Sequence record: MN781580
Reading direction: 5' to 3' (one strand)
Source: Shigella phage KRT47
DNA length: 64,000 nt
Notes under the pieces: generated by a model
What the model was told of the DNA's origin: nothing
Databases searched by the model: none
What the model saw: the letters and a program-made list of their open reading frames with translations, nothing else
Translations under genes and position numbers: made by a program
Shown: positions 1-64,000 of the stretch, piece after piece
Numbering within the stretch: position 1 is the first letter of the stretch
How the letters are laid out: the number at the start of each line of letters is the position of its first letter

Positions 1-2178
1 TTAGGCCGCAAGGGCCTTCATAGTTTTAGCGATTTGGGAAACTTCATCATCACTTAAAGAGTTGCGATAACCGATGAAGTCGGAAACAATACGGAATTTC
101 TTGGTAAACTCAGCAACCATTTTATCACTGTTTTTTGAAGCATTATTTGATAATACATCAAAAAGATTAGTTACTGTCCAGATGTCATGACCGATGGTAC
201 CTTTTCCACCGTTGAAATATACGCCCCGCAATGAACTAACTATATTAGCGAGTCGTGTATATTCTTCAGAAACTTCATCTGTACTGAAGTACTTCATCAT
301 AAAATCTAGTTCAGGATACTTGATAATTTTATCAATATATCGTTGAGCTGAACTTGAATAACCTACATACTTATCATAATCTACATCATCAAAAGCATCT
401 ACATATAAATCACGCAAAGCTTCAAAAATACATTGGCACTGACCGAGTTCTTTTACCTTTTTCTGTAAAAGCGGACGAATAACATAAAATTCATTAATGC
501 CAATAAGATTAGCCATACGAATCAAAATATTCATAGATGGATGACAAAGTGATGTAGTACCATCCATAGAGAAAATATCAGAACGATGCATATACGCTAC
601 ATAACCAGTAATTTCATCTGCTTCTGACGTAAGTGTAAATAATTCCTCTTTTTCCCAACGCCCATCTTTAATTTCAAACTTAAATGCTGTAGCAGCTTTA
701 GGACGAGGAGCTTTACTTTTAACTACCTTTGGAATATAGCTTTTAACTAAAGCTTCAATTTCTGACAAATAATGAATGTTAACTTCATCACTTTCAAACA
801 TTGCCATAATATCAGGAAGCAAATCAATCTGCGATTCTACTTCTGGATTAATAAACAGAAGCCGCTCATTGTGATGAATATTCAAAGTGTTATTAAATTC
901 ACTATCATCTAACGCGCGTGCTAATCCACGGACAATATTAACACGATTTTTAGTATTATCAATAACAATATTAATTTTTGTCGTATTAATACCAAACAGA
1001 CGATAGCTTGACGCAACGGCTGAAGTTTCATGGCTTTGCTTAATGCGTTTCAGTCGAGGGTCAAGATTTACTTCATACACAACCCCTGCATTGCATAACT
1101 TACTGTCAGGTTCAAACATGCTCTGCATCTTTTTATATGACAGATTTTTAGTCGTAAATTTGACTGAATTGCTAATCATATAATCTCGAGCAGAATATCC
1201 CATCTTCATCAATTCACGGTATGTATGACGAGGAGATGTAGATTCTTTAAATCGTTTTACATCTTCATTAAATGCCTGCTCACTGAGCTCTTTAACACGC
1301 TCAATAATATTTTTACGAGTACGATCATCTAGTGAAAGGGCTTCGCGTGATGGAGCAATATCAAGTGAACCCATTGGAAACTTAATGTAATTCACTTCAT
1401 TGCGGATGCTTAACCAGTTACGGTCTCTAATAACACCATCAATAGGATAAACAATACCACCGTAGATAGCATACAATCCACCACGATCTGGCCAATATCT
1501 TTCTGGATTTACGCCGTAATAGTCATCAAAATCCGGAAAATAGTCAATTTCTCGGTCAAGACCATTAATGATAGCCAAATCTTTGAATGGTCGCATGATA
1601 TAAGAAACTTCATAAGCAAAGTTTCTAAAGTCTTTTTCTTCAACTGGAACTACGATTTCAATACCAGTTTTATCATTTGGACCCATTTCTTTTACGAATG
1701 TAGGTTTAATTTGTGGACCATCGCCATCCATGTAAGCTACATAACCACGAATTTCGCCTTTATGATATGAAGTAATACTAAATGTATCAGTATAACTAAA
1801 CGGAGATTTAGAACCTAAACCAAATCCGCCAATAAAGTCATTAGATTCAGCCTTAGATGAACTAAAGTATGAATTATACAACCCAGGAGAATTATCATCA
1901 CCTTGAATATCAAAATCGCTCATACCCGGACCAAAATCTCGACAAACAAATCGTGGATCTAATCGTCCTGGAACTTGAATGATAAATTTTTCAGGATTTC
2001 CATTAAGTGCATGAGCATCAATCATGTTAGTAATCAATTCACGGACTACTGCGCGAATCTTGTTTGTATACAAATCAGATGACAGAATTTTAAATACTTT
2101 AGGATTTGCTGCGATGCTAAATGCTTTTGATTTAGAACCATTGCCAAGAATTGTTTCTTTTTCAGTGGTGATAATCAT
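1..2178 (-). CDS. rIIA: rIIA protein, 725 aa; window begins at its stop codon
   Basis: Full ORF, ATG at 2176-2178 preceded by GAGGA; length and sequence match T4 rIIA as recalled. Confidence 0.9.
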
Positions 2179-2188
2179 AATTTCCTCA

Positions 2189-2392
2189 TTAATTCATATT
2201 ACGCTTAATAACTTCAGCAACTTCTAGTAGTTCATCTTTAGTTGCAGTGTCGGATTGAATTTTATCTCTAATATCTTTAAAGCGGTTTTTAAATTCTTCG
2301 GCTTCTCCCATATCGAAAAAGCGTTGAATGATTCTATATTCTCGATGAACTGCTTTATCAAAAAGTTCTAAATTTACTCTATATGATTTCAT
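2189..2392 (-). CDS. Small hypothetical protein, 67 aa (rIIA.1-like position)
   Basis: ATG at 2390-2392 with GAGG upstream; sits directly downstream of an early promoter. Confidence 0.55.
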
Positions 2393-2417
2393 TTCAATAT
2401 CCTCATTTGCCCAATTA

Positions 2418-2447
2418 ATTATACCACATCCTTGTGGTAAAGTAAAC
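2418..2447 (-). promoter_or_regulatory. Early promoter, sigma70-like (-35 GTTTAC, 18-nt spacer, -10 TATAAT)
   Basis: Minus-strand GTTTAC at 2442-2447 and TATAAT at 2418-2423; overlaps the gene 39 stop. Confidence 0.6.
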
Positions 2448-4264
2448 TACTGGCTCATCCATTCTTTACGAAGGTCAGCATTATCTCCCATGAGCATTTC
2501 AAAAAGCTCTTTCCAATTCTCAGGAAGTTTAACAACATCATATACTGGATTTTGAATCATCTCACGATATTCAGATTTTTCCAAAGAGCCAAGTCCTTTA
2601 ATATAACGGATGCTATGTTTAGGTAGAGCATCTTTGGCACTCTCATATTCAGCGACTGTATAAAACCATTCTTGTTTTTTACCGACCTGAGCGATGATTA
2701 CAGGAGTTTTGACAAAGCGAATTCGTCCTTGCTCAAACAGTTCTGGCCAATTACTAAAAAATCCAAGAAGAGAAGGATAAATGCTTCCTAAACCATCATG
2801 GTCAGCATCGGTCATAATAGCAATATTATGATAATTCAAGTTTTCAGCTTTTTCACCAAGAACTAATCCAGTGATTGCGCAAATATCAAATAGTTCTTTG
2901 TTTTTAAGCATATCAGCATATGACATACCCCAACTGTTGAGAACTTTACCACGCAATGGATAACCACCGTGAAGTTCTTTATCACGAACATCAATAAGAT
3001 ATCCGATAGCCGAATCACCCTCGGTTAAGAACAATGTAGTATCAGCATCTTTACCGCACAGATTAGCTTTAATATGTTTATGAACCTTTGCCTTAGAAGC
3101 CTTTTTAGCTGCTTTAGTTTCAGCTGCTTTTTCTGCTGCCAATTTACGAGCTAGTGCAGCTTCAATAATTGGCATTAAAATTGCTTCATTATTTAAAATA
3201 GCGCGTGAAATCTTTTTAGCGTCAAGTTGAATATGACTACGGATTTCACCAAATGGAGAAGTCAAACGCTCTTTAGTTTGAGAATCAAATCGCATGTTTT
3301 TCATATCACGGACAAACATAACGATAGTCAAACATTCTTTGACACGTGCTTTAGTTACATCAATTTTGAACTTACGTTTGATTTGTGGAATAAGGTCTTC
3401 ACAAATATCATCCATAACACAGTCAATGTGATGGCCACCATTCTTAGTGTGAATGTTATTCACATAAGTTAATTGGCGAAATCCATCCGGTGAACGACCA
3501 ACCGCAATAGAACAATTTTCTTGTTCTTGAACAATAGCATGTTCATCATACTGTCGTGCATATTTCTTAAAATTGCCCTGAACCTTTTTACCATTAAAGG
3601 TAAATTGAATATCAGGATAAACAACAGCAAGTGTCTGGAGACGATCTAGTGTAATGTCAAGATAAACTTGGGACAGCTCATTAGTTTCAAATGACATAAA
3701 ATCTGGAATGAAAGTAACACGAGTTCCTTTCCATTTTCCAGGAATAGTTTCCCAGGATTTATTTTCCATGCCATTTGAACAACGAACTACAATATTATTT
3801 TGACCATCGCCAGTTTCACCGACAAACATCACAGAAAAAATGTTAGTTAAACTAGAACCAACACCATTCATACCACCGGTGACACGTTCTTTATCATCAC
3901 CAAAGTTACCACCCGCTTTTGGAATAGTCCAAGCAGCAACTGGACCAGGAATTTCTTCACCGGTAGGTGTTTTAACCATCGCTTGTGGAATACCGCGACC
4001 GTTATCTTCAACTGTTACCTGATTATTTTTAATGGTAACATTAATTTTATTCGCGAATTTAAACTTAGTACGAATACCTTCATCGACTGAGTTATCGATA
4101 ATTTCATCAATAAGCTTAACAAGACCAGGTACATACTGAACACTTTCCCATTTACCAAACAGAAAGCGCTCATGCATTTCATTAGCAGAAGAGCCAATGT
4201 ACATGCCACTACGCTTTTTGATATGTTCAATATCGCTCAGAATTTTAATTTCATTCTTAATCAT
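2447..4264 (-). CDS. 39: DNA topoisomerase II large subunit, uninterrupted GyrB-like protein (GHKL ATPase + TOPRIM), 605 aa
   Basis: GHKL ATPase motifs N-terminal, TOPRIM-like EGDSA motif C-terminal; ATG at 4262-4264 (track start is an upstream GTG). Confidence 0.9.
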   Translation of the reverse strand: MIKNEIKILSDIEHIKKRSGMYIGSSANEMHERFLFGKWESVQYVPGLVKLIDEIIDNSVDEGIRTKFKFANKINVTIKNNQVTVEDNGRGIPQAMVKTPTGEEIPGPVAAWTIPKAGGNFGDDKERVTGGMNGVGSSLTNIFSVMFVGETGDGQNNIVVRCSNGMENKSWETIPGKWKGTRVTFIPDFMSFETNELSQVYLDITLDRLQTLAVVYPDIQFTFNGKKVQGNFKKYARQYDEHAIVQEQENCSIAVGRSPDGFRQLTYVNNIHTKNGGHHIDCVMDDICEDLIPQIKRKFKIDVTKARVKECLTIVMFVRDMKNMRFDSQTKERLTSPFGEIRSHIQLDAKKISRAILNNEAILMPIIEAALARKLAAEKAAETKAAKKASKAKVHKHIKANLCGKDADTTLFLTEGDSAIGYLIDVRDKELHGGYPLRGKVLNSWGMSYADMLKNKELFDICAITGLVLGEKAENLNYHNIAIMTDADHDGLGSIYPSLLGFFSNWPELFEQGRIRFVKTPVIIAQVGKKQEWFYTVAEYESAKDALPKHSIRYIKGLGSLEKSEYREMIQNPVYDVVKLPENWKELFEMLMGDNADLRKEWMSQ

Positions 4265-4316
4265 CACTTATCCTCGTTTGGTTTCGGGAATATTATACTC
4301 CGGTAATCATAAAGCT

Positions 4317-4334
4317 AAAGGCCCGAAGGCCTTT
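4317..4334 (-). terminator. Stem-loop with UUCG tetraloop on minus-strand RNA
   Basis: Plus-strand aaaggcc-cgaa-ggccttt followed by T/A run, between the lipoprotein ORF and gene 39. Confidence 0.5.
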
Positions 4335-4594
4335 TATTTAAAACGAATAGTTGAATCCTTAAAGAACAGCCCAGAACATACTGTTCCTTCTACTTTCTGC
4401 CCGGTAGGTCCAATAGCACGAAATCCAGTATGTTGGAAATCATTTTCAGAGCAACCGAACCAGTTATATCCAGTGATTTCAATATTCGTAAAACCACTTG
4501 ATGATAAAATTTTAGTTGCATTATCAGCATCAGTACATCCTGCTAAAGACACTGCTAATACTAATGCTGCGATAGAACGATTAATATATTTCAT
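4334..4594 (-). CDS. Putative lipoprotein, 86 aa
   Basis: N-terminus MKYINRSIAALVLAVSLAGC has signal peptide plus lipobox (LAGC); ATG at 4592-4594. Confidence 0.55.
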   Translation of the reverse strand: MKYINRSIAALVLAVSLAGCTDADNATKILSSSGFTNIEITGYNWFGCSENDFQHTGFRAIGPTGQKVEGTVCSGLFFKDSTIRFK

Positions 4595-4598
4595 AATT

Positions 4599-4970
4599 TC
4601 ACTCAAATTTAATGGCTTGAAGAAGACTAATAATTCTCAAGCGACTTCTTTCATCTTTAACTGTAAAAGAAAGAGGGTCACCAGATTTCATAGTAATAGT
4701 ACATTCAAAATCAAAATCTTCTGTGACTTCTTCGAAGAAGTCAAATTCTTCAGCATAAATTAGAACATTACTCTGCATACTGTGAAGAATTTTTCCGTTA
4801 TTTCCAGACGCTGTACTAATCATCGTAACATTATGACCTTTCATATCTTCAACGATAAATTCGCTTGTAGATATTACAGCATTAATAGAACCATTCCTAT
4901 AAATAGCAGACATTAGATATTTCTTTTCTTCGCCTTCGCGAATACGATATTTCTTACCGATTTTAAACAT
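4599..4970 (-). CDS. Hypothetical protein, 123 aa
   Basis: ORF with ATG at 4968-4970 immediately after the stop of the upstream zinc-ribbon ORF. Confidence 0.5.
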   Translation of the reverse strand: MFKIGKKYRIREGEEKKYLMSAIYRNGSINAVISTSEFIVEDMKGHNVTMISTASGNNGKILHSMQSNVLIYAEEFDFFEEVTEDFDFECTITMKSGDPLSFTVKDERSRLRIISLLQAIKFE

Positions 4971-4972
4971 AA

Positions 4973-5149
4973 TCACCCTTTAAGTAAGTCGTAAAATCCG
5001 CCATTCACATGCTTAGGAGCAGAAGCCCGACGAGTAGACAAACGATGACATTTAGGGCAAACATCATTTTCTCGTTCAGAAATCTTTTTAATTTTTTCAT
5101 ATTCATGCCCGCAATCTTCGGATTGGCATTTATAATCATACATTGGCAT
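4973..5149 (-). CDS. Small zinc-ribbon protein, 58 aa (not in ORF track)
   Basis: Hand-translated MPMYDYKCQSEDCGH...CPKCHRLS with two Cys pairs; AAGGA SD before ATG at 5147-5149. Confidence 0.5.
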   Translation of the reverse strand: MPMYDYKCQSEDCGHEYEKIKKISERENDVCPKCHRLSTRRASAPKHVNGGFYDLLKG

Positions 5150-5151
5150 AA

Positions 5152-5577
5152 TTATTCCTTAAAATGAGCTTTCAGCATCTGATACAAGGACCATGCCTGT
5201 TCATTATTTTCAATAGTAACTTTCATGACAGGAAATTCTGTGAAATCTTCTATTTGTTCTTGCTCTTGCTCTTCCTGCTCTTGCTCTTCAGCTGCCTGAT
5301 ATGGATTTTCCACTTCATCAAAGAACTCAGCTTCGTTAGTAGAGAGCCAGATAAAGTTTTCGTCAAGGATATCACCATGTGTTGCATATCCAATTGTGCC
5401 AGTAAATGACATAATTTTAGTAGGACGACCAAGATGGTCAACATCTAAAATTTTAAAAGGATGCATACCTAAACGTCGTGCATAAATTCCGTTATCAGTA
5501 TGGTCTTTAATAAAAGCTTCTTGAGCTTGTTTATTTTTAAATTGATACCATTTATTAACTTCAAATTTAATAGCCAT
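5152..5577 (-). CDS. Hypothetical protein with acidic EQ-repeat tract, 141 aa (possibly goF-like by size and position)
   Basis: ATG at 5575-5577 overlapping upstream stop; identity to T4 goF not verified. Confidence 0.55.
5257..5289. repeat. Imperfect hexanucleotide repeat (CTCTTG/CTGCTC) encoding the [12 protein letters not shown] tract
   Basis: ttcttgctcttgctcttcctgctcttgctcttc read directly from the sequence. Confidence 0.6.
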
Positions 5578-5792
5578 TAATAAATTTCCTTCCAGTAAGT
5601 TGTGCCATCTTCAGTAATTTCACGAAATACACCGTAAATTGGTTGTTTATCACCAACCTTTTCATACACATAAACCGAAGTCAAGTGAGTAAACTTGATG
5701 GTGTGTTCCTTTTGAACCACTACCAAATCTGGGTCAAATAATACATCTTCAAATTCGTCATTAGTGCAATTCTGAACAATTTTACGTTTCAT
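5577..5792 (-). CDS. Small hypothetical protein, 71 aa (cef-like size and position)
   Basis: ATG at 5790-5792 with GAGGAAA SD. Confidence 0.5.
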
Positions 5793-5805
5793 TACAATTT
5801 CCTCA

Positions 5806-6075
5806 TTAATTGAACAGTGGAGCGATGCGTTTCAGAAGAGTAGCAGCACCTTTGGCGAATTTTACATCATGAAAAACAGTTTCTTCTTCCGTTACAACAC
5901 GAGCTTTAATGTTTTCACAATCCCAATTTTTGCGAACAATCTTCAAAAGCTGCAGTAAATCTTTACATTCAGCAATATCGATAACACATCCACGAGAATC
6001 TTCCATTATCGCACGATAACCGTAAGCCATACCATAATCATTGAAAGATTGCTCGATGATAATTAAATTTTCCAT
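5806..6075 (-). CDS. Hypothetical protein, 89 aa
   Basis: ATG at 6073-6075 with GGAG SD (track extends to an upstream TTG). Confidence 0.5.
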   Translation of the reverse strand: MENLIIIEQSFNDYGMAYGYRAIMEDSRGCVIDIAECKDLLQLLKIVRKNWDCENIKARVVTEEETVFHDVKFAKGAATLLKRIAPLFN

Positions 6076-6182
6076 TTTATTCTCCAAGTTGTTTTCTGTA
6101 TCAGTAGTTGATATTGATATAGTACCATAATCAACTACTGATGTATATAGTTTTATGAAAAAATTTTAAACTTTATGCAAAT

Positions 6183-6602
6183 TTATGCTAAAGCTGCTTC
6201 GCACCATTTTTTAATTTGGAATTCAGGAACTACCATGAACTGGCCTGCAAAAACAATATTGTAGAGCTTGACACCATCTTCTACCCAACGGTCCGAAATA
6301 AAACCAGCGACTTGATTCGTTGTCCATGGAGTTCCATCTGTTGCCGCCGCAATTGTGAATTTATGGTCTTTTACAACTAAAACTGAAGAACAAAGTTTCC
6401 ATTTAAATGCGCTTTCTTCTGGCTCAATGAACTGACTTGAGACATAACCGATGTTACCATCAGCGTCACGAACTTTAACCTCGTTACGACCAAAAACTGG
6501 ATCACTTACAGAAAGAACTTCAACCAGCTTTCCTGCAACTTTAGAACGAGAAGCAACGGATACATATACGTAATCACCAGTAGAGAGATTTACAATATTC
6601 AT
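6183..6602 (-). CDS. Hypothetical protein, 139 aa; member of a tandem paralog trio
   Basis: ATG at 6600-6602 with AAGGA SD; C-terminal motif shared with the 6612 and 7158 ORFs. Confidence 0.6.
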   Translation of the reverse strand: MNIVNLSTGDYVYVSVASRSKVAGKLVEVLSVSDPVFGRNEVKVRDADGNIGYVSSQFIEPEESAFKWKLCSSVLVVKDHKFTIAAATDGTPWTTNQVAGFISDRWVEDGVKLYNIVFAGQFMVVPEFQIKKWCEAALA

Positions 6603-6611
6603 AATAATTCC

Positions 6612-7085
6612 TTAAGCTTTACGAGGAGAAGCATAACGAGTGATTTCAGATTCTTCAACAACCCGGAAGTCACCTAAGAATACGATATTGTAGAGCTTTT
6701 CACCATCTTCAACCCATTGGTCTGTGATGAAGCCACACATCCTATCAGTTTTACTTGGACCAGCGAAATCATCAATATAATCGAATTCTTCATCAGTTAC
6801 AAATTCAACGCCTTTACACAACGCCCATTTAAATTGTGCATTAGACTCAGTGGATTCAACTTCTTCAACAGAAGCAAAATGAGAGCTAACACGAGTTTCC
6901 AGAAATTTAGGACTTACGTAAGCGTACTGAGTTTCAGTTTTTCCAGAACTAGGAATGATTCGAACTTTAACTTCTATAACACGACCAGTACCATTAGTAC
7001 GAAGTCCTACCACTTCAACTAGACGACCTGCAGCTTTAGAACGAGATGCAGACGATACACGCTTAATTTCACCGATAGTAATCAT
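6612..7085 (-). CDS. Hypothetical protein, 157 aa; paralog of the 6183 and 7158 ORFs
   Basis: ATG at 7083-7085; shares N-terminal SRSK.AG.LVEV and C-terminal TDQWVEDG..LYNIVF motifs. Confidence 0.6.
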   Translation of the reverse strand: MITIGEIKRVSSASRSKAAGRLVEVVGLRTNGTGRVIEVKVRIIPSSGKTETQYAYVSPKFLETRVSSHFASVEEVESTESNAQFKWALCKGVEFVTDEEFDYIDDFAGPSKTDRMCGFITDQWVEDGEKLYNIVFLGDFRVVEESEITRYASPRKA

Positions 7086-7157
7086 AATTTTTCTCTCTTT
7101 GTTGTTAAGATTTATTCTCCATGAGAGCCATTATAACAGGCTCTCTATAAAGTAAAC

Positions 7158-7652
7158 TTAATTAAGGATATTAATTACTGCACTACGTGGAACTACACTA
7201 AAATCACCTGCATGAACAACGTTCAGAAGTTCAACACCGTCTTCAATCCACTGATCAGTTACCCATCCACTCACTGGACCTGCGAACGGACGTCGAATTG
7301 AAACAGCTTTACACAACAAATCAGTAGGCTCAATAGGCTTAACCAGAGTACCGTACATACAAGCGATATCCATATCAATACAGATGTCTTTAACGGGTTC
7401 TACTTCTTCAATCAACAGTTCAAAGTCGGTGCTTGGAAGGGCGGTAGTAGAAATTGTACCGTATGAATTTTTAATTTCTAAGAATAACCAAGGGCCTTCA
7501 GCTTGTTTGATGAAGTTAACAATAGTGAAACTATTACCTTGAGTGGCGCCTAAAATTTCACAAAACTTTTCATAAGCTCGCACTGAAGCACCATACCAGT
7601 TGATTTGCTTTTCGTCTTTCAGGATGTAAGTAGCTGTAGTACTGATATTCAT
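7158..7652 (-). CDS. Hypothetical protein, 164 aa; paralog of the 6183 and 6612 ORFs
   Basis: ATG at 7650-7652 with AAGGGG SD; C-terminal WVTDQWIEDGVELLNVVHAGDF motif. Confidence 0.6.
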   Translation of the reverse strand: MNISTTATYILKDEKQINWYGASVRAYEKFCEILGATQGNSFTIVNFIKQAEGPWLFLEIKNSYGTISTTALPSTDFELLIEEVEPVKDICIDMDIACMYGTLVKPIEPTDLLCKAVSIRRPFAGPVSGWVTDQWIEDGVELLNVVHAGDFSVVPRSAVINILN

Positions 7653-7664
7653 GATGTTTTCCCC

Positions 7665-8168
7665 TTAATCTAAGGTAATAAAGCCTTTTAATTCGGCATG
7701 TGACTTGCGGAACATTACTTGATGACCGCCAATGATAACTTGGTCATCAGGTACTTCGTATACAGCGAGATAAAATCCTTTAGAAGCTAATTCTTCACGC
7801 TCTTCTCGTGTGAACCATCTCATCATATCATATTCGCTAGCGAAAGCAAAATGATAAAGAGCTATAAACCATCCTGGAATATAGTGATCTACGCCTACAT
7901 ATTCTTCTTTCTCAAAATTAGTATTAATTGCTATATTAGCATTTTTAACTAATAATTTGTCTTCGCGCGGAAGAGGAATTCTTTTGTTATCATTACTATG
8001 ATGCATAAAATTAGGTCTATCATAACCTACGTGTAATAACCACTCTTCGCTCCATGAATCTATTATACTCCTGTATGGCGTTATTTGAACACAAAGATTT
8101 CGACGTATTGTTATAGCATCTTCACAATTAAGAATACTAAAAGATGATTCAACACGATAAATTTTCAT
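7665..8168 (-). CDS. Hypothetical protein, 167 aa
   Basis: ATG at 8166-8168 with GAGGAT SD, downstream of an early promoter; track start is an upstream TTG. Confidence 0.55.
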   Translation of the reverse strand: MKIYRVESSFSILNCEDAITIRRNLCVQITPYRSIIDSWSEEWLLHVGYDRPNFMHHSNDNKRIPLPREDKLLVKNANIAINTNFEKEEYVGVDHYIPGWFIALYHFAFASEYDMMRWFTREEREELASKGFYLAVYEVPDDQVIIGGHQVMFRKSHAELKGFITLD

Positions 8169-8195
8169 TTTATTATCCTCAGTAGCTATGGTGTT

Positions 8196-8225
8196 ATAAT
8201 ACCACAACTAACCGAGGAAGTAAAC
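8196..8225 (-). promoter_or_regulatory. Early promoter (-35 GTTTAC, -10 TATTAT)
   Basis: Minus-strand GTTTAC at 8220-8225, 18-nt spacer, TATTAT at 8196-8201. Confidence 0.5.
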
Positions 8226-8231
8226 AACTTT

Positions 8232-8915
8232 TTATCGTTTTGTTGGAAGAGACAGAGGATCGCACTCTTCCTCTGACGGAGCATCTTCAAGACCCATAGC
8301 ATAGCGCAAAGCATACTTCATCATCAGGATGTCTTTCGCACAGTCATGAATAGAATCATGTGCAACGAATCCATCTAAAGTTCCCTTTGGAAGAGGACAT
8401 GTAGTCATATCACGAACAAGCAGAAGTGCTTCAATTCTGGTACGAATATCACGCTGATTCCAGAATTTACAAGGTTCTAACTTAAATGTATCAAGCTCAT
8501 TCTCGGAAACGCCGTTAAGACGTTGAATATCGCGAATGAGATCAACTAAAATAGGAAAATCAAACGACATTCCACGGCACCAACCTTGAGATTTCCAAGG
8601 ATCGATGTTATGTGCATTGATGTAATCATTAAATTTTGCAATACCATCGATAATGCTTACATCTTCATCGGATGGTGCAATATTTTTTCGAGCTTCAGGA
8701 GACTGATTTTTCCACCATTCGATAGTGCTTTTAGTAAAAAGACGATGTCCTTTTTGGCTTTTTAAATCAAATTTGATTTTAATGCCACGTGAAACTAATT
8801 CATCAAATGTTTCAACTACTTCTGGGTTAGGGTCAAAAGCAATTACAGCCAAATCAATAACAGCTGCTTTTTCACCGCTTCCCATTGTTTCAAAATCTAT
8901 AATAAAATCAAACAT
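8232..8915 (-). CDS. dexA: Exonuclease A (DnaQ-like 3'-5' exonuclease), 227 aa
   Basis: N-terminal DFET exonuclease motif; size and synteny match T4 dexA. Confidence 0.8.
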   Translation of the reverse strand: MFDFIIDFETMGSGEKAAVIDLAVIAFDPNPEVVETFDELVSRGIKIKFDLKSQKGHRLFTKSTIEWWKNQSPEARKNIAPSDEDVSIIDGIAKFNDYINAHNIDPWKSQGWCRGMSFDFPILVDLIRDIQRLNGVSENELDTFKLEPCKFWNQRDIRTRIEALLLVRDMTTCPLPKGTLDGFVAHDSIHDCAKDILMMKYALRYAMGLEDAPSEEECDPLSLPTKR

Positions 8916-9157
8916 TAAATTTTCCTCGCTAAATCACGAATTTGACCTACAGTATAGTCTTGAATATAAACTTTATTGATAGGCTCATCAATAAATTTTG
9001 CCATAGATTCAATGTCTTTTTGTATTTCTTCAAGACTGTATACTATCTTTAAAGCTTTTTCGCGAATAGTAATATTTTCAGGACCCTGATTTTCTTCAAT
9101 GACAGCTTTAACATTTGTCATAAGAGATTTAAATTGGTACCAACTTAATTCAATCAT
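8915..9157 (-). CDS. Small hypothetical protein, about 80 aa
   Basis: ATG at 9155-9157 has a GAGG SD (track ATG at 9172 has none); paralogous to the next ORF. Confidence 0.45.
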   Translation of the reverse strand: MIELSWYQFKSLMTNVKAVIEENQGPENITIREKALKIVYSLEEIQKDIESMAKFIDEPINKVYIQDYTVGQIRDLARKI

Positions 9158-9395
9158 TAATAATCGCCTCATAAAGATAGCTAATTTCGCCTAAAACATA
9201 ATCACTGATTGTGACAGTTTTCACTTCACCGCAAAAGAATTCTAACGCAATTAAATCTCGTTCAATTTCTTCTAATTGAAGCATCAACTTACTAGATTCA
9301 ATTTTTACAGTTTCACGATTTTTACCATGAGCAATTTCATAAATTTCACTCACTTTATCTTGAAGCAGATAAAACTGGTCTTTAGTTATTTCCAC
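9150..9395 (-). CDS. Small hypothetical protein, about 81 aa, probable GTG start
   Basis: GTG at 9393-9395 preceded by GAGGAAG; shares LEEI..D and DY..G motifs with the 8915 ORF. Confidence 0.45.
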   Translation of the reverse strand: MEITKDQFYLLQDKVSEIYEIAHGKNRETVKIESSKLMLQLEEIERDLIALEFFCGEVKTVTISDYVLGEISYLYEAIIND

Positions 9396-9642
9396 GAATA
9401 GCTTCCTCAAATTTAATCAGCAGCTTACAGACACTTTCATCTAGCGTAATTACCGTGTCTGTATTACTGTGATATGATTGTTTTTCAATTCGTTTAATTG
9501 CTAGTATAGTATCACTTATAAGATTAAGCTTATAAAGGAGCTCAGCTCCTGTTATCATAACACTGAGGTTATCTTGCTTATCAGTATGCTTCTTTATACC
9601 ATCTATTAGACGATTTAAATATTTTGAATTGATGTTAATCAT
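9382..9642 (-). CDS. Small hypothetical protein, 86 aa
   Basis: ATG at 9640-9642 with GAGGA SD. Confidence 0.5.
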   Translation of the reverse strand: MININSKYLNRLIDGIKKHTDKQDNLSVMITGAELLYKLNLISDTILAIKRIEKQSYHSNTDTVITLDESVCKLLIKFEEAIRGNN

Positions 9643-9648
9643 ATATCC

Positions 9649-10968
9649 TCACACATAAAACACATCATAACGACCACGAGTGACACCAACATAAAGAAGC
9701 TGCTGAGCCAATTCAGCATCTGCATAATGAATACAAGGCGTATAGATGAAAGCACGGTCTACAGACATACCCTGAGCTTTATGGAATGTTGATGCAGGAA
9801 GTGCTTTCACTTTACTAAACTGTGATTTAGCATCCCAAAAATCACTCCACGGAGCTTTTCCGCCTTTGTTCCAATTTTTATAAGTTTCTGCCGTTTTACC
9901 TAAAAATAGGTTAAACTTATATAGCTCTTCATCAGATGAAATTATTTTAATCTTTTCACGATAATATTCATCATCGCCGTAAGTTTCTACTGTTAAATCC
10001 CAATGACGAATTAGATATTCTCCAGAAATACCGCGAGCTTTAACAAACGTTGATGTATACTCTGCTTCTATAATACGAACTAATTGTCCGTTATTAAAAA
10101 TAATTTCTGACACAGGCTTTCCATCAATTTTATATGTTTTAATTAATGGTTCCTGCATTACAATAATTTCACCAACGATAAAATCTTTATCAGTTTCAAA
10201 AATCTTTTTGCGAATAATGCTATTTAACTTGTCGACAGATTTATTCGTAAATGCCATTACGCGATTTTCAAACAAATCATCTAGTGATTTGACGATTGAA
10301 AAATAATTTACCATAAAATCGCGTAAAGCGGTATCACCAGTAAATCCACGTACTCCATGCCCGTCAACAACTTTATCATAAATCCACTTACCGTTGCGAA
10401 CATCAGTAGCTACATCAATAATAGGAGCATTACTGCGTTTAACTTCAGTAAGTTCACACTGATAAAAATCTTTGTGTGTAAAGAATGGACTGATATAAGC
10501 AGTATTTTCTCCTGGATCAACAGGTCTAATTTGCTTATTATCACCTATTCCAATTATAGTACACCAAGGTGGAATAGTTGAAAGCAGAATTTTAAATAGC
10601 TTTCTATCATACATTGACACTTCGTCGCAGATTAATACCCTGCATTTAGCTAAATCTGGTACTTCCTTCTGTTCAAAAAGAACGTTTTCTTCATACGTAA
10701 CTGGGTTAATTTTAAGAATACTGTGAATAGTACTTGCTTCTTTCCCCGACAGTTTTGAAAGAATCTTTTTAGCTGCATGTGTAGGAGCTGCCAAAATGAT
10801 ACCAGTTTCGCCTGTTGATATTAAAGCTTCAATGATGAACTTAGTAAGAGTAGTCTTACCGGTACCAGCAGGTCCATTAATAGTTACATGATGTTTCTTT
10901 TCTTTAATAGCCTTCATAACAATGTTAAAGGCATTTTTCTGGCCTTCGGTCAAATCATCAAATGTCAT
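9649..10968 (-). CDS. dda: Dda DNA helicase (SF1), 439 aa
   Basis: Walker A GPAGTGKT, Walker B-like LICDEVSM; length matches T4 Dda. Confidence 0.9.
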   Translation of the reverse strand: MTFDDLTEGQKNAFNIVMKAIKEKKHHVTINGPAGTGKTTLTKFIIEALISTGETGIILAAPTHAAKKILSKLSGKEASTIHSILKINPVTYEENVLFEQKEVPDLAKCRVLICDEVSMYDRKLFKILLSTIPPWCTIIGIGDNKQIRPVDPGENTAYISPFFTHKDFYQCELTEVKRSNAPIIDVATDVRNGKWIYDKVVDGHGVRGFTGDTALRDFMVNYFSIVKSLDDLFENRVMAFTNKSVDKLNSIIRKKIFETDKDFIVGEIIVMQEPLIKTYKIDGKPVSEIIFNNGQLVRIIEAEYTSTFVKARGISGEYLIRHWDLTVETYGDDEYYREKIKIISSDEELYKFNLFLGKTAETYKNWNKGGKAPWSDFWDAKSQFSKVKALPASTFHKAQGMSVDRAFIYTPCIHYADAELAQQLLYVGVTRGRYDVFYV

Positions 10969-11276
10969 CGGAAAGTCCCTGCAATTGGAATACTAACAAT
11001 ACGCCCAGTATCTAAAATTCGCTGATATAATCTTTGTGTGTCTACGTCAGGCTTAACATGTTTAACTTCTATTTTATTAAACCAAAACTTGCGTGGAGTC
11101 TCAATTAGTCTTGGAATTCCCATACCTAAAGCTAGTTTATATTGGTCTTTGAGAGTAGTAAAAACTCTATCAGCAATATCTCTTTCAAAAAACACAGCAG
11201 GACGATGTTCATCAAGTGGAACTGGCGCCGTAAATCCGTCTTTGTCTCGGTAAACTATCGCATATACATAAACCAT
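10965..11276 (-). CDS. Hypothetical protein, 103 aa (dda.1 position)
   Basis: ATG at 11274-11276; ATGA overlap with the dda start. Confidence 0.55.
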   Translation of the reverse strand: MVYVYAIVYRDKDGFTAPVPLDEHRPAVFFERDIADRVFTTLKDQYKLALGMGIPRLIETPRKFWFNKIEVKHVKPDVDTQRLYQRILDTGRIVSIPIAGTFR

Positions 11277-11277
11277 A

Positions 11278-12024
11278 TTATCCTCGGATAAGTTTAAAAA
11301 TTGAACAATTTAGCGGGTATCCTCTTTTCAGTTTAAGTTTATCAATAAAAGACAAGTTTTGATACCGCTCTACACCTTGAATAATTTTATCACACATATC
11401 ATATTGCATTTCTGCTTCTGACAACTTTTTCACAATTTTCCAATCCGAGCCTTTAAGAAGAACGTTCAGTTTAACAACTTCAGCGCCTTCTGCTATGCGA
11501 GAACCATCAATACGAGCTTTAAGTGCTATAATCCTTAGCTTAATGTCAGAGGTCTGTTTTGATTTAGAAAGCTGAGAAATGTGTTCAATTCGGTTTTCAC
11601 GTTTTTTCTGTATAGCTTTAATTTGATTATAAGTCTTTTTGATTTTAGCCCATTTCTTTTCATCTAAATTTAGTTTATGAACTTTTTTCGCAGATGAACG
11701 ACCAATTCGCAAAGCAAATAAATCACGCTTTTCAATCAACTCTTCTAAAGTATAATCAGAACGAAATGTATTATACTTTTTCTTTACTGCAATAACATTC
11801 CCTTTAATGTATCCAATGTTATTATCAAAACGTTCTAATGATAATTTCTCTCCTTCAATACGATTATCAAAAGGTTCTCCCGAGTAAGCGCAAACTTTCT
11901 GATCTAAAATGTTCTTAATGTAATTGAAGTCTAAGTTAAAATCTTTAGAACGTCTTTTTGCAGATGCCTGAGTATGCTCTAAACGACGTTTAATTTTACG
12001 AATTTGATTATTAGACAGTTTCAT
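11278..12024 (-). CDS. Basic protein, 248 aa, with degenerate HNH-like segment (srd-like size and position)
   Basis: ATG at 12022-12024; CAYSGEPFD...LERFDNNIGYIKGNVIAV resembles an HNH core lacking the catalytic His. Confidence 0.55.
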   Translation of the reverse strand: MKLSNNQIRKIKRRLEHTQASAKRRSKDFNLDFNYIKNILDQKVCAYSGEPFDNRIEGEKLSLERFDNNIGYIKGNVIAVKKKYNTFRSDYTLEELIEKRDLFALRIGRSSAKKVHKLNLDEKKWAKIKKTYNQIKAIQKKRENRIEHISQLSKSKQTSDIKLRIIALKARIDGSRIAEGAEVVKLNVLLKGSDWKIVKKLSEAEMQYDMCDKIIQGVERYQNLSFIDKLKLKRGYPLNCSIFKLIRG

Positions 12025-12059
12025 ATTTTTCTCACATCTTACGGACGATTGACTACTAT

Positions 12060-12089
12060 ACTATAACATTTTTACTTTAACTTGTAAAC
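12060..12089 (-). promoter_or_regulatory. Early promoter (-35 GTTTAC, -10 TATAGT)
   Basis: Minus-strand GTTTAC at 12084-12089 and TATAGT at 12060-12065. Confidence 0.5.
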
Positions 12090-12146
12090 AACTTTATGTA
12101 AAAATGCTTTAAAAATTTCATGGTATAATGAATCTAAGTCCTTCCA

Positions 12147-12749
12147 TTATAGATTAAATCCTTCAAAATCAAGAGTATAGATAGTGTATGTTGAATACTT
12201 TTTGTACTCATATCTATCTGCAATTCTAAATACACTTCCAGCTGGTATCATTACTTCTTGTTCATCTGAAACTAATTCCATATTACGATAACGATGGCTA
12301 TCCGGAAACTTAAAGTTTGGATTGTATTCTTTACAGCGTAGAGCTTTTATAGCATACTCCTGGAAATTGAATACCATAGGAGCTTTGAATTCAAAAATAA
12401 CTTGTGTGTTATACTCTAAACCGGAAGCAAAATGTAGAGCTATATTTTTATCATATGAAGCTGATACTACTTTATCAAATGTAATAATATCAATTCCTTG
12501 ATTTAATATTTGTTTAGTCTCAACTGGAACACCTCTCCAAAGAGGTTTATCGTTTGGAACCAAACGAGATTTGATTATTTCATTTAACCAAGTATGGTCA
12601 TCTGGTTTGTTGGTAATACAATGAATTAAAAGTTCAATTTCAGATAAATTAAACCCTTCAGAAAGTAATTCTTCACGAATAGAAGCACGCACCGATGCAT
12701 CCATTGATTTTATTTTAAAATCTTTTAGTTGCATTACTGAGTATTTCAT
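12147..12749 (-). CDS. modA: ADP-ribosyltransferase ModA, 200 aa
   Basis: R / STNR-like / EQE (R-S-EXE type) motifs; 200 aa as T4 ModA. Confidence 0.75.
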   Translation of the reverse strand: MKYSVMQLKDFKIKSMDASVRASIREELLSEGFNLSEIELLIHCITNKPDDHTWLNEIIKSRLVPNDKPLWRGVPVETKQILNQGIDIITFDKVVSASYDKNIALHFASGLEYNTQVIFEFKAPMVFNFQEYAIKALRCKEYNPNFKFPDSHRYRNMELVSDEQEVMIPAGSVFRIADRYEYKKYSTYTIYTLDFEGFNL

Positions 12750-13369
12750 TCAATTACCTCAATATCATAAACTTTAAATGTTCCAAATGAATCGTGTAAT
12801 TTTTCTTTTGAAATAGAAGTTATTTTATACTTTCCAATTGGAATCATCCATTCTTGTTCATGTACAATCATCATTAAGTTATCAGTTCTTTCTGAATCTA
12901 ACCCATCAGTATCTTCATACGTGTACTTAAACTCAGTGTTAGGAGAAGAAAGTATAATATCGCTGATATGGTCAGAATAATTAAAAGCTTTATCAGTTTT
13001 TAAACGAAGTATTGTTTCAGTGAAATATTCAGCATAAGAAAAAGAACACGCTGTATGCAAACTAGTAGTAAATGAATCTACCCTGTTCGTTGAAAACACT
13101 TCTCCAACTTGTAAATCTTTAATAAGTTCTTTTGTCGATTTTGATATACCACGATATAATTGATAAGGCGATTTAGTTAAATGCTTTTTAATGATTTTAT
13201 TCAACTGCCTATGAATAGCTTCATTCTTTTTGGCTTCCATACATTGCCAAAGAACAGACTGCTCAAAGTCAGTAAATTTTTCACAGACTTTTTTATACAT
13301 ATCATATTGAAAATCAACGCTTTCAGCTTTTATAGATAACTGTTCAACATCTGCAGGATTAATAATCAT
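12746..13369 (-). CDS. modB: ADP-ribosyltransferase ModB, 207 aa
   Basis: LYRG, STNRV and EQEW motifs; ATG at 13367-13369 with GGAGG SD; ATGA overlap with modA. Confidence 0.75.
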   Translation of the reverse strand: MIINPADVEQLSIKAESVDFQYDMYKKVCEKFTDFEQSVLWQCMEAKKNEAIHRQLNKIIKKHLTKSPYQLYRGISKSTKELIKDLQVGEVFSTNRVDSFTTSLHTACSFSYAEYFTETILRLKTDKAFNYSDHISDIILSSPNTEFKYTYEDTDGLDSERTDNLMMIVHEQEWMIPIGKYKITSISKEKLHDSFGTFKVYDIEVIE

Positions 13370-13395
13370 GATAGCCTCCGTATACTTCAGAAGCT

Positions 13396-13425
13396 ATCAT
13401 ATCATCGTTAGAAAGGAAAGTAAAC
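13396..13425 (-). promoter_or_regulatory. Early promoter (-35 GTTTAC, -10 TATGAT)
   Basis: Minus-strand GTTTAC at 13420-13425, 18-nt spacer. Confidence 0.5.
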
Positions 13426-13436
13426 AACTTTTTGAA

Positions 13437-13619
13437 TTATTTTGCCCAGGGAGCCCAAGGCGGAGGGTCAAGATGGTATGAAGCTAGTTCTTCTAGAAGA
13501 GCATCTGGGGCTTCAATTCCATAATTCTGTAATACTATACGGTACTCTTTCTTATAATCACTAGAATCATTCTGGTTATTCGTAGAATGATTATCTTCTA
13601 ACATCTCAAATAAATCCAT
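13437..13619 (-). CDS. Small hypothetical protein, 60 aa
   Basis: ATG at 13617-13619. Confidence 0.45.
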   Translation of the reverse strand: MDLFEMLEDNHSTNNQNDSSDYKKEYRIVLQNYGIEAPDALLEELASYHLDPPPWAPWAK

Positions 13620-13627
13620 ATTAATTC

Positions 13628-14098
13628 CTAGCGATAAAAACCAAAGTGACGATTAGCTTCAACAATCTTTCTTTCTTCTTCGGACATTCTCCAGCGTAGT
13701 CCAACATCAAAATGAGCCCAGACCATCTTAACAAATGCATTTATATCTTTAATATCTTCAATAATGAATGTTTTACTTTTAGAAGGTTGACTCGCTAATT
13801 TAACTTTATCGTCTTCAAACATGTCAAAAAGACCATATTCATGAGCTCTTTTATAGCCTTTAATAGTTAAAGCTTCAGAAGAAGAAAATGGTGAATCTGT
13901 ATTCTGCAAAATATCTTCAGTATGCTTTATAATTAGAATAACATTTTCTGGATATTTTCTTTCTTTTATATCTTTAATTAAAATATCCGGATTTTCTGCT
14001 AAAGGAATAATTAACGAGCATTTTTTATCAAGTGTATTTACTGATTTACCTTCTTTAGACATAAATTCTATTGAATATAATTTTGCTACTTCAATCAT
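13628..14098 (-). CDS. Hypothetical protein, 156 aa
   Basis: ATG at 14096-14098 overlapping the stop of the upstream small ORF. Confidence 0.55.
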
Positions 14099-14255
14099 GT
14101 GATTTCCTCTTGCCTACTAATGGACCATCAGGAATTTTGTTTTCCTGAATGTATTTCTCATTTTCTTCCATCATTTTACTACCGATTTTAAGAAGCAAAT
14201 CTAAGGCTTCATTTGCTTTAGCTTTAGCCTCTTCTAACGTCATGTTCTTGTTCAT
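14091..14255 (-). CDS. Small hypothetical protein, 54 aa (not in ORF track)
   Basis: Hand-translated [25 protein letters not shown]...; ATGA overlap with upstream stop at 14252-14255. Confidence 0.4.
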
Positions 14256-14455
14256 GATTTATCCCCATAGATGTCTCTCATCAATTTAAGTGCTGAGCGT
14301 TCTAATTTCTTTTCTTTCTCAGCACTAATCATTGATTTCATCCATTCTTCCGATTCGTTCTGCATTTCTTTATTTGCCTGTTCAACCCAACCATCGTCAA
14401 TATACATTGAGTTTGGTCTATTGAACCATTCAAGCATTTTCTTCAGAACTTTCAT
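14252..14455 (-). CDS. Small hypothetical protein, 67 aa
   Basis: ATG at 14453-14455. Confidence 0.45.
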
Positions 14456-14915
14456 TTGTTTTACCTAAAACAATAGTAGGAGCATCGTCAAATTCATGAA
14501 TTTTTAGCAATTTTGGATTTAAATTATTCCATACATAATAAATAAAGTATGATAAAGCATCTTCACTCGCAATTATAAATTTATTTCCTTCATTTATTTT
14601 CCAGTCATATACTGAATCGTACGAATAAAAAGATAAAGGATTACCATTATATTGTTCTGCGCTAACATTAATGTATTCGGATTTAGTAAATGCTTCAATT
14701 GCTCTAAACGGACTATTTGGCACAGTTTCAATAATTCCGATCTTTTTAAGTTTTATTTCAACATCTTCTGGAACTGGCATTGAAACGAAATTTTCTACGA
14801 GATACATAGGGTTACAATAACCCTTATCAATCACTACGGCTACAGTAATTGGAACATCTTTAGCAAACGACATGCTATTACTGCTAATATACATTTCAAA
14901 CAAAATCGCTTCCAT
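14430..14915 (-). CDS. Hypothetical protein, 161 aa
   Basis: ATG at 14913-14915 with GAGGA SD; track start is further upstream. Confidence 0.5.
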
Positions 14916-14923
14916 AATTTTCC

Positions 14924-15418
14924 TCAATCGCAAGATGTAGATGAACAACCAGAATCACAAGAACTTCCACATGAATCACCAGTCCAAGAACTAACAGCCG
15001 TGACTGTTATAATAGGAGCGGTATCGATATAGCTTTCTGAACGTCTTGAATCTAAATGTTCTTTTAACTTTTTAGAATTCAATGGAAGCGCACCTGCACC
15101 AACATTACCAGCTTTTTCTGGTTGACGAATAATTTCTTCCATCGTATCGTCGCTCGCATAAACATTAGTATCATATGAATCAGAACTAGACTGTGTATTA
15201 GATGATGTAGTAGGTGTTGACCAGCGCCAAGGATTTTTATAATATTCTTGGGCTTCTTCATAAGTCATAGTAACTGCTTCTACTGTTCCATCTCCCATAT
15301 AAACATATTCAACTACAGTTAAAGGAAGGTAGTCATTTGAAATAGGAACTACACCTTCTCCGGGAGTTGTAGAGAAAAAATCCGTAAAGAAACTTTTAAA
15401 CCAATTAAAGATAAACAT
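14924..15418 (-). CDS. Hypothetical protein, 164 aa, with Ser/Thr-rich linker and Cys-rich C-terminal tail
   Basis: C-terminus [21 protein letters not shown]; ATG at 15416-15418. Confidence 0.5.
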
Positions 15419-15624
15419 TACAAAAAGCCTCTTTTGAATTCGACTTGCTTTTCACCATAATCATATCGAATCTCTGCATTAAATTCGACAGAACCATCTG
15501 CGTACATCATAAATGAATGCACAACAACTTCTGTAGACCATGGTTGCAATTCATATTTCTTCATTACATGCCGTGAAATGATAATATCTAAATCTTCATT
15601 TGGTTTAATCCAGCGATTTAACAT
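15418..15624 (-). CDS. Small hypothetical protein, 68 aa
   Basis: ATG at 15622-15624 with GAGGAG SD, downstream of an early promoter. Confidence 0.55.
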   Translation of the reverse strand: MLNRWIKPNEDLDIIISRHVMKKYELQPWSTEVVVHSFMMYADGSVEFNAEIRYDYGEKQVEFKRGFL

Positions 15625-15650
15625 AGTGCTCTCCTCTATAAGATAATTCT

Positions 15651-15680
15651 ATTATACCATACTCATTTTGGAAAGTAAAC
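15651..15680 (-). promoter_or_regulatory. Early promoter (-35 GTTTAC, -10 TATAAT)
   Basis: Minus-strand GTTTAC at 15675-15680 and TATAAT at 15651-15656. Confidence 0.6.
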
Positions 15681-15694
15681 CATTTAAATGAAAA

Positions 15695-15714
15695 AGGACT
15701 CCCGAAGGAGTCCT
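15695..15714 (-). terminator. Stem-loop with UUCG tetraloop on minus-strand RNA, directly after soc
   Basis: Plus-strand aggactcc-cgaa-ggagtcct. Confidence 0.55.
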
Positions 15715-15719
15715 TGAAT

Positions 15720-15965
15720 TTATTCACCAGTTACTTTCCACAAATCTTCATTTGCAGCAATCCATTCAGTACGTTGATTTTCTTCATATACTGTAGAATA
15801 TGCTGCTTTTTCTGAAGGGAATGTCTGATAATGAGCACCAGAAATTTTGTGAACGTCAGAATAAAGAGGGAAAGCTACAGAAATTTCCTTTCCTTCAATT
15901 TTCTTATTTCCATCTAATTTCTGCTCAAATGTTTTGATATTAACATAACCGCGAGTACTAGCCAT
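15720..15965 (-). CDS. soc: Small outer capsid protein Soc, 81 aa
   Basis: Sequence MASTRGYVNIKTFEQKLDG... matches T4 Soc as recalled; GGAG SD. Confidence 0.85.
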   Translation of the reverse strand: MASTRGYVNIKTFEQKLDGNKKIEGKEISVAFPLYSDVHKISGAHYQTFPSEKAAYSTVYEENQRTEWIAANEDLWKVTGE

Positions 15966-15981
15966 GTAATTCTCCTTTTAT

Positions 15982-16191
15982 TTAAATTACATGATTATTT
16001 ATAATAAATTCTCGCGGAACGTTAAAATACCCAATTTTAGTTAATATAACAATATCGCCGTTAATAATTACCGGAGAATAATCGGCTGGAGCATTAAATT
16101 TCCAATGGGCTCTAATATTATATCCATCAGAACCAAATGCTCGACTAGCCGGTCTCCCGGCTTTTTGCCATGCATAAAAATCAAATTTCAT
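15982..16191 (-). CDS. Small hypothetical protein, 69 aa
   Basis: ATG at 16189-16191. Confidence 0.45.
   Translation of the reverse strand: MKFDFYAWQKAGRPASRAFGSDGYNIRAHWKFNAPADYSPVIINGDIVILTKIGYFNVPREFIINNHVI
15996..16003 (-). promoter_or_regulatory. Late promoter box TATAAATA upstream of soc
   Basis: Plus-strand tatttata about 31 nt upstream of the soc ATG. Confidence 0.5.
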
Positions 16192-16382
16192 TTTGAATGC
16201 TCTATAATTAATTTTAAGGCTTCTTCACTGACAAAAATTTCGTCAGGACCTTCTATAACTTCAACCATACGAAGTTGATTAGTTAAGAGCTCACATACGA
16301 GCTCCTTGTTATAATCTTTAAATAGCTGGTCAATACGTTTCTTATGGGCTTTCTTGAGCTGACGCTTATTTAAACGAGCCAT
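16188..16382 (-). CDS. Small basic hypothetical protein, 64 aa
   Basis: ATG at 16380-16382, TAATG overlap with gene 56 stop. Confidence 0.45.
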   Translation of the reverse strand: MARLNKRQLKKAHKKRIDQLFKDYNKELVCELLTNQLRMVEVIEGPDEIFVSEEALKLIIEHSK

Positions 16383-16900
16383 TAATAACCTCGGTCTTGA
16401 CGAGCGAAGTTTTCAGCATTTTTCAGGTAATAAAGTTTAAATATTTCTTCAGCTGACATTCCAAGAGCAATAAATTTATTCATGAAAAAGTGAAATTGGT
16501 CAATCAGTTCAAATTTAATTTCAAGCTGATCTTCAGGAGATAAATCTTGAATTTTCTTGGATTGCATTTCAGAATAACGTTTCTTCCAAGGTTTCCATAC
16601 AGCAGAAGCTTCTTTTTCACCATTACTCATACCACCAAGAGAAGTATATAGCTCGCGAGTTTCATCTGCGATATAATCGTCTTGGTTTCGCAACCAAGCA
16701 AGAACTTCTCCTGCAGTTTCAAGTGAATCAGGATGACGATTTGTTTCTGGTTTATCATTAGCCAAACGAATCTGTAAATGCCGCTGCATGTCAAGCATAA
16801 CCTGCAGTGGGTCAATATTGTGCATAATATTCTCAGCATATGCACGATTTGCTTTATCAACACCTTCGATCAAATGAGCACATTCATTAAAGTAAGCCAT
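16382..16900 (-). CDS. 56: dCTPase / dCTP pyrophosphatase (MazG-like), about 172 aa
   Basis: MAYFNECAHLIEGVDKA... matches T4 gp56 N-terminus as recalled; ATG at 16898-16900 with AAAGGA SD; track ORF extends further upstream. Confidence 0.8.
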   Translation of the reverse strand: MAYFNECAHLIEGVDKANRAYAENIMHNIDPLQVMLDMQRHLQIRLANDKPETNRHPDSLETAGEVLAWLRNQDDYIADETRELYTSLGGMSNGEKEASAVWKPWKKRYSEMQSKKIQDLSPEDQLEIKFELIDQFHFFMNKFIALGMSAEEIFKLYYLKNAENFARQDRGY

Positions 16901-16934
16901 TATTTTTCCTTTCAATTCATGGGTTAGTAGATTA

Positions 16935-16958
16935 ATTATACAATAAATATATAAAGCA
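16935..16958 (-). promoter_or_regulatory. Possible MotA-dependent middle promoter for gene 56
   Basis: Minus-strand TGCTTTA (plus taaagca, 16952-16958) about 11 nt upstream of TATAAT (16935-16940). Confidence 0.3.
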
Positions 16959-16971
16959 ATAAGGAGGACAT

Positions 16972-17172
16972 ATGGTACAAAAATTAATGGCACTTGTTAA
17001 TGCCATCAAAGGTAATAAAAAGCGTATAGCTTTTACTATTTCTGCTATGGTAGGAATTTTACTCTGGAACTTTATTTTATCACCTGTTGCAATTGCACAT
17101 GGTATTAATATTCCAGTAGTTACTCTTGATACATTCGTAGATTTAGCATTTGCTTTAGTTGGGTTAATTTAA
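16972..17172 (+). CDS. Small hydrophobic protein, 66 aa, on the plus strand
   Basis: AAGGAGG SD 4 nt before ATG at 16972; hydrophobic segments; stop overlaps gene 61 stop (convergent). Confidence 0.5.
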   Translation: MVQKLMALVNAIKGNKKRIAFTISAMVGILLWNFILSPVAIAHGINIPVVTLDTFVDLAFALVGLI

Positions 17173-18197
17173 ATCTTAGCATATTTAGATAGCCGCATTT
17201 TAGCCATCAACCCCTGGGCAATATTATTTTTCATATATTCCATAATTTGTTCAGGGGTTGCACCTTCCTTTCTAATCATATCATTAACATCTTTTGATTT
17301 CCAGGGAGATTTATCCCAAAACATAACCCTTTCTCCTGCATCAACTAATTTAGTCATTCGCTTAATAGTGTCAGGATGACGAGGTTCATTATCTAAAACC
17401 CACACACGTCTATCTTTAAATGGAACAACTTCTAGGTCTAATTGACCACCCGTAATAGCTATACCATTTTCAATAAAAAGTGAATCTATAGGTCCTTCTA
17501 GAACATATACATCACCATCTTTAACTCGTTCGACTCCATAGATTTTTGTTGCTTCAGGATAAGCTTTGATGGTGATATATTTTTGGGGAGCATCTTTCTT
17601 TAATGCACGTCCTTGAAAAGACTCAGCTTTTCCATTAGCATTATAAATTGGAATAACAAGACGAGGCTCAGGTATTTCCTTTTTATATGTTCCCGGTGCT
17701 ATGCTATTAACTAATTTAGGCCATTCAGTTGTAAACCAAAGATATTTCCATTTATCCTTTGGAATACAACGAGCTTTTACATATTTTATAATTGCATGGT
17801 CTTCCGCCAGTTTATCTAATCGAACACATGACGGAAGAGATTTAATTATTTTCTTCTCAGGTTGTTTAGGAAGTTCTTTAGGTTTTTCTACTGGACGACT
17901 TTTACCTTTTTCTTTTCTTATTTCAAAGATATACTCACGATATAAATCAGGTTCAAACTCCTTTAAATATATTCCGATTGGTGCATGATAGTTACAGTTA
18001 TAACAATGAATATTTCCTTCATTATTATCACCATAATACCATCCACGAGCTTTATTCTGGTCGGTTTTTGAATCTCCACAAACAGGACATCTAAACCGTA
18101 ATTTAAAAGTTGAACTATTATTTACTTGTGTGAATTTAGGTAAATGAGCTAATGCACGGTATGCAAACTCATTATCAATCCAAGGTATTGATGACAT
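17169..18197 (-). CDS. 61: DNA primase, 342 aa
   Basis: N-terminal zinc-binding CPVCGD...CYNC and TOPRIM-like core; size matches T4 gp61. Confidence 0.9.
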   Translation of the reverse strand: MSSIPWIDNEFAYRALAHLPKFTQVNNSSTFKLRFRCPVCGDSKTDQNKARGWYYGDNNEGNIHCYNCNYHAPIGIYLKEFEPDLYREYIFEIRKEKGKSRPVEKPKELPKQPEKKIIKSLPSCVRLDKLAEDHAIIKYVKARCIPKDKWKYLWFTTEWPKLVNSIAPGTYKKEIPEPRLVIPIYNANGKAESFQGRALKKDAPQKYITIKAYPEATKIYGVERVKDGDVYVLEGPIDSLFIENGIAITGGQLDLEVVPFKDRRVWVLDNEPRHPDTIKRMTKLVDAGERVMFWDKSPWKSKDVNDMIRKEGATPEQIMEYMKNNIAQGLMAKMRLSKYAKI

Positions 18198-18199
18198 TT

Positions 18200-18364
18200 T
18201 TACTCTTCTTTTTCTTTAGATTCCTCTTTTTTCTTTTTAGGAATCTGTTCAGGGCCTTTATTTACTACAGCGCCTGACGTTGTTCCAGTAGAGATATTTT
18301 CAGGATTACCACCTGAATCTCCAGCGACCATATCTTCTTTGATAAATTCTTTATATGTTTTCAT
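18200..18364 (-). CDS. Small protein, 54 aa, with capsid-targeting-sequence-like N-terminus MKTYKEFIKE (not in ORF track)
   Basis: Hand-translated; GAGGT SD; N-terminus parallels the MKTY(Q/K)EFI(A/T)E start of the two internal-protein genes at 61845-62652. Confidence 0.5.
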   Translation of the reverse strand: MKTYKEFIKEDMVAGDSGGNPENISTGTTSGAVVNKGPEQIPKKKKEESKEKEE

Positions 18365-18365
18365 A

Positions 18366-18992
18366 TTAACCTCTATTCATAAAAGCATTAAAAATTTGGT
18401 CATCAATAGAAACATTTACTTTAGACTGTTTTTCAGATGGCAATTCATATCCACATATTACAATTTTATGATCAATATTAAAATACACAGAAGCAATATG
18501 ATTAATGATATTTTCAGTGAAGTCTAAATCGACATCAATATCTTTTTGACCAAAGCCCAAAGGATAAATAATGCGAGTAATTCGATTATCTTTAACAAAG
18601 ATTCCACCGACATACTCTGTACTGCGTTTAAAGTCTACACGCCGACGAAATGAAAAATATTCAGGCTCTCTATGAGCTCGGCTCATAGGACACAACGAGT
18701 AACTAGAATAAGAGATGTCAAATCCTACGCCTTCGATATGAGCCAAAGTGTTATGATTAAACCAATTATAATCGTACGCCAAATCCATTAGATTATAATA
18801 TGTAAAAGGCACCGGATTAACATCATTAGTCACAAGCATATAATTAGCAACTGCTATAATTTCATTGTTTTTAACGAATACAAACCGTGATTGATGCGAA
18901 TGACCTGGACCCGCGTTTTCACGATTAATGATATAACACTGGGCACCTTTATATTTGTATGTATCTTTGCACTTGTGCATTTGATAGAGCAT
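18366..18992 (-). CDS. Hypothetical protein, 208 aa
   Basis: ATG at 18990-18992, overlapping stop of the upstream gene. Confidence 0.55.
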   Translation of the reverse strand: MLYQMHKCKDTYKYKGAQCYIINRENAGPGHSHQSRFVFVKNNEIIAVANYMLVTNDVNPVPFTYYNLMDLAYDYNWFNHNTLAHIEGVGFDISYSSYSLCPMSRAHREPEYFSFRRRVDFKRSTEYVGGIFVKDNRITRIIYPLGFGQKDIDVDLDFTENIINHIASVYFNIDHKIVICGYELPSEKQSKVNVSIDDQIFNAFMNRG

Positions 18993-19285
18993 TATTCACC
19001 TACCACTTCAGCGATGATATTTTTGTTATTAAAGTTTTTATCGCAATACAGAACATAATTATACTGCATTACACCACCAGACTTAAGTTGTTTTTGCACT
19101 TCAGCTTTCATTTCAGGACGATCGCGCTCAACGATATTCATAATATCCGCTTCAATTTGAGTTTCAACTTCAGTCTGATCCGCAGTCATAGACCATTCAC
19201 ACAAATCTTTATCATAACCTGCCATAGCAGGCTGAGCAGCACAAGAAGCTAAAGCAAAAATTGTGGCAAAGATAAATTTTTTCAT
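18992..19285 (-). CDS. sp: Periplasmic Spackle-like protein, 97 aa
   Basis: Signal peptide MKKFIFATIFALASCAAQPAMA; size and position match T4 sp as recalled. Confidence 0.65.
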   Translation of the reverse strand: MKKFIFATIFALASCAAQPAMAGYDKDLCEWSMTADQTEVETQIEADIMNIVERDRPEMKAEVQKQLKSGGVMQYNYVLYCDKNFNNKNIIAEVVGE

Positions 19286-19345
19286 GATAATCTCCTCAGT
19301 AGTTTATGTTTATATAGTATCTCAATTTCCAACAAAAGTAAACAG

Positions 19346-19642
19346 TTATTTTAAAACTTCTGCGTAATCACATGTTACAAACTGTTTCTCTAGCTTGACG
19401 ATTTTACGAAAGTATCTTTTGCATTGGCGAATCTGTCGCTTCGTAGGACGTACAGCAAACTTAATAAATTCCACTCGACCAAATGGAGGACTTTCTTCTG
19501 CTGGAATATCTAACACCAATTCCCACGTATCTGCAATAAGTGCTTTGAATTGAGTATTTTTCCTGATGTTATACGGTGTAGGTTTAAATAAAACAATATG
19601 CATATTATCCTCGGCAATCCACTTCACATACTTTCTTGTCAT
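19346..19642 (-). CDS. Hypothetical protein, 98 aa
   Basis: ATG at 19640-19642 (track starts at TTG one codon upstream). Confidence 0.5.
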   Translation of the reverse strand: MTRKYVKWIAEDNMHIVLFKPTPYNIRKNTQFKALIADTWELVLDIPAEESPPFGRVEFIKFAVRPTKRQIRQCKRYFRKIVKLEKQFVTCDYAEVLK

Positions 19643-19787
19643 CAATGAAAGCTTTAACTAATGCTTTATTAACTTCAGCATATTGAGTAGTAGCCCATTG
19701 AACGTCATCTTTCATCATTGTGATTTCTTTAGTAAACATGCTTTCATTCTTAAACCACCCCATAAAAACTACCTTTACCAATTCCAT
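19605..19787 (-). CDS. dmd: Dmd-like small protein, 60 aa
   Basis: MELVKVVFMGWFKNESMF... recalled as T4 Dmd; strong SD; first gene after an early promoter. Confidence 0.6.
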   Translation of the reverse strand: MELVKVVFMGWFKNESMFTKEITMMKDDVQWATTQYAEVNKALVKAFIDDKKVCEVDCRG

Positions 19788-19816
19788 AACAATCTCCTCA
19801 TTTAACCAACAAGACT

Positions 19817-19846
19817 ACTATACCATAGTCTTGTCAGCTTGTAAAC
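19817..19846 (-). promoter_or_regulatory. Early promoter (-35 GTTTAC, -10 TATAGT)
   Basis: Minus-strand GTTTAC at 19841-19846 overlapping the gene 41 stop. Confidence 0.5.
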
Positions 19847-21273
19847 TAAAATTTTAATTCATTTGCCAAAGCATCTAACTGAGCTCGAGTGGATTCATTT
19901 CTTTGATAGCGATTCTGCTCAGCCTGAATCTGTTGTGAACCTGCTACTTCGTTCACTTCAGTTGGAGTAGAATCTTGTTCAATTTCTACCCATTTCTGAT
20001 TTCCCTTTTGAACACCCATCAAAAACTTATTCCACTTATTCTTATCGCCATATCGTGATTTGATTTGCTTAATGAGTTGTTGTTCAGCAGCTGCTAGCTC
20101 CTCGGTTTCAATGACCGCAAGCATAAAATCAGCTGTTGCTGGAAGACCAGCAGATTCTGCAATATCGCTCATGTTAACATCGGAAGAGTCCCAAGCTTGT
20201 TTACCGACCTGTGCTGCAGTCCAAAGAACAGTTTCGGTTTCAACAGCCAGAGCACGCAATTCCTCTGCAATAGCTTTAACAGTTGTGTAACTATTTTCTG
20301 AATAAACTCTGATGCGGCAAGATTTACAAATACCTAGATAGTCGACAATAATGATTGTTGGAACAAAATTCTTCTTGAGCTTCAATTCATTCAAGAGAGA
20401 CCTGAATGTGTTAGCGTCTGCTCCACCAGTAGGATACTGTTTAACGATTAAACGACCAAGGGTAGATTTCTCACGCCATTTTTCCATTTTTCCTTTATAT
20501 TCAGCGTAAGAAATATGCCCATCATCAATGTCATCAAGAGAAACATCAAGCATGTTAGCGTCAATACGCTTAGCACAGACTTCTTCTGCCATTTCCATGG
20601 AAATGTAAAGAACATTATGTCCGAGCTGTAAATAATCTGCTGCTAATGAACACAGACCTAATGATTTACCAACGTTAACGCCAGCCATTAAAACGTTCAG
20701 TGTTCCAGTCTCAGCTCCGCCTTTAGTAATTTTGTTTAGAATTCTGAGTTTAAATGGAACTTTACGAGCTTTATTCATATAAGATAGCCAACGTGCTTCA
20801 TAGTCATCCATCCAATCATGACCAACGTAACTATCAAATGAAATAGATAATGCTTGCCGCATGATGTCAGGAATAGCACCAACATCCGGCATTTTCTTAT
20901 TTCGTTTTTCCGGAGGAAGCTCAGCATTAGTTTGAATTTCGATTATTTTAGACGTAGCATTAAACATCGCCCTTTGCTGAACATATTTTTCTGTTTCTTT
21001 TACTAACCAGCTGTGGTCTTCTGGAGAATCAGCCAGTTTTGAAATAAGTGTTTTTACACCAGAATATTCTGTTTCAGTAAATGAACTATTTTCTAATGCA
21101 ACATTTAACGCATTAATAGATGGAACGCTATGATACTCATTGACATGAGATTTAATTAATTTGAATGTATTTTTAGCTGGACCACTTTCAAAATATTCTG
21201 AATCCATATATGGCCAAACTTTTGAAAAATAAGCTTGATCAAATATAAGATGAGAAAGAATAATTTCTACCAC
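19846..21273 (-). CDS. 41: Replicative DNA helicase (DnaB-like), 475 aa, GTG start
   Basis: Walker A GVNVGKS and RecA-like core; AAGGAG SD 4 nt before GTG at 21271-21273. Confidence 0.9.
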   Translation of the reverse strand: MVEIILSHLIFDQAYFSKVWPYMDSEYFESGPAKNTFKLIKSHVNEYHSVPSINALNVALENSSFTETEYSGVKTLISKLADSPEDHSWLVKETEKYVQQRAMFNATSKIIEIQTNAELPPEKRNKKMPDVGAIPDIMRQALSISFDSYVGHDWMDDYEARWLSYMNKARKVPFKLRILNKITKGGAETGTLNVLMAGVNVGKSLGLCSLAADYLQLGHNVLYISMEMAEEVCAKRIDANMLDVSLDDIDDGHISYAEYKGKMEKWREKSTLGRLIVKQYPTGGADANTFRSLLNELKLKKNFVPTIIIVDYLGICKSCRIRVYSENSYTTVKAIAEELRALAVETETVLWTAAQVGKQAWDSSDVNMSDIAESAGLPATADFMLAVIETEELAAAEQQLIKQIKSRYGDKNKWNKFLMGVQKGNQKWVEIEQDSTPTEVNEVAGSQQIQAEQNRYQRNESTRAQLDALANELKF

Positions 21274-21282
21274 ACTTACTCC

Positions 21283-21627
21283 TTAAAAGAATTTAAACTT
21301 TTTCTTTGACCTTTTATTAAATGCATCTTGTAGTTGCATTGTAATACATTTTTCTACATGAGGAGCTAACTCAGCTTTTCTTTCTTGGTCAAGAACAGCA
21401 AAGTCCATTACAACCTTTCCATCAACCCAATCCAGTTTAGTTACATACACTATATGTGTAGAACCATCTTCTAGTTTAATGACAATCTCCTGGATAACAT
21501 TTTCCATGGCAGATTTAATTATCTTAAGAGACTCGTTAAAAAGACGTTCTTTTCTTTCTTCTTCCCCCTCCGAAGAGGGGGATTCATCGATAATTTCTAG
21601 ATCTAAATCTAAATCATCTTTATTCAT
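21283..21627 (-). CDS. 40: Hypothetical protein, about 114 aa (gene 40 position)
   Basis: ATG at 21625-21627 overlapping the uvsX stop; identity by synteny only. Confidence 0.5.
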   Translation of the reverse strand: MNKDDLDLDLEIIDESPSSEGEEERKERLFNESLKIIKSAMENVIQEIVIKLEDGSTHIVYVTKLDWVDGKVVMDFAVLDQERKAELAPHVEKCITMQLQDAFNKRSKKKFKFF

Positions 21628-22801
21628 TAAATTCTTCCATATCACTTAACTGTTCGAGGTCAGTTTCTAAATCAGCTGCTGATTTACTTTTACTTTCTGG
21701 AGATTTAAATTTTTCAACCTTTGAGTTAATCAATTCATCAACTTCAGCTTCAACAATTTCATTACTATCAATAGCACCTAACTGATAAGCACGTTTAATA
21801 GCATCTCGGAATGGTTGATGCTTAAATAAAGGACCCCAGAATGTAGTGCAGTTGGTATCTTTTGCACGCCAAGATTTTTCTTCGCGAATCATCTCGCCGG
21901 TTTCTTCGTCAAGAAATTCACGAGCATACCAGCCATTTTTAGGTTTTACTACAAATCCTAATTCTAGAGCCATATCTAACAATCCAGAATAAGGATCGAT
22001 ACCACCGTCAAATTTAACATCAATAAAGAATTTACTTTTTTCTTTAACGGTACGAGATTTTTCTACATTTAGAACAAATTGATACCCCTGAAGATCAGAA
22101 CCATCTTTAATCTGGCGTTTACCGATAATGAATACAGTATCAGCCGAATACATTACGCCTGTACCACCTGTCATCACGGTTTTACTAAACATTTCAATTG
22201 TTTCAATTGTATGGTTAACCGCAACACATGGAATATTTTTAATGCTAAAATAAGGAGTAACAATACGGAATAATGACTTCAGTGATTTAGCACGAGTCAT
22301 ATCTGCCACAGATTTTTCATTCAAGGCATCTTCCGTTTCTTTCTTAGAAGCCATATTACCGATTGAGTCGATGAATACAATAACCTTTTCACCACGCTCA
22401 ATAGCTTCAAGCTGATTCACCATATCAATTTTCAGCTGTTCAACTGACTGGATTGGCGTATGAATTACTCGTTCCGGGTCAACTCCCATGGATCGCAAAT
22501 AAGCTGGAGTAATACCAAATTCGCTATCATAGAATAGACAAACCGCGTCAGGATATTTGTTCAAATACGCCGCAACCATAGTCAAAGACATATTTGATTT
22601 AAAGTGTTTAGAAGGACCTGCAAAAATAGTTAAACCAGACTGCATGCCGCCATCAATCGCACCAGAAATAGCAATATTAAGCATTGGAATTTTTGTACGA
22701 ATTACATCCTTTTCATTAAAGAATTTAGATGTAGTCAGTTCAGCAGTCATTTTAGAAGTGGAAGCTTTAATCAAACGGGATTTTAAATCTGCAATAGACA
22801 T
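21620..22801 (-). CDS. uvsX: UvsX recombinase (RecA-like), 393 aa
   Basis: N-terminus close to T4 UvsX as recalled; Walker A GPSKHFKS. Confidence 0.9.
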   Translation of the reverse strand: MSIADLKSRLIKASTSKMTAELTTSKFFNEKDVIRTKIPMLNIAISGAIDGGMQSGLTIFAGPSKHFKSNMSLTMVAAYLNKYPDAVCLFYDSEFGITPAYLRSMGVDPERVIHTPIQSVEQLKIDMVNQLEAIERGEKVIVFIDSIGNMASKKETEDALNEKSVADMTRAKSLKSLFRIVTPYFSIKNIPCVAVNHTIETIEMFSKTVMTGGTGVMYSADTVFIIGKRQIKDGSDLQGYQFVLNVEKSRTVKEKSKFFIDVKFDGGIDPYSGLLDMALELGFVVKPKNGWYAREFLDEETGEMIREEKSWRAKDTNCTTFWGPLFKHQPFRDAIKRAYQLGAIDSNEIVEAEVDELINSKVEKFKSPESKSKSAADLETDLEQLSDMEEFNE

Positions 22802-22878
22802 TCATTTTTTCCATAGGCATCATTATATTTTCCTCACTGGTTAAAGATAGAGTAATTATAACACAATAAATTTAGGCA

Positions 22879-23721
22879 TTAATCAACTGCTATTGGATGA
22901 ATAGCATTAAACTTATGAAATGCTTCTGATTTTTCTTTACGCGAAACACACATGCGAAGAACCTTTAGTGGTTCATCTTCTTCACCCAACGATTTTCGTT
23001 TTTCAATATTAGAAGTTTTCCAACGAGCTTGCTCTGGAAACTCTCTATTGATTTGCTCAAGCGCTCTATTATGTTTAGAATTACTGCGAATTGAACTGCA
23101 CCCGCCAGGAGCTTGTGCTTTTCCAGATACAACCAGATATTTGAACAAGGCCAAATGCGGATAACCTTGATTAATTAAATTGAGAAATGCATACATATCT
23201 TCGCATAAATCAATTTTTCCATACCCAATTTGTTCTGTCGTAAGTTTTCCAAGGTCATACCATGTATTCGTGAATCCATATGAATTTTCACGATAATTAC
23301 CCCAAGATGAAGTAATTTTAAAAATAGGTAGACGAGCATGGCCATGATAATACCCACAATCCATGGCATCCTCAACATATTGAATCAATTCATAGAACTG
23401 TTCACGAGTCAATTGATTGACTTTATCCACACAACGACGATCATCTCTTTTTCGCATTGAACTCATACGAATAGTAGTATCATCGTCAATCATCCAGATT
23501 CGTTGACCTGCATACATATCAGTAATTGCTTTACGAGTACCAGCAATTCCATTTACATCATCAGGAATAGTTATAATTTTAGCTCTAGACCCATAGGCAT
23601 CATAATAAGCTTTTTCTTCATGTTCACGCACTACAATATGGGGTTCATAATCAGTCGGAAACATATCAAGGGCAGAAACTGCCCCGACACGCTGATAACT
23701 TGGAATTACGAATTGAATCAT
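22879..23721 (-). CDS. GT-A glycosyltransferase, 280 aa; likely HMC-glucose glucosyltransferase of the T2/T6 beta-alpha type
   Basis: DxD-type motif IDDDTTI; occupies the locus where T4 has the 351-aa beta-gt; ATGA overlap with gene 42. Confidence 0.55.
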   Translation of the reverse strand: MIQFVIPSYQRVGAVSALDMFPTDYEPHIVVREHEEKAYYDAYGSRAKIITIPDDVNGIAGTRKAITDMYAGQRIWMIDDDTTIRMSSMRKRDDRRCVDKVNQLTREQFYELIQYVEDAMDCGYYHGHARLPIFKITSSWGNYRENSYGFTNTWYDLGKLTTEQIGYGKIDLCEDMYAFLNLINQGYPHLALFKYLVVSGKAQAPGGCSSIRSNSKHNRALEQINREFPEQARWKTSNIEKRKSLGEEDEPLKVLRMCVSRKEKSEAFHKFNAIHPIAVD

Positions 23722-24458
23722 TTCCACTCACCTTTATAGTCTTTTTTCACAATATGAGTTTCGCCAGTATTCCACCAATGATCAACCAAGTAAAAATGAC
23801 GAGAATATACATGAAGACTTCCAACATTCCATATAATAGAACCTGCTTTATACTGACGAGTTGAATCGCCTGCATTCAAATCAGATACTAATTTATCTAA
23901 TACGTATTTTTGCCATGCATAATCATTACGGAATCCGAAGACCACGTCATTTGAGCGCATGCTTACTACTGCATTGACTTTCTTATCACGAATCAGGTAC
24001 TGTACTGTATTAGTACACATGAAATCTGACATACCATCTTTATTGTAGTCAAATTGCATGGATGGACGAGTATAAATCATGATACCACGTCGAGAATCAG
24101 GATTTTGACCAAGTTCAGCTAAACACATATCATACTGGGCATAGTTATCTTCTGACCAAATAGCCCAACCATAATTCGAGTTAATTTCGCCTTTAGAAGA
24201 TGCTACCTGCTGCCAAATCTTTGGTGTTTCGCCTGGAATATCTTTAACAAACAAGCTCTTAGATTTATACCATTCAAGTTCACGCTGAATGTATTCATCA
24301 TTAAGAGCGCCAAAAATAAAGGGTTCATCTGCTACAAATGATGCGCCAATAATTTCAATAGTTTTAACGCCAGTTTTATCAACTACGAAATCTTTTTCCT
24401 TTAATGCAGTTCCCAAATAAAAACGGATTTCTTCAACTGTCATAGAGTCATTAATCAT
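23718..24458 (-). CDS. 42: dCMP hydroxymethylase, 246 aa
   Basis: Length and sequence consistent with T4 gp42; ATG at 24456-24458 with GAGGT SD. Confidence 0.85.
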   Translation of the reverse strand: MINDSMTVEEIRFYLGTALKEKDFVVDKTGVKTIEIIGASFVADEPFIFGALNDEYIQRELEWYKSKSLFVKDIPGETPKIWQQVASSKGEINSNYGWAIWSEDNYAQYDMCLAELGQNPDSRRGIMIYTRPSMQFDYNKDGMSDFMCTNTVQYLIRDKKVNAVVSMRSNDVVFGFRNDYAWQKYVLDKLVSDLNAGDSTRQYKAGSIIWNVGSLHVYSRHFYLVDHWWNTGETHIVKKDYKGEWK

Positions 24459-24465
24459 TTAAACC

Positions 24466-24615
24466 TCAATTGATACATTCATATTTAACTTGTAACAGTA
24501 ATAAACCCCAACCTAAAATAATAGTCGGAATCATAAGAGGAACCGTTACACTATAGTATATACTTATTATAATCATCAAGATTAAAAGCAACACTTCTAT
24601 AATTTTGCTTTTCAT
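24466..24615 (-). CDS. Small membrane peptide, 49 aa (not in ORF track)
   Basis: Hand-translated MKSKIIEVLLLILMIIISIYY...; ATGA overlap with imm stop. Confidence 0.4.
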   Translation of the reverse strand: MKSKIIEVLLLILMIIISIYYSVTVPLMIPTIILGWGLLLLQVKYECIN

Positions 24616-24863
24616 TCCTTCTCTCTGATGATAATTACTTGATTTGGCTGTGCAGACTTTTTAGTTTCACCCGCAATTGACCAAATAAATGTAATAAACC
24701 AACCAATAATTGACCAGTTAAACAGCAAAGACGTGAAAAAGATTCCTACTGTCGATTTTGACCCACGCATCAAGGCGATAAACCATGGAAGCATGTATAT
24801 AATAATAGCCAACACACCTGAAACTAAAACCATAAAAATTGAACCTGCTACTAAAGTTTCCAT
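24612..24863 (-). CDS. imm: Immunity (superinfection exclusion) membrane protein, 83 aa
   Basis: Two hydrophobic helices; 83 aa at the T4 imm position. Confidence 0.65.
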   Translation of the reverse strand: METLVAGSIFMVLVSGVLAIIIYMLPWFIALMRGSKSTVGIFFTSLLFNWSIIGWFITFIWSIAGETKKSAQPNQVIIIREKE

Positions 24864-24870
24864 GTTTTCC

Positions 24871-25251
24871 TCACTTAGTCAAATTTTTTACGCATGAATT
24901 ATAAGAATTCACTACATACTCCATCGGAGCATTTTTACCGGTACGCCATTGGTAATTATTAGCCCAATTTGCCCAAAGCTCGGCGCAGTAGTTTTCAATT
25001 TTTTCTTCGCGTGTAATTACATCCGAATTACGATATGCTTGAGCAGATTCATCTGGACGAATAGCTTCGTCAAAATTTGCCTGCATTTGTTCTACTGTTT
25101 TCTTTGGAGCTTCTTTATAACACTTGACATTAGGATTATAAAACTTGCTTGAACAGTTTACAATTTTTCCTACATCAGACTGATTTACTACCGGTCCTTG
25201 AGCCACACAACCAGTAAGACCTAATGCAATAACCAAAATAGCGATTTTCAT
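24871..25251 (-). CDS. Putative lipoprotein, 126 aa
   Basis: Signal peptide with lipobox LTGC. Confidence 0.55.
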   Translation of the reverse strand: MKIAILVIALGLTGCVAQGPVVNQSDVGKIVNCSSKFYNPNVKCYKEAPKKTVEQMQANFDEAIRPDESAQAYRNSDVITREEKIENYCAELWANWANNYQWRTGKNAPMEYVVNSYNSCVKNLTK

Positions 25252-25261
25252 AATAATTTCC

Positions 25262-25498
25262 TCAAATGCAAGTAGTAATTACTCCAGTAGTGCTTATGCA
25301 GGTATTACCCATTTGCACACCTAAAGATCCATTTGTATTCACATGAAGATTATCATCAATTTTAACTGATATTTTACCATTAGTGTGAATAACGGTGCTA
25401 GATTTAATCACAGGTTGAGTATCATTTTCAACACTAATAAATGGAACTGCTACTAATGCAACTAAACAAACTGCTAAGCATCCCATAACAATTTTCAT
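25262..25498 (-). CDS. Small secreted or membrane protein, 78 aa
   Basis: ATG at 25496-25498 with GGAG SD; N-terminal hydrophobic signal. Confidence 0.5.
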   Translation of the reverse strand: MKIVMGCLAVCLVALVAVPFISVENDTQPVIKSSTVIHTNGKISVKIDDNLHVNTNGSLGVQMGNTCISTTGVITTCI

Positions 25499-25536
25499 TT
25501 TATTCTCCAAATCTGTATCAGTAGTTGATAGTTGTA

Positions 25537-25566
25537 TAGTACCACAGAAGAACAGTCTTGTAAACA
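25537..25566 (-). promoter_or_regulatory. Early promoter (-35 GTTTAC, -10 TACTAT) inside a repeated promoter cassette
   Basis: Minus-strand GTTTAC at 25561-25566, 18-nt spacer. Confidence 0.5.
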
Positions 25567-25652
25567 GTTTTGTGAAAATTTTTTTAGGGAATTCTAAAGG
25601 TCCAGAATCATCTGTTTTTCATAAGTATAGATTTATATTACTTGTATGAAAA

Positions 25653-25670
25653 AGGGACCCGGAGGTCCCT
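25653..25670 (-). terminator. GC stem-loop (UCCG loop) directly after gene 43
   Basis: Plus-strand agggacc-cgga-ggtccct. Confidence 0.5.
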
Positions 25671-25682
25671 AGATTTATTCTA

Positions 25683-28379
25683 TCAGCCAAACAGGAAGTC
25701 TAACGAAGCTTTTTCTTCATAGTCCATACCAGCCGATTCACACATGCCTGCAAGCGGTTTAACAAACGATTTTTGGAACAAAGTTGAGTAGTCAATCCAA
25801 GATAGTACATCAGAACGAATTTCTTTTGGAAGTTCTGTACCCGACGGCCAAGCAATGCACTTGTCGCCAAATGGATTTCCTTCACGTAATGGAAGAACCA
25901 TTACCTTATTTCCATCCAAAATTGGAGCTACACCCAGACCACTAACAGCTCGACGATAAGTTAGCACACCACGAATATGGAACGGGCATTTAAATCCTGG
26001 CCAACCTTTATCATCATATTTCGCTATATCGTTCGCAGTTTTTACTTCAGCAATAACTTTATAGTCAAGTTGACGATATTCTTTCTCGAAGTTCTTGTAA
26101 TATTCTTGGACAGACTCTTCACCTTCCTGAAGAATACGACGAATACTTTCTTCAAGAGCTTCTTGAACTGCTTTAGGCGTTGAACTTTGCTGAGTTTCCA
26201 TACCCATGATTTTTAGATGCGGTTCAGCAAAACGCTTATCTTCCATATCATATACGTTCAGAGCATAACGCTTTTTCGCTTTCCAAAATCCACCAACGCC
26301 CTTTGAACCAAGTGGAGGGCAAGAAATAGCTTCACGGTCCATATGCATCAGATGCTCGCGGTTATTCATATAATCACATAACTCACGATATGCAACATCA
26401 ATCATAGGTTCCATCTTTTTCTTACCGAACTGATTCATGAATTCAACTAAATCGTTCTGCTCTTTGAATCGGTCAAGACCAACTTTTTCAATAACTTTAT
26501 CTACACAAACATATACCGAATCAGTATCACCTGCTGCAATGAAATCTTCGCCATTAGTTCCGCACACTTTATTCAGATACTCATTAATTTTACGAGCAAT
26601 CCACTGAATACCAACTTGGCCGAAAATTGTGATAGCAGTAGCATTTCGCAAATCATAGTAACGGAAATGAATATTACCAAGAGCACCGTAAAGGCTGTTA
26701 ATAAGAATTTTACGGTTCAGCTGATTTGTATTAGCAAGTGTAGCCGCTTTTTCACATTCTTCAATCAAACTATTGAGAACAGATTCAGTATAATTCGATA
26801 GTTCATTTAAGAAATCATCACTGAACTTAACATATCGTTCAACTTCTGGTTTAGTTGAACAGGACCCTGCGCCTTTCATAATAATCTTTTTAATAGCTTC
26901 GGCATTCATTTCTTCAGCGAACATTTTCTTTTTCCAATCTTTACGCTGGAAAAATACTTTAGCGATTTCCTTTGGAATGATACCTTCTTGATGCTTATCA
27001 TACATCCATCCATTCGGAGAACAAGAATATTCATCACTCGGTTTAGGAGCTGTTCCTGCGATATATTCATGAATTGGATGAACTTTAAACTGCCCACGAA
27101 TAGTCTCAGGACTAATGTTAACCTGACGAATAATGCTCGGATACAGAGACGTCAAGTCAAAACTCATAATATATCGACGAGCAATTGGTTTAGGTTCAAA
27201 CACAAATGCACCCGGAAAACTCTGTTTAACGTGCGAACCTTGTTGAGGAATAACCTTGTGTTCACCTTTCAATGAGTTAAAAATAATAGCATCCCAAGTT
27301 TTAATAGGACTCATTACACCAGAAAAAGGCATTTTAGCGTAATAAGACATACTTAAAACTAGATCGATAAACCCGCGAATTTTATCAATTGCTTGAACTG
27401 ATTCTACGTCAATGATGTTATAACTAATGTATCGTTGATGATTAGTCTCACGAAGTTTATTAATAGGACCGTCGTATGGTAATTTACCTTTTTTGGTTTC
27501 ATGTTGAGCAACTGATTCCAAAGAGAATGACGGCAAATTAGTAAATGCGAATTTCTTATACAAATCTAAATAATCAAGAATAGATACGCCATCAATAGAA
27601 TAAATTTCTTTGCTACCGTACATATTTTGGATAAGTTTAGATTTTACTCGACCGATTGGAGAGAAGCGTTTCATACTACGTTCACCGAGAACCATTTTAA
27701 CGCGATTCATGATATACGGAACGTCAAATCCCTCAATATTCCAACCAGTAAAAATAGCAGGTCGTTTCTGTTCCCAGAGATTGATATATTCCATGAGCAT
27801 ATCACGCTCATTATCGAATGGCATATAAATTACTCGGTCAAGAATTTCTTGAGGAACTTCATCACCACCTTCACAGTCAAGCTTAGCAGCTAACTTTGCA
27901 TCCCATTTTGATACTGAACCATACATTGAATTCAAAAGGTCGAAAACATAAAAACGATCATCAATTGAATCGTAATGAGTGATAGCATCAATTTCATATT
28001 CAGCTTTCATTGGGTCAGGAAATTTATCACCAGTAACCTCAATGTCACAGTTAGCTACACGAACAAATTTTCGGTCATAAACAATTTCTGAACCGTATGT
28101 ATCACTGATATAAGCGAGTTTAAAATCGTTCATACCGAGAGCTTCGAGACCGATGTCTTCCATTCGTTTCATCCAATCTCGAGCATCTTTCATTGATGAA
28201 AATTTTTGAGGAGCGCAGTTTTTACCATAGATGTCTTTGTACTTTGACTCTTCCTTACAATGCCTAAACATAGTTGGAAGATATTCTACTTCACGAGTAC
28301 GTTCCTTTCCGTTTTCATCAATATAACGTTCAACAATGTTATTTCCGACTGTTTCAATAGAGATATAAAATTCTTTCAT
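25683..28379 (-). CDS. 43: DNA polymerase (family B) with 3'-5' exonuclease, 898 aa
   Basis: Exo and pol motifs (DTDS); 898 aa as T4 gp43. Confidence 0.95.
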   Translation of the reverse strand: MKEFYISIETVGNNIVERYIDENGKERTREVEYLPTMFRHCKEESKYKDIYGKNCAPQKFSSMKDARDWMKRMEDIGLEALGMNDFKLAYISDTYGSEIVYDRKFVRVANCDIEVTGDKFPDPMKAEYEIDAITHYDSIDDRFYVFDLLNSMYGSVSKWDAKLAAKLDCEGGDEVPQEILDRVIYMPFDNERDMLMEYINLWEQKRPAIFTGWNIEGFDVPYIMNRVKMVLGERSMKRFSPIGRVKSKLIQNMYGSKEIYSIDGVSILDYLDLYKKFAFTNLPSFSLESVAQHETKKGKLPYDGPINKLRETNHQRYISYNIIDVESVQAIDKIRGFIDLVLSMSYYAKMPFSGVMSPIKTWDAIIFNSLKGEHKVIPQQGSHVKQSFPGAFVFEPKPIARRYIMSFDLTSLYPSIIRQVNISPETIRGQFKVHPIHEYIAGTAPKPSDEYSCSPNGWMYDKHQEGIIPKEIAKVFFQRKDWKKKMFAEEMNAEAIKKIIMKGAGSCSTKPEVERYVKFSDDFLNELSNYTESVLNSLIEECEKAATLANTNQLNRKILINSLYGALGNIHFRYYDLRNATAITIFGQVGIQWIARKINEYLNKVCGTNGEDFIAAGDTDSVYVCVDKVIEKVGLDRFKEQNDLVEFMNQFGKKKMEPMIDVAYRELCDYMNNREHLMHMDREAISCPPLGSKGVGGFWKAKKRYALNVYDMEDKRFAEPHLKIMGMETQQSSTPKAVQEALEESIRRILQEGEESVQEYYKNFEKEYRQLDYKVIAEVKTANDIAKYDDKGWPGFKCPFHIRGVLTYRRAVSGLGVAPILDGNKVMVLPLREGNPFGDKCIAWPSGTELPKEIRSDVLSWIDYSTLFQKSFVKPLAGMCESAGMDYEEKASLDFLFG

Positions 28380-28397
28380 AGATATTCCTTAGTTTAT

Positions 28398-28415
28398 AGC
28401 CCGAGTTATTAGGCT
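28398..28415 (-). promoter_or_regulatory. Gene 43 translational operator hairpin (autoregulatory gp43 RNA site)
   Basis: Minus-strand RNA AGCCUAAUAACUCGGGCU just upstream of the SD (AAGGAA) and ATG of gene 43; matches the T4 operator as recalled. Confidence 0.7.
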
Positions 28416-28439
28416 CTTGATATATTATACTCCAAATAA

Positions 28440-28453
28440 GGGGCCGAAGCCCC
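28440..28453 (-). terminator. Stem-loop with UUCG tetraloop
   Basis: Plus-strand ggggc-cgaa-gcccc between regA and gene 43. Confidence 0.5.
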
Positions 28454-28705
28454 TTTGCTTTAAATTTCTATTGTACGACGCGATATAACGGACTTGCCAT
28501 CTTTATTTGTGGTTTTGATAATCGCATGAAATGCGCGTTGGCGTGGGTAAACTAATCGTTGGAATTCTTTTTGGAATTCTATTTGTTTATCTTCCGGGAG
28601 GTCAAAACCAGTTGAGTAGAAGACAGACCATATGTTTGTTTTAGATTTTCGAATATTAGAAAAGCTTCGGTAAACTGAATCTCTGATTGTGTCATATAAT
28701 TTACC

Positions 28706-29074
28706 TTAATTACCAATCGTATATTTAGGAACGAGTTTCCATTCATGTTTTTGTTTAAAAGAAATAACTCGGAAGTTATTAGTTAAATCTTTCATAAAAG
28801 TTCTTTGACCAGGAACGATTTCAATCAGTCCCCAATCTTCTAACAGCCATGCAATCGAATCACGACGAACTTCATCTTCTTCTGTCATTTCAACTTGACG
28901 GCCATCCATACGAAGCATTTCTTTAAAATGAACGATATAGTATAGTCCTTTTTTCTGAAGAATATGACAGGACTGATACAGAACTTTATCTTTATTATTA
29001 GCAATTCCCATACGAGTCAAAGTTTCTTTTACTTTCAGAAAATCTTCAGGTTTTTTAAGAGTAATTTCAATCAT
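28706..29074 (-). CDS. regA: RegA translational repressor, 122 aa
   Basis: 122 aa; sequence matches T4 RegA as recalled. Confidence 0.8.
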   Translation of the reverse strand: MIEITLKKPEDFLKVKETLTRMGIANNKDKVLYQSCHILQKKGLYYIVHFKEMLRMDGRQVEMTEEDEVRRDSIAWLLEDWGLIEIVPGQRTFMKDLTNNFRVISFKQKHEWKLVPKYTIGN

Positions 29075-29075
29075 T

Positions 29076-29639
29076 TTACCATTCCAATGCTAGTTTTTTG
29101 AGTTGTTTCTGTTCTTTTACGTTCTTAGTCACTTCTTTTAAAAAATCATCCGTGACTAATCCTTTAAGTTCTTTTAATACTAAAGGTAGTTTTCCATTTT
29201 TAGTAAGAATTGATTTATAGTTAATTGCATCATTTGTATTAACTTGATACCGCTTAGCAAGTAACTTAATAATCAATACTTCGGTGGAATCTTCAACTAG
29301 TTTTGCCCATTTACCATATCTTTTACCACGAGGAACTGCAGCCATTAGATAATTAAAATGAGCTTCATCACTTAAGCCTGATCCAATTAAATTCATAGCA
29401 TATACAGCTGGCATGCACTCTGGAAATTGTGATAATGCATTTTCAACCATGAATTTTGAATAATCTTTTTGAGCAATAGAGCATTTAGTTTTATTATTGA
29501 TAGCTCCAATTATTTCAAAAAATTCATTTTCAGCTTTTTCTTTAAAAGAATCAGCAGCAGATTGGACAGCTGTCCAATCTTTTGAATACCAAGCAACTTG
29601 ATGCTCGTTTAATTGAATATCATCTTCAAATAAGCTCAT
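29076..29639 (-). CDS. 62: Clamp-loader small subunit, 187 aa
   Basis: ATG at 29637-29639 gives [10 protein letters not shown]...; track extends to an upstream start overlapping gene 44. Confidence 0.8.
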
Positions 29640-29640
29640 A

Positions 29641-30600
29641 TCACTTCCACTGCATTTCACATGCTAATTGAATGAAAAGATAAGCTAGATGCAATTCAGT
29701 ATTAGCTGCAATACCATGATACTGATTATTTTCGCCGACAATTTCGTACATACGAATAATACTCTGTGGAGTTACACGTGAATAGATTTCTTCGGCAAGT
29801 TTACCAACAAACCAAGAATAATCTGCTGCATATTTTGGTGCTAAAGCTCTGAGTTGTTTAACATCTTTATTTTTGAGAGACTCAAGAACATCATCAATAG
29901 CACCACGATCGTTAGTAACCAGTGATAAAATACCAGCATCCAAAACACCTTTAGATGAATAACTATCGAGCTCGCCAATAGTTTTACGAAAATCAGGAAA
30001 ATTCTTTTTAACCAAAGCTGCTACAACTTTCATATCAGCTATAGCAATTCCTTCATGCTTGCAGATTTCAGTCAATCGACGAATCATCTGCTTCATCATT
30101 TCAATTTTATCTTCATCGGTCGGTTGACCGAACGTAATAACTCGGCAGCGTGACTGAAGCGGTTTAATAATACCATCAATATTGTTAGCAGTAATAATAA
30201 TACTACAGTTTGAACTATAAGCTTCCATAAAGGAACGAAGATGTCGCTGAGACTCTGCTAATCCTGAGCGGTCAAATTCATCAATAACGATTACTTTTTG
30301 ACGACCATCAAATGAAGCGGCGCTGGCAAAATTAGTCAAAGGACCACGAACGAAATCAATTTTACAATCTGATCCATTCACAAACATCATATCAGCATTT
30401 ACATCATGACACAATGCTTTTGCTACAGTTGTTTTACCTGTTCCTGGAGAAGGAGAATGAAGAATAATATGTGGAATCTTACCTTTACTTGTAATAGATT
30501 TAAAGGTTTCTTTATCAAAGGCGGGAAGAATACATTCATCGATAGTAGATGGACGATATTTCTGTTCAAGAATGTGTTCTTTTTCATTTACGGTAATCAT
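29641..30600 (-). CDS. 44: Clamp-loader ATPase subunit (AAA+), 319 aa
   Basis: Walker [11 protein letters not shown], Walker B VIVIDEFD; ATG at 30598-30600 with GAGGAAA SD. Confidence 0.9.
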
Positions 30601-30634
30601 AATTTCCTCATTCAAGTTTTAGTGTAAATTATAA

Positions 30635-30648
30635 AGGGCCGAAGCCCT
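30635..30648 (-). terminator. Stem-loop with UUCG tetraloop after gene 45
   Basis: Plus-strand agggc-cgaa-gccct. Confidence 0.5.
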
Positions 30649-30651
30649 CTA

Positions 30652-31338
30652 TTAAAAATCGTGGGTAGAATCAGCTTCAAGAGCTACTACATAATTCGCG
30701 TGTTCACCTTCAAATTTAGCAGCGCCTTGTTTACCTTTTGCCCAGAGCAGAAGTTTATAATTTCCTGGTTGCATTTTCATATTTGCCATATTGATAATGA
30801 AATTAAATGTATTTTCACCATCATAATCACCAAGAGTCAAAGAATATTTAACACGGGTAAGAGCAGAATCTTCTACTTTATTAAAACCATTAATTACGAT
30901 TTTACCTTCTTTTACCGTGATAGCAATTGTATCAATTTGCAGACCACGAGATACACGCAACAGCTGTTGAAGGTCTTCAGCTTTAATTTCAGTAACAACA
31001 GATGCTACCGGGAATGGAATTGGTTTATTAGGAGCAACTACTGTACTCGGATCGGCTGCTGGCCAAAAAATTGTTGAACGAGCATCAGCAATTTTAATAT
31101 TTCCATCTTCTGACTGGGAAATTTCTGCATCATCATTAACTAGAGACAGAATACCGAGAAAACCGTTCAAATCGTAAATTGCTACATCGAAATCAATAAC
31201 GTCAGAAATATTTGCTTCCGCATAAGTTGTACCATTAACTGCACGAGTCATAATAAATTGACCTGATTTAAGCATAATGCCAGAGTTAATAGTAGCGAAA
31301 TTTTTAAGCAGAGCAGTAGTATCTTTAGACAGTTTCAT
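30652..31338 (-). CDS. 45: Sliding clamp, 228 aa
   Basis: 228 aa; sequence consistent with T4 gp45. Confidence 0.9.
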   Translation of the reverse strand: MKLSKDTTALLKNFATINSGIMLKSGQFIMTRAVNGTTYAEANISDVIDFDVAIYDLNGFLGILSLVNDDAEISQSEDGNIKIADARSTIFWPAADPSTVVAPNKPIPFPVASVVTEIKAEDLQQLLRVSRGLQIDTIAITVKEGKIVINGFNKVEDSALTRVKYSLTLGDYDGENTFNFIINMANMKMQPGNYKLLLWAKGKQGAAKFEGEHANYVVALEADSTHDF

Positions 31339-31393
31339 GTAATTTCCTTCAATTCAAATGAGATTTAATTTTATAACTAATTTAATAAAGCAA

Positions 31394-31783
31394 TTAACGA
31401 TTAAAATCAGCCGCAATTGTTTCCGCAACAATTTGTGCAGCAACAATTAGACGTTCATCTGCATTACCGCAATAATCATCTTCAAGGCGTTCACCACATG
31501 AAGTCATAATAAATTTAGCACCGGCGTTTAGGGATTCTGTAGTATGTTTGCGCATTAGTTCAATCCATTTATTACTTACTTCACGATCGATAGCTTCATA
31601 ATACGCATGACGAGCAGGTGCAGATTTAATTTTGTTCTGAATAACTTCCATTGCGTTATCAGAAAGAGACAAAACCCATGCTCGACGGATTTTATTTTGG
31701 TTTTGTGGATTTGATTCAGAACGCACGTGTTTTGGCTGAATATCTTTTACATCAACAGTATAATTCACAGTAATTTTAGTCAT
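31394..31783 (-). CDS. RNA polymerase-binding protein RpbA-like, 129 aa
   Basis: 129 aa at the T4 rpbA position; identity by synteny and size. Confidence 0.5.
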
Positions 31784-31792
31784 AATACACCT

Positions 31793-31981
31793 TTAGTCAT
31801 AATAATCAGTAACAGTCCAAGCTTCATTTCTATTGGACATTATTTTTGTATATTCTGCTTTAAATGCATTCCTAAGCATAGATTCAGTAACTATATGCTC
31901 TTCATTAGAAAAATTATTTCTCAGAATATATCGTTTTATTTCAGGAATAGTTAATAGATGCTGTCCAGTTGAATATTCCAT
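31793..31981 (-). CDS. Small hypothetical protein, 62 aa
   Basis: ATG at 31979-31981 with GGAGGA SD. Confidence 0.5.
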   Translation of the reverse strand: MEYSTGQHLLTIPEIKRYILRNNFSNEEHIVTESMLRNAFKAEYTKIMSNRNEAWTVTDYYD

Positions 31982-32036
31982 GTTTTTCCTCCATAGAGAT
32001 TATACTCTAATAAATTAAAGCATAATCTCTTATAAA

Positions 32037-33719
32037 TTAAACCATTACAGTAAATCGACCAACTTTCTTCATTTGAAGGTGCTGACCATATGCTTGTGGG
32101 TCATGGTCTCTATGCGAAATAACAAAAACATTAGTATTTTTTAAACTATCTAAAATAGTTGAAATAGCTTTTACACCTTCAACATCGGTCGCTGAATCAA
32201 AAACTTCGTCAAGAATTAACGTGTTTATTTTAACACCTGAAACTTTTTCAGCAATATCACGCCAAGTAAATAAAAGAGCAATATCAATTCGTGCTTTTTC
32301 ACCTTGACTGAATGAAGCATAACTAAAATCTTCACGACCACGGGATTTAATTGTCTCATTAAATTCTTCATCTAATGTAAACACATAATCCGCTTCCATT
32401 ATTTTAAGATAATGGTTAATCTGCTTATTAAATAATGGAATGTACTTTTTAATAATAGCACCTTTAATACCAGAATCTTTGAGCATATCAGTCAAAATTC
32501 CTCTGTGGTATTTTTCCATTACTAAATTAGTTTTTGTCTTAACAATTTTATCAAGTTCTTCTTGAAGCAGTGCTATTTCATCAGCATGGTCAATAAACTC
32601 AGAAGATGCTTTTTCTATAGCCGCTTTAACTTTTTTAGCTTTATCTACTGTCGTGATTAGAGATTGCTTTTTATTGCGAATATCATTTGCCAACGACTGC
32701 TGTGTTTTAATATTATCTCTGTATTCATCAACAAGAACTTTTAAATTATCACGATGTGTTGAAAGCTGTTCAAACGAATGCGTACATTCAGAAACTTTAT
32801 CTTTAATTTTAGAAACAACTTTATCACCTGAACTTAATTGTGACAAGCAGGTTGGACATAATCCACCTTCGTGATACATATTAATGACTTTATTATACGA
32901 GTCAATTTTTGATTTAATTAAAACTGCTTCTTGACCGATTTTATTAAATGCATCAGTCGGGTCTTCATCTAAAACAATATTAACTAATCTTTCGTTAGCT
33001 TCTTCTATTTCCGATTTTAGCGTTCTAGCTTCTTTTGCCAAATCATCATACATATTTTGCAGACGAGTAAGGTTGTCACCAGTTAATTTTTTCTGGCGTT
33101 CAACGTTATCATTATATATTTTAATTTGTTGGATAATACTATCTTTTTTAACATCAAGCACTTGGTTTTGTGAATTTAATTCACGTATTAGCGCTTTATT
33201 AAGCTTATCCATTTCAGCTAATGTTCCTACCTCAAGCAGGTCTTCCACAAGCTTTCTTCGTGCAGGGGTCGACAAACCCATGAAAGGGGTATACCCTGCT
33301 GTACCAAGGACAACAATCTGCTTGAAACTGGCATATGACATTCCGATAAGCTGTTCAAATTCTGCTTGGAAATCTTTACTGCTGGCAGATTCATTAAGAC
33401 GTGTACCGTTAACGGTGATTTCGAAAACGTTTGGTTTTTGTCCTCTTTTGATATAATACTTTTTCTCATCATATTCCATCCACAGTTCAACTAAAAGTTC
33501 TTTCTTATTTGTGCTGTTTATTAATTGACCTTTCTTTACATCACGAAATGGCTTGCCAAAAAGCCCAAATGTGATGGCTTCTAACATAGTAGACTTACCA
33601 CCGCCATTTCGGCCAGTAATAAGAGTTTTTTGAACCTTATCTAATTGAATGTCAATAGGATTTCCACCTACTGACATTATATTTTGATACCTAACTCGGT
33701 TTAGTTTAAAATTCTTCAC
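32037..33719 (-). CDS. 46: Recombination nuclease ATPase subunit (Rad50/SbcC-like), 560 aa, GTG start
   Basis: Walker A GRNGGGKST, coiled-coil middle with CPTC hook, signature/Walker B at C-terminus; AAGGAA SD before GTG. Confidence 0.9.
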   Translation of the reverse strand: MKNFKLNRVRYQNIMSVGGNPIDIQLDKVQKTLITGRNGGGKSTMLEAITFGLFGKPFRDVKKGQLINSTNKKELLVELWMEYDEKKYYIKRGQKPNVFEITVNGTRLNESASSKDFQAEFEQLIGMSYASFKQIVVLGTAGYTPFMGLSTPARRKLVEDLLEVGTLAEMDKLNKALIRELNSQNQVLDVKKDSIIQQIKIYNDNVERQKKLTGDNLTRLQNMYDDLAKEARTLKSEIEEANERLVNIVLDEDPTDAFNKIGQEAVLIKSKIDSYNKVINMYHEGGLCPTCLSQLSSGDKVVSKIKDKVSECTHSFEQLSTHRDNLKVLVDEYRDNIKTQQSLANDIRNKKQSLITTVDKAKKVKAAIEKASSEFIDHADEIALLQEELDKIVKTKTNLVMEKYHRGILTDMLKDSGIKGAIIKKYIPLFNKQINHYLKIMEADYVFTLDEEFNETIKSRGREDFSYASFSQGEKARIDIALLFTWRDIAEKVSGVKINTLILDEVFDSATDVEGVKAISTILDSLKNTNVFVISHRDHDPQAYGQHLQMKKVGRFTVMV

Positions 33720-33979
33720 AAAAGATTCCTTTTAATGTATCTTTTAGACCATTCTATCATATCATCATAATCTAAAAAGTATTCATCAAATTCAGCCATG
33801 CAAACAACACCTTGTACTGTTTTTGATGTAATATAAATTATTCCAACATATCTGGAATCTTCTTCAGTATAATCAATATTTGCTATGAATTCATCATTAA
33901 TGTCAAATGTCGAAAACTTCACAGTATGCATCCTTAATACAAGATACAGCCATATCTCGTAATGATTTAGGTGTGTCAT
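33716..33979 (-). CDS. Small hypothetical protein, up to 87 aa (start uncertain)
   Basis: ORF between genes 47 and 46; 77-nt overlap with the upstream ORF; no convincing SD. Confidence 0.4.
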   Translation of the reverse strand: MTHLNHYEIWLYLVLRMHTVKFSTFDINDEFIANIDYTEEDSRYVGIIYITSKTVQGVVCMAEFDEYFLDYDDMIEWSKRYIKRNLL

Positions 33980-34166
33980 TATCTAAAATGTTGAAGTTAA
34001 AAGATACAGCCCAGTCAGTGCAGACTGTAACCTTTTTAATACAATTATCTTCAACTTCTAGCGGTTCAAACCAATATTCAATAATTTCTTTATGCCCAAT
34101 ATCATCTTTTACTTCGCATTCAAAATGCTGACTCATCATAACATTTTTAAATTCATCAAAAGTCAT
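33903..34166 (-). CDS. Small hypothetical protein, 87 aa
   Basis: ATG at 34164-34166, ATGA overlap with gene 47 stop. Confidence 0.45.
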   Translation of the reverse strand: MTFDEFKNVMMSQHFECEVKDDIGHKEIIEYWFEPLEVEDNCIKKVTVCTDWAVSFNFNILDNDTPKSLRDMAVSCIKDAYCEVFDI

Positions 34167-35182
34167 TGTGTTGCCTCTACATATAGCTGATTCGCATATT
34201 GAATAAGTGCTTCACGGTCAGAATCAGTGATGTCTGGAATTGCATTAATGTATTCTTCCATTAACGTCTGAAGAGATTGAACTTCAACTTCTTCACTGTC
34301 ATCTGACTCGACAGAGTTATCAATTTTTGACACAACTCGTAATGAATGCACAACTTTTTCTAGTTCAGATTCGAACTTCGTCAGATTTTTGTCTACCTCA
34401 GTTACTATAACACGTACTGATAGATTTGTAAAATCTTTATAGTCAATTTTTCCTTTAAATGGATAATGAATTCTACGATGCCAGGTAGTATTGTTTGGAA
34501 TAAATTCCATTCGTTCTGTTTCTGTATCAAACATCCAGAACCCGCGAGGGTCATTCTCGTCACCTGCAGTTAGTGTCCATGGTGTCCCAATATATCTGAC
34601 GTTTGCAGCCTCAGAAATAGTATGGAAGTGACCAGACCACACCTCTTTATAAGTCTTAAGGAAATCAGGTTCAAGACCGTGAGATTTCATTCCTTTATAA
34701 AAATAAAATCCATTCAGTTCCCAGTGACCAACACAAAAAGAAGCAGAAGAAGTTTTTATGTGCTCGAGAATTTCACCAGTATTTTCTTCACACATCCAAG
34801 GAATTAAATCAATTAAACATCCGTCAAAATCTACTGTAGTAGGCTTATCATATACTTTAACATTAGGATATTTAGCCAAAAGCTCAGTAGAGGCATTTGG
34901 AGTTAAAGTATTTTTAAAGTGCATATCATGGTTTCCTACAACAGTATGCAGGGTAATACCAGCATCATCAAGCATTTGAACTATTTCACGAGCGAACTCC
35001 ATAGTTTTATGTGTGATTGCTTTTCGCACATCAAAAATATCACCATATTGAATCCAGGTAGTAATTCCATTTTTCTTAGAATATTCTATTGCTTGTTTAA
35101 TTCCATCTAACTGAATGGATTGAACCCACTCATCATCGGCTTTAACGCCTAAATGCCAATCACCTAAATTTAAAATTTTCAT
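34163..35182 (-). CDS. 47: Recombination nuclease subunit (Mre11/SbcD-like phosphoesterase), 339 aa
   Basis: GDWHLG and GNHD metallophosphatase motifs; 339 aa. Confidence 0.9.
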   Translation of the reverse strand: MKILNLGDWHLGVKADDEWVQSIQLDGIKQAIEYSKKNGITTWIQYGDIFDVRKAITHKTMEFAREIVQMLDDAGITLHTVVGNHDMHFKNTLTPNASTELLAKYPNVKVYDKPTTVDFDGCLIDLIPWMCEENTGEILEHIKTSSASFCVGHWELNGFYFYKGMKSHGLEPDFLKTYKEVWSGHFHTISEAANVRYIGTPWTLTAGDENDPRGFWMFDTETERMEFIPNNTTWHRRIHYPFKGKIDYKDFTNLSVRVIVTEVDKNLTKFESELEKVVHSLRVVSKIDNSVESDDSEEVEVQSLQTLMEEYINAIPDITDSDREALIQYANQLYVEATQ

Positions 35183-35319
35183 ATATCAAGAACCGTCATT
35201 GAAATGCAAAATAAAATTATTGAAATAAATCCATCTGGAGTGCTAAAGAACCCAATCCAGCATGCTCTAGTGAATAGATAAAATGCAAGAAAAAGTATCA
35301 CATATCCAAGAAATATCAT
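35179..35319 (-). CDS. Small membrane peptide, 46 aa (not in ORF track)
   Basis: Hand-translated MIFLGYVILFLAFYLF...; GGAG SD; ATGA overlap with gene 47 start. Confidence 0.4.
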   Translation of the reverse strand: MIFLGYVILFLAFYLFTRACWIGFFSTPDGFISIILFCISMTVLDI

Positions 35320-35342
35320 TATATCAAACTCCGTATAAAGCT

Positions 35343-35360
35343 AAAGGGCCGAAGCCCTTT
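35343..35360 (-). terminator. Stem-loop with UUCG tetraloop at the alpha-gt stop
   Basis: Plus-strand aaagggc-cgaa-gcccttt. Confidence 0.5.
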
Positions 35361-36561
35361 ATTTTGTAATAATGTCAAACTGTTCTTTAAAGCAGAAGCT
35401 TGAATCTTGATGCTGATACAAAAATTCATATGCTTTTTCTCGCTCACGGTCATAAAGAGTTCGGTCAGATGACAGTTCTTTAATACGTTCAAATGTTGAT
35501 TCCATATCATTTTCATCAAACCAAATGATACCGCTATCATGCGAGGTCAAAGGAGTATTATCAACACGGAATTTTAAATTTTCGCCAGTAGATTTCCAAA
35601 ATACCGGAATTGTTCCACATGCACCAAGCTCGAGATGAGTATATTCTAAAGAACGTTGTAGATATTTTTTATCCAACTTACTCAGCTGATAACCAAATCC
35701 GGATTTACTCATGCGTTCAAGCATTTCGCTATTTACATAACGGTCGAGAATTTGCGTTGGCAAATTAGGAGCAATTTTAATTTGGTCTACTTGATGAAGA
35801 CGATAATACTCGTATGGAATTCCTTTTTCTTTAATAGGAATGAACGCTGGAGAACGTTCCAGACCTTCCATAATAGTACTTAGTCCTGCAGGTTTAAGAT
35901 GTTTTTCGTGAAAATCAAACATCTGATAAAAACCTTTCCATGTAGTCGTACGACCAATCCAACGGTTGATATTCATGTTAATTTCAGAAACATCTTTCCA
36001 GTAGGTTGATCGAACCTTCGCAATATCCATAGGAGGCTGAAAGTTATATATGGTCGGTGCTTCTTCAATATCATCAAACAGAGAAACAGTTTCTGGATAC
36101 CACTCTTTCATCAGAACTTTATTAAAATCACCATTATCAGAATGGCTAAAAATAACATCAGCTCGACGAACAGTTTCTTCTAATCCCAAATTTCGACGCA
36201 AAGAAAGAGAAGAATGGTCATGCTGATAAACTACAACACGAACCGAAGGTTTAATGTTATCAATAATTTTTTTATAGTTATTAATAGTGTCTTCTTCAAC
36301 CGAAGTAGCAGGAACTGAATTGATAATTAGAATATCACAATCATTTACCAGCTTAAGTGTTTTATCATATTCTTTTGCCAATAAAACCGGAATTGAAAAT
36401 GATTTATAATCATGCGCGCAATTACGAGTAAATGATTTATCTTTAGCATAAACCAAAGTCACTTCATGACCATTTTTAATAAACCAATCACGTTGCTCGA
36501 GTGAGAATTTTGTTACACCACAACCTTCAAGACCTCGAGCCATAAAAATACATACTTTCAT
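35359..36561 (-). CDS. a-gt: DNA alpha-glucosyltransferase, 400 aa
   Basis: 400 aa; N-terminus MKVCIFMARGLEGCGVTKF... close to T4 alpha-gt as recalled. Confidence 0.85.
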   Translation of the reverse strand: MKVCIFMARGLEGCGVTKFSLEQRDWFIKNGHEVTLVYAKDKSFTRNCAHDYKSFSIPVLLAKEYDKTLKLVNDCDILIINSVPATSVEEDTINNYKKIIDNIKPSVRVVVYQHDHSSLSLRRNLGLEETVRRADVIFSHSDNGDFNKVLMKEWYPETVSLFDDIEEAPTIYNFQPPMDIAKVRSTYWKDVSEINMNINRWIGRTTTWKGFYQMFDFHEKHLKPAGLSTIMEGLERSPAFIPIKEKGIPYEYYRLHQVDQIKIAPNLPTQILDRYVNSEMLERMSKSGFGYQLSKLDKKYLQRSLEYTHLELGACGTIPVFWKSTGENLKFRVDNTPLTSHDSGIIWFDENDMESTFERIKELSSDRTLYDREREKAYEFLYQHQDSSFCFKEQFDIITK

Positions 36562-36612
36562 TTAATATCCTCTTTGTTTTGGTTTATTTTACCAAAAATT
36601 TATAAAGCAATA

Positions 36613-36630
36613 TAGGAGCCGAAGCTCCTA
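36613..36630 (-). terminator. Stem-loop with UUCG tetraloop
   Basis: Plus-strand taggagc-cgaa-gctccta upstream of alpha-gt. Confidence 0.45.
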
Positions 36631-36804
36631 TCCGCATAATACGCCATACAGAGGCTCGTTAGAACTTTTAAATTTTATGCGCTTATATTTTATAGTTCCT
36701 TCTGCTTTAGCTTTATCATGAGACTCTTTAAAGCGTCTCATCATTTCTACTTTAGAGGAACGAATTTTATTATAATCTATTTCAGAAGTCTGGGTGTTCA
36801 TCTT

Positions 36805-37008
36805 TCATAACTGCCACCATTTTTTGACTTGATAAGAATCAACCCACACTTTCATATTAGGGTCTGCTCTTACAATAGGAGGATTAACTTCTTTAATTGA
36901 ACTATCATGGTATTCTTTTTCAGAAATTTTCACACAAAGATGACCATTCAAAGATTCAGTAAATCCTGCATTAATTTTAAGACGCTTGAATTTTACGTGT
37001 GTAAGCAT
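36805..37008 (-). CDS. Small hypothetical protein, 67 aa
   Basis: ATG at 37006-37008. Confidence 0.45.
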   Translation of the reverse strand: MLTHVKFKRLKINAGFTESLNGHLCVKISEKEYHDSSIKEVNPPIVRADPNMKVWVDSYQVKKWWQL

Positions 37009-37294
37009 CAATCATATCCTCAATTTGCGATCTAGTAGTCTTCCAAAGAATACTGATGAGTTCATCGTTATATGGCTGTTTTAGAATATCCCGACTTTTC
37101 TTGATAGCATATTCGTATTGAGCAAAATTATTATTTTCAGCTGCGATCTGAGCGTGCTTATAAAGACGATTCAGTTCGCGTTTGTTTTTAGACAATAACT
37201 TATTTGCTTTTCTTTCTGCTTCAAGACGGTTCTTTTCTTCAATAGAAGAAATAAGCTTTTCCACTTCATCATTAATTTCGGGTTTATCAGTCAT
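36977..37294 (-). CDS. Hypothetical helical protein, 105 aa
   Basis: ATG at 37292-37294. Confidence 0.5.
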   Translation of the reverse strand: MTDKPEINDEVEKLISSIEEKNRLEAERKANKLLSKNKRELNRLYKHAQIAAENNNFAQYEYAIKKSRDILKQPYNDELISILWKTTRSQIEDMIDAYTRKIQAS

Positions 37295-37295
37295 A

Positions 37296-37514
37296 TTATT
37301 TCTCTAATATAAAATAAAAATCATCATCTGTTAAATGATACCGATAGTTTAATTCTACACCATTAGATTTAAAAGCGGTATCATACGGATTTTCTGGATC
37401 AATATCAATGTCAAGAGCTAAAACTTCCCTGAGATACATTTTAAGTAAATAGGGAATAGCTTCAACTTCAGGTATTTCTTCCAAGAATCCGGAGAGGTTA
37501 ATCGTTAGCCTCAT
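37296..37514 (-). CDS. Small acidic hypothetical protein, 72 aa
   Basis: ATG at 37512-37514. Confidence 0.45.
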
Positions 37515-38055
37515 ATAAAAAATCCAAACTAGGAGAATCGTCTACAACACTTTTCTTTTCAGCCCCCGGTGTTCTATAGGTTGATTCTTCGTAATGCGTC
37601 ATTTTATCATAGATGTCTTGAATAAAAGTTTCATCTACTAACGCAACCATATCGTCGTCACGACTGTCATAGACATTGTGAACGAAGTAACTATATTTCT
37701 TTGCAACTTCCTTACGTTCTTTTTTAATACGTTGGACGAATGCATTAAAACAAGCTTGAGTTATATACGCATGTGGGTTTTTATATTTCGTTTCATCAAA
37801 ATTATGAAGCCCCTTAATAGAAGCTTCTATACCATCTGCAATCATTTCTTGTTTCCAAGACTGGGTGTATCCTGAAAAGTTGAAACGTTTAGATAAGCCT
37901 TCTGCAATAAGCATAATGGCTAATCCGATAGTATCATTCTGACGAACTACTTTATTTGGGTCTTTATTATTTGCTAATTCTGTTTTCCAATCAATAATAG
38001 CTTGTAAAAGCTCTTTATTGTTTACGTAATTATATTTAGGCTTAGTTTCTGACAT
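37498..38055 (-). CDS. 55: Late-transcription sigma factor, 185 aa
   Basis: [24 protein letters not shown]... matches T4 gp55 as recalled; AAGAGGTGA SD before ATG at 38053-38055. Confidence 0.85.
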
Positions 38056-38133
38056 TTTCACCTCTTAGCTCAATTCATAGATCTATTATATCATAATATT
38101 TGAAGATCTATCTTAAAGCATAGAGGATATCAG

Positions 38134-38403
38134 TTATCTAAGTAAACAGTATGCTTGGAACACTTTCTCCATCATCTTTTTAAATTCATGAATATCTATG
38201 TAATGACTAGTTAAATCAGCATGATATAAAAAGTCTAAAAACTTTTCATGTGTGCTAACATATTCGCTTTCATTTAATTCAGAAACATGGCTTTCCCAAT
38301 ATCCAACACCAGTCTTATTTGGGAAAAATGAAATTTTCATGTATTGGTCAACATAGAAAATGCCATAATTTTCAATAGTAATAGAAATATTAATAAATTT
38401 CAT
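38134..38403 (-). CDS. Hypothetical protein, 89 aa
   Basis: ATG at 38401-38403. Confidence 0.45.
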   Translation of the reverse strand: MKFINISITIENYGIFYVDQYMKISFFPNKTGVGYWESHVSELNESEYVSTHEKFLDFLYHADLTSHYIDIHEFKKMMEKVFQAYCLLR

Positions 38404-38621
38404 ACATTCATCAACTTAGCCGCTCCAAGAGCTGCATCTAGTGAATCAAATTGATCAACATATTCAATCAATTCGCCGTAATTGGCATATAACCACCATT
38501 GGCTAAATTCATACTCAAGGATGAATCCATTTCCTTCAATTTGAGTTAAACCAATGCCATTTGTATTTACTTCATACCCAGCAAGACGTAAATCGTTAAT
38601 AAGAGCTTCGTTCATATTCAT
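38400..38621 (-). CDS. Hypothetical protein, 73 aa
   Basis: ATG at 38619-38621. Confidence 0.45.
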   Translation of the reverse strand: MNMNEALINDLRLAGYEVNTNGIGLTQIEGNGFILEYEFSQWWLYANYGELIEYVDQFDSLDAALGAAKLMNV

Positions 38622-38944
38622 ACCTTAGCAATTTTCAGGTCAGCAAATTTTTTCTTGCGTTGGTTTTTCATACGACGAATAGTTTTATCGGAAATTTCAT
38701 GCTTTTGATAAGCTTTAGATTCTACACCAAAAGCTTTAACATCAAATTCTGACAAGATATATTGAACCAACAATTCACGGACAGTATTGCGCCCAATTTT
38801 CTGATCATTCTGTTTCATCGTCTGATGAAGCTCTTTTTCCCATTTATCCAAAATTTGAGGAGTTACAATATCGCCTTTTTCTAGCAAAGAAACTACTTTA
38901 TCATATGCATAAGAATTGATGGCGTTTTTAATTTGAATAGTCAT
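38618..38944 (-). CDS. Hypothetical basic protein, 108 aa
   Basis: ATG at 38942-38944. Confidence 0.5.
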   Translation of the reverse strand: MTIQIKNAINSYAYDKVVSLLEKGDIVTPQILDKWEKELHQTMKQNDQKIGRNTVRELLVQYILSEFDVKAFGVESKAYQKHEISDKTIRRMKNQRKKKFADLKIAKV

Positions 38945-38982
38945 ACATTATCCTCAATTACATTAAAATTTTATTATCCAAA

Positions 38983-38998
38983 AAGGGCCGAAGCCCTT
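38983..38998 (-). terminator. Stem-loop with UUCG tetraloop
   Basis: Plus-strand aagggc-cgaa-gccctt. Confidence 0.45.
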
Positions 38999-39197
38999 AG
39001 CTAAACTGTTTGGCACCCTTCCAGCCTTCGTACATCATTGCGGCTGATATTAATATTGCTCCTGCGCATTTTGAATATTTGTGATTCCAAAACCAGTTTA
39101 GAAAAACTTCGTCATCAATACCTTGGGCTATCATATTTTCAAAGAACTGACGACGAGCTTCAGCAATTCGTTGCGATAATTTAGATTCGGGATTCAT
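38997..39197 (-). CDS. Small hypothetical protein, 66 aa
   Basis: ATG at 39195-39197. Confidence 0.45.
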   Translation of the reverse strand: MNPESKLSQRIAEARRQFFENMIAQGIDDEVFLNWFWNHKYSKCAGAILISAAMMYEGWKGAKQFS

Positions 39198-39329
39198 TTA
39201 AATTTTCCAGTTACCGTTTTCATCAATAAATTTAATCCAGTCATTTACTGACCACTTAGTCGTATCGCCTTTTGGAGCAACATTTAAAGTGTATAACCCC
39301 TGCTTAAAAAGCATTCGTTTGATATTCAT
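39198..39329 (-). CDS. Small hypothetical protein, about 43 aa
   Basis: ATG at 39327-39329 with SD; track ORF extends upstream into the neighbouring gene. Confidence 0.4.
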   Translation of the reverse strand: MNIKRMLFKQGLYTLNVAPKGDTTKWSVNDWIKFIDENGNWKI

Positions 39330-39336
39330 ATTTTCC

Positions 39337-39630
39337 TCAGCTGTAACGATAACACTCGTTTGATTTACGTTTAGCAACTCGTTGAGAAGTATTATAATCA
39401 AAATCATCGTCAATGTAAACTGATTTTTTCAACTTTCTTACTTCACCACGTAATTGGCGATTTAGCTCATCTTTAACTTCTGAATCAATGCCTTTCATTC
39501 TACGCCATTTATCTGAGCGAAAAATGTTTTCAACCATATCTTTATGACTTACCCCATCAGGGGCTTTACGCTTTCCGAAATAGTCATAATCACGAACTTT
39601 CAAGTCTTTACGACGATACGTTTTACCCAT
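39337..39630 (-). CDS. Small basic hypothetical protein, about 97 aa
   Basis: ATG at 39628-39630; Lys/Arg-rich. Confidence 0.45.
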   Translation of the reverse strand: MGKTYRRKDLKVRDYDYFGKRKAPDGVSHKDMVENIFRSDKWRRMKGIDSEVKDELNRQLRGEVRKLKKSVYIDDDFDYNTSQRVAKRKSNECYRYS

Positions 39631-39805
39631 GGAGTTTAATTTCCTTAGCAACTGAACTAAATGCAGCACGATCGCAAATCATGCGTTTATGTAACTTGAG
39701 TATAATATAGCAAACTTCAAAACTATTTACATGAGTAACACGAACAGCATTACCATTAATGAGATAATACTGTCCCTTTTTAATTTCTTTATCAACCACA
39801 ACCAT
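39623..39805 (-). CDS. Small hypothetical protein, 60 aa
   Basis: ATG at 39803-39805 with SD, downstream of an early promoter. Confidence 0.45.
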   Translation of the reverse strand: MVVVDKEIKKGQYYLINGNAVRVTHVNSFEVCYIILKLHKRMICDRAAFSSVAKEIKLHG

Positions 39806-39835
39806 ATCAATTCCTCAAAGGTAATTCATGTGTTA

Positions 39836-39865
39836 ATAATACCACGGTTTGAACTTGTTGTAAAC
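39836..39865 (-). promoter_or_regulatory. Early promoter (-35 GTTTAC, -10 TATTAT)
   Basis: Minus-strand GTTTAC at 39860-39865, 18-nt spacer. Confidence 0.5.
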
Positions 39866-39945
39866 AACTTTGTGAAAATTATTTTAGGGAATGATAAGAA
39901 GGGAACGATAGCTTAGAATGGTAATATACAGAATGTAAGAAAGAA

Positions 39946-39961
39946 AGGCCCAGAGGGCCCG
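39946..39961 (-). terminator. GC-rich palindromic stem-loop directly after nrdH
   Basis: Plus-strand aggccc-aga-gggccc. Confidence 0.4.
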
Positions 39962-39963
39962 TC

Positions 39964-40272
39964 TTAGTCTTCTATGATATCTCTATCATATCCAAGTGAA
40001 ATGAGAGTTTCTTTGAAGTGTTTAATGTTCTTTTGTCTAGAATCATTAATGAAAATGACTGGATAACGAATGTTAAGAGATGTGAATCCAGCGCGTTTAG
40101 CAAGAGATACAATCAGCGGACGATCATACTCAATCTTACCATTATTTGTAAGAACTTTATAGAAAGTAAAAGGAGCATTGAGCTCCTTTAGAAGTTTTGT
40201 AACTGATTGACATCCAGGACAACGACCTACTTCATCTGGAATTCCATAGACTTCAATCTTATTTTGTTTCAC
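39964..40272 (-). CDS. nrdH: Glutaredoxin-like protein (NrdH-type), 102 aa, probable GTG start
   Basis: CPGC redox motif; AAGGA SD 6 nt before GTG at 40270-40272. Confidence 0.65.
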   Translation of the reverse strand: MKQNKIEVYGIPDEVGRCPGCQSVTKLLKELNAPFTFYKVLTNNGKIEYDRPLIVSLAKRAGFTSLNIRYPVIFINDSRQKNIKHFKETLISLGYDRDIIED

Positions 40273-40274
40273 AA

Positions 40275-40487
40275 CTATTCCTTACTAAGAGCAGCATTCA
40301 GCTTGTTAGTAATTTTATCCAGACGCTTATTGAACTCACTAGAAGATAAGCCCTTTTCTGGAGAAATCAAACTAATCACGAAAAATATAGCAATAAAAGG
40401 AATAAGGAAAATAGCTCCAACTGCCATAAACAGAAAGAATGTTACAGTTGTAAGAAAATCAGCTAAACCTTTACGAAATTTATACAT
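40275..40487 (-). CDS. Small membrane protein, 70 aa
   Basis: ATG at 40485-40487; one long hydrophobic segment. Confidence 0.5.
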   Translation of the reverse strand: MYKFRKGLADFLTTVTFFLFMAVGAIFLIPFIAIFFVISLISPEKGLSSSEFNKRLDKITNKLNAALSKE

Positions 40488-40602
40488 ATTTTACCCTTAA
40501 TTGATTAACCAAGCATTGATAAGCACTAAACTATATTGCGAATAAAATTCTGGACCAAAATGAAAAATCATATCATTTATAGTATCCATAATGTAATTCA
40601 AT

Positions 40603-41073
40603 TTAATCATGTGTCCACACCCCATCGGTATTTGACCAAAGTCGCTGATTATCTGATCCTCGCCACAGCTTTTTAGTCGGAAGATTTTTCTCATACTTCC
40701 CATCAATAATAACATCAACATATTTAAGCATTTCTAGTTGTTTAATATCTTCAAACTTATATCCTGTCCACAACCAAATGCTTTTATTGGGATAAAGATT
40801 TTTAATAGTTTGAACCACAGAGTGAATCACGTCTCTGTTATCAGGATAAAGAGGGTCACCTCCGGTTATAGTTAATCCTTCTATATAATCATTATTCAAA
40901 CACTGAATCAGTTTTTCTAATGTCTCTCCGGTGAATGGAACGCCATTTCTAGCGTTCCATGTTGATTTATTATAACACCCTTCACATTTATGCAAACAAC
41001 CTGTAACGAAAAGAACGACCCTGCAACCAGGGCCATTCACAAAATCACAGGGATAAAATCTATCGTAATTCAT
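40603..41073 (-). CDS. nrdG: Anaerobic ribonucleotide reductase activating protein (radical SAM), 156 aa
   Basis: Radical-SAM cysteine cluster CLHKCEGC; ATGA overlap with nrdD. Confidence 0.85.
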   Translation of the reverse strand: MNYDRFYPCDFVNGPGCRVVLFVTGCLHKCEGCYNKSTWNARNGVPFTGETLEKLIQCLNNDYIEGLTITGGDPLYPDNRDVIHSVVQTIKNLYPNKSIWLWTGYKFEDIKQLEMLKYVDVIIDGKYEKNLPTKKLWRGSDNQRLWSNTDGVWTHD

Positions 41074-42887
41074 TGGTGTTTAACCCTATGCATGATTTCT
41101 TTATTTTTACCGAGATTAAATCCGCGCTCGTTCGGATTTCCCAAATAACCACATGTTCTTCTTATGGTATTCATCTTTTTAGGATCAGTTTCTCCACAAA
41201 TAGAACAAACAAATCCGTTTTCAGTAGGAGTCATTTCATGGGTACTTCCACATGTAAAACATTTATCTACTGGCATATTAACACCAAAATAATCTAAATG
41301 TTGTGCAGCATAATCCCATACGGCCTCAAGACCTTTTAAGTTATTTTTCATATCAGGAAGTTCAACATAAGAAATGTGACCACCTGTCGCAATGAAATGA
41401 TATGGCGCTTCACGAGAAATCTTTTCAAACGGAGTAATATTTTCTTCTACTGAAACATGGAAACTGTTAGTGTACCAGCCTTTATCGGTAACATCTTTTA
41501 CACTTCCATATTTTTCTGTATCAAGTTTACAGAAGCGATAACAAAGGTTTTCAGCAGGAGTCGAATATAAACTAAAAGCAAATCCAGTTCTTTCAGTCCA
41601 CTGTTTAAGATGAGCATTCATTTTAGTTAAAATTTCTCGTCCAATATCACGACCGACAAGAATATTCAATTCGTGAATACCAATGTATCCTAAAGACACT
41701 GAACTTCTACCGTTTTTAAATAACTCAATTATGTCGTCATCAGGTTTAAGACGAACCCCGAATGCACCTTCTTGGTAAAGAATAGGAGCAACAGTAGCTT
41801 TAACTCCTTTTAAGGAACTAATTCTACACATCAAAGCTTCAAAACATAAATCCATTCGTTCATTGAATAATTCAGCAAATTTCTGTTCATTGAACTGTGT
41901 TCCAATATAAGAATCTAACGCGATGCGAGGAAGATTCAGTGTTACAACACCAAGATTATTACGTCCATCAAGAATTTCATTACCAGTCGAATCTTTCCAT
42001 ACGCTCAAGAAACTACGGCATCCCATCGGAGAAACAGGAACAGATGAACCAGTGATAGCTTTATTGTTCTTAGCTGAAATAATATCAGGATACATCCTTT
42101 TGCTTGCACACTCTAGAGCAAGTTGCTTAATGTCGTAATTCGGATCGTCTTTATAAAGATTAACGCCTTCTTCAACGAACATAACAAGCTTAGGGAAAAT
42201 AGGAGTTATTCCATCACGACCAAGACCTTTAATACGATTTTTCAGAATTGCTTTCTGAATCATTCGTTCAGTCCAGTCAGTTCCCGTACCAAATGTAATT
42301 GTTACAAAAGGCGTTTGTCCGTTTGAACTAAAGAGAGTATTTACTTCATATTCATAAGCTTGGAATGCATCGTATACGTCTTTTTCTGTTTTAGATTGAG
42401 CATAATTCAACGCATCAGCGATTTGCCATTTTTCTGCATCCTCAATATGTTTTGCATAGGTGCGTTTAACATAAGGAGAAAGTACTTTATCTACATTCGC
42501 AAAAGTCGTTCCGCCATATTGATGGGAAGCAACTTGCGCAGTAATTTGTGCCATAATTGCAGTAGCAACGCCAATTGATTTAGGAGTTTCAATCTGTGCA
42601 TTACCAAGCTTAAATCCGTTCTCAAGCATTCCTTTTAAATCTACTAAACAGCAATTAGTAAATGGAAGAGCAGGGGAATAATCAATATCATGGAAATGAA
42701 TAATTCCGCTTTCATGCGCTTTCATAATAAAAGACGGGACCATATTTTTGGCAATGTGTTTAGACACAATACCAGCCATAAGGTCCCGTTGAGTTGGAAA
42801 AACACGAGAATCTTTATTAGCATTCTCGTTTAAAAGGTCTTTATTAGTTTTATGAATCAATCCTTCAATTTCTTTTTCAATTGTCAT
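41070..42887 (-). CDS. nrdD: Anaerobic ribonucleotide reductase (glycyl radical enzyme), 605 aa, intron-free
   Basis: Single 605-aa ORF with C-terminal zinc ribbon and glycyl-radical region (CGYLG). Confidence 0.9.
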   Translation of the reverse strand: MTIEKEIEGLIHKTNKDLLNENANKDSRVFPTQRDLMAGIVSKHIAKNMVPSFIMKAHESGIIHFHDIDYSPALPFTNCCLVDLKGMLENGFKLGNAQIETPKSIGVATAIMAQITAQVASHQYGGTTFANVDKVLSPYVKRTYAKHIEDAEKWQIADALNYAQSKTEKDVYDAFQAYEYEVNTLFSSNGQTPFVTITFGTGTDWTERMIQKAILKNRIKGLGRDGITPIFPKLVMFVEEGVNLYKDDPNYDIKQLALECASKRMYPDIISAKNNKAITGSSVPVSPMGCRSFLSVWKDSTGNEILDGRNNLGVVTLNLPRIALDSYIGTQFNEQKFAELFNERMDLCFEALMCRISSLKGVKATVAPILYQEGAFGVRLKPDDDIIELFKNGRSSVSLGYIGIHELNILVGRDIGREILTKMNAHLKQWTERTGFAFSLYSTPAENLCYRFCKLDTEKYGSVKDVTDKGWYTNSFHVSVEENITPFEKISREAPYHFIATGGHISYVELPDMKNNLKGLEAVWDYAAQHLDYFGVNMPVDKCFTCGSTHEMTPTENGFVCSICGETDPKKMNTIRRTCGYLGNPNERGFNLGKNKEIMHRVKHQ

Positions 42888-43357
42888 TTTAAACTCTTTC
42901 TAAGCTGCTTCTTAAATGAAGCTATTAATTGTGTTTTAGTGTCAGATTCATTATATTCAAATCCTCTTTGAAGCATCTCAGCCATCATTTCCTCTTTTCC
43001 TAAACGAGAAAATTCCTTTGATTTATCTCCAACGAAGTTAGGGTGAATATTATTTTGGGTGTAATCGGATTTTAAATAAGTAAGTAAATTTTCTAGCCAT
43101 TCAAGATAATCAACGCCTTGTCCCTTTAAGCCAGAACGATTAAATTTATGCTTCATTTGACCTTCCGCAGCATTGCAGAGATTACAGAGCAATCCACGTA
43201 CCTTTCCTGCTTTTGGTCCATTTAATTCATGGTCATGGTCAAGGTGATTAGCTTGAACATCAGGATTTAGTTCTCGTTGGCAAATTAAGCATTTACCGTT
43301 TTGTGCATTATAAAATTTTTGTTTTTCTTCTTTATATAATTTGCCAGTCAATAACAT
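42884..43357 (-). CDS. 49: Endonuclease VII (Holliday junction resolvase), 157 aa
   Basis: Zinc-binding CLICQ...HLDHDH...CNLCN motifs; 157 aa as T4 gp49. Confidence 0.85.
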   Translation of the reverse strand: MLLTGKLYKEEKQKFYNAQNGKCLICQRELNPDVQANHLDHDHELNGPKAGKVRGLLCNLCNAAEGQMKHKFNRSGLKGQGVDYLEWLENLLTYLKSDYTQNNIHPNFVGDKSKEFSRLGKEEMMAEMLQRGFEYNESDTKTQLIASFKKQLRKSLK

Positions 43358-43406
43358 AATAAAACCCTTACCTTAAATAGATAAGGGTATTTATTATTTT
43401 CAAGTA

Positions 43407-43853
43407 TTAAAACGCTCGGTCAGAAAAAGAAATTTGAGTTTCAAGCCATTCAATATATTCTGCCGCGGCTTGCATTAAATTTCCTTCATAATCATCAATA
43501 TCTTTTTTCAACGCCGATTTAGATAATGCATATGAAATTCGTTCACCCTGAAATCCAGCTTTAGGTTTATGAAGAACTTGATCAATTCGTTCTACAACTT
43601 CTTCAATTTCGCCATTTTCTGCGGATTCAGTATTCCACAAGCACCAATACGTAATTGGCTTATCATAGATGTTAATAATCTTTCCATCAGAAAGTTCAAT
43701 TTCAATAATTCCAGTATCAGGTTCTATATCATCTTCGCATTCTTTTGCAAGTTCACGAACTTTAAAGACAGTACCTGCACTAAGTTCCGGCCAGTAATTA
43801 CACAGCCCTTTATCAGCACGATTAATTCTAAACCACTTATCTACTGCAATCAT
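43407..43853 (-). CDS. Hypothetical protein, about 148 aa
   Basis: ATG at 43851-43853; track starts at an upstream TTG. Confidence 0.5.
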   Translation of the reverse strand: MIAVDKWFRINRADKGLCNYWPELSAGTVFKVRELAKECEDDIEPDTGIIEIELSDGKIINIYDKPITYWCLWNTESAENGEIEEVVERIDQVLHKPKAGFQGERISYALSKSALKKDIDDYEGNLMQAAAEYIEWLETQISFSDRAF

Positions 43854-43976
43854 GTCCCATCTCCATATCAATTAAGTCATTTATTGTTGGTTCATTATAT
43901 ACTGTTTCTTCATCAGTGTAAACCGGTTCTTCCGGCTCTGGCTCTACAGTTTCCCATCTAGCCGCCCACCAGGGTT

Positions 43977-44297
43977 TTATAGCGTAATCCATTCTCGTAC
44001 TGTCTGAGTTACTACACGTTCATGGGGCTCGACTAGTTCAACAGTCGGAACTGCATAATACCAGTCAGAATGATAAGAACCTGACCGAGATTCATTTACA
44101 GCCACATGTACATTATGTTTTGGACTAAAGTAAACACACTGACGATATTGACATTTACCATCTTGCACCCAGTCTTCTATTTCGACAGGTTTAAGATAAT
44201 CGGAAAAATCGAAATCATAGTTTTCCGAAAATGCATCATGGTCTTCAATGATTTCGCTCAGAACTGCATCAACATCTAATTTATTTTCAATAGTCAT
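43977..44297 (-). CDS. Hypothetical acidic protein, 106 aa
   Basis: ATG at 44295-44297. Confidence 0.5.
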   Translation of the reverse strand: MTIENKLDVDAVLSEIIEDHDAFSENYDFDFSDYLKPVEIEDWVQDGKCQYRQCVYFSPKHNVHVAVNESRSGSYHSDWYYAVPTVELVEPHERVVTQTVREWITL

Positions 44298-44307
44298 TTT
44301 TCACCAA

Positions 44308-44478
44308 TTAATTTCGCAATTTATTAAGTTCTTCATAATCAATCCAGGATTCTAATCCTGATGGCAAATCAGATTCAATTTCCCAAAGAAGTTCTTCAAT
44401 TTTATGAAGACGATCTAGTTCTTCAGCAGAAATAGTAACCATTGACGGAGCTCTTGCTGCATTAATATCGTAAATCAT
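44308..44478 (-). CDS. Small hypothetical protein, about 56 aa
   Basis: ATG at 44476-44478 just after the upstream stop; track starts at an upstream GTG. Confidence 0.4.
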   Translation of the reverse strand: MIYDINAARAPSMVTISAEELDRLHKIEELLWEIESDLPSGLESWIDYEELNKLRN

Positions 44479-44480
44479 AT

Positions 44481-44696
44481 TTACCCCAGTTTGACCATGC
44501 AATCGCCGTATTTCCACTTAGAAATAGACTTTTCACCATTAGAATAATAAACTTCGAGTTTAGCGCGGCCATTTTTAATTTGAATAACCTTTGCTGTCAT
44601 CAAAGTTCCATACCCATAATAAACTGCAACCTCATCACCTACATATACCGCGCTTCCACGATAATCATGGATATAATCAGTTCCTTCGAGCATCAT
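44481..44696 (-). CDS. Small hypothetical protein, 71 aa
   Basis: ATG at 44694-44696, overlapping the nrdC stop. Confidence 0.45.
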   Translation of the reverse strand: MMLEGTDYIHDYRGSAVYVGDEVAVYYGYGTLMTAKVIQIKNGRAKLEVYYSNGEKSISKWKYGDCMVKLG

Positions 44697-44956
44697 TTAA
44701 AGTATTCCCGCAATTGGTCAAAGCCGCCAATATGACTTCCATCAGGAGCAAATACCTGAGGCATTGTCAAGCCAATTTGAGTATCACGACCTAGTTTAGT
44801 CAGAAGCTCAGCGATTTTCTCATCATCAAAAACACCTTTTTCCGGCATAATGTTGATAAATTCAAACGGCTGTTTCTTCACGGTCAAAAGACGTTTTGCA
44901 TTATCACAATACACACATTTGTGGATGTTGCTATCATAACCATATACTTTAAACAT
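44693..44956 (-). CDS. nrdC: Thioredoxin/glutaredoxin, 87 aa
   Basis: Active-site CVYC; 87 aa as T4 NrdC. Confidence 0.8.
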   Translation of the reverse strand: MFKVYGYDSNIHKCVYCDNAKRLLTVKKQPFEFINIMPEKGVFDDEKIAELLTKLGRDTQIGLTMPQVFAPDGSHIGGFDQLREYFK

Positions 44957-44957
44957 A

Positions 44958-45200
44958 TTATTCCTTAATTCCTAGTACTTGTTTAAAAGTCTCGTCGTAA
45001 TCAAGACTTTGGCCCGTTTGTTCTTTATGTTTGTATATAATATCACTTACTTCTGATAGCATATTTTTATATGAACGAGTTAAAGCAGATTTAAGCACGC
45101 TGTATCTATCAGGAAATTTACTATGTTCATTATAATAAGCTATTGCTAATTCACGGACTGCCTTTTCAGCAGTCTCCATATATTCTTTACGCTTGGTCAT
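44958..45200 (-). CDS. Hypothetical protein, about 80 aa
   Basis: ATG at 45198-45200; track N-terminus overlaps the upstream ORF in another frame. Confidence 0.4.
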
Positions 45201-45483
45201 TTTCTTCTCGGTCAAATCGGTGTTTACAATGGCGACATTTATAACGAAGATTATTAGTCTGCCAATGGACCAATTGCACCTGTTCAGTTCCACATTCAGG
45301 GCAATTAGGAACGTTTTTAGAAGCCCTTTCGCGACGTTTAACCATAGCCATAATGGCATCCCATGCTGGAGGTTTAAAATCTAAATCGTCAGTAACTAGC
45401 AGTCCTTTATCAAACCCAACGCATGGAGTCCATTCAGGAAAATCTGAAGCTTCGGCAATATCTTCTAATAAACGCTTTTTCAT
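45187..45483 (-). CDS. Zinc-ribbon protein, 98 aa
   Basis: CPECG...CRHCKH motif; ATG at 45481-45483. Confidence 0.5.
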
Positions 45484-46406
45484 TTCAGTACCTCAATAGC
45501 ATCACGTAAACCATTTGCTTTGGCGGTTAAAGCCTTAAGAACTTTAGTATGCTCTTCAATTTGTTTTTCAACTTCAATCAAACGGGCACTGAGATATTCG
45601 CGTTCTTCTTTCATAGTATCATTCCCATGATTGGGCTTTGGCGTAGATTTAAATTTACTAGGGTCCTTTAACTTAATAACAACTTTAGTTTCAAACAGTG
45701 AAAGACCATAATTCGTATTATCATCAAAGGATTCAACTACGTCCATTTTAGACAATAACGTGCGAAGATTATAAGTCAAAGAACGAATCGTTTTATTATG
45801 TTTATTAGCTTCACATGGTTTCATATATGGAAGATTTTTATATATTTCATGTGGAGCACAAACAATAATTGACAATTCAAATGGTCCATTCTGTGATGAT
45901 GGAATGAATTTAGCCGTAACCCAATCTTTTACATTTACATTAATAGTACGGTCATCGCCATGACAAAACAGTCTACGAGAATGCTTAAAAAGCATATTCA
46001 CATTATTATTAAATTCATGTGAAAACTCACTAGCAAATTTTTCTTTACTATTTTTAGAAAACCATTCTTCTAAATAAGTTCTTTTCACGTCATTAATAAT
46101 ATTAAATGTAACAACATTAGCATTTGATACATTAGTCTCAATGTAGCTTGGATACATAAATTTTTTAACATTATTAACAGCTATCACAGAAGATAGTAAT
46201 CGGGAACGTTTGAACCACTCGAGCAAAGAACCAAGAGAATGTGAATACGCATTTTGTGTATCTTTACAAATATGGTTTTCCCATCCAATATAGTCTAAAA
46301 AATCACGAAGAATATTATTGATTACTGCTCTGTGTCCTATCTGATAATTACGATGTTTAGTAATAAGACTGTCAAAATAATCAATATAATGTTTACGAGT
46401 TTTCAT
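45480..46406 (-). CDS. Paralog family protein A, 308 aa, C-terminal coiled coil
   Basis: ATG at 46404-46406; heptad-repeat tail; motifs RSRLLS and MDVV shared with neighbours. Confidence 0.6.
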   Translation of the reverse strand: MKTRKHYIDYFDSLITKHRNYQIGHRAVINNILRDFLDYIGWENHICKDTQNAYSHSLGSLLEWFKRSRLLSSVIAVNNVKKFMYPSYIETNVSNANVVTFNIINDVKRTYLEEWFSKNSKEKFASEFSHEFNNNVNMLFKHSRRLFCHGDDRTINVNVKDWVTAKFIPSSQNGPFELSIIVCAPHEIYKNLPYMKPCEANKHNKTIRSLTYNLRTLLSKMDVVESFDDNTNYGLSLFETKVVIKLKDPSKFKSTPKPNHGNDTMKEEREYLSARLIEVEKQIEEHTKVLKALTAKANGLRDAIEVLK

Positions 46407-46439
46407 GTTCTTCTCACTTGGTTAATGGTTTATACTCCG

Positions 46440-46453
46440 AGCCATCCTTGGCT
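46440..46453 (-). terminator. Short stem-loop (agcca-tcct-tggct) between paralogs B and A
   Basis: Inverted repeat read in sequence; weak terminator or processing site. Confidence 0.3.
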
Positions 46454-46458
46454 TTAAA

Positions 46459-47460
46459 TTACTTAATTAACTGTAAAGCTTGTTCAAGACGATCAAGACG
46501 ATTAACGGATTCTTCCCAAATCTTTTTAGCCTGCTCATATTCTTTCTGCGCTTTATTAGAAATTTCTAGAACTTCTTTATAAGCTTTTTCTAATGCAATA
46601 ACTTCTGGACGAATTTCTATCGGTTCAGGTGAATCATCAAGACATTCCATTAGTTCCTCAAGAGTAGTTTCTTCTTTAGGAGTATTCACAATTTCCTCAC
46701 ATTTTTGTTGATAAATTTCTTTATCAGTAGGTGAATAAGCACATTTCACTTCACGAAGACTAATTACAATTTTATATCCTTCCCATCCGCATATATTCTT
46801 AAAAGGATATGTATGAATATTTTCTACTGTTTCCATACAAAGTAATGCAGTCTCTAACTGACGAGTTATAGTGCTAGCAATTGAGAAAAATTTATTAATA
46901 TTCTTTTGGTTAGCGTTTGGTGTAAAAAATCCATAATTCACAAAAATAGCTACTTTATTTTCATCAAGCTCATATTCTTTTACGATAATCATATCAGAAG
47001 CCAAAGGATGAATTTGACGATAATCGCCATAACATAATTTAGAAGCTGATTTTAGAATTTGTCCTTTGAAAAGTCTGAAATTACTAATCCAACGACGAGT
47101 AAAAATATTCTCAGGGTCTTCTTTATTATTAAGATGATAAGAATTAACATCACCGAACCAATTATATCCTACTACATCTTTAGTTCGTTTAATTTCTTTC
47201 CCAAAATTACCAAGAATATCCCGATTAACCAAATATGAAAGAAGACGAGACTCTTTAAAGGTTTTCTTGATATTATCTTTATCTACACGGCTAGAAATTT
47301 TACGAATTTCATGAATAAATTTAGTAGAAGAAACAATACTTGCATCAACACTATTGAGCCATTGATTGATAATGGAAAGAACGATATTTTGACCAAACAT
47401 CGGTATAGCTTTATCATCAATAACGCTATTGAATGATTTGATATATTCGTTACGAGTCAT
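46459..47460 (-). CDS. Paralog family protein B, about 333 aa, C-terminal coiled coil
   Basis: ATG at 47458-47460 with GAGGAG SD; own early promoter upstream; ESRLLS motif. Confidence 0.6.
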   Translation of the reverse strand: MTRNEYIKSFNSVIDDKAIPMFGQNIVLSIINQWLNSVDASIVSSTKFIHEIRKISSRVDKDNIKKTFKESRLLSYLVNRDILGNFGKEIKRTKDVVGYNWFGDVNSYHLNNKEDPENIFTRRWISNFRLFKGQILKSASKLCYGDYRQIHPLASDMIIVKEYELDENKVAIFVNYGFFTPNANQKNINKFFSIASTITRQLETALLCMETVENIHTYPFKNICGWEGYKIVISLREVKCAYSPTDKEIYQQKCEEIVNTPKEETTLEELMECLDDSPEPIEIRPEVIALEKAYKEVLEISNKAQKEYEQAKKIWEESVNRLDRLEQALQLIK

Positions 47461-47488
47461 ATTAATCTCCTCAGTAGAAAGTAAGAAC

Positions 47489-47518
47489 ATTATACCACAT
47501 CCTTGTGGCAAAGTAAAC
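47489..47518 (-). promoter_or_regulatory. Early promoter (-35 GTTTAC, -10 TATAAT), near-identical to the one at 2418-2447
   Basis: Minus-strand GTTTAC at 47513-47518, TATAAT at 47489-47494. Confidence 0.6.
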
Positions 47519-48537
47519 TAGTTCAGTGCATTTAGTGCATTGTTCAGTTTAGAACGTTGCTTCGTGAGATTTTTGACTTTTTCTTGTGCTTTTTCTAGCA
47601 TCTTTTCAGCTTCTAACACTTCATTGGTCGCTTTAACGAGTTCATCATCTACTGCCTTAAGGGACTTCTCAATCGCATCCGCGTGCCATTTTTCAACAGG
47701 TTTAAGACTCGGATTTTCAATAGGAAGAAAATTCACTTTATTGAATTTCCATGCATCTTTATTACCTGAACTATACATCCAAAATTTAGGATCATTTGAC
47801 GAGTAATTAGATAAATTTAAGTTATCTTGCACTTCCTGCTTTTTCTCTTGCGGGACTTCGTCCTTTCTCAAAAAATCGTATTTAAATGAAACGATCATAT
47901 CAAGTTCATATGATGTTGTATCTAACTTAAATCGTTCAAAACGAGGTAAAATCTTAGATTGAACAGCAGCAACAACATCCATATACTTAAATGCTTCTGT
48001 CAACTGTGATTTAAGACATTCACAAATTGAAAGAGAATTTTTAGTATTAGGCTTAAAGCTGATTCGCGCAGTTCGATTATTTTCTTTAGATGGTCTTACT
48101 TCCATTTGAAGAGTATAACCATCAAATTTCAGATTCTTTAAGTTAATATCAGAACCTTTTAATCGACTAGCCGTAGACAAAATTTGCTTTAATTGTTTAC
48201 GGAATAAAGCAATAAATCTCCATTCAAGACGATAATGATTTGGATTATAAAATCCCGTTGATAGATCAACTTTACTTTGACCAACGCCTTGAACAAGTAG
48301 AGGATTTTTATAATCAACAGTTTTACAGAAATCCATGAGCTGTTCACGGGCAGTCATTTGCGTAATATATCCAGCTTTATCAAAATGCCGCAACCATTCA
48401 GCGCTATTCAATGAGTTAAAGTGAATATTACGTGTAACTTTATCAGGGTCTAAATTATTTTCACATAAAAATGTTATGACATTACGAGTATAACTAGCAT
48501 TACGAACCATATCTTCAATTTGAGAACGAGTTTTCAT
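47518..48537 (-). CDS. Paralog family protein C, 339 aa, C-terminal coiled coil
   Basis: ATG at 48535-48537 with AAGGA SD; YMDVV motif; heptad tail. Confidence 0.6.
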   Translation of the reverse strand: MKTRSQIEDMVRNASYTRNVITFLCENNLDPDKVTRNIHFNSLNSAEWLRHFDKAGYITQMTAREQLMDFCKTVDYKNPLLVQGVGQSKVDLSTGFYNPNHYRLEWRFIALFRKQLKQILSTASRLKGSDINLKNLKFDGYTLQMEVRPSKENNRTARISFKPNTKNSLSICECLKSQLTEAFKYMDVVAAVQSKILPRFERFKLDTTSYELDMIVSFKYDFLRKDEVPQEKKQEVQDNLNLSNYSSNDPKFWMYSSGNKDAWKFNKVNFLPIENPSLKPVEKWHADAIEKSLKAVDDELVKATNEVLEAEKMLEKAQEKVKNLTKQRSKLNNALNALN

Positions 48538-48545
48538 AGTATTCC

Positions 48546-49439
48546 TTAAAATTTAAGTAAATCGATAATTTTAATTAAATTTTCACGCTCAGATTTAGCT
48601 TTACTGCTTAATCCAGACAATCTAAAAATTTCATCATCGTATTGCTGAATAGAAATATTTAGCTCTTCTATTTGTTTACTGAAATAATCAATCTGCTCGG
48701 AATATTTTTCATTACTACGAACTGGAACGGGTTTTGTTGGCAAGTCAATCTTATTCTCATTGACTTCAACCGGACGATAAATTAAAATACAATTTGAACC
48801 AATTGGGCATTTTGCTCCAGATACATATTCTAGTGTTCCGGCTTTCTTTAAAACCTCAAAAGCTAAGCATAGATGGTATCCCATATTAGCATAATCGGTT
48901 GAATGCGCCCTGATGTAATAATCATCTTGACGAATACTAAACTTGAAGCATTTAAGTTCTTCTGTATTATTCGTTTTAAAGATCATTTGTTTATCTAGGC
49001 CTGTAGCTAATCGAGCTCCTAATGCCAACAATCGACGCTGATTTTCCCACAAATCAGTAATCATTTGATCAAATGATAGTTTTGGCATTGGACGACCGTA
49101 AAGATCATAGCCTTTGTTATAATTGCGAAGAATTTCACTTGCATTAATACGTGATAACGCTCCAATTTTATTAAGCGCTTTCATAATACGATTAGACCAC
49201 CCCATCCCAGACCCATTAGTTCGTCGCAAGTGTTTTTCTAATCTAAAGCCAATATCAATATTAAACGTATCTAAAATTTCATTACGAACATCTTGTTCAA
49301 TGATACTAAAATTAAATGTTGGGTTAAGTCTATAAAAGAGCTGATCTGCTTTATCGTGATTAAGTACAGTCCATTCATTTAATTTTTTATTAACTAAAGA
49401 TTTAATTACTGCATTAACATTATTAATTATTACTGACAT
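48546..49439 (-). CDS. Paralog family protein D, about 297 aa, C-terminal coiled coil
   Basis: ATG at 49437-49439 with GAGGAAA SD; heptad tail. Confidence 0.6.
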   Translation of the reverse strand: MSVIINNVNAVIKSLVNKKLNEWTVLNHDKADQLFYRLNPTFNFSIIEQDVRNEILDTFNIDIGFRLEKHLRRTNGSGMGWSNRIMKALNKIGALSRINASEILRNYNKGYDLYGRPMPKLSFDQMITDLWENQRRLLALGARLATGLDKQMIFKTNNTEELKCFKFSIRQDDYYIRAHSTDYANMGYHLCLAFEVLKKAGTLEYVSGAKCPIGSNCILIYRPVEVNENKIDLPTKPVPVRSNEKYSEQIDYFSKQIEELNISIQQYDDEIFRLSGLSSKAKSERENLIKIIDLLKF

Positions 49440-49449
49440 ATTATTTTCC

Positions 49450-49863
49450 TCACTCAATTTCGGTTTCAATTAATTTTGCTAGTCTAAATATAATATAACA
49501 ACAAATATAAGCACCACACACAGATTGAACTAATACCATTCCAAAGAACCAAACAATATTATCAAACAATGTCTGTTTTACGTCGAAAGGACGTAAACTT
49601 ACAGTAATATTATCGCCTTTTTCTATTGATGAATACATCTCTGGTGAAATATATTCGCTAAATCTATAACCGTCTTTGAGTTCATATACAGCAATAAACG
49701 ATAAACTAGACCCCTTTCCTTGAGTTCCTGTAAGGGTATTAACTACAGTAACATCATAATCTTTATAATGCATATAATCATTAATTGCGTAATAACCATA
49801 TGCAACTACTACACATAAACAGCATATCAATAAATTCAATCTTTTAATTATCAACTGTTTCAT
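49450..49863 (-). CDS. Membrane protein, 137 aa
   Basis: N- and C-terminal hydrophobic helices with Cys-rich segments; ATG at 49861-49863. Confidence 0.55.
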   Translation of the reverse strand: MKQLIIKRLNLLICCLCVVVAYGYYAINDYMHYKDYDVTVVNTLTGTQGKGSSLSFIAVYELKDGYRFSEYISPEMYSSIEKGDNITVSLRPFDVKQTLFDNIVWFFGMVLVQSVCGAYICCYIIFRLAKLIETEIE

Positions 49864-49895
49864 AATAATCTCAATTAAAAGGGCTTAGAACCATT

Positions 49896-49911
49896 ATACC
49901 ATCCTTGGTAT
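49896..49911 (-). terminator. Short stem-loop (atacca-tcct-tggtat)
   Basis: Inverted repeat read in sequence, upstream of the membrane protein gene. Confidence 0.3.
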
Positions 49912-49918
49912 AAAGCGG

Positions 49919-50446
49919 TTATGCGAGTACCGTCTTTAACCGTTCTTCAAATTTCCGAAGAGTGTTCTGGCGTTCAGCTCTTTGCTTTTTGTAAGTTTCA
50001 ATACGCTCTGAAATGAGAGTGTATCGTTCATTTACTGATTCTTTCATAAAATCAGGAATTTCACGAGAAGCTTTAATCTCGTCAAATTTATCAATAACTG
50101 CTTGCTCTTCAGCAATTAAGTTATCATACATCAAAATATCCTTTTTGATGAACTCAATATCTTCTTGAGTTACACGAGATAATTTAGATGCTTTATCCTT
50201 TTTGTACTGTTCGTTAGTATCACGAGACCAGTGTAATGTACGATTTTTATTCGTATTCTTGTAAATTTCTACAATACCAATCTCATCGATAATAACGATC
50301 CAATTCCAACGAGATTTGTAAATTTGTCCTCCGTCAACCGTGATTTCACCTCCGATTGAGATGTCATTAAAGAACTTGCTTTGTGCTTCAGATTTAAATT
50401 TACCATCATTGTAGTTTACCAAGTTGAAAATATCTTTAGCATTCAT
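49919..50446 (-). CDS. Hypothetical protein, about 175 aa
   Basis: ATG at 50444-50446 with GGAGGAAC SD, downstream of an early promoter. Confidence 0.55.
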   Translation of the reverse strand: MNAKDIFNLVNYNDGKFKSEAQSKFFNDISIGGEITVDGGQIYKSRWNWIVIIDEIGIVEIYKNTNKNRTLHWSRDTNEQYKKDKASKLSRVTQEDIEFIKKDILMYDNLIAEEQAVIDKFDEIKASREIPDFMKESVNERYTLISERIETYKKQRAERQNTLRKFEERLKTVLA

Positions 50447-50473
50447 TTTTGTTCCTCCGTAGTTGATAGTTGT

Positions 50474-50503
50474 ATAGTACCACAGAGGAATGGTCTTGTA
50501 AAC
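50474..50503 (-). promoter_or_regulatory. Early promoter (-35 GTTTAC, -10 TACTAT) in a repeated cassette
   Basis: Minus-strand GTTTAC at 50498-50503. Confidence 0.5.
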
Positions 50504-50505
50504 CA

Positions 50506-50808
50506 CTAAAAGAAACTTCTTTCACAATTTTTTCCACTGAACCAAGCGCTCACTGCTTTCTTAGTCTCAGGAGCAGTGTTATCCATAAACCATTCAAAAG
50601 CAGCCTTTTTATGATTCTGGAGGGCTTCTCGGGCTTTAATCTGCTCACGGTCTATTAACACTAACATATGAGCCTTTCTTGTCACCAAGGGCTTCTTATG
50701 ATTCTTGGAGTATTCCCAGTCATTTGTCCAACGCATTGTCGTTGCGAACTGATGAACCGCGTCTTTAATTTTAGTTTCGTAAATTTCACGAGCCTTTGAG
50801 TATAACAT
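50506..50808 (-). CDS. Hypothetical basic protein, about 100 aa
   Basis: ATG at 50806-50808 preceded by GGAGGT. Confidence 0.5.
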   Translation of the reverse strand: MLYSKAREIYETKIKDAVHQFATTMRWTNDWEYSKNHKKPLVTRKAHMLVLIDREQIKAREALQNHKKAAFEWFMDNTAPETKKAVSAWFSGKNCERSFF

Positions 50809-50909
50809 CACTACCTCCATTTACCAGTTTAATTCTAGTCATCTTTTTGATGGCAGTCCATATAATCTATTTCTGAACTGCCTTTTTATCTTAGAAGGCC
50901 TCTTATGAA

Positions 50910-51878
50910 TTATTTCAGAAGAGTAACCTCAGCGATTTCTTCCCAACCGTTTTTGTCGGTCATAATAAAGTCAGCAAGATAAAGAGCAGTACGCAGTGAA
51001 ACATTGCGTAAACGATTAACATTGACTTTCATCCATGATAATGCTTTATAAGTTTCTTCATCAGAAAGACCGCGCTTTTGCATCATGTCAGTTGAAAGAA
51101 TAACATCTTCAACCCTGACCATAATTTCTTCATTAGTGTGAACACCCAAATCCAAATAAACTGAGCGGGACACTAATGCTTGTAAGTGTGGGGCAAGTTT
51201 AGTACCACGGTCTAATTCGCGGTCAATGTCAACGTTTGTGATAAAAACAATCGTTCCTTTAAATTCAAACTCACGCTCAATGCCTTTTTCTTCTAAGTAA
51301 GAAGATGCAGTGCTCCAGCAGACTTTGCGGGTCTCTCCGGTGTCCAGAGCAGCTTTCAGAAGATTAAGAATGTCCATATCAGAGAAAACATCCACATCAT
51401 CAATCAAAAGGACAGAATTCTCTTCACGATTATTCCAAAGCTGCTCATAAAGACCGATACCAGAGATTTTACCGTTAATGCTTTTATACTCAATGTATCC
51501 AATATCATTTGCTTTATTTAAAGCTTTATCTAAAGAATACGTTTTACCAATACCTGCTGCTCCCGAGATAATTAATGAACGAATGTTTCCGTTAATAATA
51601 CCATTCGTCATCATTCCCATAACATTAAATCTTTTATTAATGCGGGTTTTCATATCTTCATATGATTCTTTAACTTCTTCAACTTTTACACCATCATATG
51701 AAATGTCTGATTTGTAAACCCAAACACCGCGACGTTTACCGTCAATTTCAACAAAAACTTTACCATCTCCTTGTGCATCTACTGGAGCATTATCTGGGAA
51801 CCATTCGCCTAAGAGCTCAAAAGTTCCAGAGATTTCTTTACCGAAGTAGATACCCTTATTGATAGTTACAGTTTTCAT
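50910..51878 (-). CDS. P-loop NTPase, about 322 aa, with N-terminal beta-rich domain
   Basis: Walker A GAAGIGKT, Walker B LLIDDVD; ATG at 51876-51878 with GGAG SD and own early promoter. Confidence 0.65.
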   Translation of the reverse strand: MKTVTINKGIYFGKEISGTFELLGEWFPDNAPVDAQGDGKVFVEIDGKRRGVWVYKSDISYDGVKVEEVKESYEDMKTRINKRFNVMGMMTNGIINGNIRSLIISGAAGIGKTYSLDKALNKANDIGYIEYKSINGKISGIGLYEQLWNNREENSVLLIDDVDVFSDMDILNLLKAALDTGETRKVCWSTASSYLEEKGIEREFEFKGTIVFITNVDIDRELDRGTKLAPHLQALVSRSVYLDLGVHTNEEIMVRVEDVILSTDMMQKRGLSDEETYKALSWMKVNVNRLRNVSLRTALYLADFIMTDKNGWEEIAEVTLLK

Positions 51879-51912
51879 TTTATTCTCCAAATCCGTATCA
51901 GTTGATAGTTGT

Positions 51913-51942
51913 ATAGTACCATAAAGCTTTATGCTTGTAAAC
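51913..51942 (-). promoter_or_regulatory. Early promoter (-35 GTTTAC, -10 TACTAT)
   Basis: Minus-strand GTTTAC at 51937-51942, 18-nt spacer. Confidence 0.5.
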
Positions 51943-51972
51943 AACTTTGTGAAAAATTTTTGAAATAAAAAA

Positions 51973-51992
51973 AGGGAGCCCGAAGGCTCCCT
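51973..51992 (-). terminator. Stem-loop with UUCG tetraloop directly after the nucleotidyltransferase gene
   Basis: Plus-strand agggagcc-cgaa-ggctccct. Confidence 0.55.
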
Positions 51993-51993
51993 A

Positions 51994-53007
51994 TCATTTA
52001 TAATAACTTCGGTGGTTTTCAAGATAAACCTTCTCAAGGAAGTCATCCCAGAAACTCATGTCTACTTTTTGCTGCATACCGTTCTTAGAAGCTTCAGTAG
52101 ATGCTGCTTCTACTTGATCAACCACATCTTCCAAAAACTCTTGAACCGTTTTAAATGGATGTTTACCTAACTTCACGTCGAGAATAAAGGGAGCATCTTT
52201 GAGTGGATAAATCAAGTCGCCAGTTTTGTAAATTTCCAATAGTTGAAGTCCACCACGACAAGCATGACTCAGAGCTTTCCAATCAATACCTTCATTAGCT
52301 TCGGCTTTACGAGCACGTTCACCATATTCAGCATCTAATTTGTTCAGTGACTGCTTAAGCTCAATAAGAGAAAGCGTTGTCTGATATTTACGACCCAATA
52401 CAGTGTAGAACGTTTGTGGACCTGTTTTCTCATGATTATGGAACACCCATTCACAGAATTCGTTTTCTGGAAGACGATGCTTAATATCTTCAACTTTAGT
52501 GCGACGCTGCTTAATAGAACCATCTTCTTGGTAATCAACCCATTGCTCAGGGATTTGATTAACTACTTTCAATACATCGCGTAATGCAGCCAAACGAGAA
52601 CCCTTGACACCGTATTTAGAAGCTTGCTTGCGAACATATCCTAAATAGGATTTCATGTTAGTCGTATAAAAACGAGAACGGTTGTCTTGAATAAACTTCC
52701 ACACGTCAGGCAAATCAGATTTAACCACTAGTTCAGGTGGAGTGTGAAGCATATCCAATGCTACAGTTTCACCATCTGCTGCTAATTTAAAGAAATATTT
52801 AAGACTGTATAGTTCATGGTCAATATCATCTTTAGTGTTTTTAGATGATGTGTTATTAGTGTTTTTACTCATGTGCTCTTTGACATTTCCGATAAGAATA
52901 TCACGAGCAGGAGGAACAAAAATTTCTTTAAAATCTACATCAGATTCTGGGGTAGAAGTTCCATAAAGATGACTACCAAAATAGCTTTTCATTACTGTTT
53001 TCATCAT
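51994..53007 (-). CDS. Pol-beta superfamily nucleotidyltransferase, 337 aa
   Basis: N-terminal FGSHLYGTSTPESDVDF (GS-x10-DxD); ATGATGA overlap with the upstream membrane-protein stop. Confidence 0.6.
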   Translation of the reverse strand: MMKTVMKSYFGSHLYGTSTPESDVDFKEIFVPPARDILIGNVKEHMSKNTNNTSSKNTKDDIDHELYSLKYFFKLAADGETVALDMLHTPPELVVKSDLPDVWKFIQDNRSRFYTTNMKSYLGYVRKQASKYGVKGSRLAALRDVLKVVNQIPEQWVDYQEDGSIKQRRTKVEDIKHRLPENEFCEWVFHNHEKTGPQTFYTVLGRKYQTTLSLIELKQSLNKLDAEYGERARKAEANEGIDWKALSHACRGGLQLLEIYKTGDLIYPLKDAPFILDVKLGKHPFKTVQEFLEDVVDQVEAASTEASKNGMQQKVDMSFWDDFLEKVYLENHRSYYK

Positions 53008-53465
53008 TCAGCCTTATATTCAATAACAGGACATACTTTAGCTTTACGAGCTTTTAAAAATTCAACGATAATCGATTTCTTGGGTTGAATAGGAGGTAAA
53101 CCTTTATACGCCCTATCAATATTTTCTATGTGTAAAGCATAATCCTTTTTCCATTTATAATCTTTATATTTTTCATGCAAATGTGCAGGAATAACAAATG
53201 AACCAATAATAAGTAAAACAAGCAAAATGGCAAGTATAAATGCTGATGGAATAAGAGTCCATAAACTACCAAAAATAAGCCATTTCTGTATGATTTCTGC
53301 ACAGATAATAGTTAGACCTGCGAGTATAGTACATCCGAAAAAAGAAACGAAAAATGTAGGAATAACAACAGACCAAAAATATGCACACAGTGTCTTAGGT
53401 CGTTTCCATTCATCATTAAACATTTTGAATAATTTATAGTGCCAAGAGTTTTCATTAATAATCAT
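53004..53465 (-). CDS. Membrane protein, 153 aa
   Basis: Three hydrophobic helices; ATG at 53463-53465. Confidence 0.55.
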   Translation of the reverse strand: MIINENSWHYKLFKMFNDEWKRPKTLCAYFWSVVIPTFFVSFFGCTILAGLTIICAEIIQKWLIFGSLWTLIPSAFILAILLVLLIIGSFVIPAHLHEKYKDYKWKKDYALHIENIDRAYKGLPPIQPKKSIIVEFLKARKAKVCPVIEYKAE

Positions 53466-53467
53466 AA

Positions 53468-53989
53468 TTATCCTTTCATTGAAGGTGTAACAGTTGTTAA
53501 ATACTTAATCATAGCTTCAGCTTCTGATTTTGATAATGAAATTTCTCCATTGTTTTGACGAATAGAAATAAAATCCGGATGACGGTCACCACCAGCTTTT
53601 AAAATACACATATAAGTATCAGTTTCATCTTCAATATCTGAAATGATTGAAGCAGTTCCGCATGAATGTGGTTTTTGATAAATCAATGCAGCTTTTCTTC
53701 CACCGTTTGACTGTTCATAAACTTTTAACACATCAAACAAATCACTTCTTTTATCAATAGCTAAGATGTTGTTTTCATCTTCAATGTTAAATCCTTCGGA
53801 TACTTCATAAAGTGTCACCCATAAATCACCGATGTCAATAACAGCATTTCCTTTTCCACGACTTTCAAGAATATGACAAATTTTCTTGATTTCGTCATAA
53901 CTCATTTTAATAATATCATCTCCTTGAATAAGGAAGATGTCATTTTTAAATTTAACGCGAATTAAACCACTTCCACTTGAAATAAACAT
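53468..53989 (-). CDS. Hypothetical protein, 173 aa; paralog of the next ORF
   Basis: ATG at 53987-53989 with SD; C-terminal SEAEAMIKYLTTVTPSM shared with the 53996 ORF. Confidence 0.55.
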   Translation of the reverse strand: MFISSGSGLIRVKFKNDIFLIQGDDIIKMSYDEIKKICHILESRGKGNAVIDIGDLWVTLYEVSEGFNIEDENNILAIDKRSDLFDVLKVYEQSNGGRKAALIYQKPHSCGTASIISDIEDETDTYMCILKAGGDRHPDFISIRQNNGEISLSKSEAEAMIKYLTTVTPSMKG

Positions 53990-53995
53990 ATTTCC

Positions 53996-54553
53996 TCACT
54001 TTGAAATCATAGTTGGAATGACAGAATCAAGATAAGTCTTTAGCGCAATGGCTTCGTCTTTGGTAAATGTGACAATATGTGATCGAAAATCGTCAATTTG
54101 GCGAATAGTTAAGACATCTCCCTCTTCATAACATTTTGATACATTTAAAAGAGTTTCATCATTCTGATTGCAATCGTTAGTAATAATAGCATTGCAATTT
54201 TTGAGCCATTTTAAACTATGTTTTCTTTCATTAGAATAATAAAAATATTTAATCTTAGCTATAAAACTATCCCAATGAATAACTGATAAACACATTGACT
54301 CACTTTTAATATTAAATCCTGGGCATGAAGAATAAAAATGAATTTTGTGCTCATCATTGATGCTTACTATTTTATCAGTATAAGGATATTCAATTTGGGT
54401 TAAATGAATGATTTCATTAGGCGTAAAATACAGCATATCGTCTTCTTGCGTCAAACGATACATGTTATTTACTTTTTCTATAGCCAATTCACCAAAAAGC
54501 GGACTAACTTCTAATACTAATCGTTTCATATTGATTCTCTTCGACTCACTCAT
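53996..54553 (-). CDS. Hypothetical protein, 185 aa; paralog of the previous ORF
   Basis: ATG at 54551-54553 with AAGGAG; C-terminal TKDEAIALKTYLDSVIPTM. Confidence 0.55.
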   Translation of the reverse strand: MSESKRINMKRLVLEVSPLFGELAIEKVNNMYRLTQEDDMLYFTPNEIIHLTQIEYPYTDKIVSINDEHKIHFYSSCPGFNIKSESMCLSVIHWDSFIAKIKYFYYSNERKHSLKWLKNCNAIITNDCNQNDETLLNVSKCYEEGDVLTIRQIDDFRSHIVTFTKDEAIALKTYLDSVIPTMISK

Positions 54554-54678
54554 AATTACATACTCCTTTGAATAATATCAATAATGTTGTTCACCAGATT
54601 ATAAGTAAACATCGGGTGATAATATTGAATCATCACATACACAACAAACAAAATTTTCATTCTCTTCTCCTTGGCAGT

Positions 54679-54708
54679 TGACAAGATTACTATACCATAA
54701 CCTTGCCA
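54679..54708 (-). promoter_or_regulatory. Early promoter (-35 GTTTAC, -10 TATAGT)
   Basis: Minus-strand GTTTAC at 54703-54708. Confidence 0.5.
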
Positions 54709-54720
54709 ACTTGTAAACCA

Positions 54721-54894
54721 TTAAATGACGTTTTCAATAAAATTCTGAAGCTTTGTGTGAGCATCAACCATGATTTTCATTTCTTCCTTTGCGAAAGCTG
54801 TACCTCTTTCTCGAGCAGAATACTCATAGTCAGAAACTGCATTAGCATATTCTTCAATTAGCTTCATTAAAAACATCTGCTTTTCAGTTTTCAT
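54721..54894 (-). CDS. Small hypothetical protein, 57 aa (not in ORF track)
   Basis: Hand-translated MKTEKQMFLMKLIEEYANAV...; ATG at 54892-54894. Confidence 0.4.
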   Translation of the reverse strand: MKTEKQMFLMKLIEEYANAVSDYEYSARERGTAFAKEEMKIMVDAHTKLQNFIENVI

Positions 54895-55078
54895 TATTCC
54901 ACCTAATCATTTCAAGATATTGAACTAACTTAGCTTTGGATTTATCCAAATCTCTTTTAGCTGCTTCTATACCATCGTATGAGTATCCTTCACAATGCTC
55001 AACTGCCAATTGGTATGAATCTATTTCAATATCACGTGCTAATTTAATGATTTTTTCAAACTGTTCGCGTGTTAACAT
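54884..55078 (-). CDS. Small hypothetical protein, 64 aa
   Basis: ATG at 55076-55078. Confidence 0.45.
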   Translation of the reverse strand: MLTREQFEKIIKLARDIEIDSYQLAVEHCEGYSYDGIEAAKRDLDKSKAKLVQYLEMIRWNNEN

Positions 55079-55080
55079 AC

Positions 55081-55263
55081 TTAAACTCTCGTATTATGAT
55101 CGATAATTTCATCAAGAAACATATCTAAAGCTTCTAAAGCATTATCAACTTTAGCTTCAAATTCTTCAATACCTGATAAGGCAAAGTTAACGCGTTCCTC
55201 ATCTGCTTTGCGAATTAAAGCTACCAATTCTTTAATTTTATCTGCTTGTTCGATACTAATCAT
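55081..55263 (-). CDS. Small hypothetical protein, about 60 aa
   Basis: ATG at 55261-55263 (TAATG overlap); track extends upstream. Confidence 0.4.
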   Translation of the reverse strand: MISIEQADKIKELVALIRKADEERVNFALSGIEEFEAKVDNALEALDMFLDEIIDHNTRV

Positions 55264-55451
55264 TATTCCACCACATATGAAAGAGAGAATATTGCACACG
55301 CCATGTGAGTTGCAACTTCATCACACATATTATAACGTTTCTTAAGAAATTCTACAAGTTCTTCACTAGTAACTTCATCCATGTCGACGAAAAAATCACC
55401 ATTAATGATGACGTAGATATTTCCTTCTTGATTGAGTGCTTCAATTTTCAT
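55263..55451 (-). CDS. Small hypothetical protein, about 62 aa
   Basis: ATG at 55449-55451 with GAGGAG SD. Confidence 0.45.
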
Positions 55452-55479
55452 GATGTTCTCCTCTTTATCCGATAGTTGT

Positions 55480-55509
55480 ATAGTACCACAGCTCAAACGG
55501 AAAGTAAAC
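55480..55509 (-). promoter_or_regulatory. Early promoter (-35 GTTTAC, -10 TACTAT)
   Basis: Minus-strand GTTTAC at 55504-55509. Confidence 0.5.
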
Positions 55510-55524
55510 CGGTAAAATGAAAAA

Positions 55525-55542
55525 AGTCTCCCGAAGGAGACT
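55525..55542 (-). terminator. Stem-loop with UUCG tetraloop directly after the rI.-1-like gene
   Basis: Plus-strand agtctcc-cgaa-ggagact. Confidence 0.5.
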
Positions 55543-55546
55543 AATG

Positions 55547-55933
55547 TTATTCGAGGGAAAGAAGATACTTACTCTGGTAAAACATTCCAGTAATATCATC
55601 TATCGTGCTTTGGATGGCTGGAGGCATTTCTTTATAAATGCTGTTAGATTGGTCTAGTATGTGATCAATCATTTTAATTGTGTCGGTAGGAAGTTTACTG
55701 GCATCTGGAATTGAAGGCGTGTATTTTCTACCAGAATACCCCAAATATTGCTCACCAAATTTATCAATCAAATCTGGCAACTCGGAGAAAATAAAATCGT
55801 ATGCTTTGTGTCTAGCATAACTTTTAGTTTCAAAATGCGCAGAATGAAAATAAGCTTGTGCAGCCATTAATAAACCTAAGTATTCATCTGCCTTTGAAGG
55901 TTTTCCACTTTGTGAAAAGTCGCTGAATTTCAT
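55547..55933 (-). CDS. Hypothetical protein, 128 aa (rI.-1 position)
   Basis: ATG at 55931-55933; immediately downstream of rI. Confidence 0.55.
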
Positions 55934-56223
55934 TCAGTCTCCAATTTAATGTTCATAATTCTAGCGTATGATTGTGCCATCTCCGCGCCTCGCTCTATAC
56001 ATTCAAAATCGGAAGAGCACGGGTCATTTTTATAAGTCGTTCGCATAAAACTATAGAACTGTTCAGATGATTCTACGCTTTTATTTTCAAAAAGCATATA
56101 AACGTGTCTAATACCAGATTCCATAAATTTATCAAAATGAGGATCGACATTCGCTTCAATCGGTGGAGATAAAGCAAACGCTAATCCTAGCATGGCAAAT
56201 AGTGCCGTTGCTTTTAAGGCCAT
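55930..56223 (-). CDS. rI: Lysis-inhibition protein RI (antiholin), 97 aa
   Basis: Signal-anchor MALKATALFAMLGLAFALS and periplasmic domain; matches T4 RI as recalled; AGGAGG SD. Confidence 0.8.
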   Translation of the reverse strand: MALKATALFAMLGLAFALSPPIEANVDPHFDKFMESGIRHVYMLFENKSVESSEQFYSFMRTTYKNDPCSSDFECIERGAEMAQSYARIMNIKLETE

Positions 56224-56235
56224 AAAGGCCTCCTA

Positions 56236-56448
56236 TCATTTTTGTCCTGTATTTACTTTATGCCGATGCACGGCCTTAACTTTATCAAGGTATTTTTCAA
56301 AATTTCGCAATCTAGTATAGTCTGCCGGAGATTGGTTGAGTGATACTTCTCGACGCAAAGCTGAAATGATATTTCCAACTTCCCTACGAATTTCATCTAA
56401 TTGAAGAACAGTAAGATTGCGAAGTTGCTTTTCAGTTAATTGTAGCAT
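56236..56448 (-). CDS. Small hypothetical protein, 70 aa (rI.1 position)
   Basis: ATG at 56446-56448. Confidence 0.5.
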
Positions 56449-56473
56449 ATATACCCCTTTAGTTAGATAAACC

Positions 56474-56481
56474 TATTTATA
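56474..56481 (-). promoter_or_regulatory. Late promoter box TATAAATA upstream of the rI.1/rI unit
   Basis: Plus-strand tatttata about 26 nt upstream of the 56448 ATG. Confidence 0.45.
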
Positions 56482-56490
56482 ACTTTTGCA

Positions 56491-57072
56491 CTAACCGAGC
56501 TTTTTAGTTAATTCATTCCAATGTTTTCTGCACAAAGAAACATAAATTTCATCACCAATACAGATTTGATTACCTTCTTTAACTGGTGTTCCATCTTCCA
56601 TTAATCGAGCTGTCATAATAGCTTTTTTACCACAATGACAAACTGCTTTTAGTTCAATAAGTTTATCTGCAATCGCCAAAAGTTCTTTAGAACCTTCAAA
56701 TAATTTTCCAGCGAAATCAGTCCTTAGTCCATAAGCCATAACAGGAACATTATATGTATCAACAATTCGGCTTAATTGATGCACCTGTTCAGTTTTTAAA
56801 AACTGAGCTTCATCTACAAATACACAATGAATATCTTTTTGTGCTTCAGCCCATTTATAGAACTCAAAAATATCCATATCATCCGTAATAATATTCGCTT
56901 CCTGCTTAATTCCAATGCGAGAAACGACTTCACAGACAGAATCGCGAGTATCAATAGCAGGTTTAAGAACTAATACACCCATTCCGCGTTCTTTATAATT
57001 ATGCGCAGCAGTCAAAAGAGAAGCAGATTTTCCAGCATTCATTGCTGCATAAGTAAAAATTAAACTCGCCAT
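56491..57072 (-). CDS. tk: Thymidine kinase, 193 aa
   Basis: P-loop AAMNAGKS and C-terminal zinc ribbon CHCGKKA...C. Confidence 0.9.
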   Translation of the reverse strand: MASLIFTYAAMNAGKSASLLTAAHNYKERGMGVLVLKPAIDTRDSVCEVVSRIGIKQEANIITDDMDIFEFYKWAEAQKDIHCVFVDEAQFLKTEQVHQLSRIVDTYNVPVMAYGLRTDFAGKLFEGSKELLAIADKLIELKAVCHCGKKAIMTARLMEDGTPVKEGNQICIGDEIYVSLCRKHWNELTKKLG

Positions 57073-57081
57073 ATCACCTTC

Positions 57082-57267
57082 TTAAAGCGTATTCACATAA
57101 GCTATTAATTCGTTTTCTTTCTTATCAAACCGGTCAGCAAATTCTTCTTGCTGTTCGGGAGATAGCGGGCCGTATTCATCATAAAAGGTGTTTGCTTCTG
57201 TATGCTCATCTAGAAGTTCATGGATAAGCTCAAACAATTTATCTTTTTGTTCTTTGCTTAGGCTCAC
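57082..57267 (-). CDS. Small acidic hypothetical protein, 61 aa, GTG start
   Basis: ORF only; no in-frame ATG near the start. Confidence 0.4.
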   Translation of the reverse strand: MSLSKEQKDKLFELIHELLDEHTEANTFYDEYGPLSPEQQEEFADRFDKKENELIAYVNTL

Positions 57268-57436
57268 AGTATGTCAATCCCCAAAAGTTTTAAAATGACT
57301 CGTTTCTGATTCATAACCGCTACGATTGAATGACCGTTGGGGTCTTTTTGACCTGATCCAATTATAAATCCTTTTTGCGCAGAAAGTTTAATCAAAACAT
57401 CAAGTTCACGTAATAATTGATATTTTAAATCATCAT

Positions 57437-57649
57437 TCATTTTGGTTTACCTTCTTTAACGAAATCAGGATAAGGATAAAATCCTGAATAAAATCCTTCA
57501 CCTTTATGATTGATGCATCCTTTATTAGAACAATAGCACCAATAATCGAAATCACAAGCCATTTCATCGTTGCATAAAGCAAAAACAACCGGCCACTTAC
57601 ACTTTTCACAGTGGGCATTTTTAAGAATACTAGTTTGGCTCATAACCAT
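57437..57649 (-). CDS. Small Cys-rich protein, about 70 aa
   Basis: ATG at 57647-57649; about 10 Cys including CEKC and CYC pairs. Confidence 0.45.
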   Translation of the reverse strand: MVMSQTSILKNAHCEKCKWPVVFALCNDEMACDFDYWCYCSNKGCINHKGEGFYSGFYPYPDFVKEGKPK

Positions 57650-57852
57650 GTAACCTTTAAGCAATATTCTTCTACATGTTGTTTACGACCTTTCTTATCA
57701 ATAAAGGTATATTCAACGAATGTTCCAATGTAGTCTTTATCTACATCATGTGGACTATTAATTGGGCATTTAGTACGGCAAATGCGTTCCCATTGACGAA
57801 TAATTTCTGCTTTGTTTTTAGGATCAAACGGATGCGGGTAATGTACTTTCAT
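57640..57852 (-). CDS. Small hypothetical protein, 70 aa
   Basis: ATG at 57850-57852. Confidence 0.45.
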   Translation of the reverse strand: MKVHYPHPFDPKNKAEIIRQWERICRTKCPINSPHDVDKDYIGTFVEYTFIDKKGRKQHVEEYCLKVTWL

Positions 57853-58303
57853 AATCCACCACTATTAAATCAATATCAGGAGTAAACATGTCGATTAATT
57901 TAGAAACCTTATCCCAATCACCGCCAGCAATACCGCAACCTATGCGTGGAATGTAAATTACCGGTTTAAACAAAAGGGTTTCTGCCTGTAGATTTAATTC
58001 TATCATGCAGTTTACTAAAGCACCATAATCAAGATTAGGACCTGGTTCGTATTGCGTATACAGGTTATAGCATATACCAAATCCTGTAGGACTATGTTTA
58101 AAAACAATAGACATATCGCCTAATTTATCACGAGAACCGTACTCGGTAGTGGTTTTATCTATTTCTAAAATTTTGGGATAGGCTCTTGCTAATTGACCTG
58201 CTACGCCAGAGCCCATTGTGTGGAAGCAATTACACCCGTGTGCAATAATATTACCTTGAAGAAATAGGGCGACAATATCGCCCTTGATATATTTTACAAT
58301 CAT
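57824..58303 (-). CDS. Macro-domain-like protein (putative ADP-ribose binding/hydrolase), 159 aa
   Basis: KGDIVAL...NIIAHGCNC...MGSGVAGQLA...IGCGIAGG parallels macro motifs GDIT/VNAAN/GGGVxGAI/IST-G. Confidence 0.55.
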   Translation of the reverse strand: MIVKYIKGDIVALFLQGNIIAHGCNCFHTMGSGVAGQLARAYPKILEIDKTTTEYGSRDKLGDMSIVFKHSPTGFGICYNLYTQYEPGPNLDYGALVNCMIELNLQAETLLFKPVIYIPRIGCGIAGGDWDKVSKLIDMFTPDIDLIVVDYESTLPASV

Positions 58304-58641
58304 CTAGTACTCAATCCTCGATTATAAGAATCTACTAAACGGTCAACCATTGAATGACAAGCGGCTTTATCTTTCTCCTCCGCAACTGAACATTCTAAGG
58401 TATTCCACTTTTTAGCATATCGTTTTAACAATGTATCATTTTTGTATCTGCTTGATTTATCTCTTTCTCCGTCTTTATATGCATATATTAATTTCTGTGC
58501 AAATTCAGCTTGGCATGCTTTATTTTTCCCGCAATAATCCGCTGCAGTACGGTTTACATACTCTCTAATTTCAGTATATGATGTATCTGCTAACGCAGAA
58601 AATGAAATTAATCCTATACATAAAACCAAAATTTTAGTCAT
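58300..58641 (-). CDS. Secreted Cys-containing protein, 113 aa
   Basis: Signal peptide MTKILVLCIGLISFSALA; four Cys. Confidence 0.5.
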   Translation of the reverse strand: MTKILVLCIGLISFSALADTSYTEIREYVNRTAADYCGKNKACQAEFAQKLIYAYKDGERDKSSRYKNDTLLKRYAKKWNTLECSVAEEKDKAACHSMVDRLVDSYNRGLSTR

Positions 58642-59179
58642 TTACTATTTCCAAAAGTTTATTATTTTTAAGGTAATTAGCCTTTTCTAGGACTTCAGAA
58701 GCATATTTAGAACCTGCTTTAACATTCCATCCCGAATTATAAGAGGATATTGCTTTTCTTATATCGCCCTTATGTATATTTAACCAATAAGAAAGTTCAA
58801 TGTACGCCCAGGAAGCTGAATTGGACCGTTTATTCAACATTCTTTTTATTTCAGCATCGGTCATATTATAACCAAGTTCCTTAACTCTTGCTCGCATAGT
58901 AGGCAAATAATTTTGGAACATTCCGTAGGCGTGATGCTTTGGTTTAGATTTTAAATTAACTCCGCCAGAGCTTTCTTGCCATAAAATGGCTGCCATTATA
59001 TGACCTAATCCGCTCTTGTGGATATTTTTGTGTGTTTTATATTTTCCATCCTTAGAAAATTGTTCCCCGAATTGATACGCGTAACGCATGTTATCGAGTT
59101 GGACATTACTGAAAGTATGCTCGGAGCTATGTGCCATCATTGAAATGGCCAATAGACCAGCGAGTAGTGCTTTTCTCAT
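58634..59179 (-). CDS. Secreted lytic transglycosylase-like (SLT domain) protein, 181 aa
   Basis: Signal peptide; SLT-like motifs ILWQESSG, YGMFQ and SSYNSG. Confidence 0.6.
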   Translation of the reverse strand: MRKALLAGLLAISMMAHSSEHTFSNVQLDNMRYAYQFGEQFSKDGKYKTHKNIHKSGLGHIMAAILWQESSGGVNLKSKPKHHAYGMFQNYLPTMRARVKELGYNMTDAEIKRMLNKRSNSASWAYIELSYWLNIHKGDIRKAISSYNSGWNVKAGSKYASEVLEKANYLKNNKLLEIVND

Positions 59180-59186
59180 GCTTACC

Positions 59187-59648
59187 TCATTGAGTTTTAA
59201 TTACTGCTTTAGAAGCCTTTCCTGGTAAACGACGACTGTTGATAATTGCCATCCTGCATTGAAGCGACGGGTCTTTGAACTTCGCATTAGGTTTACAAAC
59301 TGTAAATCCAAGCCAAAGATTTCCATCTGTGATTTCTAAACGCCCAGGACGATATTCAACCCCATCAATAAAATCCTCGTCAATGTCCGGACGCGGAGGC
59401 ATACTCAGGAATTCATTAACTTCTAAAACATGGTCTTTTATTTTGTGGAATAATTCAAAAACATATGTCTCATCAATCTCCCGTTGAATTGCACGGTCAA
59501 GAAGATGCTGAGAATATTTTAGATGAAACGATGAGACCCCTGCTGCTTTTGATGCCTCACGAATCTCATTGTTAATTTGACGAAACTCCGACTCAAAGTG
59601 ACGACGGAGCTTATTTCGACGGATAAAAACTTCTGTGTTGATAGTCAT
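59187..59648 (-). CDS. regB: RegB endoribonuclease, 153 aa
   Basis: 153 aa; sequence consistent with T4 RegB as recalled; early promoter upstream. Confidence 0.7.
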   Translation of the reverse strand: MTINTEVFIRRNKLRRHFESEFRQINNEIREASKAAGVSSFHLKYSQHLLDRAIQREIDETYVFELFHKIKDHVLEVNEFLSMPPRPDIDEDFIDGVEYRPGRLEITDGNLWLGFTVCKPNAKFKDPSLQCRMAIINSRRLPGKASKAVIKTQ

Positions 59649-59675
59649 GTTATTCTCCTCTTAACTGATAGAAAA

Positions 59676-59705
59676 ATTATACCACAGTCAAGAGGAAAAG
59701 TAAAC
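59676..59705 (-). promoter_or_regulatory. Early promoter (-35 GTTTAC, -10 TATAAT)
   Basis: Minus-strand GTTTAC at 59700-59705, TATAAT at 59676-59681. Confidence 0.55.
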
Positions 59706-59707
59706 AG

Positions 59708-59986
59708 TTATTCTTTAAATCTAATCAATTTATTCATAGACTTTGAAACTTCTGCACGAACCTCATGTAGGTTTTTGAGCTGTTCAAGACGCTGCTCATA
59801 GTAAGCAATTTCATCTTCTTCGAGACAGTCCTGTGAATCTTCTTTAAGATAACGTGCATAGTCCTGGAAAGCTTTACGGACTACTTCCTGGAAGTCATCA
59901 AGACTTTGAATTTTCTTAGGAGCAACAGATACACGACGAGGGGCAGTATAATACTCATAACCAAACCCTGCGCTTAATTGAGCCAT
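59708..59986 (-). CDS. Hypothetical protein, about 92 aa
   Basis: ATG at 59984-59986 with GAGGAAAAA SD (TAATG overlap); track extends upstream. Confidence 0.45.
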
Positions 59987-60252
59987 TAATATTTTTCCTC
60001 TGGTTGGAACACAGCACGACAAGCCCACATACTGGCTTCTTTGAGTTTCGTTTTAGCAATAGTTAACTGATCGAGGCTTTCAGCATAATTCTTTGCGAAT
60101 TCACAGTCTTCACAATTATTTAGTGCTTCCCAGAATTCATCATATAAAGCATCAAAGATAAGTCCCAAACGAACTTCAGCGTCTTTGATAGCATTCACTT
60201 TACCGATTTTCTCTTCAGTGTGCGGCTTATAACCTTTAATGTCTTCAATCAT
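59986..60252 (-). CDS. Hypothetical protein, about 88 aa
   Basis: ATG at 60250-60252 with GAGGAAG SD; track extends upstream. Confidence 0.45.
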
Positions 60253-60466
60253 ATTTGACTTCCTCACCAGTACATAAATCATATTCAACTAAACGAATAG
60301 GTTCATGAATGCCATATCCTTGAACAGAAATTTCTGTCGTAGGATAAATTCCATCAATATCACCCATATTCCATGCTTCATTAAATTGTTGTTCGCCTGA
60401 ATTACTAAACCATTCGGCGAAAGCATTTAGCACATCTTTAGAACCTTCAATAATTATCTTTGCCAT
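60245..60466 (-). CDS. Small hypothetical protein, 73 aa
   Basis: ATG at 60464-60466. Confidence 0.45.
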   Translation of the reverse strand: MAKIIIEGSKDVLNAFAEWFSNSGEQQFNEAWNMGDIDGIYPTTEISVQGYGIHEPIRLVEYDLCTGEEVKYD

Positions 60467-60828
60467 TACAAACTCTCAGTAAAGGTACGAGCGATAACGT
60501 CGCGCTGCTGTTCCGGAGTCAGAGAGTTAAAGCGAACTGCATAACCGGATACACGGATGGTCAGCTGCGGATATTTTTCCGGATGCTTAACTGCATCTTC
60601 CAGAGTTTCGCGACGCAGAACGTTAACGTTCAGGTGTTGACCACCTTCAATTTTAACTGTAGGCTGTGGTTCAATTTCAATTTCACGGGCATGCAAACCG
60701 TAGAAAATTTCTGGGTCTACAAAAGAGTCCTCTTTAAAGGTTTTAGAGACAATAATTCGTGCTTGAATACCATCTTCAAAATAAATAGTACCTTTATGCG
60801 TGCCTTCAAGAATTTGATATGCTTTCAT
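60466..60828 (-). CDS. Autonomous glycyl-radical cofactor (GrcA/YfiD-like), 120 aa
   Basis: C-terminus ...[39 protein letters not shown]... matches enterobacterial GrcA as recalled; coding DNA there is visibly GC-richer. Confidence 0.8.
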
Positions 60829-60835
60829 ATAAACC

Positions 60836-61165
60836 TCAATTAGAAAATAAATTTATCCAAGATTGTTCTTTAATTAAAAATGGCTCAGAATCATATGCCA
60901 TTAAACTTTGGGTGATTAGTCCTTTAAAAGGTCCATCAATAAATTCCATGGTAAAATATGGAATTTTATTCATTAATCTTGCATTAGGAGCAGTGCACAA
61001 AACTCTGCATCCTTTGAATACGCCTTTTTGTAATTTGTATTGCTTGGGATAAAATTCGCTCAAAATGTTATTATTTGCCAAAATTTCAAAATGATTCACC
61101 AATTTATTTTTAATAGTTTTTGGCGAAAAATAAAGATATTCGAAAAGCTGTGTGTCTGTCATCAT
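60836..61165 (-). CDS. Hypothetical protein, 109 aa
   Basis: ATG at 61163-61165, ATGA overlap. Confidence 0.5.
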
Positions 61166-61704
61166 TGCATTCCAATCACAAAAAATTGAGGACGAACTGT
61201 TTCACCTGTTTCAGCATTATAGCTTCGACAACAGTGTTGCACAGTTTCAATATGAATATCGTAAATTTTATCCATATCAGGAGATTTGACAGGCTCATCA
61301 ATTATATACAAAATTCGCGAAAGCGATAAACCTCTGAACTTGCTTCCTTTATTACCAATAAAACTGCGCACAGAATCAGTAAATAAACGAAAACGTATAT
61401 CATCATTAGAATAACGCGAAAATTCCTTTTTAATGTTATTTGCAGAAATTTTAGCGTAAGCTGAAGTATTAGAAAGAACGATAACTGTTCCGCCATCATA
61501 CAACCAATTAGCAGCAAAGTTAGTCACAGCAATTGATTTACCGGATTGACGTCCACCATCTAGTCGAAGTGTGCAATACTGTTTAAGTAATTCTTCAAAT
61601 GGCGGGATATATTCGTTTTTACAAATTTCTTCTACTCTAGCATCAGAATGGTGTGTAAAAGCATTCATCAGGGATAGATAAGGACCAGTTAAAAATGTTC
61701 TCAT
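61162..61704 (-). CDS. Small P-loop NTPase, 180 aa
   Basis: Walker A GGRQSGKS; ATG at 61702-61704. Confidence 0.55.
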   Translation of the reverse strand: MRTFLTGPYLSLMNAFTHHSDARVEEICKNEYIPPFEELLKQYCTLRLDGGRQSGKSIAVTNFAANWLYDGGTVIVLSNTSAYAKISANNIKKEFSRYSNDDIRFRLFTDSVRSFIGNKGSKFRGLSLSRILYIIDEPVKSPDMDKIYDIHIETVQHCCRSYNAETGETVRPQFFVIGMQ

Positions 61705-61844
61705 TTCTTCTCTCTAAGTTTGGGCCATTCCATGGCGCATGAATTGTCCATTTCTGTATTTACCCATTACCGCACTCAGGCTCGACCTTATTACAGGTTG
61801 GCGGGAATCCCTCACAGAATCATGAGGTCCAGGTTGTTCCCATA

Positions 61845-62318
61845 TTATTTGAACGATTTAACGTACTGAATAGAACCTTTACTATTTACAAAGGCAATTT
61901 TACCATTTTTATTATACATGGTAGCAGTACGTTGATAGCCATAAGTTTGTTTACCAGATTGATAACCAACTAATGCAAAATTATCTTCACCCATTTTATT
62001 CTGTTTAGCGCGAATGCGTTCATGACCATGTGCCATAAGAACCTTAGCGTCGCCAGTTGCAATGGATCTACGAGTTTTTTCATCTTCAACTGTATTAACA
62101 AAGTCGTCAAATGAATCAAATTTAGCATGAGATTTATTATACAGTTTTCCATCTACTGCATAATTATATCCCTGTACATCCATCTCAACTTCTGTACCAT
62201 CATCCAATACAGCAGTGATTTTTTGACCTTTTTTAAATTTCAAAAGATCAGTAAAAGATTCAGCAATAATTTGAGAATTAATAGCTGCTTCAGTAATAAA
62301 TTCTTGATATGTTTTCAT
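61845..62318 (-). CDS. Internal (capsid-packaged) protein with capsid-targeting sequence, 157 aa
   Basis: N-terminus MKTYQEFITE matches the T4 internal-protein targeting sequence; position next to e. Confidence 0.65.
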   Translation of the reverse strand: MKTYQEFITEAAINSQIIAESFTDLLKFKKGQKITAVLDDGTEVEMDVQGYNYAVDGKLYNKSHAKFDSFDDFVNTVEDEKTRRSIATGDAKVLMAHGHERIRAKQNKMGEDNFALVGYQSGKQTYGYQRTATMYNKNGKIAFVNSKGSIQYVKSFK

Positions 62319-62334
62319 GTGTATCCTTTAATTT

Positions 62335-62652
62335 TTATTCTTTAGGGAAGTTTTTAGAATATGCATCATAAAGCTTATTTCCAATACGGCGGAAAACTCT
62401 AGCAGCAAAACGATTTTCTGGGTTTTTAATCATGATTTGCATCATATAAGTACCCGCGTCAGAAAGAGCTTCTTCATAGTACCCGTTAATTTCTTTAAGA
62501 GTCCTACGTTTACCACCAGGACCATCAACAGTGATTTTCCATTTACCTGTAGAAGTGCGACTTGGCGGCTCAACTTGTTCAATCCAGATATAACCGCCTT
62601 CTACACGTTGTCCTGCAGCAGATTCTGCAATAAATTCTTTATACGTTTTCAT
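62335..62652 (-). CDS. Internal (capsid-packaged) protein with capsid-targeting sequence, 105 aa
   Basis: N-terminus MKTYKEFIAE; basic protein. Confidence 0.65.
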   Translation of the reverse strand: MKTYKEFIAESAAGQRVEGGYIWIEQVEPPSRTSTGKWKITVDGPGGKRRTLKEINGYYEEALSDAGTYMMQIMIKNPENRFAARVFRRIGNKLYDAYSKNFPKE

Positions 62653-62706
62653 GTGTTTCCTTTAAATATTTTAATTAGTAATTTATCTATTCAAGTAACT
62701 GTGAAT

Positions 62707-62736
62707 ATACTATCACAATTCCAAGAGAAAGTAAAC
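62707..62736 (-). promoter_or_regulatory. Possible early promoter (-35 GTTTAC, weak -10)
   Basis: Minus-strand GTTTAC at 62731-62736; -10 region TAGTAT/TATATT is imperfect. Confidence 0.35.
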
Positions 62737-62740
62737 AACT

Positions 62741-63709
<969 letters not shown>

Positions 63710-63728
<19 letters not shown>

Positions 63729-63940
63729 TCAGTGATAAAATTATTTAAATTTTGAGTATATTTCTTTTCATCAAAAATCTTTTGCTGCCTACGTAACCGC
63801 CATGGCATTTCAATGAACACGCACCATATTCCTGATAGTACTGCTGCTGTAAAAATATTAACAAGTATAATTAAAAGAATCCAATCTTCCGTTCTGCCTA
63901 CTGGACTTTCTCCAAAGAAGCAAAATACAAATGATGTCAC
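63710..63940 (-). CDS. Small membrane protein, up to 76 aa (start uncertain)
   Basis: Hydrophobic helix WILLIILVNIFTAAVLSGIW; track start is a GTG. Confidence 0.4.
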
Positions 63941-64000
63941 AGGAAAACTAATAATATACCACAGAATAACCTTCTTATCTGTGAACCAATCAGCGTTCGT

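What the first reader, a model, noticed from the sequence alone, without database searches (positions are those of the whole stretch)
6183..7652. Three tandem paralogs sharing a conserved C-terminal motif
Consecutive genes of 139, 157 and 164 aa share a C-terminal block (G[FW][IV][ST]D[QR]W[VI]EDG.[KE]L[YL]N[IV]VF.G.F.VV), and two share an N-terminal SRSK.AG.LVEV segment. The N-terminal part could be a small beta-barrel nucleic-acid-binding domain. Tandem triplication in an early operon suggests a family of host-directed regulators under diversification.
Basis: partly seen in the sequence, partly recalled or inferred. Interest (0 to 1): 0.55.

Follow-up and report, generated by a model that had tools for sequence, protein, structure and literature searches.

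The report
Known MotB/MotB.1 phage gene family
The three neighbouring genes are real relatives of one another. They are the already described MotB / MotB.1 family of T4-like phages: small early proteins, one of which (T4 MotB) coats DNA and disturbs the host silencer H-NS, so the finding is correct but ordinary.

Summary
On the minus strand, 6183-6602 (139 aa), 6612-7085 (157 aa) and 7158-7652 (164 aa) share a C-terminal domain, and the first two also share the N-terminal domain. All three pass the gathering score of Pfam PF17613 (motB).

The window is a Tequatrovirus, 99.3% identical to Shigella phage Sf23. The 157-aa gene is motB, of the RB69 type and 46% identical to T4 MotB. The 164-aa gene is motB.1. 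The 139-aa gene is an old second motB copy that T4 lacks; 207 of 773 phage records carry it.

All of this is published: Patterson-West 2021 (shared C-terminal domain, different N-terminal domains, extra copies in some phages) and Kim 2025 (MotB.1 N-terminal domain with an LSm-like fold).

Both AlphaFold2 models consist of small SH3-like barrels joined by a disordered linker.

New side results:
- The genes are under purifying selection, with dN/dS of 0.07-0.35.
- The three-gene block is shared with Mosigvirus at far lower dS than its flanking genes.
- Natural chimeras swap the two domains at the linker.
- The 119-aa MotB.1 of the T4 reference comes from a 1-nt frameshift seen only in AF158101/NC_000866.

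Novelty: already known. Interest: low.

The parts
6183..6602 (-). 139-aa second MotB paralog (= RB51ncORF010c). T4 lacks it; Mosigvirus and a subset of Tequatrovirus carry it.
   Evidence: ORF. Pfam motB 72.1 bits. phrog_1671 at 1e-50. RB51 annotation 'similar to motB'. At least 80% identical copies in 207 of 773 phage records, with nothing between 60 and 80%.
6423..6602 (-). N-terminal KOW/SH3-like domain of the 139-aa paralog (residues 1-60), with the SRSKVAGKLVEV motif. Net charge -1.
   Evidence: Alignment with MotB. Charge. Weak Pfam SH3_3 and OB hits.
6186..6407 (-). Shared C-terminal domain of the 139-aa paralog (residues 66-139).
   Evidence: It matches the C-terminal-domain profile; the 139-aa cluster representative P0228 scores 1.1e-25.
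6612..7085 (-). motB ortholog, RB69 type, 157 aa.
   Evidence: Pfam motB 140.4 bits over the full length. 85% identical to RB69 MotB and 46% to T4 MotB. Inside the RB69-type clade in 50 of 50 bootstraps.
6897..7085 (-). MotB N-terminal KOW/SH3-like barrel (residues 1-63). Basic, net +6.
   Evidence: AF2 strands 7-10, 22-30, 36-43 and 53-57 with pLDDT 84-90. Charge.
6834..6896 (-). MotB acidic disordered linker (residues 64-84). Its length varies from 0 to about 45 residues across homologs.
   Evidence: pLDDT below 50 for residues 66-82. Alignment A2.
6615..6833 (-). MotB shared C-terminal five-strand barrel (residues 85-157). Acidic, net -7.
   Evidence: AF2 strands 92-105, 109-126, 129-136, 139-144 and 148-151. 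Charge.
7158..7652 (-). motB.1 ortholog, 164 aa.
   Evidence: phrog_2333 at 1e-82 and Pfam motB 35.0 bits on residues 84-159. RB51 motB.1 lies at the same position. 46% identical to the intact T4 MotB.1, P0120.
7398..7652 (-). MotB.1 N-terminal domain (residues 1-85). It differs from the MotB N-terminal domain and belongs to the published LSm-like/SH3-like GoF-Frd.2-MotB.1 group.
   Evidence: AF2 elements E8-11, H26-37, E42-49, E55-61, E67-73, H74-79 and E80-82. PMC12152347.
7329..7397 (-). MotB.1 disordered linker (residues 86-108). It holds the short motif DMDIACMYGTLVKP (window 7335-7376), which sits at the N-terminus in other MotB.1 variants.
   Evidence: pLDDT below 50 for residues 86-107. 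Alignment A3.
7161..7328 (-). MotB.1 shared C-terminal barrel (residues 109-164), the most conserved part of the family: PTDLL...GWVTDQWIEDGVELLNVVH.
   Evidence: 23 invariant columns lie in this stretch of A3. AF2 strands 116-119, 127-137, 140-147, 150-155 and 159-163.
7117..7157 (-). motB.1-motB intergenic element: GTTTAC (7157-7152) and TATAAT (7135-7130), resembling a T4 early promoter, overlapped by the stem-loop GAGAGCC/GGCTCTC (7145-7139 / 7129-7123).
   Evidence: Sequence. RNA fold -17 kcal/mol, z -3.3. T4 has GTTTAC...TATAAT and a stem-loop with a different stem sequence at the same place. Function was not tested, and the generic promoter scan found no more sites than chance.

Best explanation
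The three genes are the motB.1 - motB - second-motB block of a T4-like phage. The window is a Tequatrovirus of the RB51/Sf23 group.

Each protein is a pair of small beta-barrels joined by a flexible linker. The 157-aa MotB and the 139-aa paralog have a KOW/SH3-like N-terminal barrel carrying the SRSKAAG loop. MotB.1 has a different N-terminal domain of the GoF type (LSm-like/SH3-like). All three end in the same five-strand SH3/Tudor-like barrel with the invariant D-x-W-x-E-x-G-x-x-L-x-N-x-V core.

Inferred from the characterised T4 ortholog: the MotB-type proteins are made early, bind double-stranded DNA without sequence preference, co-occupy DNA with H-NS/StpA and change how H-NS sits on it. 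This relieves H-NS silencing and raises burst size about two-fold.

My further inference: DNA contact comes mainly from the basic KOW-like N-terminal domain. The shared C-terminal barrel is a common protein-contact or self-association module. Its net charge ranges from -7 to +2 while its acidic, aromatic core stays invariant. Different N-terminal 'heads' have been attached to it repeatedly.

Shown here: homology, domain layout, predicted folds, purifying selection and modular recombination. Inferred: DNA binding, the H-NS effect and the role of the C-terminal domain.
For: Family membership:
- Pfam PF17613 scores above cut-off for all three.
- PHROG 1671 and 2333 hits.
- Synteny with T4 and RB51 motB and motB.1, between dexA/motB.2 and cef.
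- BLASTP to T4 MotB: 1e-47 for the 157-aa protein and 3e-25 for the 139-aa protein.

Fold:
- AF2 mean pLDDT is 81.6 and 79.2, with two structured beta domains and a disordered linker.
- Distant members (P0243, P0248, P0251) carry a canonical KOW motif (GKxVxVxxGKxxG) in front of the same C-terminal domain.

Function of the T4 ortholog: non-specific DNA binding, toxicity, copurification with H-NS/StpA, a two-fold burst-size effect, an altered H-NS footprint, and 75 host genes up-regulated of which about 30% are in the H-NS regulon (PMC6070864; PMC7827196).

Modularity:
- The C-terminal domain of the MotB.1-type proteins is 75-86% identical across N-terminal domains of at least four kinds.
- Chimeras exist: P0104 has a T4-type N-terminal domain (97%) with a 139-type C-terminal domain (95%) and occurs on 5 contigs, the 3 shown from 3 different samples. 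P0034 and P0036 are further examples.

Other points:
- Selection: dN/dS is 0.07-0.35 for all three genes.
- Charge: the window's MotB N-terminal domain is +6 and its C-terminal domain is -7.
Against: - None of the three window proteins has been assayed. The window's MotB is only 46% identical to T4 MotB and is acidic overall (pI 5.2, against 9.2 for T4 MotB).
- The 139-aa paralog has lost the net positive charge of the N-terminal domain (-1). Strong non-specific DNA binding may therefore not carry over to it.
- Deleting T4 motB.1 gave no phenotype, and MotB.1 had no effect in an RNA reporter assay (PMC12152347).
- The published HHpred work calls the C-terminal domain an OB-fold and allows that either domain binds DNA.
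- No test of C-terminal-domain self-association or of partner binding was possible here.
Confidence: 0.6

Rival explanations
1. The shared C-terminal domain is the DNA-binding module (an OB-fold, as proposed from HHpred). The variable N-terminal domains recruit different partners. All three proteins would then be DNA binders.
For: The published HHpred assignment places the MotB C-terminal domain in the cold-shock/eIF5A OB family (PMC7827196). The C-terminal domain is the only part common to all members and is the most conserved. The C-terminal domain of T4 MotB is mildly basic (+2).
Confidence: 0.2
2. MotB.1 acts on RNA through its LSm-like N-terminal domain, as a GoF-type RNA modulator, and is functionally unrelated to the MotB pair. 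The shared C-terminal domain would be only an inherited scaffold.
For: The MotB.1 N-terminal domain groups structurally with GoF, Frd.2 and Hfq-like folds, and GoF(D25Y) stabilises gene 41 mRNA (PMC12152347). The N-terminal domain of the window's MotB.1 is acidic, which is atypical for a non-specific DNA binder.
Against: Wild-type GoF and MotB.1 had no effect in the RNA reporter. The experiments appear to have used the 119-aa form (13.8 kDa), which lacks half of the C-terminal domain, so the negative result is weak either way. Strong conservation of the C-terminal domain across many N-terminal types argues that it is functional and not a mere scaffold.
Confidence: 0.15
3. The block is an accessory counter-defence or host-range cassette. 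The proteins would act as decoys or inhibitors of a host factor other than H-NS, which would explain the horizontal exchange and allele swapping.
For: The block lies in a dispensable early region. It moved as a unit between Mosigvirus and Tequatrovirus: cassette dS is 0.08-1.0, against 2.0-2.4 for the flanking dexA. Alleles and domains are shuffled.
Against: There is no direct evidence for this. No NCBIfam family was found. The genes evolve under purifying selection without the elevated dN/dS often seen at host-interaction surfaces. The T4 ortholog's documented activity is DNA and H-NS related.
Confidence: 0.1

Closest known systems
T4 MotB (Pfam PF17613; phrog_1671): early non-specific DNA-binding, nucleoid-associated-like protein that alters H-NS binding
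   Same: The 157-aa and 139-aa proteins have the same two-domain layout (KOW-like N-terminal domain with SRSKAAG, then the conserved C-terminal barrel), the same genomic slot and full-length homology to T4 MotB (1e-47 and 3e-25).
   Different: They are only 46% and 37% identical to T4 MotB. The window's MotB is of the RB69 type and acidic overall (pI 5.2 against 9.2). The 139-aa copy has almost no linker, a non-basic N-terminal domain and no T4 counterpart.
T4 MotB.1 (phrog_2333; 'Category 2' of Patterson-West 2021; LSm-like fold family of Kim 2025)
   Same: The 164-aa protein lies immediately upstream of motB, has a MotB-type C-terminal domain and is 46% identical to the intact 143-aa T4 MotB.1.
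   Different: It has about 22 extra linker residues that include the DMDIACMYGTLVKP motif. The T4 reference annotation (119 aa) is cut inside the C-terminal domain by a 1-nt frameshift, whereas the window's gene is intact.
RB69 / Mosigvirus motB.1-motB-motB2 block
   Same: Same three genes in the same order. Window 6178-7666 aligns as one block at 83-88% nt identity. MotB.1 is up to 97.6% identical at the protein level to that of phage JK36.
   Different: In Mosigvirus the motB.2-like gene lies downstream of the block rather than upstream. The rest of the window's genome is Tequatrovirus (dexA is 99.6% identical in protein to T4 but 67% to Mosigvirus).
KOW / Tudor / chromo 'SH3-like small beta-barrel' domains (NusG, Spt5, 53BP1)
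   Different: Pfam lists no KOW or Tudor family for these proteins at E up to 1. Sequence identity to the structural matches is 9-19%. This is a resemblance of fold and not evidence of family membership or of a methyl-lysine-reader function.

Membership tests
MotB family (Pfam PF17613) | Whole-protein score above the Pfam gathering score (25 bits) | tested here: met
   72.1 bits (139 aa), 140.4 bits (157 aa) and 35.0 bits (164 aa).
MotB family (Pfam PF17613) | Conserved C-terminal core G[FWY][IV][ST]D[QR]W[VI]E.G..L.N.V | tested here: met
   Present in all three. D, W, E, G, L, N, V, G and V are invariant across 21 diverse C-terminal domains.
MotB family (Pfam PF17613) | Location in the dexA-to-cef early, dispensable region of Tevenvirinae | tested here: met
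   Gene order dda-dexA-motB.2-motB.1-motB-paralog-ORF009c-cef-goF, matching RB51 and T4.
MotB proper (Category 1 of PMC7827196; phrog_1671) | KOW-like N-terminal domain with the SRSKAAG motif plus the C-terminal domain, homologous over the full length | tested here: met
   Met for the 157-aa (1.1e-67) and 139-aa (9.8e-51) proteins. Not met for the 164-aa protein, which matches phrog_1671 over residues 111-162 only.
MotB proper | Tight non-specific dsDNA binding, copurification with H-NS/StpA, toxicity in E. coli | not testable with these tools
   Known only for T4 MotB (PMC6070864, PMC7827196). The charge profile of the window proteins differs.
MotB.1 subfamily (phrog_2333) | Full-length match to the MotB.1 profile and position directly upstream of motB | tested here: met
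   phrog_2333 at 1.1e-82 over residues 1-164. Position as in RB51 and T4.
MotB.1 subfamily / LSm-like fold family (GoF, Frd.2, MotB.1) | N-terminal bent five-stranded antiparallel sheet (LSm-like/SH3-like) | tested here: inconclusive
KOW domain (Pfam PF00467) | Sequence match to the KOW profile | tested here: not met
OB-fold, cold-shock/eIF5A-like (published proposal for the C-terminal domain) | Five-strand OB topology of the C-terminal domain | tested here: inconclusive

The most novel reading that the evidence does not exclude
The three genes work as one unit. The shared Tudor/SH3-like C-terminal barrel would be a homo- and hetero-oligomerisation module that joins two DNA-binding KOW heads (MotB and its paralog) and one RNA/LSm-like head (MotB.1) into a mixed phage 'chromatin' complex that displaces H-NS. 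This would explain why the block is inherited and horizontally exchanged as a unit between phage genera, and why N-terminal heads are freely swapped onto a nearly invariant C-terminal domain.
Probability: 0.12. Interest if true: 0.5.

Novelty: already known. Interest (0 to 1): 0.18.

Why it matters
As stated, the finding adds nothing to the literature. The MotB/MotB.1 relationship, the differing N-terminal domains and the extra copies in some phages were published in 2021, and the genes are routinely annotated as 'MotB-like'.

The side results are useful mainly to T4 specialists:
- The reference T4 MotB.1 (119 aa, 13.8 kDa) used in recent functional work seems to be a frameshift artefact of AF158101/NC_000866. 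The real protein would be 143 aa with a complete C-terminal domain, so negative results for MotB.1 may need repeating.
- The RB69-type MotB is acidic overall, so T4 MotB biochemistry should not be transferred to it blindly.
- The family evolves by exchange of whole domains and of the whole block, which makes it a convenient natural system for asking what the invariant C-terminal barrel does.

Tried and rejected
- The generic sigma-70 promoter and terminator scan of 5500-9000 gave 16 sites against 14.1 expected. It is not informative.
- Rfam at the gathering threshold on 4500-9500 found nothing.
- NCBIfam on the three proteins and on the 101-aa antisense ORF (6717-7022, + strand) found nothing. 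The plus-strand ORFs in the region are short and unsupported, and I treat them as non-coding.
- The PDB sequence search with MotB gave no hit at E up to 1.
- BLASTP of the MotB.1 N-terminal domain against the window's GoF gave no similarity.
- I considered a recent tandem triplication and rejected it. The 139/157 pair is 40% identical, and the 139-aa lineage lies outside all canonical MotBs.
- I considered positive diversifying selection and rejected it at the whole-gene level, since dN/dS is 0.07-0.35. Site-specific tests were not run.
- I considered that the chimeric MotBs are assembly artefacts. This is rejected for P0104, which is carried by 5 contigs; the 3 shown come from 3 different samples and have consistent gene context. 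It stays open for P0036, which has a single contig.
- Weak hits of the C-terminal-domain profile in 600-860-aa proteins, with 4-7 short stretches each (P0246, P0247, P0249, P0250; E 4.5e-5 to 6.2e-4), match only profile positions 19-43. I set them aside as probably repeat-like and unrelated, but I did not fetch or inspect their sequences.
- Two Python calls failed, one on a file path and one on the time limit. Both were rerun.

Full report
**1. What is there**

The window is a T4-like phage. Region 5500-8300 is 99.3% identical to Shigella phage Sf23 and 99.2% to Escherichia phage teqhad, both annotated Tequatrovirus genomes of the RB51 group.

The genes lie on the minus strand in this order:
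- gp39 (fused 60+39)
- 39.1
- ORF005c
- 39.2
- goF
- cef
- ORF009c
- a 139-aa ORF (6183-6602)
- a 157-aa ORF (6612-7085)
- a 164-aa ORF (7158-7652)
- motB.2
- dexA
- dda

All three ORFs of the finding have Shine-Dalgarno-like sequences. The 157- and 139-aa genes are only 9 nt apart.

Yes.
- Pairwise BLASTP gives E=4e-29 for 139 vs 157 (full length, 40% identity), 1e-11 for 157 vs 164 and 6e-11 for 139 vs 164. The last two matches cover the C-terminal 29-42 residues only.
- All three exceed the gathering score of Pfam PF17613 'motB', with 72.1, 140.4 and 35.0 bits against 25.
- PHROGs places the 139- and 157-aa proteins in phrog_1671 (MotB-like). The 164-aa protein goes to phrog_2333, with a secondary hit to phrog_1671 on its C-terminus.

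**3. Identity of the genes**

In RB51 the same three genes are annotated RB51ncORF010c ('similar to motB'), motB and motB.1. T4 has motB and motB.1 but no equivalent of the 139-aa gene.

- The 157-aa protein is 46% identical to T4 MotB (1e-47) and 85% identical to RB69 MotB.
- The 139-aa protein is 37% identical to T4 MotB (3e-25).
- In a neighbour-joining tree the canonical MotBs (T4, RB69 and JS98 types) form a clade that excludes the 139-aa lineage in 47 of 50 bootstraps. The window's 157-aa protein sits inside the RB69-type clade in 50 of 50.

The 139/157 pair is therefore an old duplication and not a recent tandem copy. Copies at least 80% identical to the 139-aa gene occur in 207 of 773 MotB-bearing phage records. 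Nothing falls between 60 and 80%.

**4. What is already published**

Patterson-West et al. 2018 (PMC6070864) showed the following for T4 MotB:
- It is an early protein.
- It is toxic in E. coli.
- It binds unmodified and glucosyl-hydroxymethylated DNA without sequence specificity.
- It copurifies with H-NS and StpA.
- It doubles burst size.
- Its knockdown hardly changes T4 transcription.

Patterson-West et al. 2021 (PMC7827196) reported the following:
- HHpred predicts a KOW-like N-terminal domain and an OB-fold-like C-terminal domain.
- MotB and MotB.1 share the C-terminal domain but have different N-terminal domains.
- Homologs fall into four categories.
- Several phages carry extra copies; RB69 has two motB, one motB.1 and a 29-aa remnant.
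- MotB changes the H-NS footprint.

Kim et al. 2025 (PMC12152347) placed the MotB.1 N-terminal domain with GoF and Frd.2 in an LSm-like/SH3-like fold family. They found no phenotype for a motB.1 deletion.

**5. Structure**

- AlphaFold2 on a 31-sequence alignment gives MotB (157 aa) a mean pLDDT of 81.6. The model has an N-terminal four-strand domain (residues 7-57), a disordered acidic linker (66-82, pLDDT below 50) and a five-strand C-terminal domain (92-151).
- MotB.1 (164 aa, 26 sequences) has a mean pLDDT of 79.2. It has an N-terminal domain (8-82), a disordered linker (86-107) and a five-strand C-terminal domain (116-163).
- No Pfam KOW hit was listed at E up to 1. Remote family members found with a C-terminal-domain profile do carry a canonical KOW pattern (P0243, P0248, P0251).
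- The family is narrow. Only 32 of 1.84 billion cluster representatives reach E of 1e-3 or better, and 23 reach 1e-10 or better.

**6. Evolution**

- Whole-gene dN/dS between the window and RB51 or three Mosigvirus phages is 0.07-0.35 for all three genes, so selection is purifying.
- The block at window 6178-7666 aligns as a single segment at 83-88% nt identity to the Mosigvirus loci. The flanking dda, dexA and gp39 align at 69-74%.
- dS is 0.08-0.34 for motB.1, 0.5-1.0 for motB and 0.60-0.66 for the paralog. For dexA it is 2.0-2.4, and for cef it is saturated.
- The window's motB.1 is 97.6% identical in nucleotides to that of Mosigvirus JK36 but only 78% to RB51.
- The block, and motB.1 separately, have therefore been exchanged between genera.
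- Natural chimeras join N- and C-terminal domains of different types at the linker:
  - P0104 has a T4-type N-terminal domain (97%) and a 139-type C-terminal domain (95%).
  - P0034 has a T4-type N-terminal domain (98%) and a 157-type C-terminal domain (93%).
  - P0036 has a 157-type N-terminal domain (87%) and a 139-type C-terminal domain (89%).
- P0104 is on 5 contigs. The 3 shown come from 3 different samples, and in them it is the only MotB-type (KOW-head) gene next to a 181-aa gene that also hits PF17613 and by position and length is probably a motB.1 variant (sequence not inspected). This fits a fusion between the tandem paralogs.
- In the MotB.1 branch the C-terminal domain is 75-86% identical across at least four different N-terminal architectures, one of them KOW-like (P0165, P0205).

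**7. Mechanism (inferred)**

By homology, the MotB-type proteins most likely coat DNA and remodel H-NS-DNA complexes early in infection.

Charges suggest a division of labour:

| Protein | pI | Net charge |
|---|---|---|
| T4 MotB | 9.2 | +6 overall |
| Window 157-aa MotB | 5.2 | N-terminal domain +6, C-terminal domain -7 |
| Window 139-aa paralog | 5.4 | N-terminal domain -1, C-terminal domain +1 |
| Window MotB.1 | 4.5 | -9 overall |

The invariant C-terminal core (DQW[VI]EDG) is acidic and aromatic. I therefore favour the N-terminal domain as the nucleic-acid-binding head. The C-terminal domain would be a conserved protein-contact or self-association module. The published alternative, DNA binding by an OB-like C-terminal domain, is not excluded. 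The same numbers warn that T4 MotB biochemistry may not transfer fully to the RB69-type MotB or to the 139-aa paralog.

**8. Side finding on T4**

- The T4 reference MotB.1 (119 aa) ends ...GWVTDQWIGRWR*. The missing tail, EDGVELLNVVHAGEYSVVPRSAVVAILN*, is encoded in the next frame directly downstream.
- The cause is a single extra G: ATTGGAAGATGG in T4 against ATTGAAGATGG elsewhere.
- P0120 is a 143-aa protein identical to the T4 protein through ...GWVTDQWI, followed by that tail. It is recorded on 256 contigs.
- In the phage collection, 11 other T4/T4T records plus RB55 and RB59 encode the intact 143-aa protein in one piece. Only AF158101.6 and its RefSeq copy NC_000866.4 need two pieces.
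- Neither paper mentions this. The 2025 paper quotes 13.8 kDa, which is the 119-aa mass.

**9. Verdict**

It is imprecise on 'triplication' and 'diversification'. The feature belongs to a known, named and partly characterised family, so novelty is 'already known' and interest is low.

Noticed in passing
L002:3143-3330 (T4 NC_000866.4, about 7221-7650); compare window 7161-7250: The T4 reference motB.1 (119 aa) is truncated inside the conserved C-terminal domain by a 1-nt insertion, and the rest of the domain is encoded in the next frame. Eleven other T4/T4T records plus RB55 and RB59 encode an intact 143-aa protein. Only AF158101.6 and NC_000866.4 show the frameshift, so it is probably a reference-sequence error. 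Published MotB.1 work quotes the 119-aa mass.
   Followed up: yes
window 6178-7666 vs L003-L005: The three-gene block aligns as one segment at 83-88% nt identity to Mosigvirus phages, while the flanking dda, dexA and gp39 align at 69-74%. dS is 0.08-1.0 in the block and 2.0-2.4 in dexA. The block was therefore exchanged between genera.
   Followed up: yes
L006:3001-3492, L007:2199-2690, L008:37-528, L009:1373-1894: Natural chimeric motB genes occur as the only MotB-type (KOW-head) gene in their contigs: a T4-type or RB69-type N-terminal domain fused to the 139-type C-terminal domain. This fits recombination between the tandem paralogs at the linker.
   Followed up: partly
window 7335-7376 (- strand; MotB.1 residues 93-106): The short motif DMDIACMYGTLVKP lies in the disordered linker of MotB.1. 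The same motif sits at the extreme N-terminus of other MotB.1 variants (P0141, P0145, P0150) and in KOW-headed variants (P0165, P0205). It looks like a movable short linear motif, and its function is unknown.
   Followed up: partly
window 7117-7157 (- strand); L002:3160-3215: A stem-loop between motB.1 and motB has TATAAT in its loop, and GTTTAC lies just upstream. T4 has the same arrangement with a different stem sequence (GAGAGCC/GGCTCTC against GGGACC/GGTCCC). The RNA folds have z-scores of -3.3 and -4.1. It may be a promoter, an RNA element, or both.
   Followed up: partly
window 6100-6142 (- strand): A perfect 13-bp inverted repeat (ATCAGTAGTTGAT ... ATCAACTACTGAT) lies downstream of the 139-aa gene and upstream of ORF009c. 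The RNA fold of the 95-nt intergenic region that contains it is -20.7 kcal/mol with z -4.6, and no T-run follows the hairpin.
   Followed up: partly
window 4599-4976 and 5152-5577 (- strand): ORF005c (125 aa) and GoF (141 aa) show a weak collinear N-terminal similarity: 22% identity over 87 aa, E 0.035, both ending ...F(D)FFEEV / ...EFFDEV. This fits the published GoF/Frd.2/MotB.1 LSm-like fold family and suggests one more member in this window.
   Followed up: partly
window 6612-7085 vs T4 motB: The RB69-type MotB is acidic overall (pI 5.2, C-terminal domain net -7), whereas T4 MotB is basic (pI 9.2). The 139-aa paralog has a non-basic N-terminal domain. DNA-binding strength may differ among alleles.
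   Followed up: partly
P0244 (metagenomic, 43 aa): A 43-aa ORF joins the first 13 residues of motB.2 (MKIYRVESSFSIL) to the last 28 residues of the MotB.1 C-terminal domain. It is a deletion remnant analogous to the 29-aa RB69 peptide of the 2021 paper and shows that the locus is prone to deletions.
   Followed up: no
window 7665-8207 (- strand): The mechanical ORF for motB.2 starts at a TTG (180 aa). The RB51 (167 aa) and T4 (166 aa) annotations and the sequence MKIYRVESS... suggest that the real start is the ATG 13 codons downstream.
   Followed up: no

What the first reader, a model, noticed from the sequence alone, without database searches (positions are those of the whole stretch)
16972..17172. 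Only plus-strand gene in the window: a small hydrophobic ORF convergent with primase gene 61
A 66-aa ORF with a near-perfect Shine-Dalgarno (AAGGAGG, 4-nt spacer) is encoded opposite to every other gene, between the gene 56 start and the gene 61 stop, with stop codons overlapping. Rightward transcription here would be antisense to the primase mRNA. The product has two hydrophobic segments, so it could be a membrane peptide or the site could act through antisense transcription.
Basis: seen in the sequence. Interest (0 to 1): 0.45.

Follow-up and report, generated by a model that had tools for sequence, protein, structure and literature searches.

The report
Conserved small late membrane-protein gene (dam.1)
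The small rightward ORF between the dCTPase and primase genes of this T4-like phage is a real, conserved gene for a 66-residue membrane protein, probably made late in infection; it is already catalogued as a hypothetical protein ("dam.1" in phage T4T) and its function is unknown.

Summary
ORF 16972-17172 (+) encodes 66 aa. It has an AAGGAGG Shine-Dalgarno 4 nt upstream, and its stop codon shares the tetranucleotide TTAA with the primase (gene 61) stop.

It is a real gene. The protein is conserved at the same position and orientation in at least eight T4-like genera. Substitutions show a coding pattern: synonymous sites are saturated, pN is about 0.3, and the other five frames are closed. It evolves about as slowly as the primase.

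Every lineage has a T4 late-promoter-like octamer (NATAAATA; here AATAAATA, 16942-16949) 15-22 nt before the ATG. That heptamer is otherwise about fourfold depleted in the window.

The predicted product has a basic N-terminal amphipathic helix, one long transmembrane helix with an invariant W-N...P...G...P motif, and a short acidic amphipathic C-terminal helix.

It belongs to PHROG 2024 and pVOG 1982, is named "dam.1" in the T4T record, and is unannotated in the T4 reference. I found no family with a known function and no paper on it.

The antisense relation to the primase mRNA follows from the sequence. It is not needed to explain the conservation and cannot be tested here. Verdict: an ordinary, already catalogued, uncharacterised small phage gene of modest interest.

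The parts
16942..16949 (+). T4 late-promoter-like octamer AATAAATA (consensus TATAAATA at -13 to -6). The inferred transcription start is about 16955, giving a leader of about 17 nt.
   Evidence: Sequence. ATAAATA occurs only 11 times on both strands of the window, against 41.5 +/- 5.8 expected. An equivalent octamer lies 15-22 nt before the ATG in all 15 first-in-operon copies from 8 genera, and is absent before the tandem second copy. A(-13) is the commonest variant among T4 late promoters (PMC2988020; PMC1524935). The phage Lutter record annotates the same 8 bp as a promoter. Activity has not been tested.
16961..16967 (+). Shine-Dalgarno AAGGAGG, 4 nt before the ATG.
   Evidence: it is unique in the window. 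A strong SD is conserved in all lineages with a 4-6 nt spacer.
16972..17172 (+). CDS of 66 aa, a dam.1 / PHROG 2024 / pVOG 1982 small membrane protein: MVQKLMALVNAIKGNKKRIAFTISAMVGILLWNFILSPVAIAHGINIPVVTLDTFVDLAFALVGLI
16975..17009 (-). Intrinsic-terminator-like hairpin (stem-loop 17009-16984, then a T-run to about 16975). It is the predicted 3' end of the gene 61 (primase) transcript and lies inside codons 2-13 of the plus-strand ORF.
   Evidence: Terminator scan. Fold energy -12.7 kcal/mol, z = -2.7. The same site is annotated as a terminator in the fPS-90 record. It is conserved in T4 but not clearly outside Tequatrovirus.
16935..16961 (-). Middle-promoter-like site for gene 56 on the minus strand. 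The MotA box ATTGCTTTA (reverse complement of 16952-16960; TGCTTTA itself is 16952-16958) is followed by 11 nt and then TATAAT (reverse complement of 16935-16940). The plus-strand late octamer sits inside its spacer.
   Evidence: Read from the sequence. The fPS-90 record annotates the homologous 23 bp as a predicted middle promoter. The match to the MotA-box consensus is from my own knowledge of T4 middle promoters.
17169..18197 (-). Gene 61 (DNA primase), convergent with the ORF. Its stop overlaps the ORF stop.
   Evidence: The product is 99% identical to T4 gp61.
16382..16900 (-). Gene 56 (dCTPase), divergent from the ORF.
   Evidence: The product is 69% identical to T4 gp56.

Best explanation
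The ORF is a real protein-coding gene. It is the orthologue of the ORF called dam.1 in the T4T genome record, and a member of PHROG 2024.

Most likely mechanism:
1. Late in infection, the phage late transcription apparatus (gp55-gp33-gp45 with host RNA polymerase) starts at the AATAAATA octamer, at about position 16955.
2. The short leader carries a very strong Shine-Dalgarno, and the 66-residue product is translated.
3. The product inserts into the inner membrane. The basic N-terminal amphipathic helix (residues 2-12, followed by KGNKKR) stays in the cytoplasm. One transmembrane helix spans residues about 19-42. The conserved loop and the acidic amphipathic C-terminal helix (52-62) lie at the periplasmic face.
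4. It then acts at the cell envelope as an accessory factor. Its role is unknown.

Shown here: the ORF, the SD and the stop overlap; protein-level purifying selection; conserved position and orientation; a conserved promoter-like motif; predicted helices.

Inferred: late timing, membrane topology, and any envelope function.

Because there is no plus-strand terminator, the late transcript probably also runs antisense into gene 61. I treat that as a by-product.
For: Conservation:
- The protein is >90% identical across Tequatrovirus, including T4 itself. It is about 55% identical in Mosigvirus and about 50% in Gaprivervirus, with the same length of 65-66 aa.
- A paralogous type, about 20% identical but sharing W-N...P...G...P, occupies the same slot in Dhakavirus, Marfavirus, Kanagawavirus and Gelderlandvirus. 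It sits in tandem with the first type in Gaprivervirus.

Coding signature:
- Window versus Mosigvirus gives pS 0.77 and pN 0.31. Differences by codon position are 28:13:41.
- Close pairs give dN/dS of 0.12-0.29.
- The other five frames carry 1-8 stops.
- Divergence is comparable to the primase: 56% versus 73% against Mosigvirus, and type B 76% versus 68% between WG01 and Marfa.

Promoter:
- An NATAAATA octamer lies 15-22 nt upstream in every lineage, whatever gene lies to the left (dam, 56, a homing endonuclease or a hypothetical gene).
- The heptamer is depleted about fourfold in the window.
- The literature accepts A at -13 and late transcripts of either polarity.

Structure and topology:
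- The AlphaFold model has mean pLDDT 79.9, with helices at 2-12, 16-42 and 52-62.
- Net charge is +5 before the transmembrane helix and -2 after it. GRAVY is 1.25.

Annotation: the ORF is annotated as a CDS in most relatives and named dam.1 in T4T.
Against: - There are no expression data of any kind. I found no paper on this ORF.
- The T4 reference annotation omits it.
- The promoter octamer is a 7-of-8 match in an AT-rich genome, and here it lies inside the spacer of a minus-strand promoter.
- The C-terminal hydrophobic stretch could instead be a second membrane-embedded segment, which would change the topology.
- No functional homologue was found in Pfam, NCBIfam, PADLOC, PDB or BFVD, so the biological role is a guess.
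Confidence: 0.72

Rival explanations
1. The main function is RNA-level. Rightward late transcription through the locus acts as antisense to the primase mRNA, or the primase 3' UTR acts as antisense to the small ORF's mRNA. Either would time primase shut-off or restrain a possibly toxic membrane peptide, in the manner of a type I toxin-antitoxin pair.
For: - The genes are convergent with overlapping stops in 6 of the 8 genera sampled.
- The predicted gene 61 terminator lies at codons 2-13 of the ORF, so the 3' UTR would be complementary to almost the whole ORF but not to its SD.
- No plus-strand terminator-like site lies within the scanned stretch to 18300. A looser scan finds only a weak 5-bp hairpin 81 nt past the stop.
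- Both T4 strands are known to be transcribed at some sites at different times (PMC2988020).
Against: - Amino-acid conservation with saturated synonymous sites shows that the protein itself is selected.
- In phage DK-13 a homing endonuclease separates the ORF from gene 61, and the ORF is intact.
- In CGG4-1 there is no overlap.
- The gene 61 terminator hairpin is not clearly conserved outside Tequatrovirus.
- There is no evidence of toxicity.
Confidence: 0.12
2. It is a lysis protein, either a holin, pinholin or antiholin-like regulator. One family member is labelled 'Holin' in UniRef.
For: - It is a small membrane protein with predicted late expression.
- Member A0A482MZV5 carries the UniRef name 'Holin'.
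- Acidic residues are conserved in the C-terminal hydrophobic helix.
Against: - There is no charged hydrophilic C-terminal tail. The protein ends ...ALVGLI, with no basic residue after R18.
- It is not next to an endolysin or a lysis cassette. Its neighbours are genes 56 and 61.
- T4-like phages already have the holin T, the antiholins RI and RIII, and spanins elsewhere (my own knowledge).
- No holin family matched in Pfam or NCBIfam.
- All other database names are 'hypothetical protein'.
Confidence: 0.08
3. The ORF is a chance open frame in the gene 61 3' UTR and gene 56 promoter region. On this view its sequence conservation reflects those minus-strand signals.
For: - The region does carry a minus-strand terminator and a minus-strand promoter.
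- 26 plus-strand ORFs of 66 aa or more occur by chance elsewhere in the window.
- The T4 reference leaves the region unannotated.
Against: - The frame stays open at 65-66 codons down to about 50% identity and in a 20%-identical paralogue.
- Third codon positions change most and second positions least.
- The SD and ATG are conserved everywhere.
- The terminator covers only 35 of the 201 nt.
Confidence: 0.03
4. The first 42 residues act as a cleavable signal peptide. Leader peptidase would cut after the conserved small-x-small motif (AIA|HG here) and release a 24-residue amphipathic acidic peptide into the periplasm.
For: - There is a basic n-region and a hydrophobic core.
- Pro lies 5 residues before the putative cut.
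- Small residues occupy -3 and -1 in both paralogue types: AIA, LVA, ALA, AAT and AAS (alignments).
Against: - The hydrophobic core is about 24 residues long, which is typical of an uncleaved signal anchor.
- The N-terminal helix (L..L[VI].AIKG) is itself well conserved within type A, which would not be expected for a disposable leader.
- No signal-peptide predictor was available, so this rests on inspection only.
Confidence: 0.05

Closest known systems
dam.1 of phage T4T (HM137666.1, ADJ39749.1); PHROG 2024; pVOG VOG1982; 'hypothetical protein' in several hundred Tevenvirinae records
   Same: It is the same protein. The T4 reference locus (L003) encodes a 97% identical protein, and the T4T dam.1 ORF occupies the same slot. 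PHROG 2024 matches over the full length with E = 1.4e-31. Strand, SD and the 4-nt stop overlap with gene 61 are all the same.
   Different: In T4 and T4T the left neighbour is dam. In this phage dam and segF are absent from the window, and the left neighbour is gene 56. No function is attached to any member.
T4 late genes that sit inside early regions, such as soc
   Same: Both are driven by a TATAAATA-type octamer a short distance before the start codon. In this window soc has TATAAATA at 16003-15996 on the minus strand, about 30 nt before its ATG.
   Different: soc is on the minus strand and encodes a capsid decoration protein. This gene is on the plus strand, its octamer has A at -13, and its product is predicted to be membrane-embedded. 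Late timing is documented for soc and only inferred here.
Small T4 envelope proteins (Imm, RI, Spackle) and holins or pinholins
   Same: They are short phage-encoded proteins that act at the inner membrane or periplasm. All have one or two hydrophobic helices.
   Different: There is no sequence or profile similarity. The charged C-terminal tail typical of holins is absent. The genomic context is different.
Type I toxin-antitoxin loci (hok/sok, tisB/istR-1)
   Same: A small hydrophobic ORF has its mRNA overlapped by a convergent antisense transcript.
   Different: The antisense partner would be the 3' UTR of an essential mRNA rather than a dedicated small RNA. It would not cover the SD. Toxicity is not shown. 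The arrangement is lost in DK-13 and CGG4-1.

Membership tests
PHROG 2024 / dam.1 family | Full-length sequence match to the family profile | tested here: met
   hmmscan gives E = 1.4e-31, with residues 2-66 matching profile positions 1-65 of 65. The exact protein is already in NCBI (for example ACP30675.1) as a hypothetical protein.
PHROG 2024 / dam.1 family | Conserved position: plus strand, abutting the 3' end of the primase gene | tested here: met
   The arrangement is the same in T4, T4T, fPS-90, Lutter, Mosigvirus, Gaprivervirus, Dhakavirus, Marfavirus, Kanagawavirus and Gelderlandvirus.
T4 late genes | TATAAATA-type octamer at -13 to -6, a short distance upstream of the gene | tested here: met
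   AATAAATA lies at 16942-16949, 22 nt before the ATG. It is conserved in 8 genera. The motif is depleted elsewhere in the window. The A(-13) variant is accepted in the literature.
T4 late genes | Transcription that depends on gp55, gp33 and gp45 and begins after DNA replication starts | not testable with these tools
   This needs RNA data from wild-type and gene 55 mutant infections.
Holins / pinholins | At least one transmembrane domain | tested here: met
   Helix 16-42 in the model. Mean hydropathy over residues 19-42 is 2.0.
Holins / pinholins | Hydrophilic, highly charged C-terminal cytoplasmic tail | tested here: not met
   The C-terminus is ...DLAFALVGLI. Net charge of residues 43-66 is -2, with no basic residue.
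Holins / pinholins | Location in a lysis cassette next to an endolysin or spanin | tested here: not met
   The neighbours are dCTPase and primase.
Holins / pinholins | Membrane hole formation or lethality on expression | not testable with these tools
   This is an experimental test.
Type I toxin-antitoxin | Small hydrophobic toxin ORF overlapped by a cis-antisense RNA | tested here: inconclusive
   The predicted gene 61 3' UTR overlaps codons 2-66. It is an mRNA tail rather than a dedicated sRNA. The overlap is not universal.
Type I toxin-antitoxin | Toxicity of the peptide and repression by the antisense RNA | not testable with these tools
   This is an experimental test.
Sec signal peptide (cleaved) | n-h-c regions with small residues at -3 and -1 | tested here: inconclusive
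   The motif P-x-A-x-A|HG is conserved. The h-region is about 24 residues and the n-region is conserved. No predictor was available.

The most novel reading that the evidence does not exclude
The primase mRNA 3' UTR and the late mRNA of the small membrane protein form a conserved cis-antisense pair. This pair would work as a temporal switch. Middle-period primase transcripts would hold back a potentially harmful membrane peptide until late, or late rightward transcription would trigger double-stranded RNA cleavage that shuts off primase synthesis. The back-to-back overlapping middle (minus) and late (plus) promoters at 16935-16961 would give mutually exclusive use of the same DNA.
Probability: 0.1. 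Interest if true: 0.55.

Novelty: already known. Interest (0 to 1): 0.3.

Why it matters
T4 is one of the best-studied genomes, yet its reference record (NC_000866 / AF158101) leaves this 309-bp dam-61 gap empty. The ORF in it is as conserved as the primase across the enterobacterial T-even relatives sampled here, and it carries the hallmarks of a late gene. Screens built on the reference gene list would therefore be expected to miss it.

If the protein proves to act in lysis timing, superinfection exclusion or envelope remodelling, it would add a component to pathways that are thought to be fully catalogued. As it stands it is one more conserved hypothetical small membrane protein, already present in databases.

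Tried and rejected
- Function by homology gave nothing. Pfam had no hit, NCBIfam none and PADLOC none. A PDB profile search gave only noise at E >= 0.48. BFVD fold search returned only family members.
- HMMER against 1.84 billion representatives returned only short relatives of the same family, plus three long repetitive proteins that are compositional artefacts.
- The Rfam scan of 16600-17500 gave only sub-threshold noise.
- The IMG/VR scan added 8 loci of the same three genera.
- Nine literature searches found nothing on this ORF. They covered T4 ribosome profiling, small proteins, TSS mapping, antisense and late transcripts, and 'dam.1'. The T4 genome review PMC150520 is not held.
- I looked for a plus-strand terminator after the ORF. 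The consensus scan found none up to 18300. A looser scan to 400 nt past the stop found only a weak 5-bp hairpin inside gene 61.
- I checked whether the minus-strand terminator is conserved outside Tequatrovirus. It is not clearly so.
- I rejected the UniRef label 'Holin' as evidence. It applies to a single auto-named entry, and two defining holin features are not met.
- I considered whether the ATAAATA motif is conserved only because it lies in a minus-strand promoter spacer. I rejected this because its distance to the plus-strand ATG is constant while the left-hand neighbour gene differs between lineages.

Full report
**What the window is**

The window is from a T4-like phage of the genus Tequatrovirus. 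The stretch 16300-17900 is 98-99% identical to phages SCS4, SHBML-50-1, MLF4 and RB18. Another stretch is 100% identical to phage teqhad. Minus-strand ORFs cover 91% of the window, as expected for the early and middle region of a T-even genome.

**Checking the observation**

- The ORF runs from the ATG at 16972 to the TAA at 17170-17172 and has 66 codons.
- AAGGAGG lies at 16961-16967, followed by the 4-nt spacer ACAT. It is the only AAGGAGG on either strand of the 64 kb.
- Gene 61 (primase, 17169-18197, minus) ends at 17169-17171. The two stops share the tetranucleotide TTAA.
- Gene 56 (dCTPase) begins at the ATG at 16900, not at the upstream GTG listed mechanically.
- No other plus-strand ORF combines a gap in minus-strand coding with a Shine-Dalgarno.
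- ORF length alone means little, because 26 plus-strand ORFs of 66 aa or more occur in the window.

Its significance rests on comparison with other phages.

**It is a real gene**

tblastn finds the protein in 692 phage records:
- It is >90% identical throughout Tequatrovirus, including T4 itself.
- It is about 55% identical in Mosigvirus and about 50% in Gaprivervirus.
- The length is always 65-66 aa, on the same strand, between gene 56 (or inserted genes) and gene 61.

A second paralogous type is about 20% identical and shares the invariant W32, N33, P38, G44 and P48. It fills the same slot in Dhakavirus, Marfavirus, Kanagawavirus and Gelderlandvirus. In Gaprivervirus UPEC01 it lies in tandem directly after the first type.

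The nucleotide changes show a coding pattern:

| Comparison | Result |
|---|---|
| Window vs Mosigvirus | pS 0.77 (saturated), pN 0.31 |
| Differences by codon position | 28 : 13 : 41 |
| Close pairs | dN/dS 0.12-0.29 |
| Other five frames | 1-8 stops each |

The protein diverges about as slowly as the essential primase next to it. Against Mosigvirus it is 56% identical and the primase 73%. For type B between WG01 and Marfa it is 76% and the primase 68%. A chance ORF in a 3' UTR is therefore excluded.

**How it is probably expressed**

Every first-in-operon copy I examined (15 loci, 8 genera) has a T4 late-promoter-like octamer 15-22 nt upstream of the ATG.

| Phage or lineage | Octamer |
|---|---|
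| This window, fPS-90, Mosigvirus, WG01 | AATAAATA |
| T4, Lutter | GATAAATA |
| Gaprivervirus, PEi20 | CATAAATA |
| Marfa, Q7622 | TATAAATA |
| CGG4-1 | ATTAAATA |

- The tandem second copy in UPEC01 has no octamer, as expected for a co-transcribed gene.
- The gene to the left differs between lineages: dam, gene 56, a homing endonuclease or a hypothetical gene. The motif therefore travels with the plus-strand ORF.
- In this window ATAAATA is strongly avoided. There are 11 occurrences on both strands against 41.5 +/- 5.8 expected. One of the few others is the soc late promoter at 16003-15996.
- The literature gives the consensus TATAAATA at -13 to -6. A at -13 is the commonest variant, found at nine of 50 T4 sites, and T(-13) is poorly conserved in relatives. 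Late transcripts can have either polarity (PMC2988020; PMC1524935).
- The authors of the phage Lutter record annotated the same 8 bp as a plus-strand promoter.

I therefore infer a late transcript starting near 16955 with a 17-nt leader. This is an inference, because no RNA data were available.

**What else lies in the same DNA**

On the minus strand the 71-nt divergent spacer holds a middle-promoter-like site for gene 56. It consists of the MotA box ATTGCTTTA, 11 nt, and then TATAAT, spanning 16935-16961. The fPS-90 record annotates the homologous site. The plus-strand late octamer sits exactly in its 11-nt spacer.

The gene 61 transcript is predicted to end at an 11-bp hairpin followed by a T-run (17009-16975). 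Its fold energy is -12.7 kcal/mol with z = -2.7. The fPS-90 record also annotates this site as a terminator.

So about 190 nt of the primase 3' UTR would be antisense to codons 2-66 of the small ORF. No plus-strand terminator-like site follows the ORF within the scanned stretch to 18300. A looser scan found only a weak 5-bp hairpin. The late RNA would therefore run antisense into gene 61.

However, the arrangement is not universal. DK-13 has a homing endonuclease between the two genes, CGG4-1 has no overlap, and the hairpin is not clearly conserved outside Tequatrovirus.

**The product**

AlphaFold with a 32-sequence family alignment gives mean pLDDT 79.9 and three helices, at 2-12, 16-42 and 52-62.
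- Residues 1-18 carry a net charge of +5 (K4, K13, K16, K17, R18).
- Residues 19-42 form a 24-residue hydrophobic helix.
- The loop HGINIPVVT contains the invariant G and P.
- The last helix is amphipathic, with D53 and D57 on one face. The net charge after the transmembrane helix is -2.

By the positive-inside rule the likeliest topology is N-terminus in the cytoplasm and C-terminus in the periplasm. A helical hairpin, or cleavage after the conserved small-x-small motif (AIA|HG), cannot be excluded.

**Comparison with known families**

- The protein matches PHROG 2024 (unknown function) over its full length, with E = 1.4e-31.
- It is pVOG VOG1982 in teqhad.
- It is named dam.1 only in the T4T record HM137666.1.
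- The T4 reference records NC_000866.4 and AF158101.6, and several other T4 records, leave the 309-bp dam-61 gap unannotated. The exact sequence encoded by the T4 reference is not among NCBI proteins in the collection.
- Pfam, NCBIfam, PADLOC, PDB, BFVD and a scan of 1.84 billion representatives give no link to a characterised family.
- The single UniRef label 'Holin' is not supported. The protein has no charged C-terminal tail and is not in a lysis cassette.
- No paper in the library mentions dam.1 or this ORF.

**Verdict**

The finding is a real, strongly conserved, very probably late-expressed small inner-membrane protein gene of unknown function. It is already catalogued as a hypothetical protein in hundreds of T-even genomes but is missing from the T4 reference annotation. 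The membrane-peptide reading is supported. The antisense reading is geometrically valid but secondary and untested.

Interest is modest at 0.3. The main value is as a pointer to a neglected conserved gene in a model phage.

Noticed in passing
window, whole 64 kb, both strands: The late-promoter core ATAAATA is about fourfold under-represented. There are 11 occurrences against 41.5 +/- 5.8 expected from dinucleotide shuffles. TATAAATA occurs 5 times against 10.5 expected. This suggests selection against stray late promoters in the early region.
   Followed up: partly
window 16935-16961: A minus-strand middle-promoter-like site (MotA box plus TATAAT) and the plus-strand late octamer overlap back to back. 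The late octamer fills the 11-nt spacer of the middle promoter.
   Followed up: partly
window 16382-16900 versus 17169-18197: There is a mosaic junction at this locus. gp61 is 99% identical to T4 gp61, but gp56 is only 69% identical to T4 gp56. T4's dam and segF are absent from the whole window. The left neighbour of the small ORF varies widely between relatives (dam, a homing endonuclease or hypothetical genes).
   Followed up: partly
L008 (Escherichia phage UPEC01) 1495-1692 and 1701-1901: Gapriverviruses carry two tandem paralogues of the small membrane protein. Only the first has a late-promoter-like octamer. Other genera keep one type or the other.
   Followed up: partly
public records of relatives (L008, L020; hits H100/H146, H111, H116): Type-B homologues carry clearly wrong product names in some records: 'DNA packaging ATPase', 'dCTP pyrophosphatase' and 'thymidylate synthase'. 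In PEi20 and in several T4 records the ORF is not annotated at all.
   Followed up: no
window 4898-4905 (+): This is the only perfect TATAAATA on the plus strand of the window. It lies inside a minus-strand gene, about 70 nt before the minus-strand coverage gap at 4971-5151. In teqhad that stretch is a 58-aa zinc-ribbon CDS on the minus strand, which fell below my 60-aa cut-off. No plus-strand ORF with an SD follows it.
   Followed up: partly
window 55544 (+): This is the only other plus-strand ORF with an SD-like sequence (GAAGGAGACTAATG). It has 37 codons and does not lie in any gap in minus-strand ORF coverage. I did not examine it further.
   Followed up: no
window 16961-16967: AAGGAGG occurs once in 128 kb of both strands. 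None of the minus-strand (early and middle) genes in the window uses this full SD. GGAG in early-gene SDs is the RegB cleavage target, and late transcripts are reported to be resistant (PMC3014915).
   Followed up: no

Follow-up and report, generated by a model that had tools for sequence, protein, structure and literature searches.

Gene 61.1 of T4-like phages as a conserved mini-paralogue of the capsid protein N-terminus with a leader tag, judged from sequence comparison

Introduction

What does a 54-residue protein do beside a phage primase gene when its first ten residues look like the capsid-targeting leader of an internal head protein? The question is raised by a short open reading frame (ORF) of Shigella phage KRT47 (sequence record MN781580), of which we analyzed a stretch of 64,000 nucleotides, here referred to as the window. 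It belongs to a Tequatrovirus genome and is most closely related, at ∼99% identity, to RB18, Kha5h, and the slur phages. An earlier note, made from the letters of this DNA and a list of its ORFs, had called the frame unannotated and suggested that it might encode a small peptide that is packaged into the head and injected with the DNA. The frame is missing only from the gene track used for that note: it is gene 61.1 in T4, T2, RB18, RB14, JS98, and RB49. In T4 it is T4p034 (positions 18966-19130; UniProt P39228), recorded as a “hypothetical protein,” and it is annotated as “hypothetical” in the other five phages as well.

In the literature that we searched, “gp61.1” appears in two gene tables only, and the link to gp23 described here is hinted at by automated annotation names alone. 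Nothing was found that ties 61.1 to the targeting leader of the internal proteins (CTS), to gp23, or to virions in a search that took in a minority of the papers from subscription journals, so that an earlier mention is possible. The ORF as such was already known; the link to gp23 and the anatomy, conservation, and distribution of the family are the new part.

Results

The 54-residue product of the ATG-started ORF at 18200-18364 on the minus strand is MKTYKEFIKEDMVAGDSGGNPENISTGTTSGAVVNKGPEQIPKKKKEESKEKEE. The gene and its immediate surroundings are laid out as follows.

18200..18364, minus strand: gene 61.1, coding sequence of 54 codons plus stop (ORF list, PHROG 1823, annotated relatives, dN/dS)
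18370..18373, minus strand: Shine-Dalgarno GAGG, 5 nt before the gene 61.1 ATG (direct sequence reading)
18366-18368, minus strand: TAA stop codon of gene 61.2 (direct sequence reading)
18366..18992, minus strand: gene 61.2, which is adfA (anti-DarT factor), the 208-codon upstream neighbor (Pfam PF23813, E 2e-135; PMC9391042)
17169..18197, minus strand: gene 61, which encodes the DNA primase and begins 2 nt past the 61.1 stop (ORF list, annotation of relatives)

A single nucleotide separates the 61.2 stop from the start of 61.1, and two nucleotides separate the 61.1 stop from the gene 61 ATG; with spacing this close, 61.2-61.1-61 is therefore a tightly coupled operon. PHROG 1823 matches gp61.1 at E 7e-34, with residues 1-54 aligned to profile positions 1-54, and the T2 and RB14 proteins have 100% identity to the window protein across residues 1-42. 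Searches of Pfam and NCBIfam gave no match for the short or long forms of 61.1 that are described below (for the window protein, Pfam gave none even at E 10), and the PHROGs say only “unknown function.”

By tblastn, gp61.1 is matched in 1432 phage records, with Escherichia, Klebsiella, Acinetobacter, Aeromonas, Vibrio, and others as hosts. An HMM search of 1.84 billion representatives placed the family in 51 clusters at 50% identity, and with the narrow 14-sequence profile none of those 51 clusters was full-length gp23 at E <= 1e-3. Between genera, pN is 0.16 to 0.38 and pS is 0.64 to 0.80, which is saturated, giving a dN/dS of 0.08 to 0.35. Because dN/dS is low where synonymous sites are saturated, and because the gene recurs in so many phage records, the comparisons show that 61.1 is a real gene under strong purifying selection.

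The leader of gp61.1 has two counterparts in the window.

18335..18364, minus strand: codons 1-10 of 61.1, MKTYKEFIKE, a CTS-like leader ending in I-x-E, a putative gp21 site (CTS identity, DNA identity to internal-protein leaders)
61845..62318, minus strand: internal-protein gene of 157 aa with the leader MKTYQEFITE (PHROG 3155 “internal virion protein,” E 6e-102)
62335..62652, minus strand: second CTS-bearing gene, of 105 aa, with the leader MKTYKEFIAE (PHROG 3966)

The earlier note had held that the gp61.1 start is nearly the same as those of the internal proteins, and a scan of 1653 candidate starts (those of every ORF of 30 aa or more across the window) bears this out. Relative to the T4 CTS, MKTYQEFIAE, the two internal-protein genes have 9/10 identities each and 61.1 has 8/10, differing at positions 5 and 9 only; the next-best start has 4/10, and these three are the only starts above that level. 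Across the first 30 nt, 61.1 is identical to each internal-protein gene at 26 positions, the same count that the two internal-protein genes share with one another (26/30), and the DNA upstream of the 61.1 and internal-protein leaders is unrelated. Mapping of the IPIII leader by amber suppression assigned targeting to residues 4 and 7 and processing to residues 8 and 10 (PMC9026906), and gp61.1 has all four of the mapped residues, as Y4, F7, I8, and E10. Taken as sequence, the CTS likeness of the gp61.1 leader is judged to be far beyond chance because the leader stands out in the window as it does, shares 26 of 30 nt with the internal-protein leaders, and has each of these four residues.

The I-x-E with which the leader was said to end is likewise there: I8-K9-E10 lies in register with L63-T64-E65 of gp23, and cleavage at this point is predicted. 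On a reading of the sequence, the mature part of gp61.1 has no further hydrophobic-x-E site. In RB49 (0-82 kb), no other ORF shares the leader of that phage's 61.1, MIGFKQFVEE.

Past the leader, the protein falls into two further parts, which are Gly/Ser(/Thr)-rich and then Lys/Glu-rich, as the earlier note had described.

18251..18334, minus strand: codons 11-38, DMVAGDSGGNPENISTGTTSGAVVNKGP, paralogue of the gp23* N-fist, gp23 residues 66-93 (BLASTP, PDB profile, hhalign, HMM)
18203..18250, minus strand: codons 39-54, EQIPKKKKEESKEKEE, Lys/Glu-rich tail from an A-rich run (Lys/Arg-rich tail family-wide)

The likeness to gp23 was found by four kinds of comparison. In BLASTP, residues 2-38 of gp61.1 align without gaps to residues 57-93 of RB18 gp23 (16/37 identities, E 1e-8), and E10|D11 of gp61.1 falls exactly on E65|A66 of gp23. 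The propeptide of gp23 is 65 residues long and is followed by the gp21 maturation site (PMC5694885). When a profile of 14 family members was searched against 177,635 distinct PDB sequences, T4 gp23 chains were the sole matches (6uzc at E 9.3e-6, mature gp23* chains at E 4e-4). hhalign gave a 94% probability to the alignment of the 61.1 family with gp23 55-97. With a 75-sequence family HMM, gp23 scored 43 to 56 bits in each of four phages (RB18, vibriophage nt-1, and the Aeromonas phages CC2 and 65.2), and nothing else was matched, either across the window or among the loci fetched. We considered whether G/S/T-rich composition could have caused the gp23 match and rejected this: the HMMER bias is 0.3 bits, no gap interrupts the alignment, which keeps the register of the cleavage site, and the PDB yielded gp23 alone.

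The gp23 residues at positions equivalent to CTS residues 4, 7, 8, and 10 are F59, F62, L63, and E65; thus, the leader, the junction, and the next ∼30 residues of gp61.1 all parallel gp23. The pattern common to both proteins is G-D-x-G-x4-I-A/S-x-G-x-T/S-S/T-G-x-V/I-x3-G-P followed by basic residues, which in the window protein reads GD-G-N--NI--G-TSGAV---GP, and the likeness ends at ∼gp23 residue 97-101 (∼gp61.1 residue 42 in relatives). His72 and Tyr74, which are invariant in gp23, are absent from 61.1, with Ser/Ala and Gly in their places. Across six phages, we found no lineage-specific covariation between 61.1 and its cognate gp23, the identities being ∼15-17/32 whatever the pairing. By these comparisons, the 61.1 motif and the gp23 N-fist are old, separately conserved paralogues.

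In structures of gp23 (PDB 5VF3, 6UZC, and 7VS5; PMC9958956, PMC9546572), the gp23* N-fist is an “unusual 25-residue” N-terminal segment that touches four subunits and contributes to the Soc site (PMC9958956). In the unexpanded prohead, the gp23* N-terminus is disordered, points inward, and probably touches the scaffolding core, and it is externalized on expansion (PMC9546572). The motif region of gp61.1 is likewise predicted to be disordered (pLDDT <50). An HK97-fold body is absent from gp61.1, which has no PF07068 match; PF07068 begins at gp23 residue 88. Some records name 61.1 “major capsid protein,” “major capsid domain-containing protein,” or “putative head morphogenesis protein,” odd automated names that stem from the N-fist likeness. 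Since gp61.1 has neither the HK97 body nor a PF07068 match, those with “major capsid” in them are misleading: on the alignments, gp61.1 is homologous to a segment of gp23, yet it is no capsid protein.

The wider family is built around the core (E)-x-[MV]-[VI]-A-G-D-[SA]-G-G-x3-N-I-A-S-G-x-T-[ST]-G-x-V-x-x-K-G-P-x3-G, after which comes a Lys/Arg-rich tail with 5 to 11 K/R in the ∼20 residues past the core in most members; the tail of T6-type variants is frameshifted and Lys-rich nonetheless. A triplet [LIVMFYC]-x-E ends 3 to 4 residues before the (A/G/S)GD anchor in 74/80 members, long forms included, and this is the spacing of L63-T64-E65 in gp23. What precedes this site takes three forms. T-even-like phages and many other short forms have a leader of 10 to 15 residues, M-K-[TS]-[FY]-x-[ED]-[FV]-h-x-E; a second form has a minimal leader of ∼7 residues; and a third has a ∼100-residue helical domain, which makes up long forms of 120 to 190 aa (PHROG 2086, KVP40 gp61.1) that have no CTS-like leader. 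The window protein covers only positions 109-154 of phrog_2086, meaning that the N-terminal domain is absent from it. In Sinorhizobium phage phiN3, a homologue of that domain lies one gene upstream of the primase with a degenerate tail only and no N-fist motif; the N-terminal domain is therefore a separable module.

The position of 61.1 is fixed. In 63/63 IMG/VR loci, 61.1 is followed on its own strand by a primase homologue (the gap is usually 3 to 100 nt and at most 658 nt), and the gp41 helicase lies upstream of 61.1 within 4 kb in 57 of them. The gene order in Aeromonas phages CC2 and 65.2 is simply 41 - 61.1 - 61. In T-even phages, the “anti-TA island” of dmd, tifA/61.4, sp, and adfA/61.2 (PMC9391042) is inserted between 41 and 61.1, with adfA as its last gene. 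Gene 61.1 borders this variable block between 41 and 61 and stays fixed beside the primase while the upstream genes differ between phages. The same early module (uvsX-40-41-...-61) also holds gene 40, which encodes a head vertex assembly chaperone; a head gene in the early replication module therefore has a precedent.

The gp23 N-fist motif and gene 61.1 were found together only in Straboviridae, where four genera have both. Outside that family, gp23 lacks the motif (HMM score <0) in S-RIM2 (a Kyanoviridae cyanophage), barely (Ackermannviridae), Vibrio phage K442, and Rhizobium phage RL2RES, and neither the 61.1 core nor the N-terminal domain was found within 3 kb of the primase in S-RIM2, maane (Ackermannviridae), or K442. 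In this sample of four genera with both features and of outgroups numbering four phages for the gp23 motif and three for 61.1, co-occurrence ties 61.1 to a feature of the capsid and not to the possession of a T4-type primase, although it could reflect a single evolutionary event.

Late-promoter motifs were located by a promoter scan near the internal-protein genes.

63249..63269, minus strand: two exact copies of the late-promoter motif TATAAATA, ahead of gene e and the internal-protein cluster (promoter scan)

On the coding strand, no exact copy of this promoter lies between 61.1 and position 56474, 38 kb upstream, and a MotA-box scan upstream of 61.1 gave no match. In a study of packaging, CTS fusions encoded on plasmids were reportedly made before infection. 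Such plasmid-expressed fusions get packaged (PMC9026906), and early synthesis alone is therefore no bar to packaging. In T4, the 61.1 transcript is classed as “early” and the protein was undetected in a time-resolved whole-cell proteome; the transcripts of ipII, ipIII, and gene 40 are also “early,” and their proteins are “late” (PMC9697503 Table S2). Mass spectrometry did not place gp61.1 among the T4 head proteins (PMC5694885), where a 4.5-kDa peptide is easily missed.

Discussion

The label “internal-protein-like,” under which the earlier note had placed this protein, fits the leader, with its Y4, F7, I8, and E10, but not the evolution of the gene, which is conserved across Straboviridae and fixed by the primase. 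Like T4 IPI, IPII, and IPIII, gp61.1 begins with a decapeptide of the type MKTY(K/Q)EFI(K/A/T)E (26/30 in leader DNA), and like them it is small and contains Lys (PMC9026906). Unlike it, the internal proteins are hypervariable, are encoded near gene e behind late promoters, and carry folded anti-restriction payloads, whereas 61.1 is Straboviridae-conserved, sits in an early primase operon, and carries as its payload a predicted-disordered copy of a capsid segment. The hallmark of internal proteins, a rapidly replaced payload in a hyperplastic locus, is not what we see in a gene conserved from Escherichia to Vibrio/Aeromonas phages. Paralogy to the gp23* N-fist, together with deep conservation, suggests that mature gp61.1 has an assembly or structural role rather than that of an injected effector.

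The reading that we favor, with somewhat less than even confidence, is that gp61.1 is a small paralogue of the N-terminus of gp23 that is targeted to the prohead and processed by gp21. The protein would then be a three-part precursor, consisting of the CTS-like leader, a 28-residue copy of the gp23* N-fist, and the Lys-rich tail, with a hydrophobic-x-Glu junction that would join leader to copy in the manner of the gp21-cut junction in gp23. It would be made from the early 61.2-61.1-61 transcript and then persist; by means of its leader it would enter the scaffolding core while the prohead is assembling, and gp21 would cut after Glu10 to release a 44-residue peptide with a free N-terminus in gp23* register. 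Processed gp61.1 would give the semi-tryptic peptide DMVAGDSGGNPENISTGTTSGAVVNK, and the uncleaved form would give MKTYKEFIKEDMVAGD... instead. The peptide might fill sites that bind the N-terminal segment of gp23, either those of the prohead scaffold or, after expansion, those of neighboring capsomers; alternatively, once released, it might stay with the DNA by way of its basic tail. In long forms, the ∼100-residue helical domain would replace the leader and be removed at the same site. The peptide would act while the prohead matures or in the finished head, and the packaged, DNA-injected peptide of the earlier note would be one sub-case of this reading.

The strongest argument for a role in the head is that the spacing of the cleavage-type site is fixed even in the long forms. 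Our confidence goes no higher because 61.1 is an early gene, its synteny with the primase is absolute, the long forms have no CTS, and no report of the protein in particles was found in the literature searched. The points that we counted against it were the lack of a late promoter, the primase in 63 of 63 loci (which could equally well signal a role in replication), the phiN3 homologue of the long-form domain beside a primase, the lack of covariation, the missing His72 and Tyr74, and nondetection in the proteome. To our knowledge, no extra N-fist-like density has been reported in the capsid maps at 3.3 to 3.4 Å.

A more specific version, which we regard as quite improbable, is that a free N-fist peptide, delivered through the core and gp21, would fill empty sites for the gp23 N-terminus or time the expansion of the capsid, and would do so Straboviridae-wide. 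The empty sites proposed for a free N-fist are beside the gp24 pentons or the portal, which are without an N-fist of their own.

Known head proteins resemble gp61.1 in part. With gp23 it shares residues 2-38 (to ∼42 in relatives), which are homologous to gp23 57-93 (to ∼101), and the cleavage Glu in register; unlike gp23, it has no HK97 body and has a poly-Lys tail where gp23 has its N-arm. The prohead-core proteins gp67 (PIP) and gp68, which are precursors of internal peptides, are similarly small, are processed by gp21 at hydrophobic-x-Glu, and give short peptides in or near the head, the processing of gp61.1 being putative; unlike 61.1, their genes lie in the late head cluster (20-67-68-21-22-23), and their sequences show no likeness to it. 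Gene 40, a gene of head morphogenesis, is matched in location (the same early replication module) and in its early transcript, which makes location no bar to a head role, but it is unrelated in sequence and its function is experimentally established. The long forms of gp61.1 itself (PHROG 2086, from phages of the KVP40 type, of Aeromonas and Acinetobacter, and from further T4-like phages) have the same C-terminal motif, cleavage-type site, Lys tail, and position but an N-terminal helical domain of ∼100 aa instead of the 10-aa leader.

The leading rival, which we consider unlikely, is that gp61.1 is a cytoplasmic mimic of the gp23 N-terminus that never enters the head: an early binder of GroEL/gp31, EF-Tu, gp22, the gp21 zymogen, or a host capsid sensor that would prime, titrate, or blind its target before gp23 floods the cell. 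An early transcript with no late promoter speaks for such a role, as does the strong and specific likeness to a gp23 segment, and the predicted disorder would suit a binding peptide. Snyder and Tarkowski, in 2005, are said to have found that proteins are guided to GroEL by the N-terminus of gp23. EF-Tu is bound by the first quarter of gp23 (PMC3014915), and 61.1 edges the dmd/tifA/adfA block, an anti-TA island of which “other genes” have been called “attractive candidates” (PMC9391042). Mimicry leaves unexplained, however, why a hydrophobic-x-Glu should stand at a fixed spacing in 74/80 members and why the T-even form should bear a leader of internal-protein type. Moreover, the likeness stops at ∼gp23 97-101, where the Gol/EF-Tu region (which we take to be gp23 residues ∼93-122) should begin, leaving the Gol core uncopied, and 61.1, which occurs in phages that infect Escherichia, Klebsiella, Acinetobacter, Aeromonas, and Vibrio, ranges far more widely than counter-defense genes usually do. 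Gol/Lit mimicry was considered as a candidate in its own right and rejected: the likeness ends just before the most conserved region of gp23, the one that defines Gol.

Rather unlikely, in our estimation, is that 61.1 is an accessory of the replication module that works with gp61/gp41, its Lys tail binding, for example, DNA or the acidic tail of gp32, with the gp23 likeness and the leader as leftovers. The loci agree with it in having the primase downstream without exception (63/63) and the helicase upstream in 57/63, with 61.1 often directly between both. In the window, 61.1 is translationally coupled to gene 61; its transcript in T4 is early; and in phiN3 the homologue of the N-terminal domain adjoins the primase without the N-fist motif. 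T-even phages, however, have lost that domain and kept the N-fist-like peptide under strong purifying selection, which points to a conserved function in the gp23-like part. Nor does the neighborhood decide the matter, as gene 40 is a head gene stably housed in this module, while a primase of T4 type occurs with no 61.1 alongside, and with no gp23 N-fist, in phages of the cyanophage, Ackermannviridae, and K442 types. Neither Pfam, NCBIfam, nor fold comparison gave a match to any replication protein.

A decoy or regulator of the prohead protease, entering the core or encountering stray active gp21, competing with gp23 for cleavage, and so tuning the timing of maturation, is very unlikely. Its attraction is that the gp23 cleavage junction and the residues just downstream, which could be an exosite, are what gp61.1 copies. 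A T4 head contains ∼930 copies of gp23, and an early gene would be expected to supply its product at low stoichiometry against gp23; in addition, a decoy largely overlaps the favored reading, as it also requires targeting and cleavage. Finally, that 61.1 is a chance ORF or a dead remnant of recombination between an internal-protein leader and gene 23, an idea that its short length, low-complexity tail, and nondetection in one proteome might invite, is effectively refuted by a dN/dS of 0.08 to 0.35, 1432 records, 51 clusters, a good Shine-Dalgarno, tight coupling, and fixed synteny.

Implications

Whatever its site of action, gp61.1 is, on the comparisons made here, a conserved small paralogue of the N-terminus of the capsid protein that bears a leader as a tag, and this corrects records in which a 50-aa protein is called “major capsid protein.” Should the head reading fail, there would still be a widespread family of capsid-mimicking peptides between helicase and primase that needs explanation. 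If targeting to the prohead and processing by gp21 prove true, 61.1 would be a new head or prohead candidate, perhaps overlooked through 50 years since its product is only ∼4.5 kDa. The localization of proteins to the T4 scaffolding core is still called mysterious (PMC9958956), and linking the CTS to the propeptide junction of gp23 would provide a concrete hypothesis for the target that the CTS binds. The peptide would also be a natural probe of how the N-fist functions in the expansion and stabilization of the capsid.

Variants of 61.1 in relatives

The T6-type 61.1 proteins (P0002 and P0004) are 62 aa long and differ in their C-terminal tail, KKKKRNLKKKKSKNVINTLD, which is still Lys rich; this is consistent with frameshifting within the A-rich tail-coding run (window positions 18203-18250), and an ORF so shifted would overlap the start of gene 61. 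In a minimal variant from IMG/VR contigs (L044 to L049; L044:3998-4170), the leader comprises only ~7 residues, LKQLVEE|VVAGD..., and the ORF, which lies directly after the helicase stop, probably begins at a non-ATG codon. In three metagenomic proteins (P0040, P0053, and P0058), one ORF contains the 61.1 motif, the Lys tail, and then another leader-like sequence, M.E..(N/D/G)FK(Q/A)F(V/M)E, which is almost identical to the RB49 61.1 leader MIGFKQFVEE. The ~100-aa domain after this sequence had no PHROG match, and the ORF resembles a polyprotein bearing multiple hydrophobic-x-Glu sites.

The N-terminal domain (N-domain) that replaces the leader in long-form relatives also occurs outside the Straboviridae. 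Sinorhizobium phage phiN3 encodes a homologue (L079:2026-2451; E value, 2.6e-23) one gene upstream of the primase, with only a degenerate tail, IVE|VEGSAVPSTNTGNIPDTVAKKSPVLKRKEK. Thus, the N-domain is a separable module that remains close to the primase gene.

Genomic neighborhood

Features flanking 61.1 and gene 61 in the window
16972-17172, plus strand, 66-aa ORF between genes 56 and 61, on the opposite strand
18366-18992, minus strand, 61.2 (AdfA, anti-DarT; PF23813, E value, 2e-135)
18992-19285, minus strand, sp (spackle)
About 19346-19645, minus strand, 61.4 (tifA, anti-ToxN)
19605-19787, minus strand, dmd (anti-RnlA)

Together, 61.2/AdfA, sp, 61.4/tifA, and dmd form the published "anti-TA island" (PMC9391042), which is placed between helicase gene 41 and 61.1. 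In Aeromonas phages, gene 41 directly adjoins 61.1. RB18, Kha5h, slur phages, and T2 have an extra 357-nt ORF between 61.1 and 61.2 (L001:2767-3123 in RB18; L077:176-532 in T2), which is RB32ORF033c-like, with "some similarity to gp61.2." The window lacks this ORF at the 18365/18366 junction, where the megablast match is broken into two pieces.

The 66-aa ORF, whose start is overlapped by a terminator-like hairpin (16984-17009), is annotated in RB18 as RB69ORF029w-like. It is also named "putative head morphogenesis protein" in T2 record AP018813.

Internal proteins and capsid targeting

Internal-protein locus and exact late-promoter motifs (TATAAATA) in the window
61845-62652, minus strand, two genes bearing a capsid-targeting sequence (CTS), encoding 157-aa and 105-aa proteins
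4898-4905, plus strand, late-promoter motif
15996-16003, minus strand, late-promoter motif
56474-56481, minus strand, late-promoter motif
63249-63256, minus strand, late-promoter motif
63262-63269, minus strand, late-promoter motif

The 157-aa protein belongs to DUF7412 and PHROG 3155 ("internal virion protein"), and the 105-aa protein to PHROG 3966, of unknown function. Their lengths do not match those of T4 ipIII and ipII, which by their coordinates have about 193 and 100 aa; this agrees with the known variability of this locus. Only five copies of the late-promoter motif occur, against a chance expectation of 10.5; two of them, arranged in tandem, immediately precede lysozyme gene e and the internal-protein genes.

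The propeptide of the RB18 major capsid protein gp23 (L002:9068-10633) ends in QAFGSFLTE (residues 57 to 65), which places F, F, L, and E at the equivalents of CTS residues 4, 7, 8, and 10. On the basis of this residue match, the CTS of internal proteins may imitate the gp23 propeptide junction or have arisen from it.
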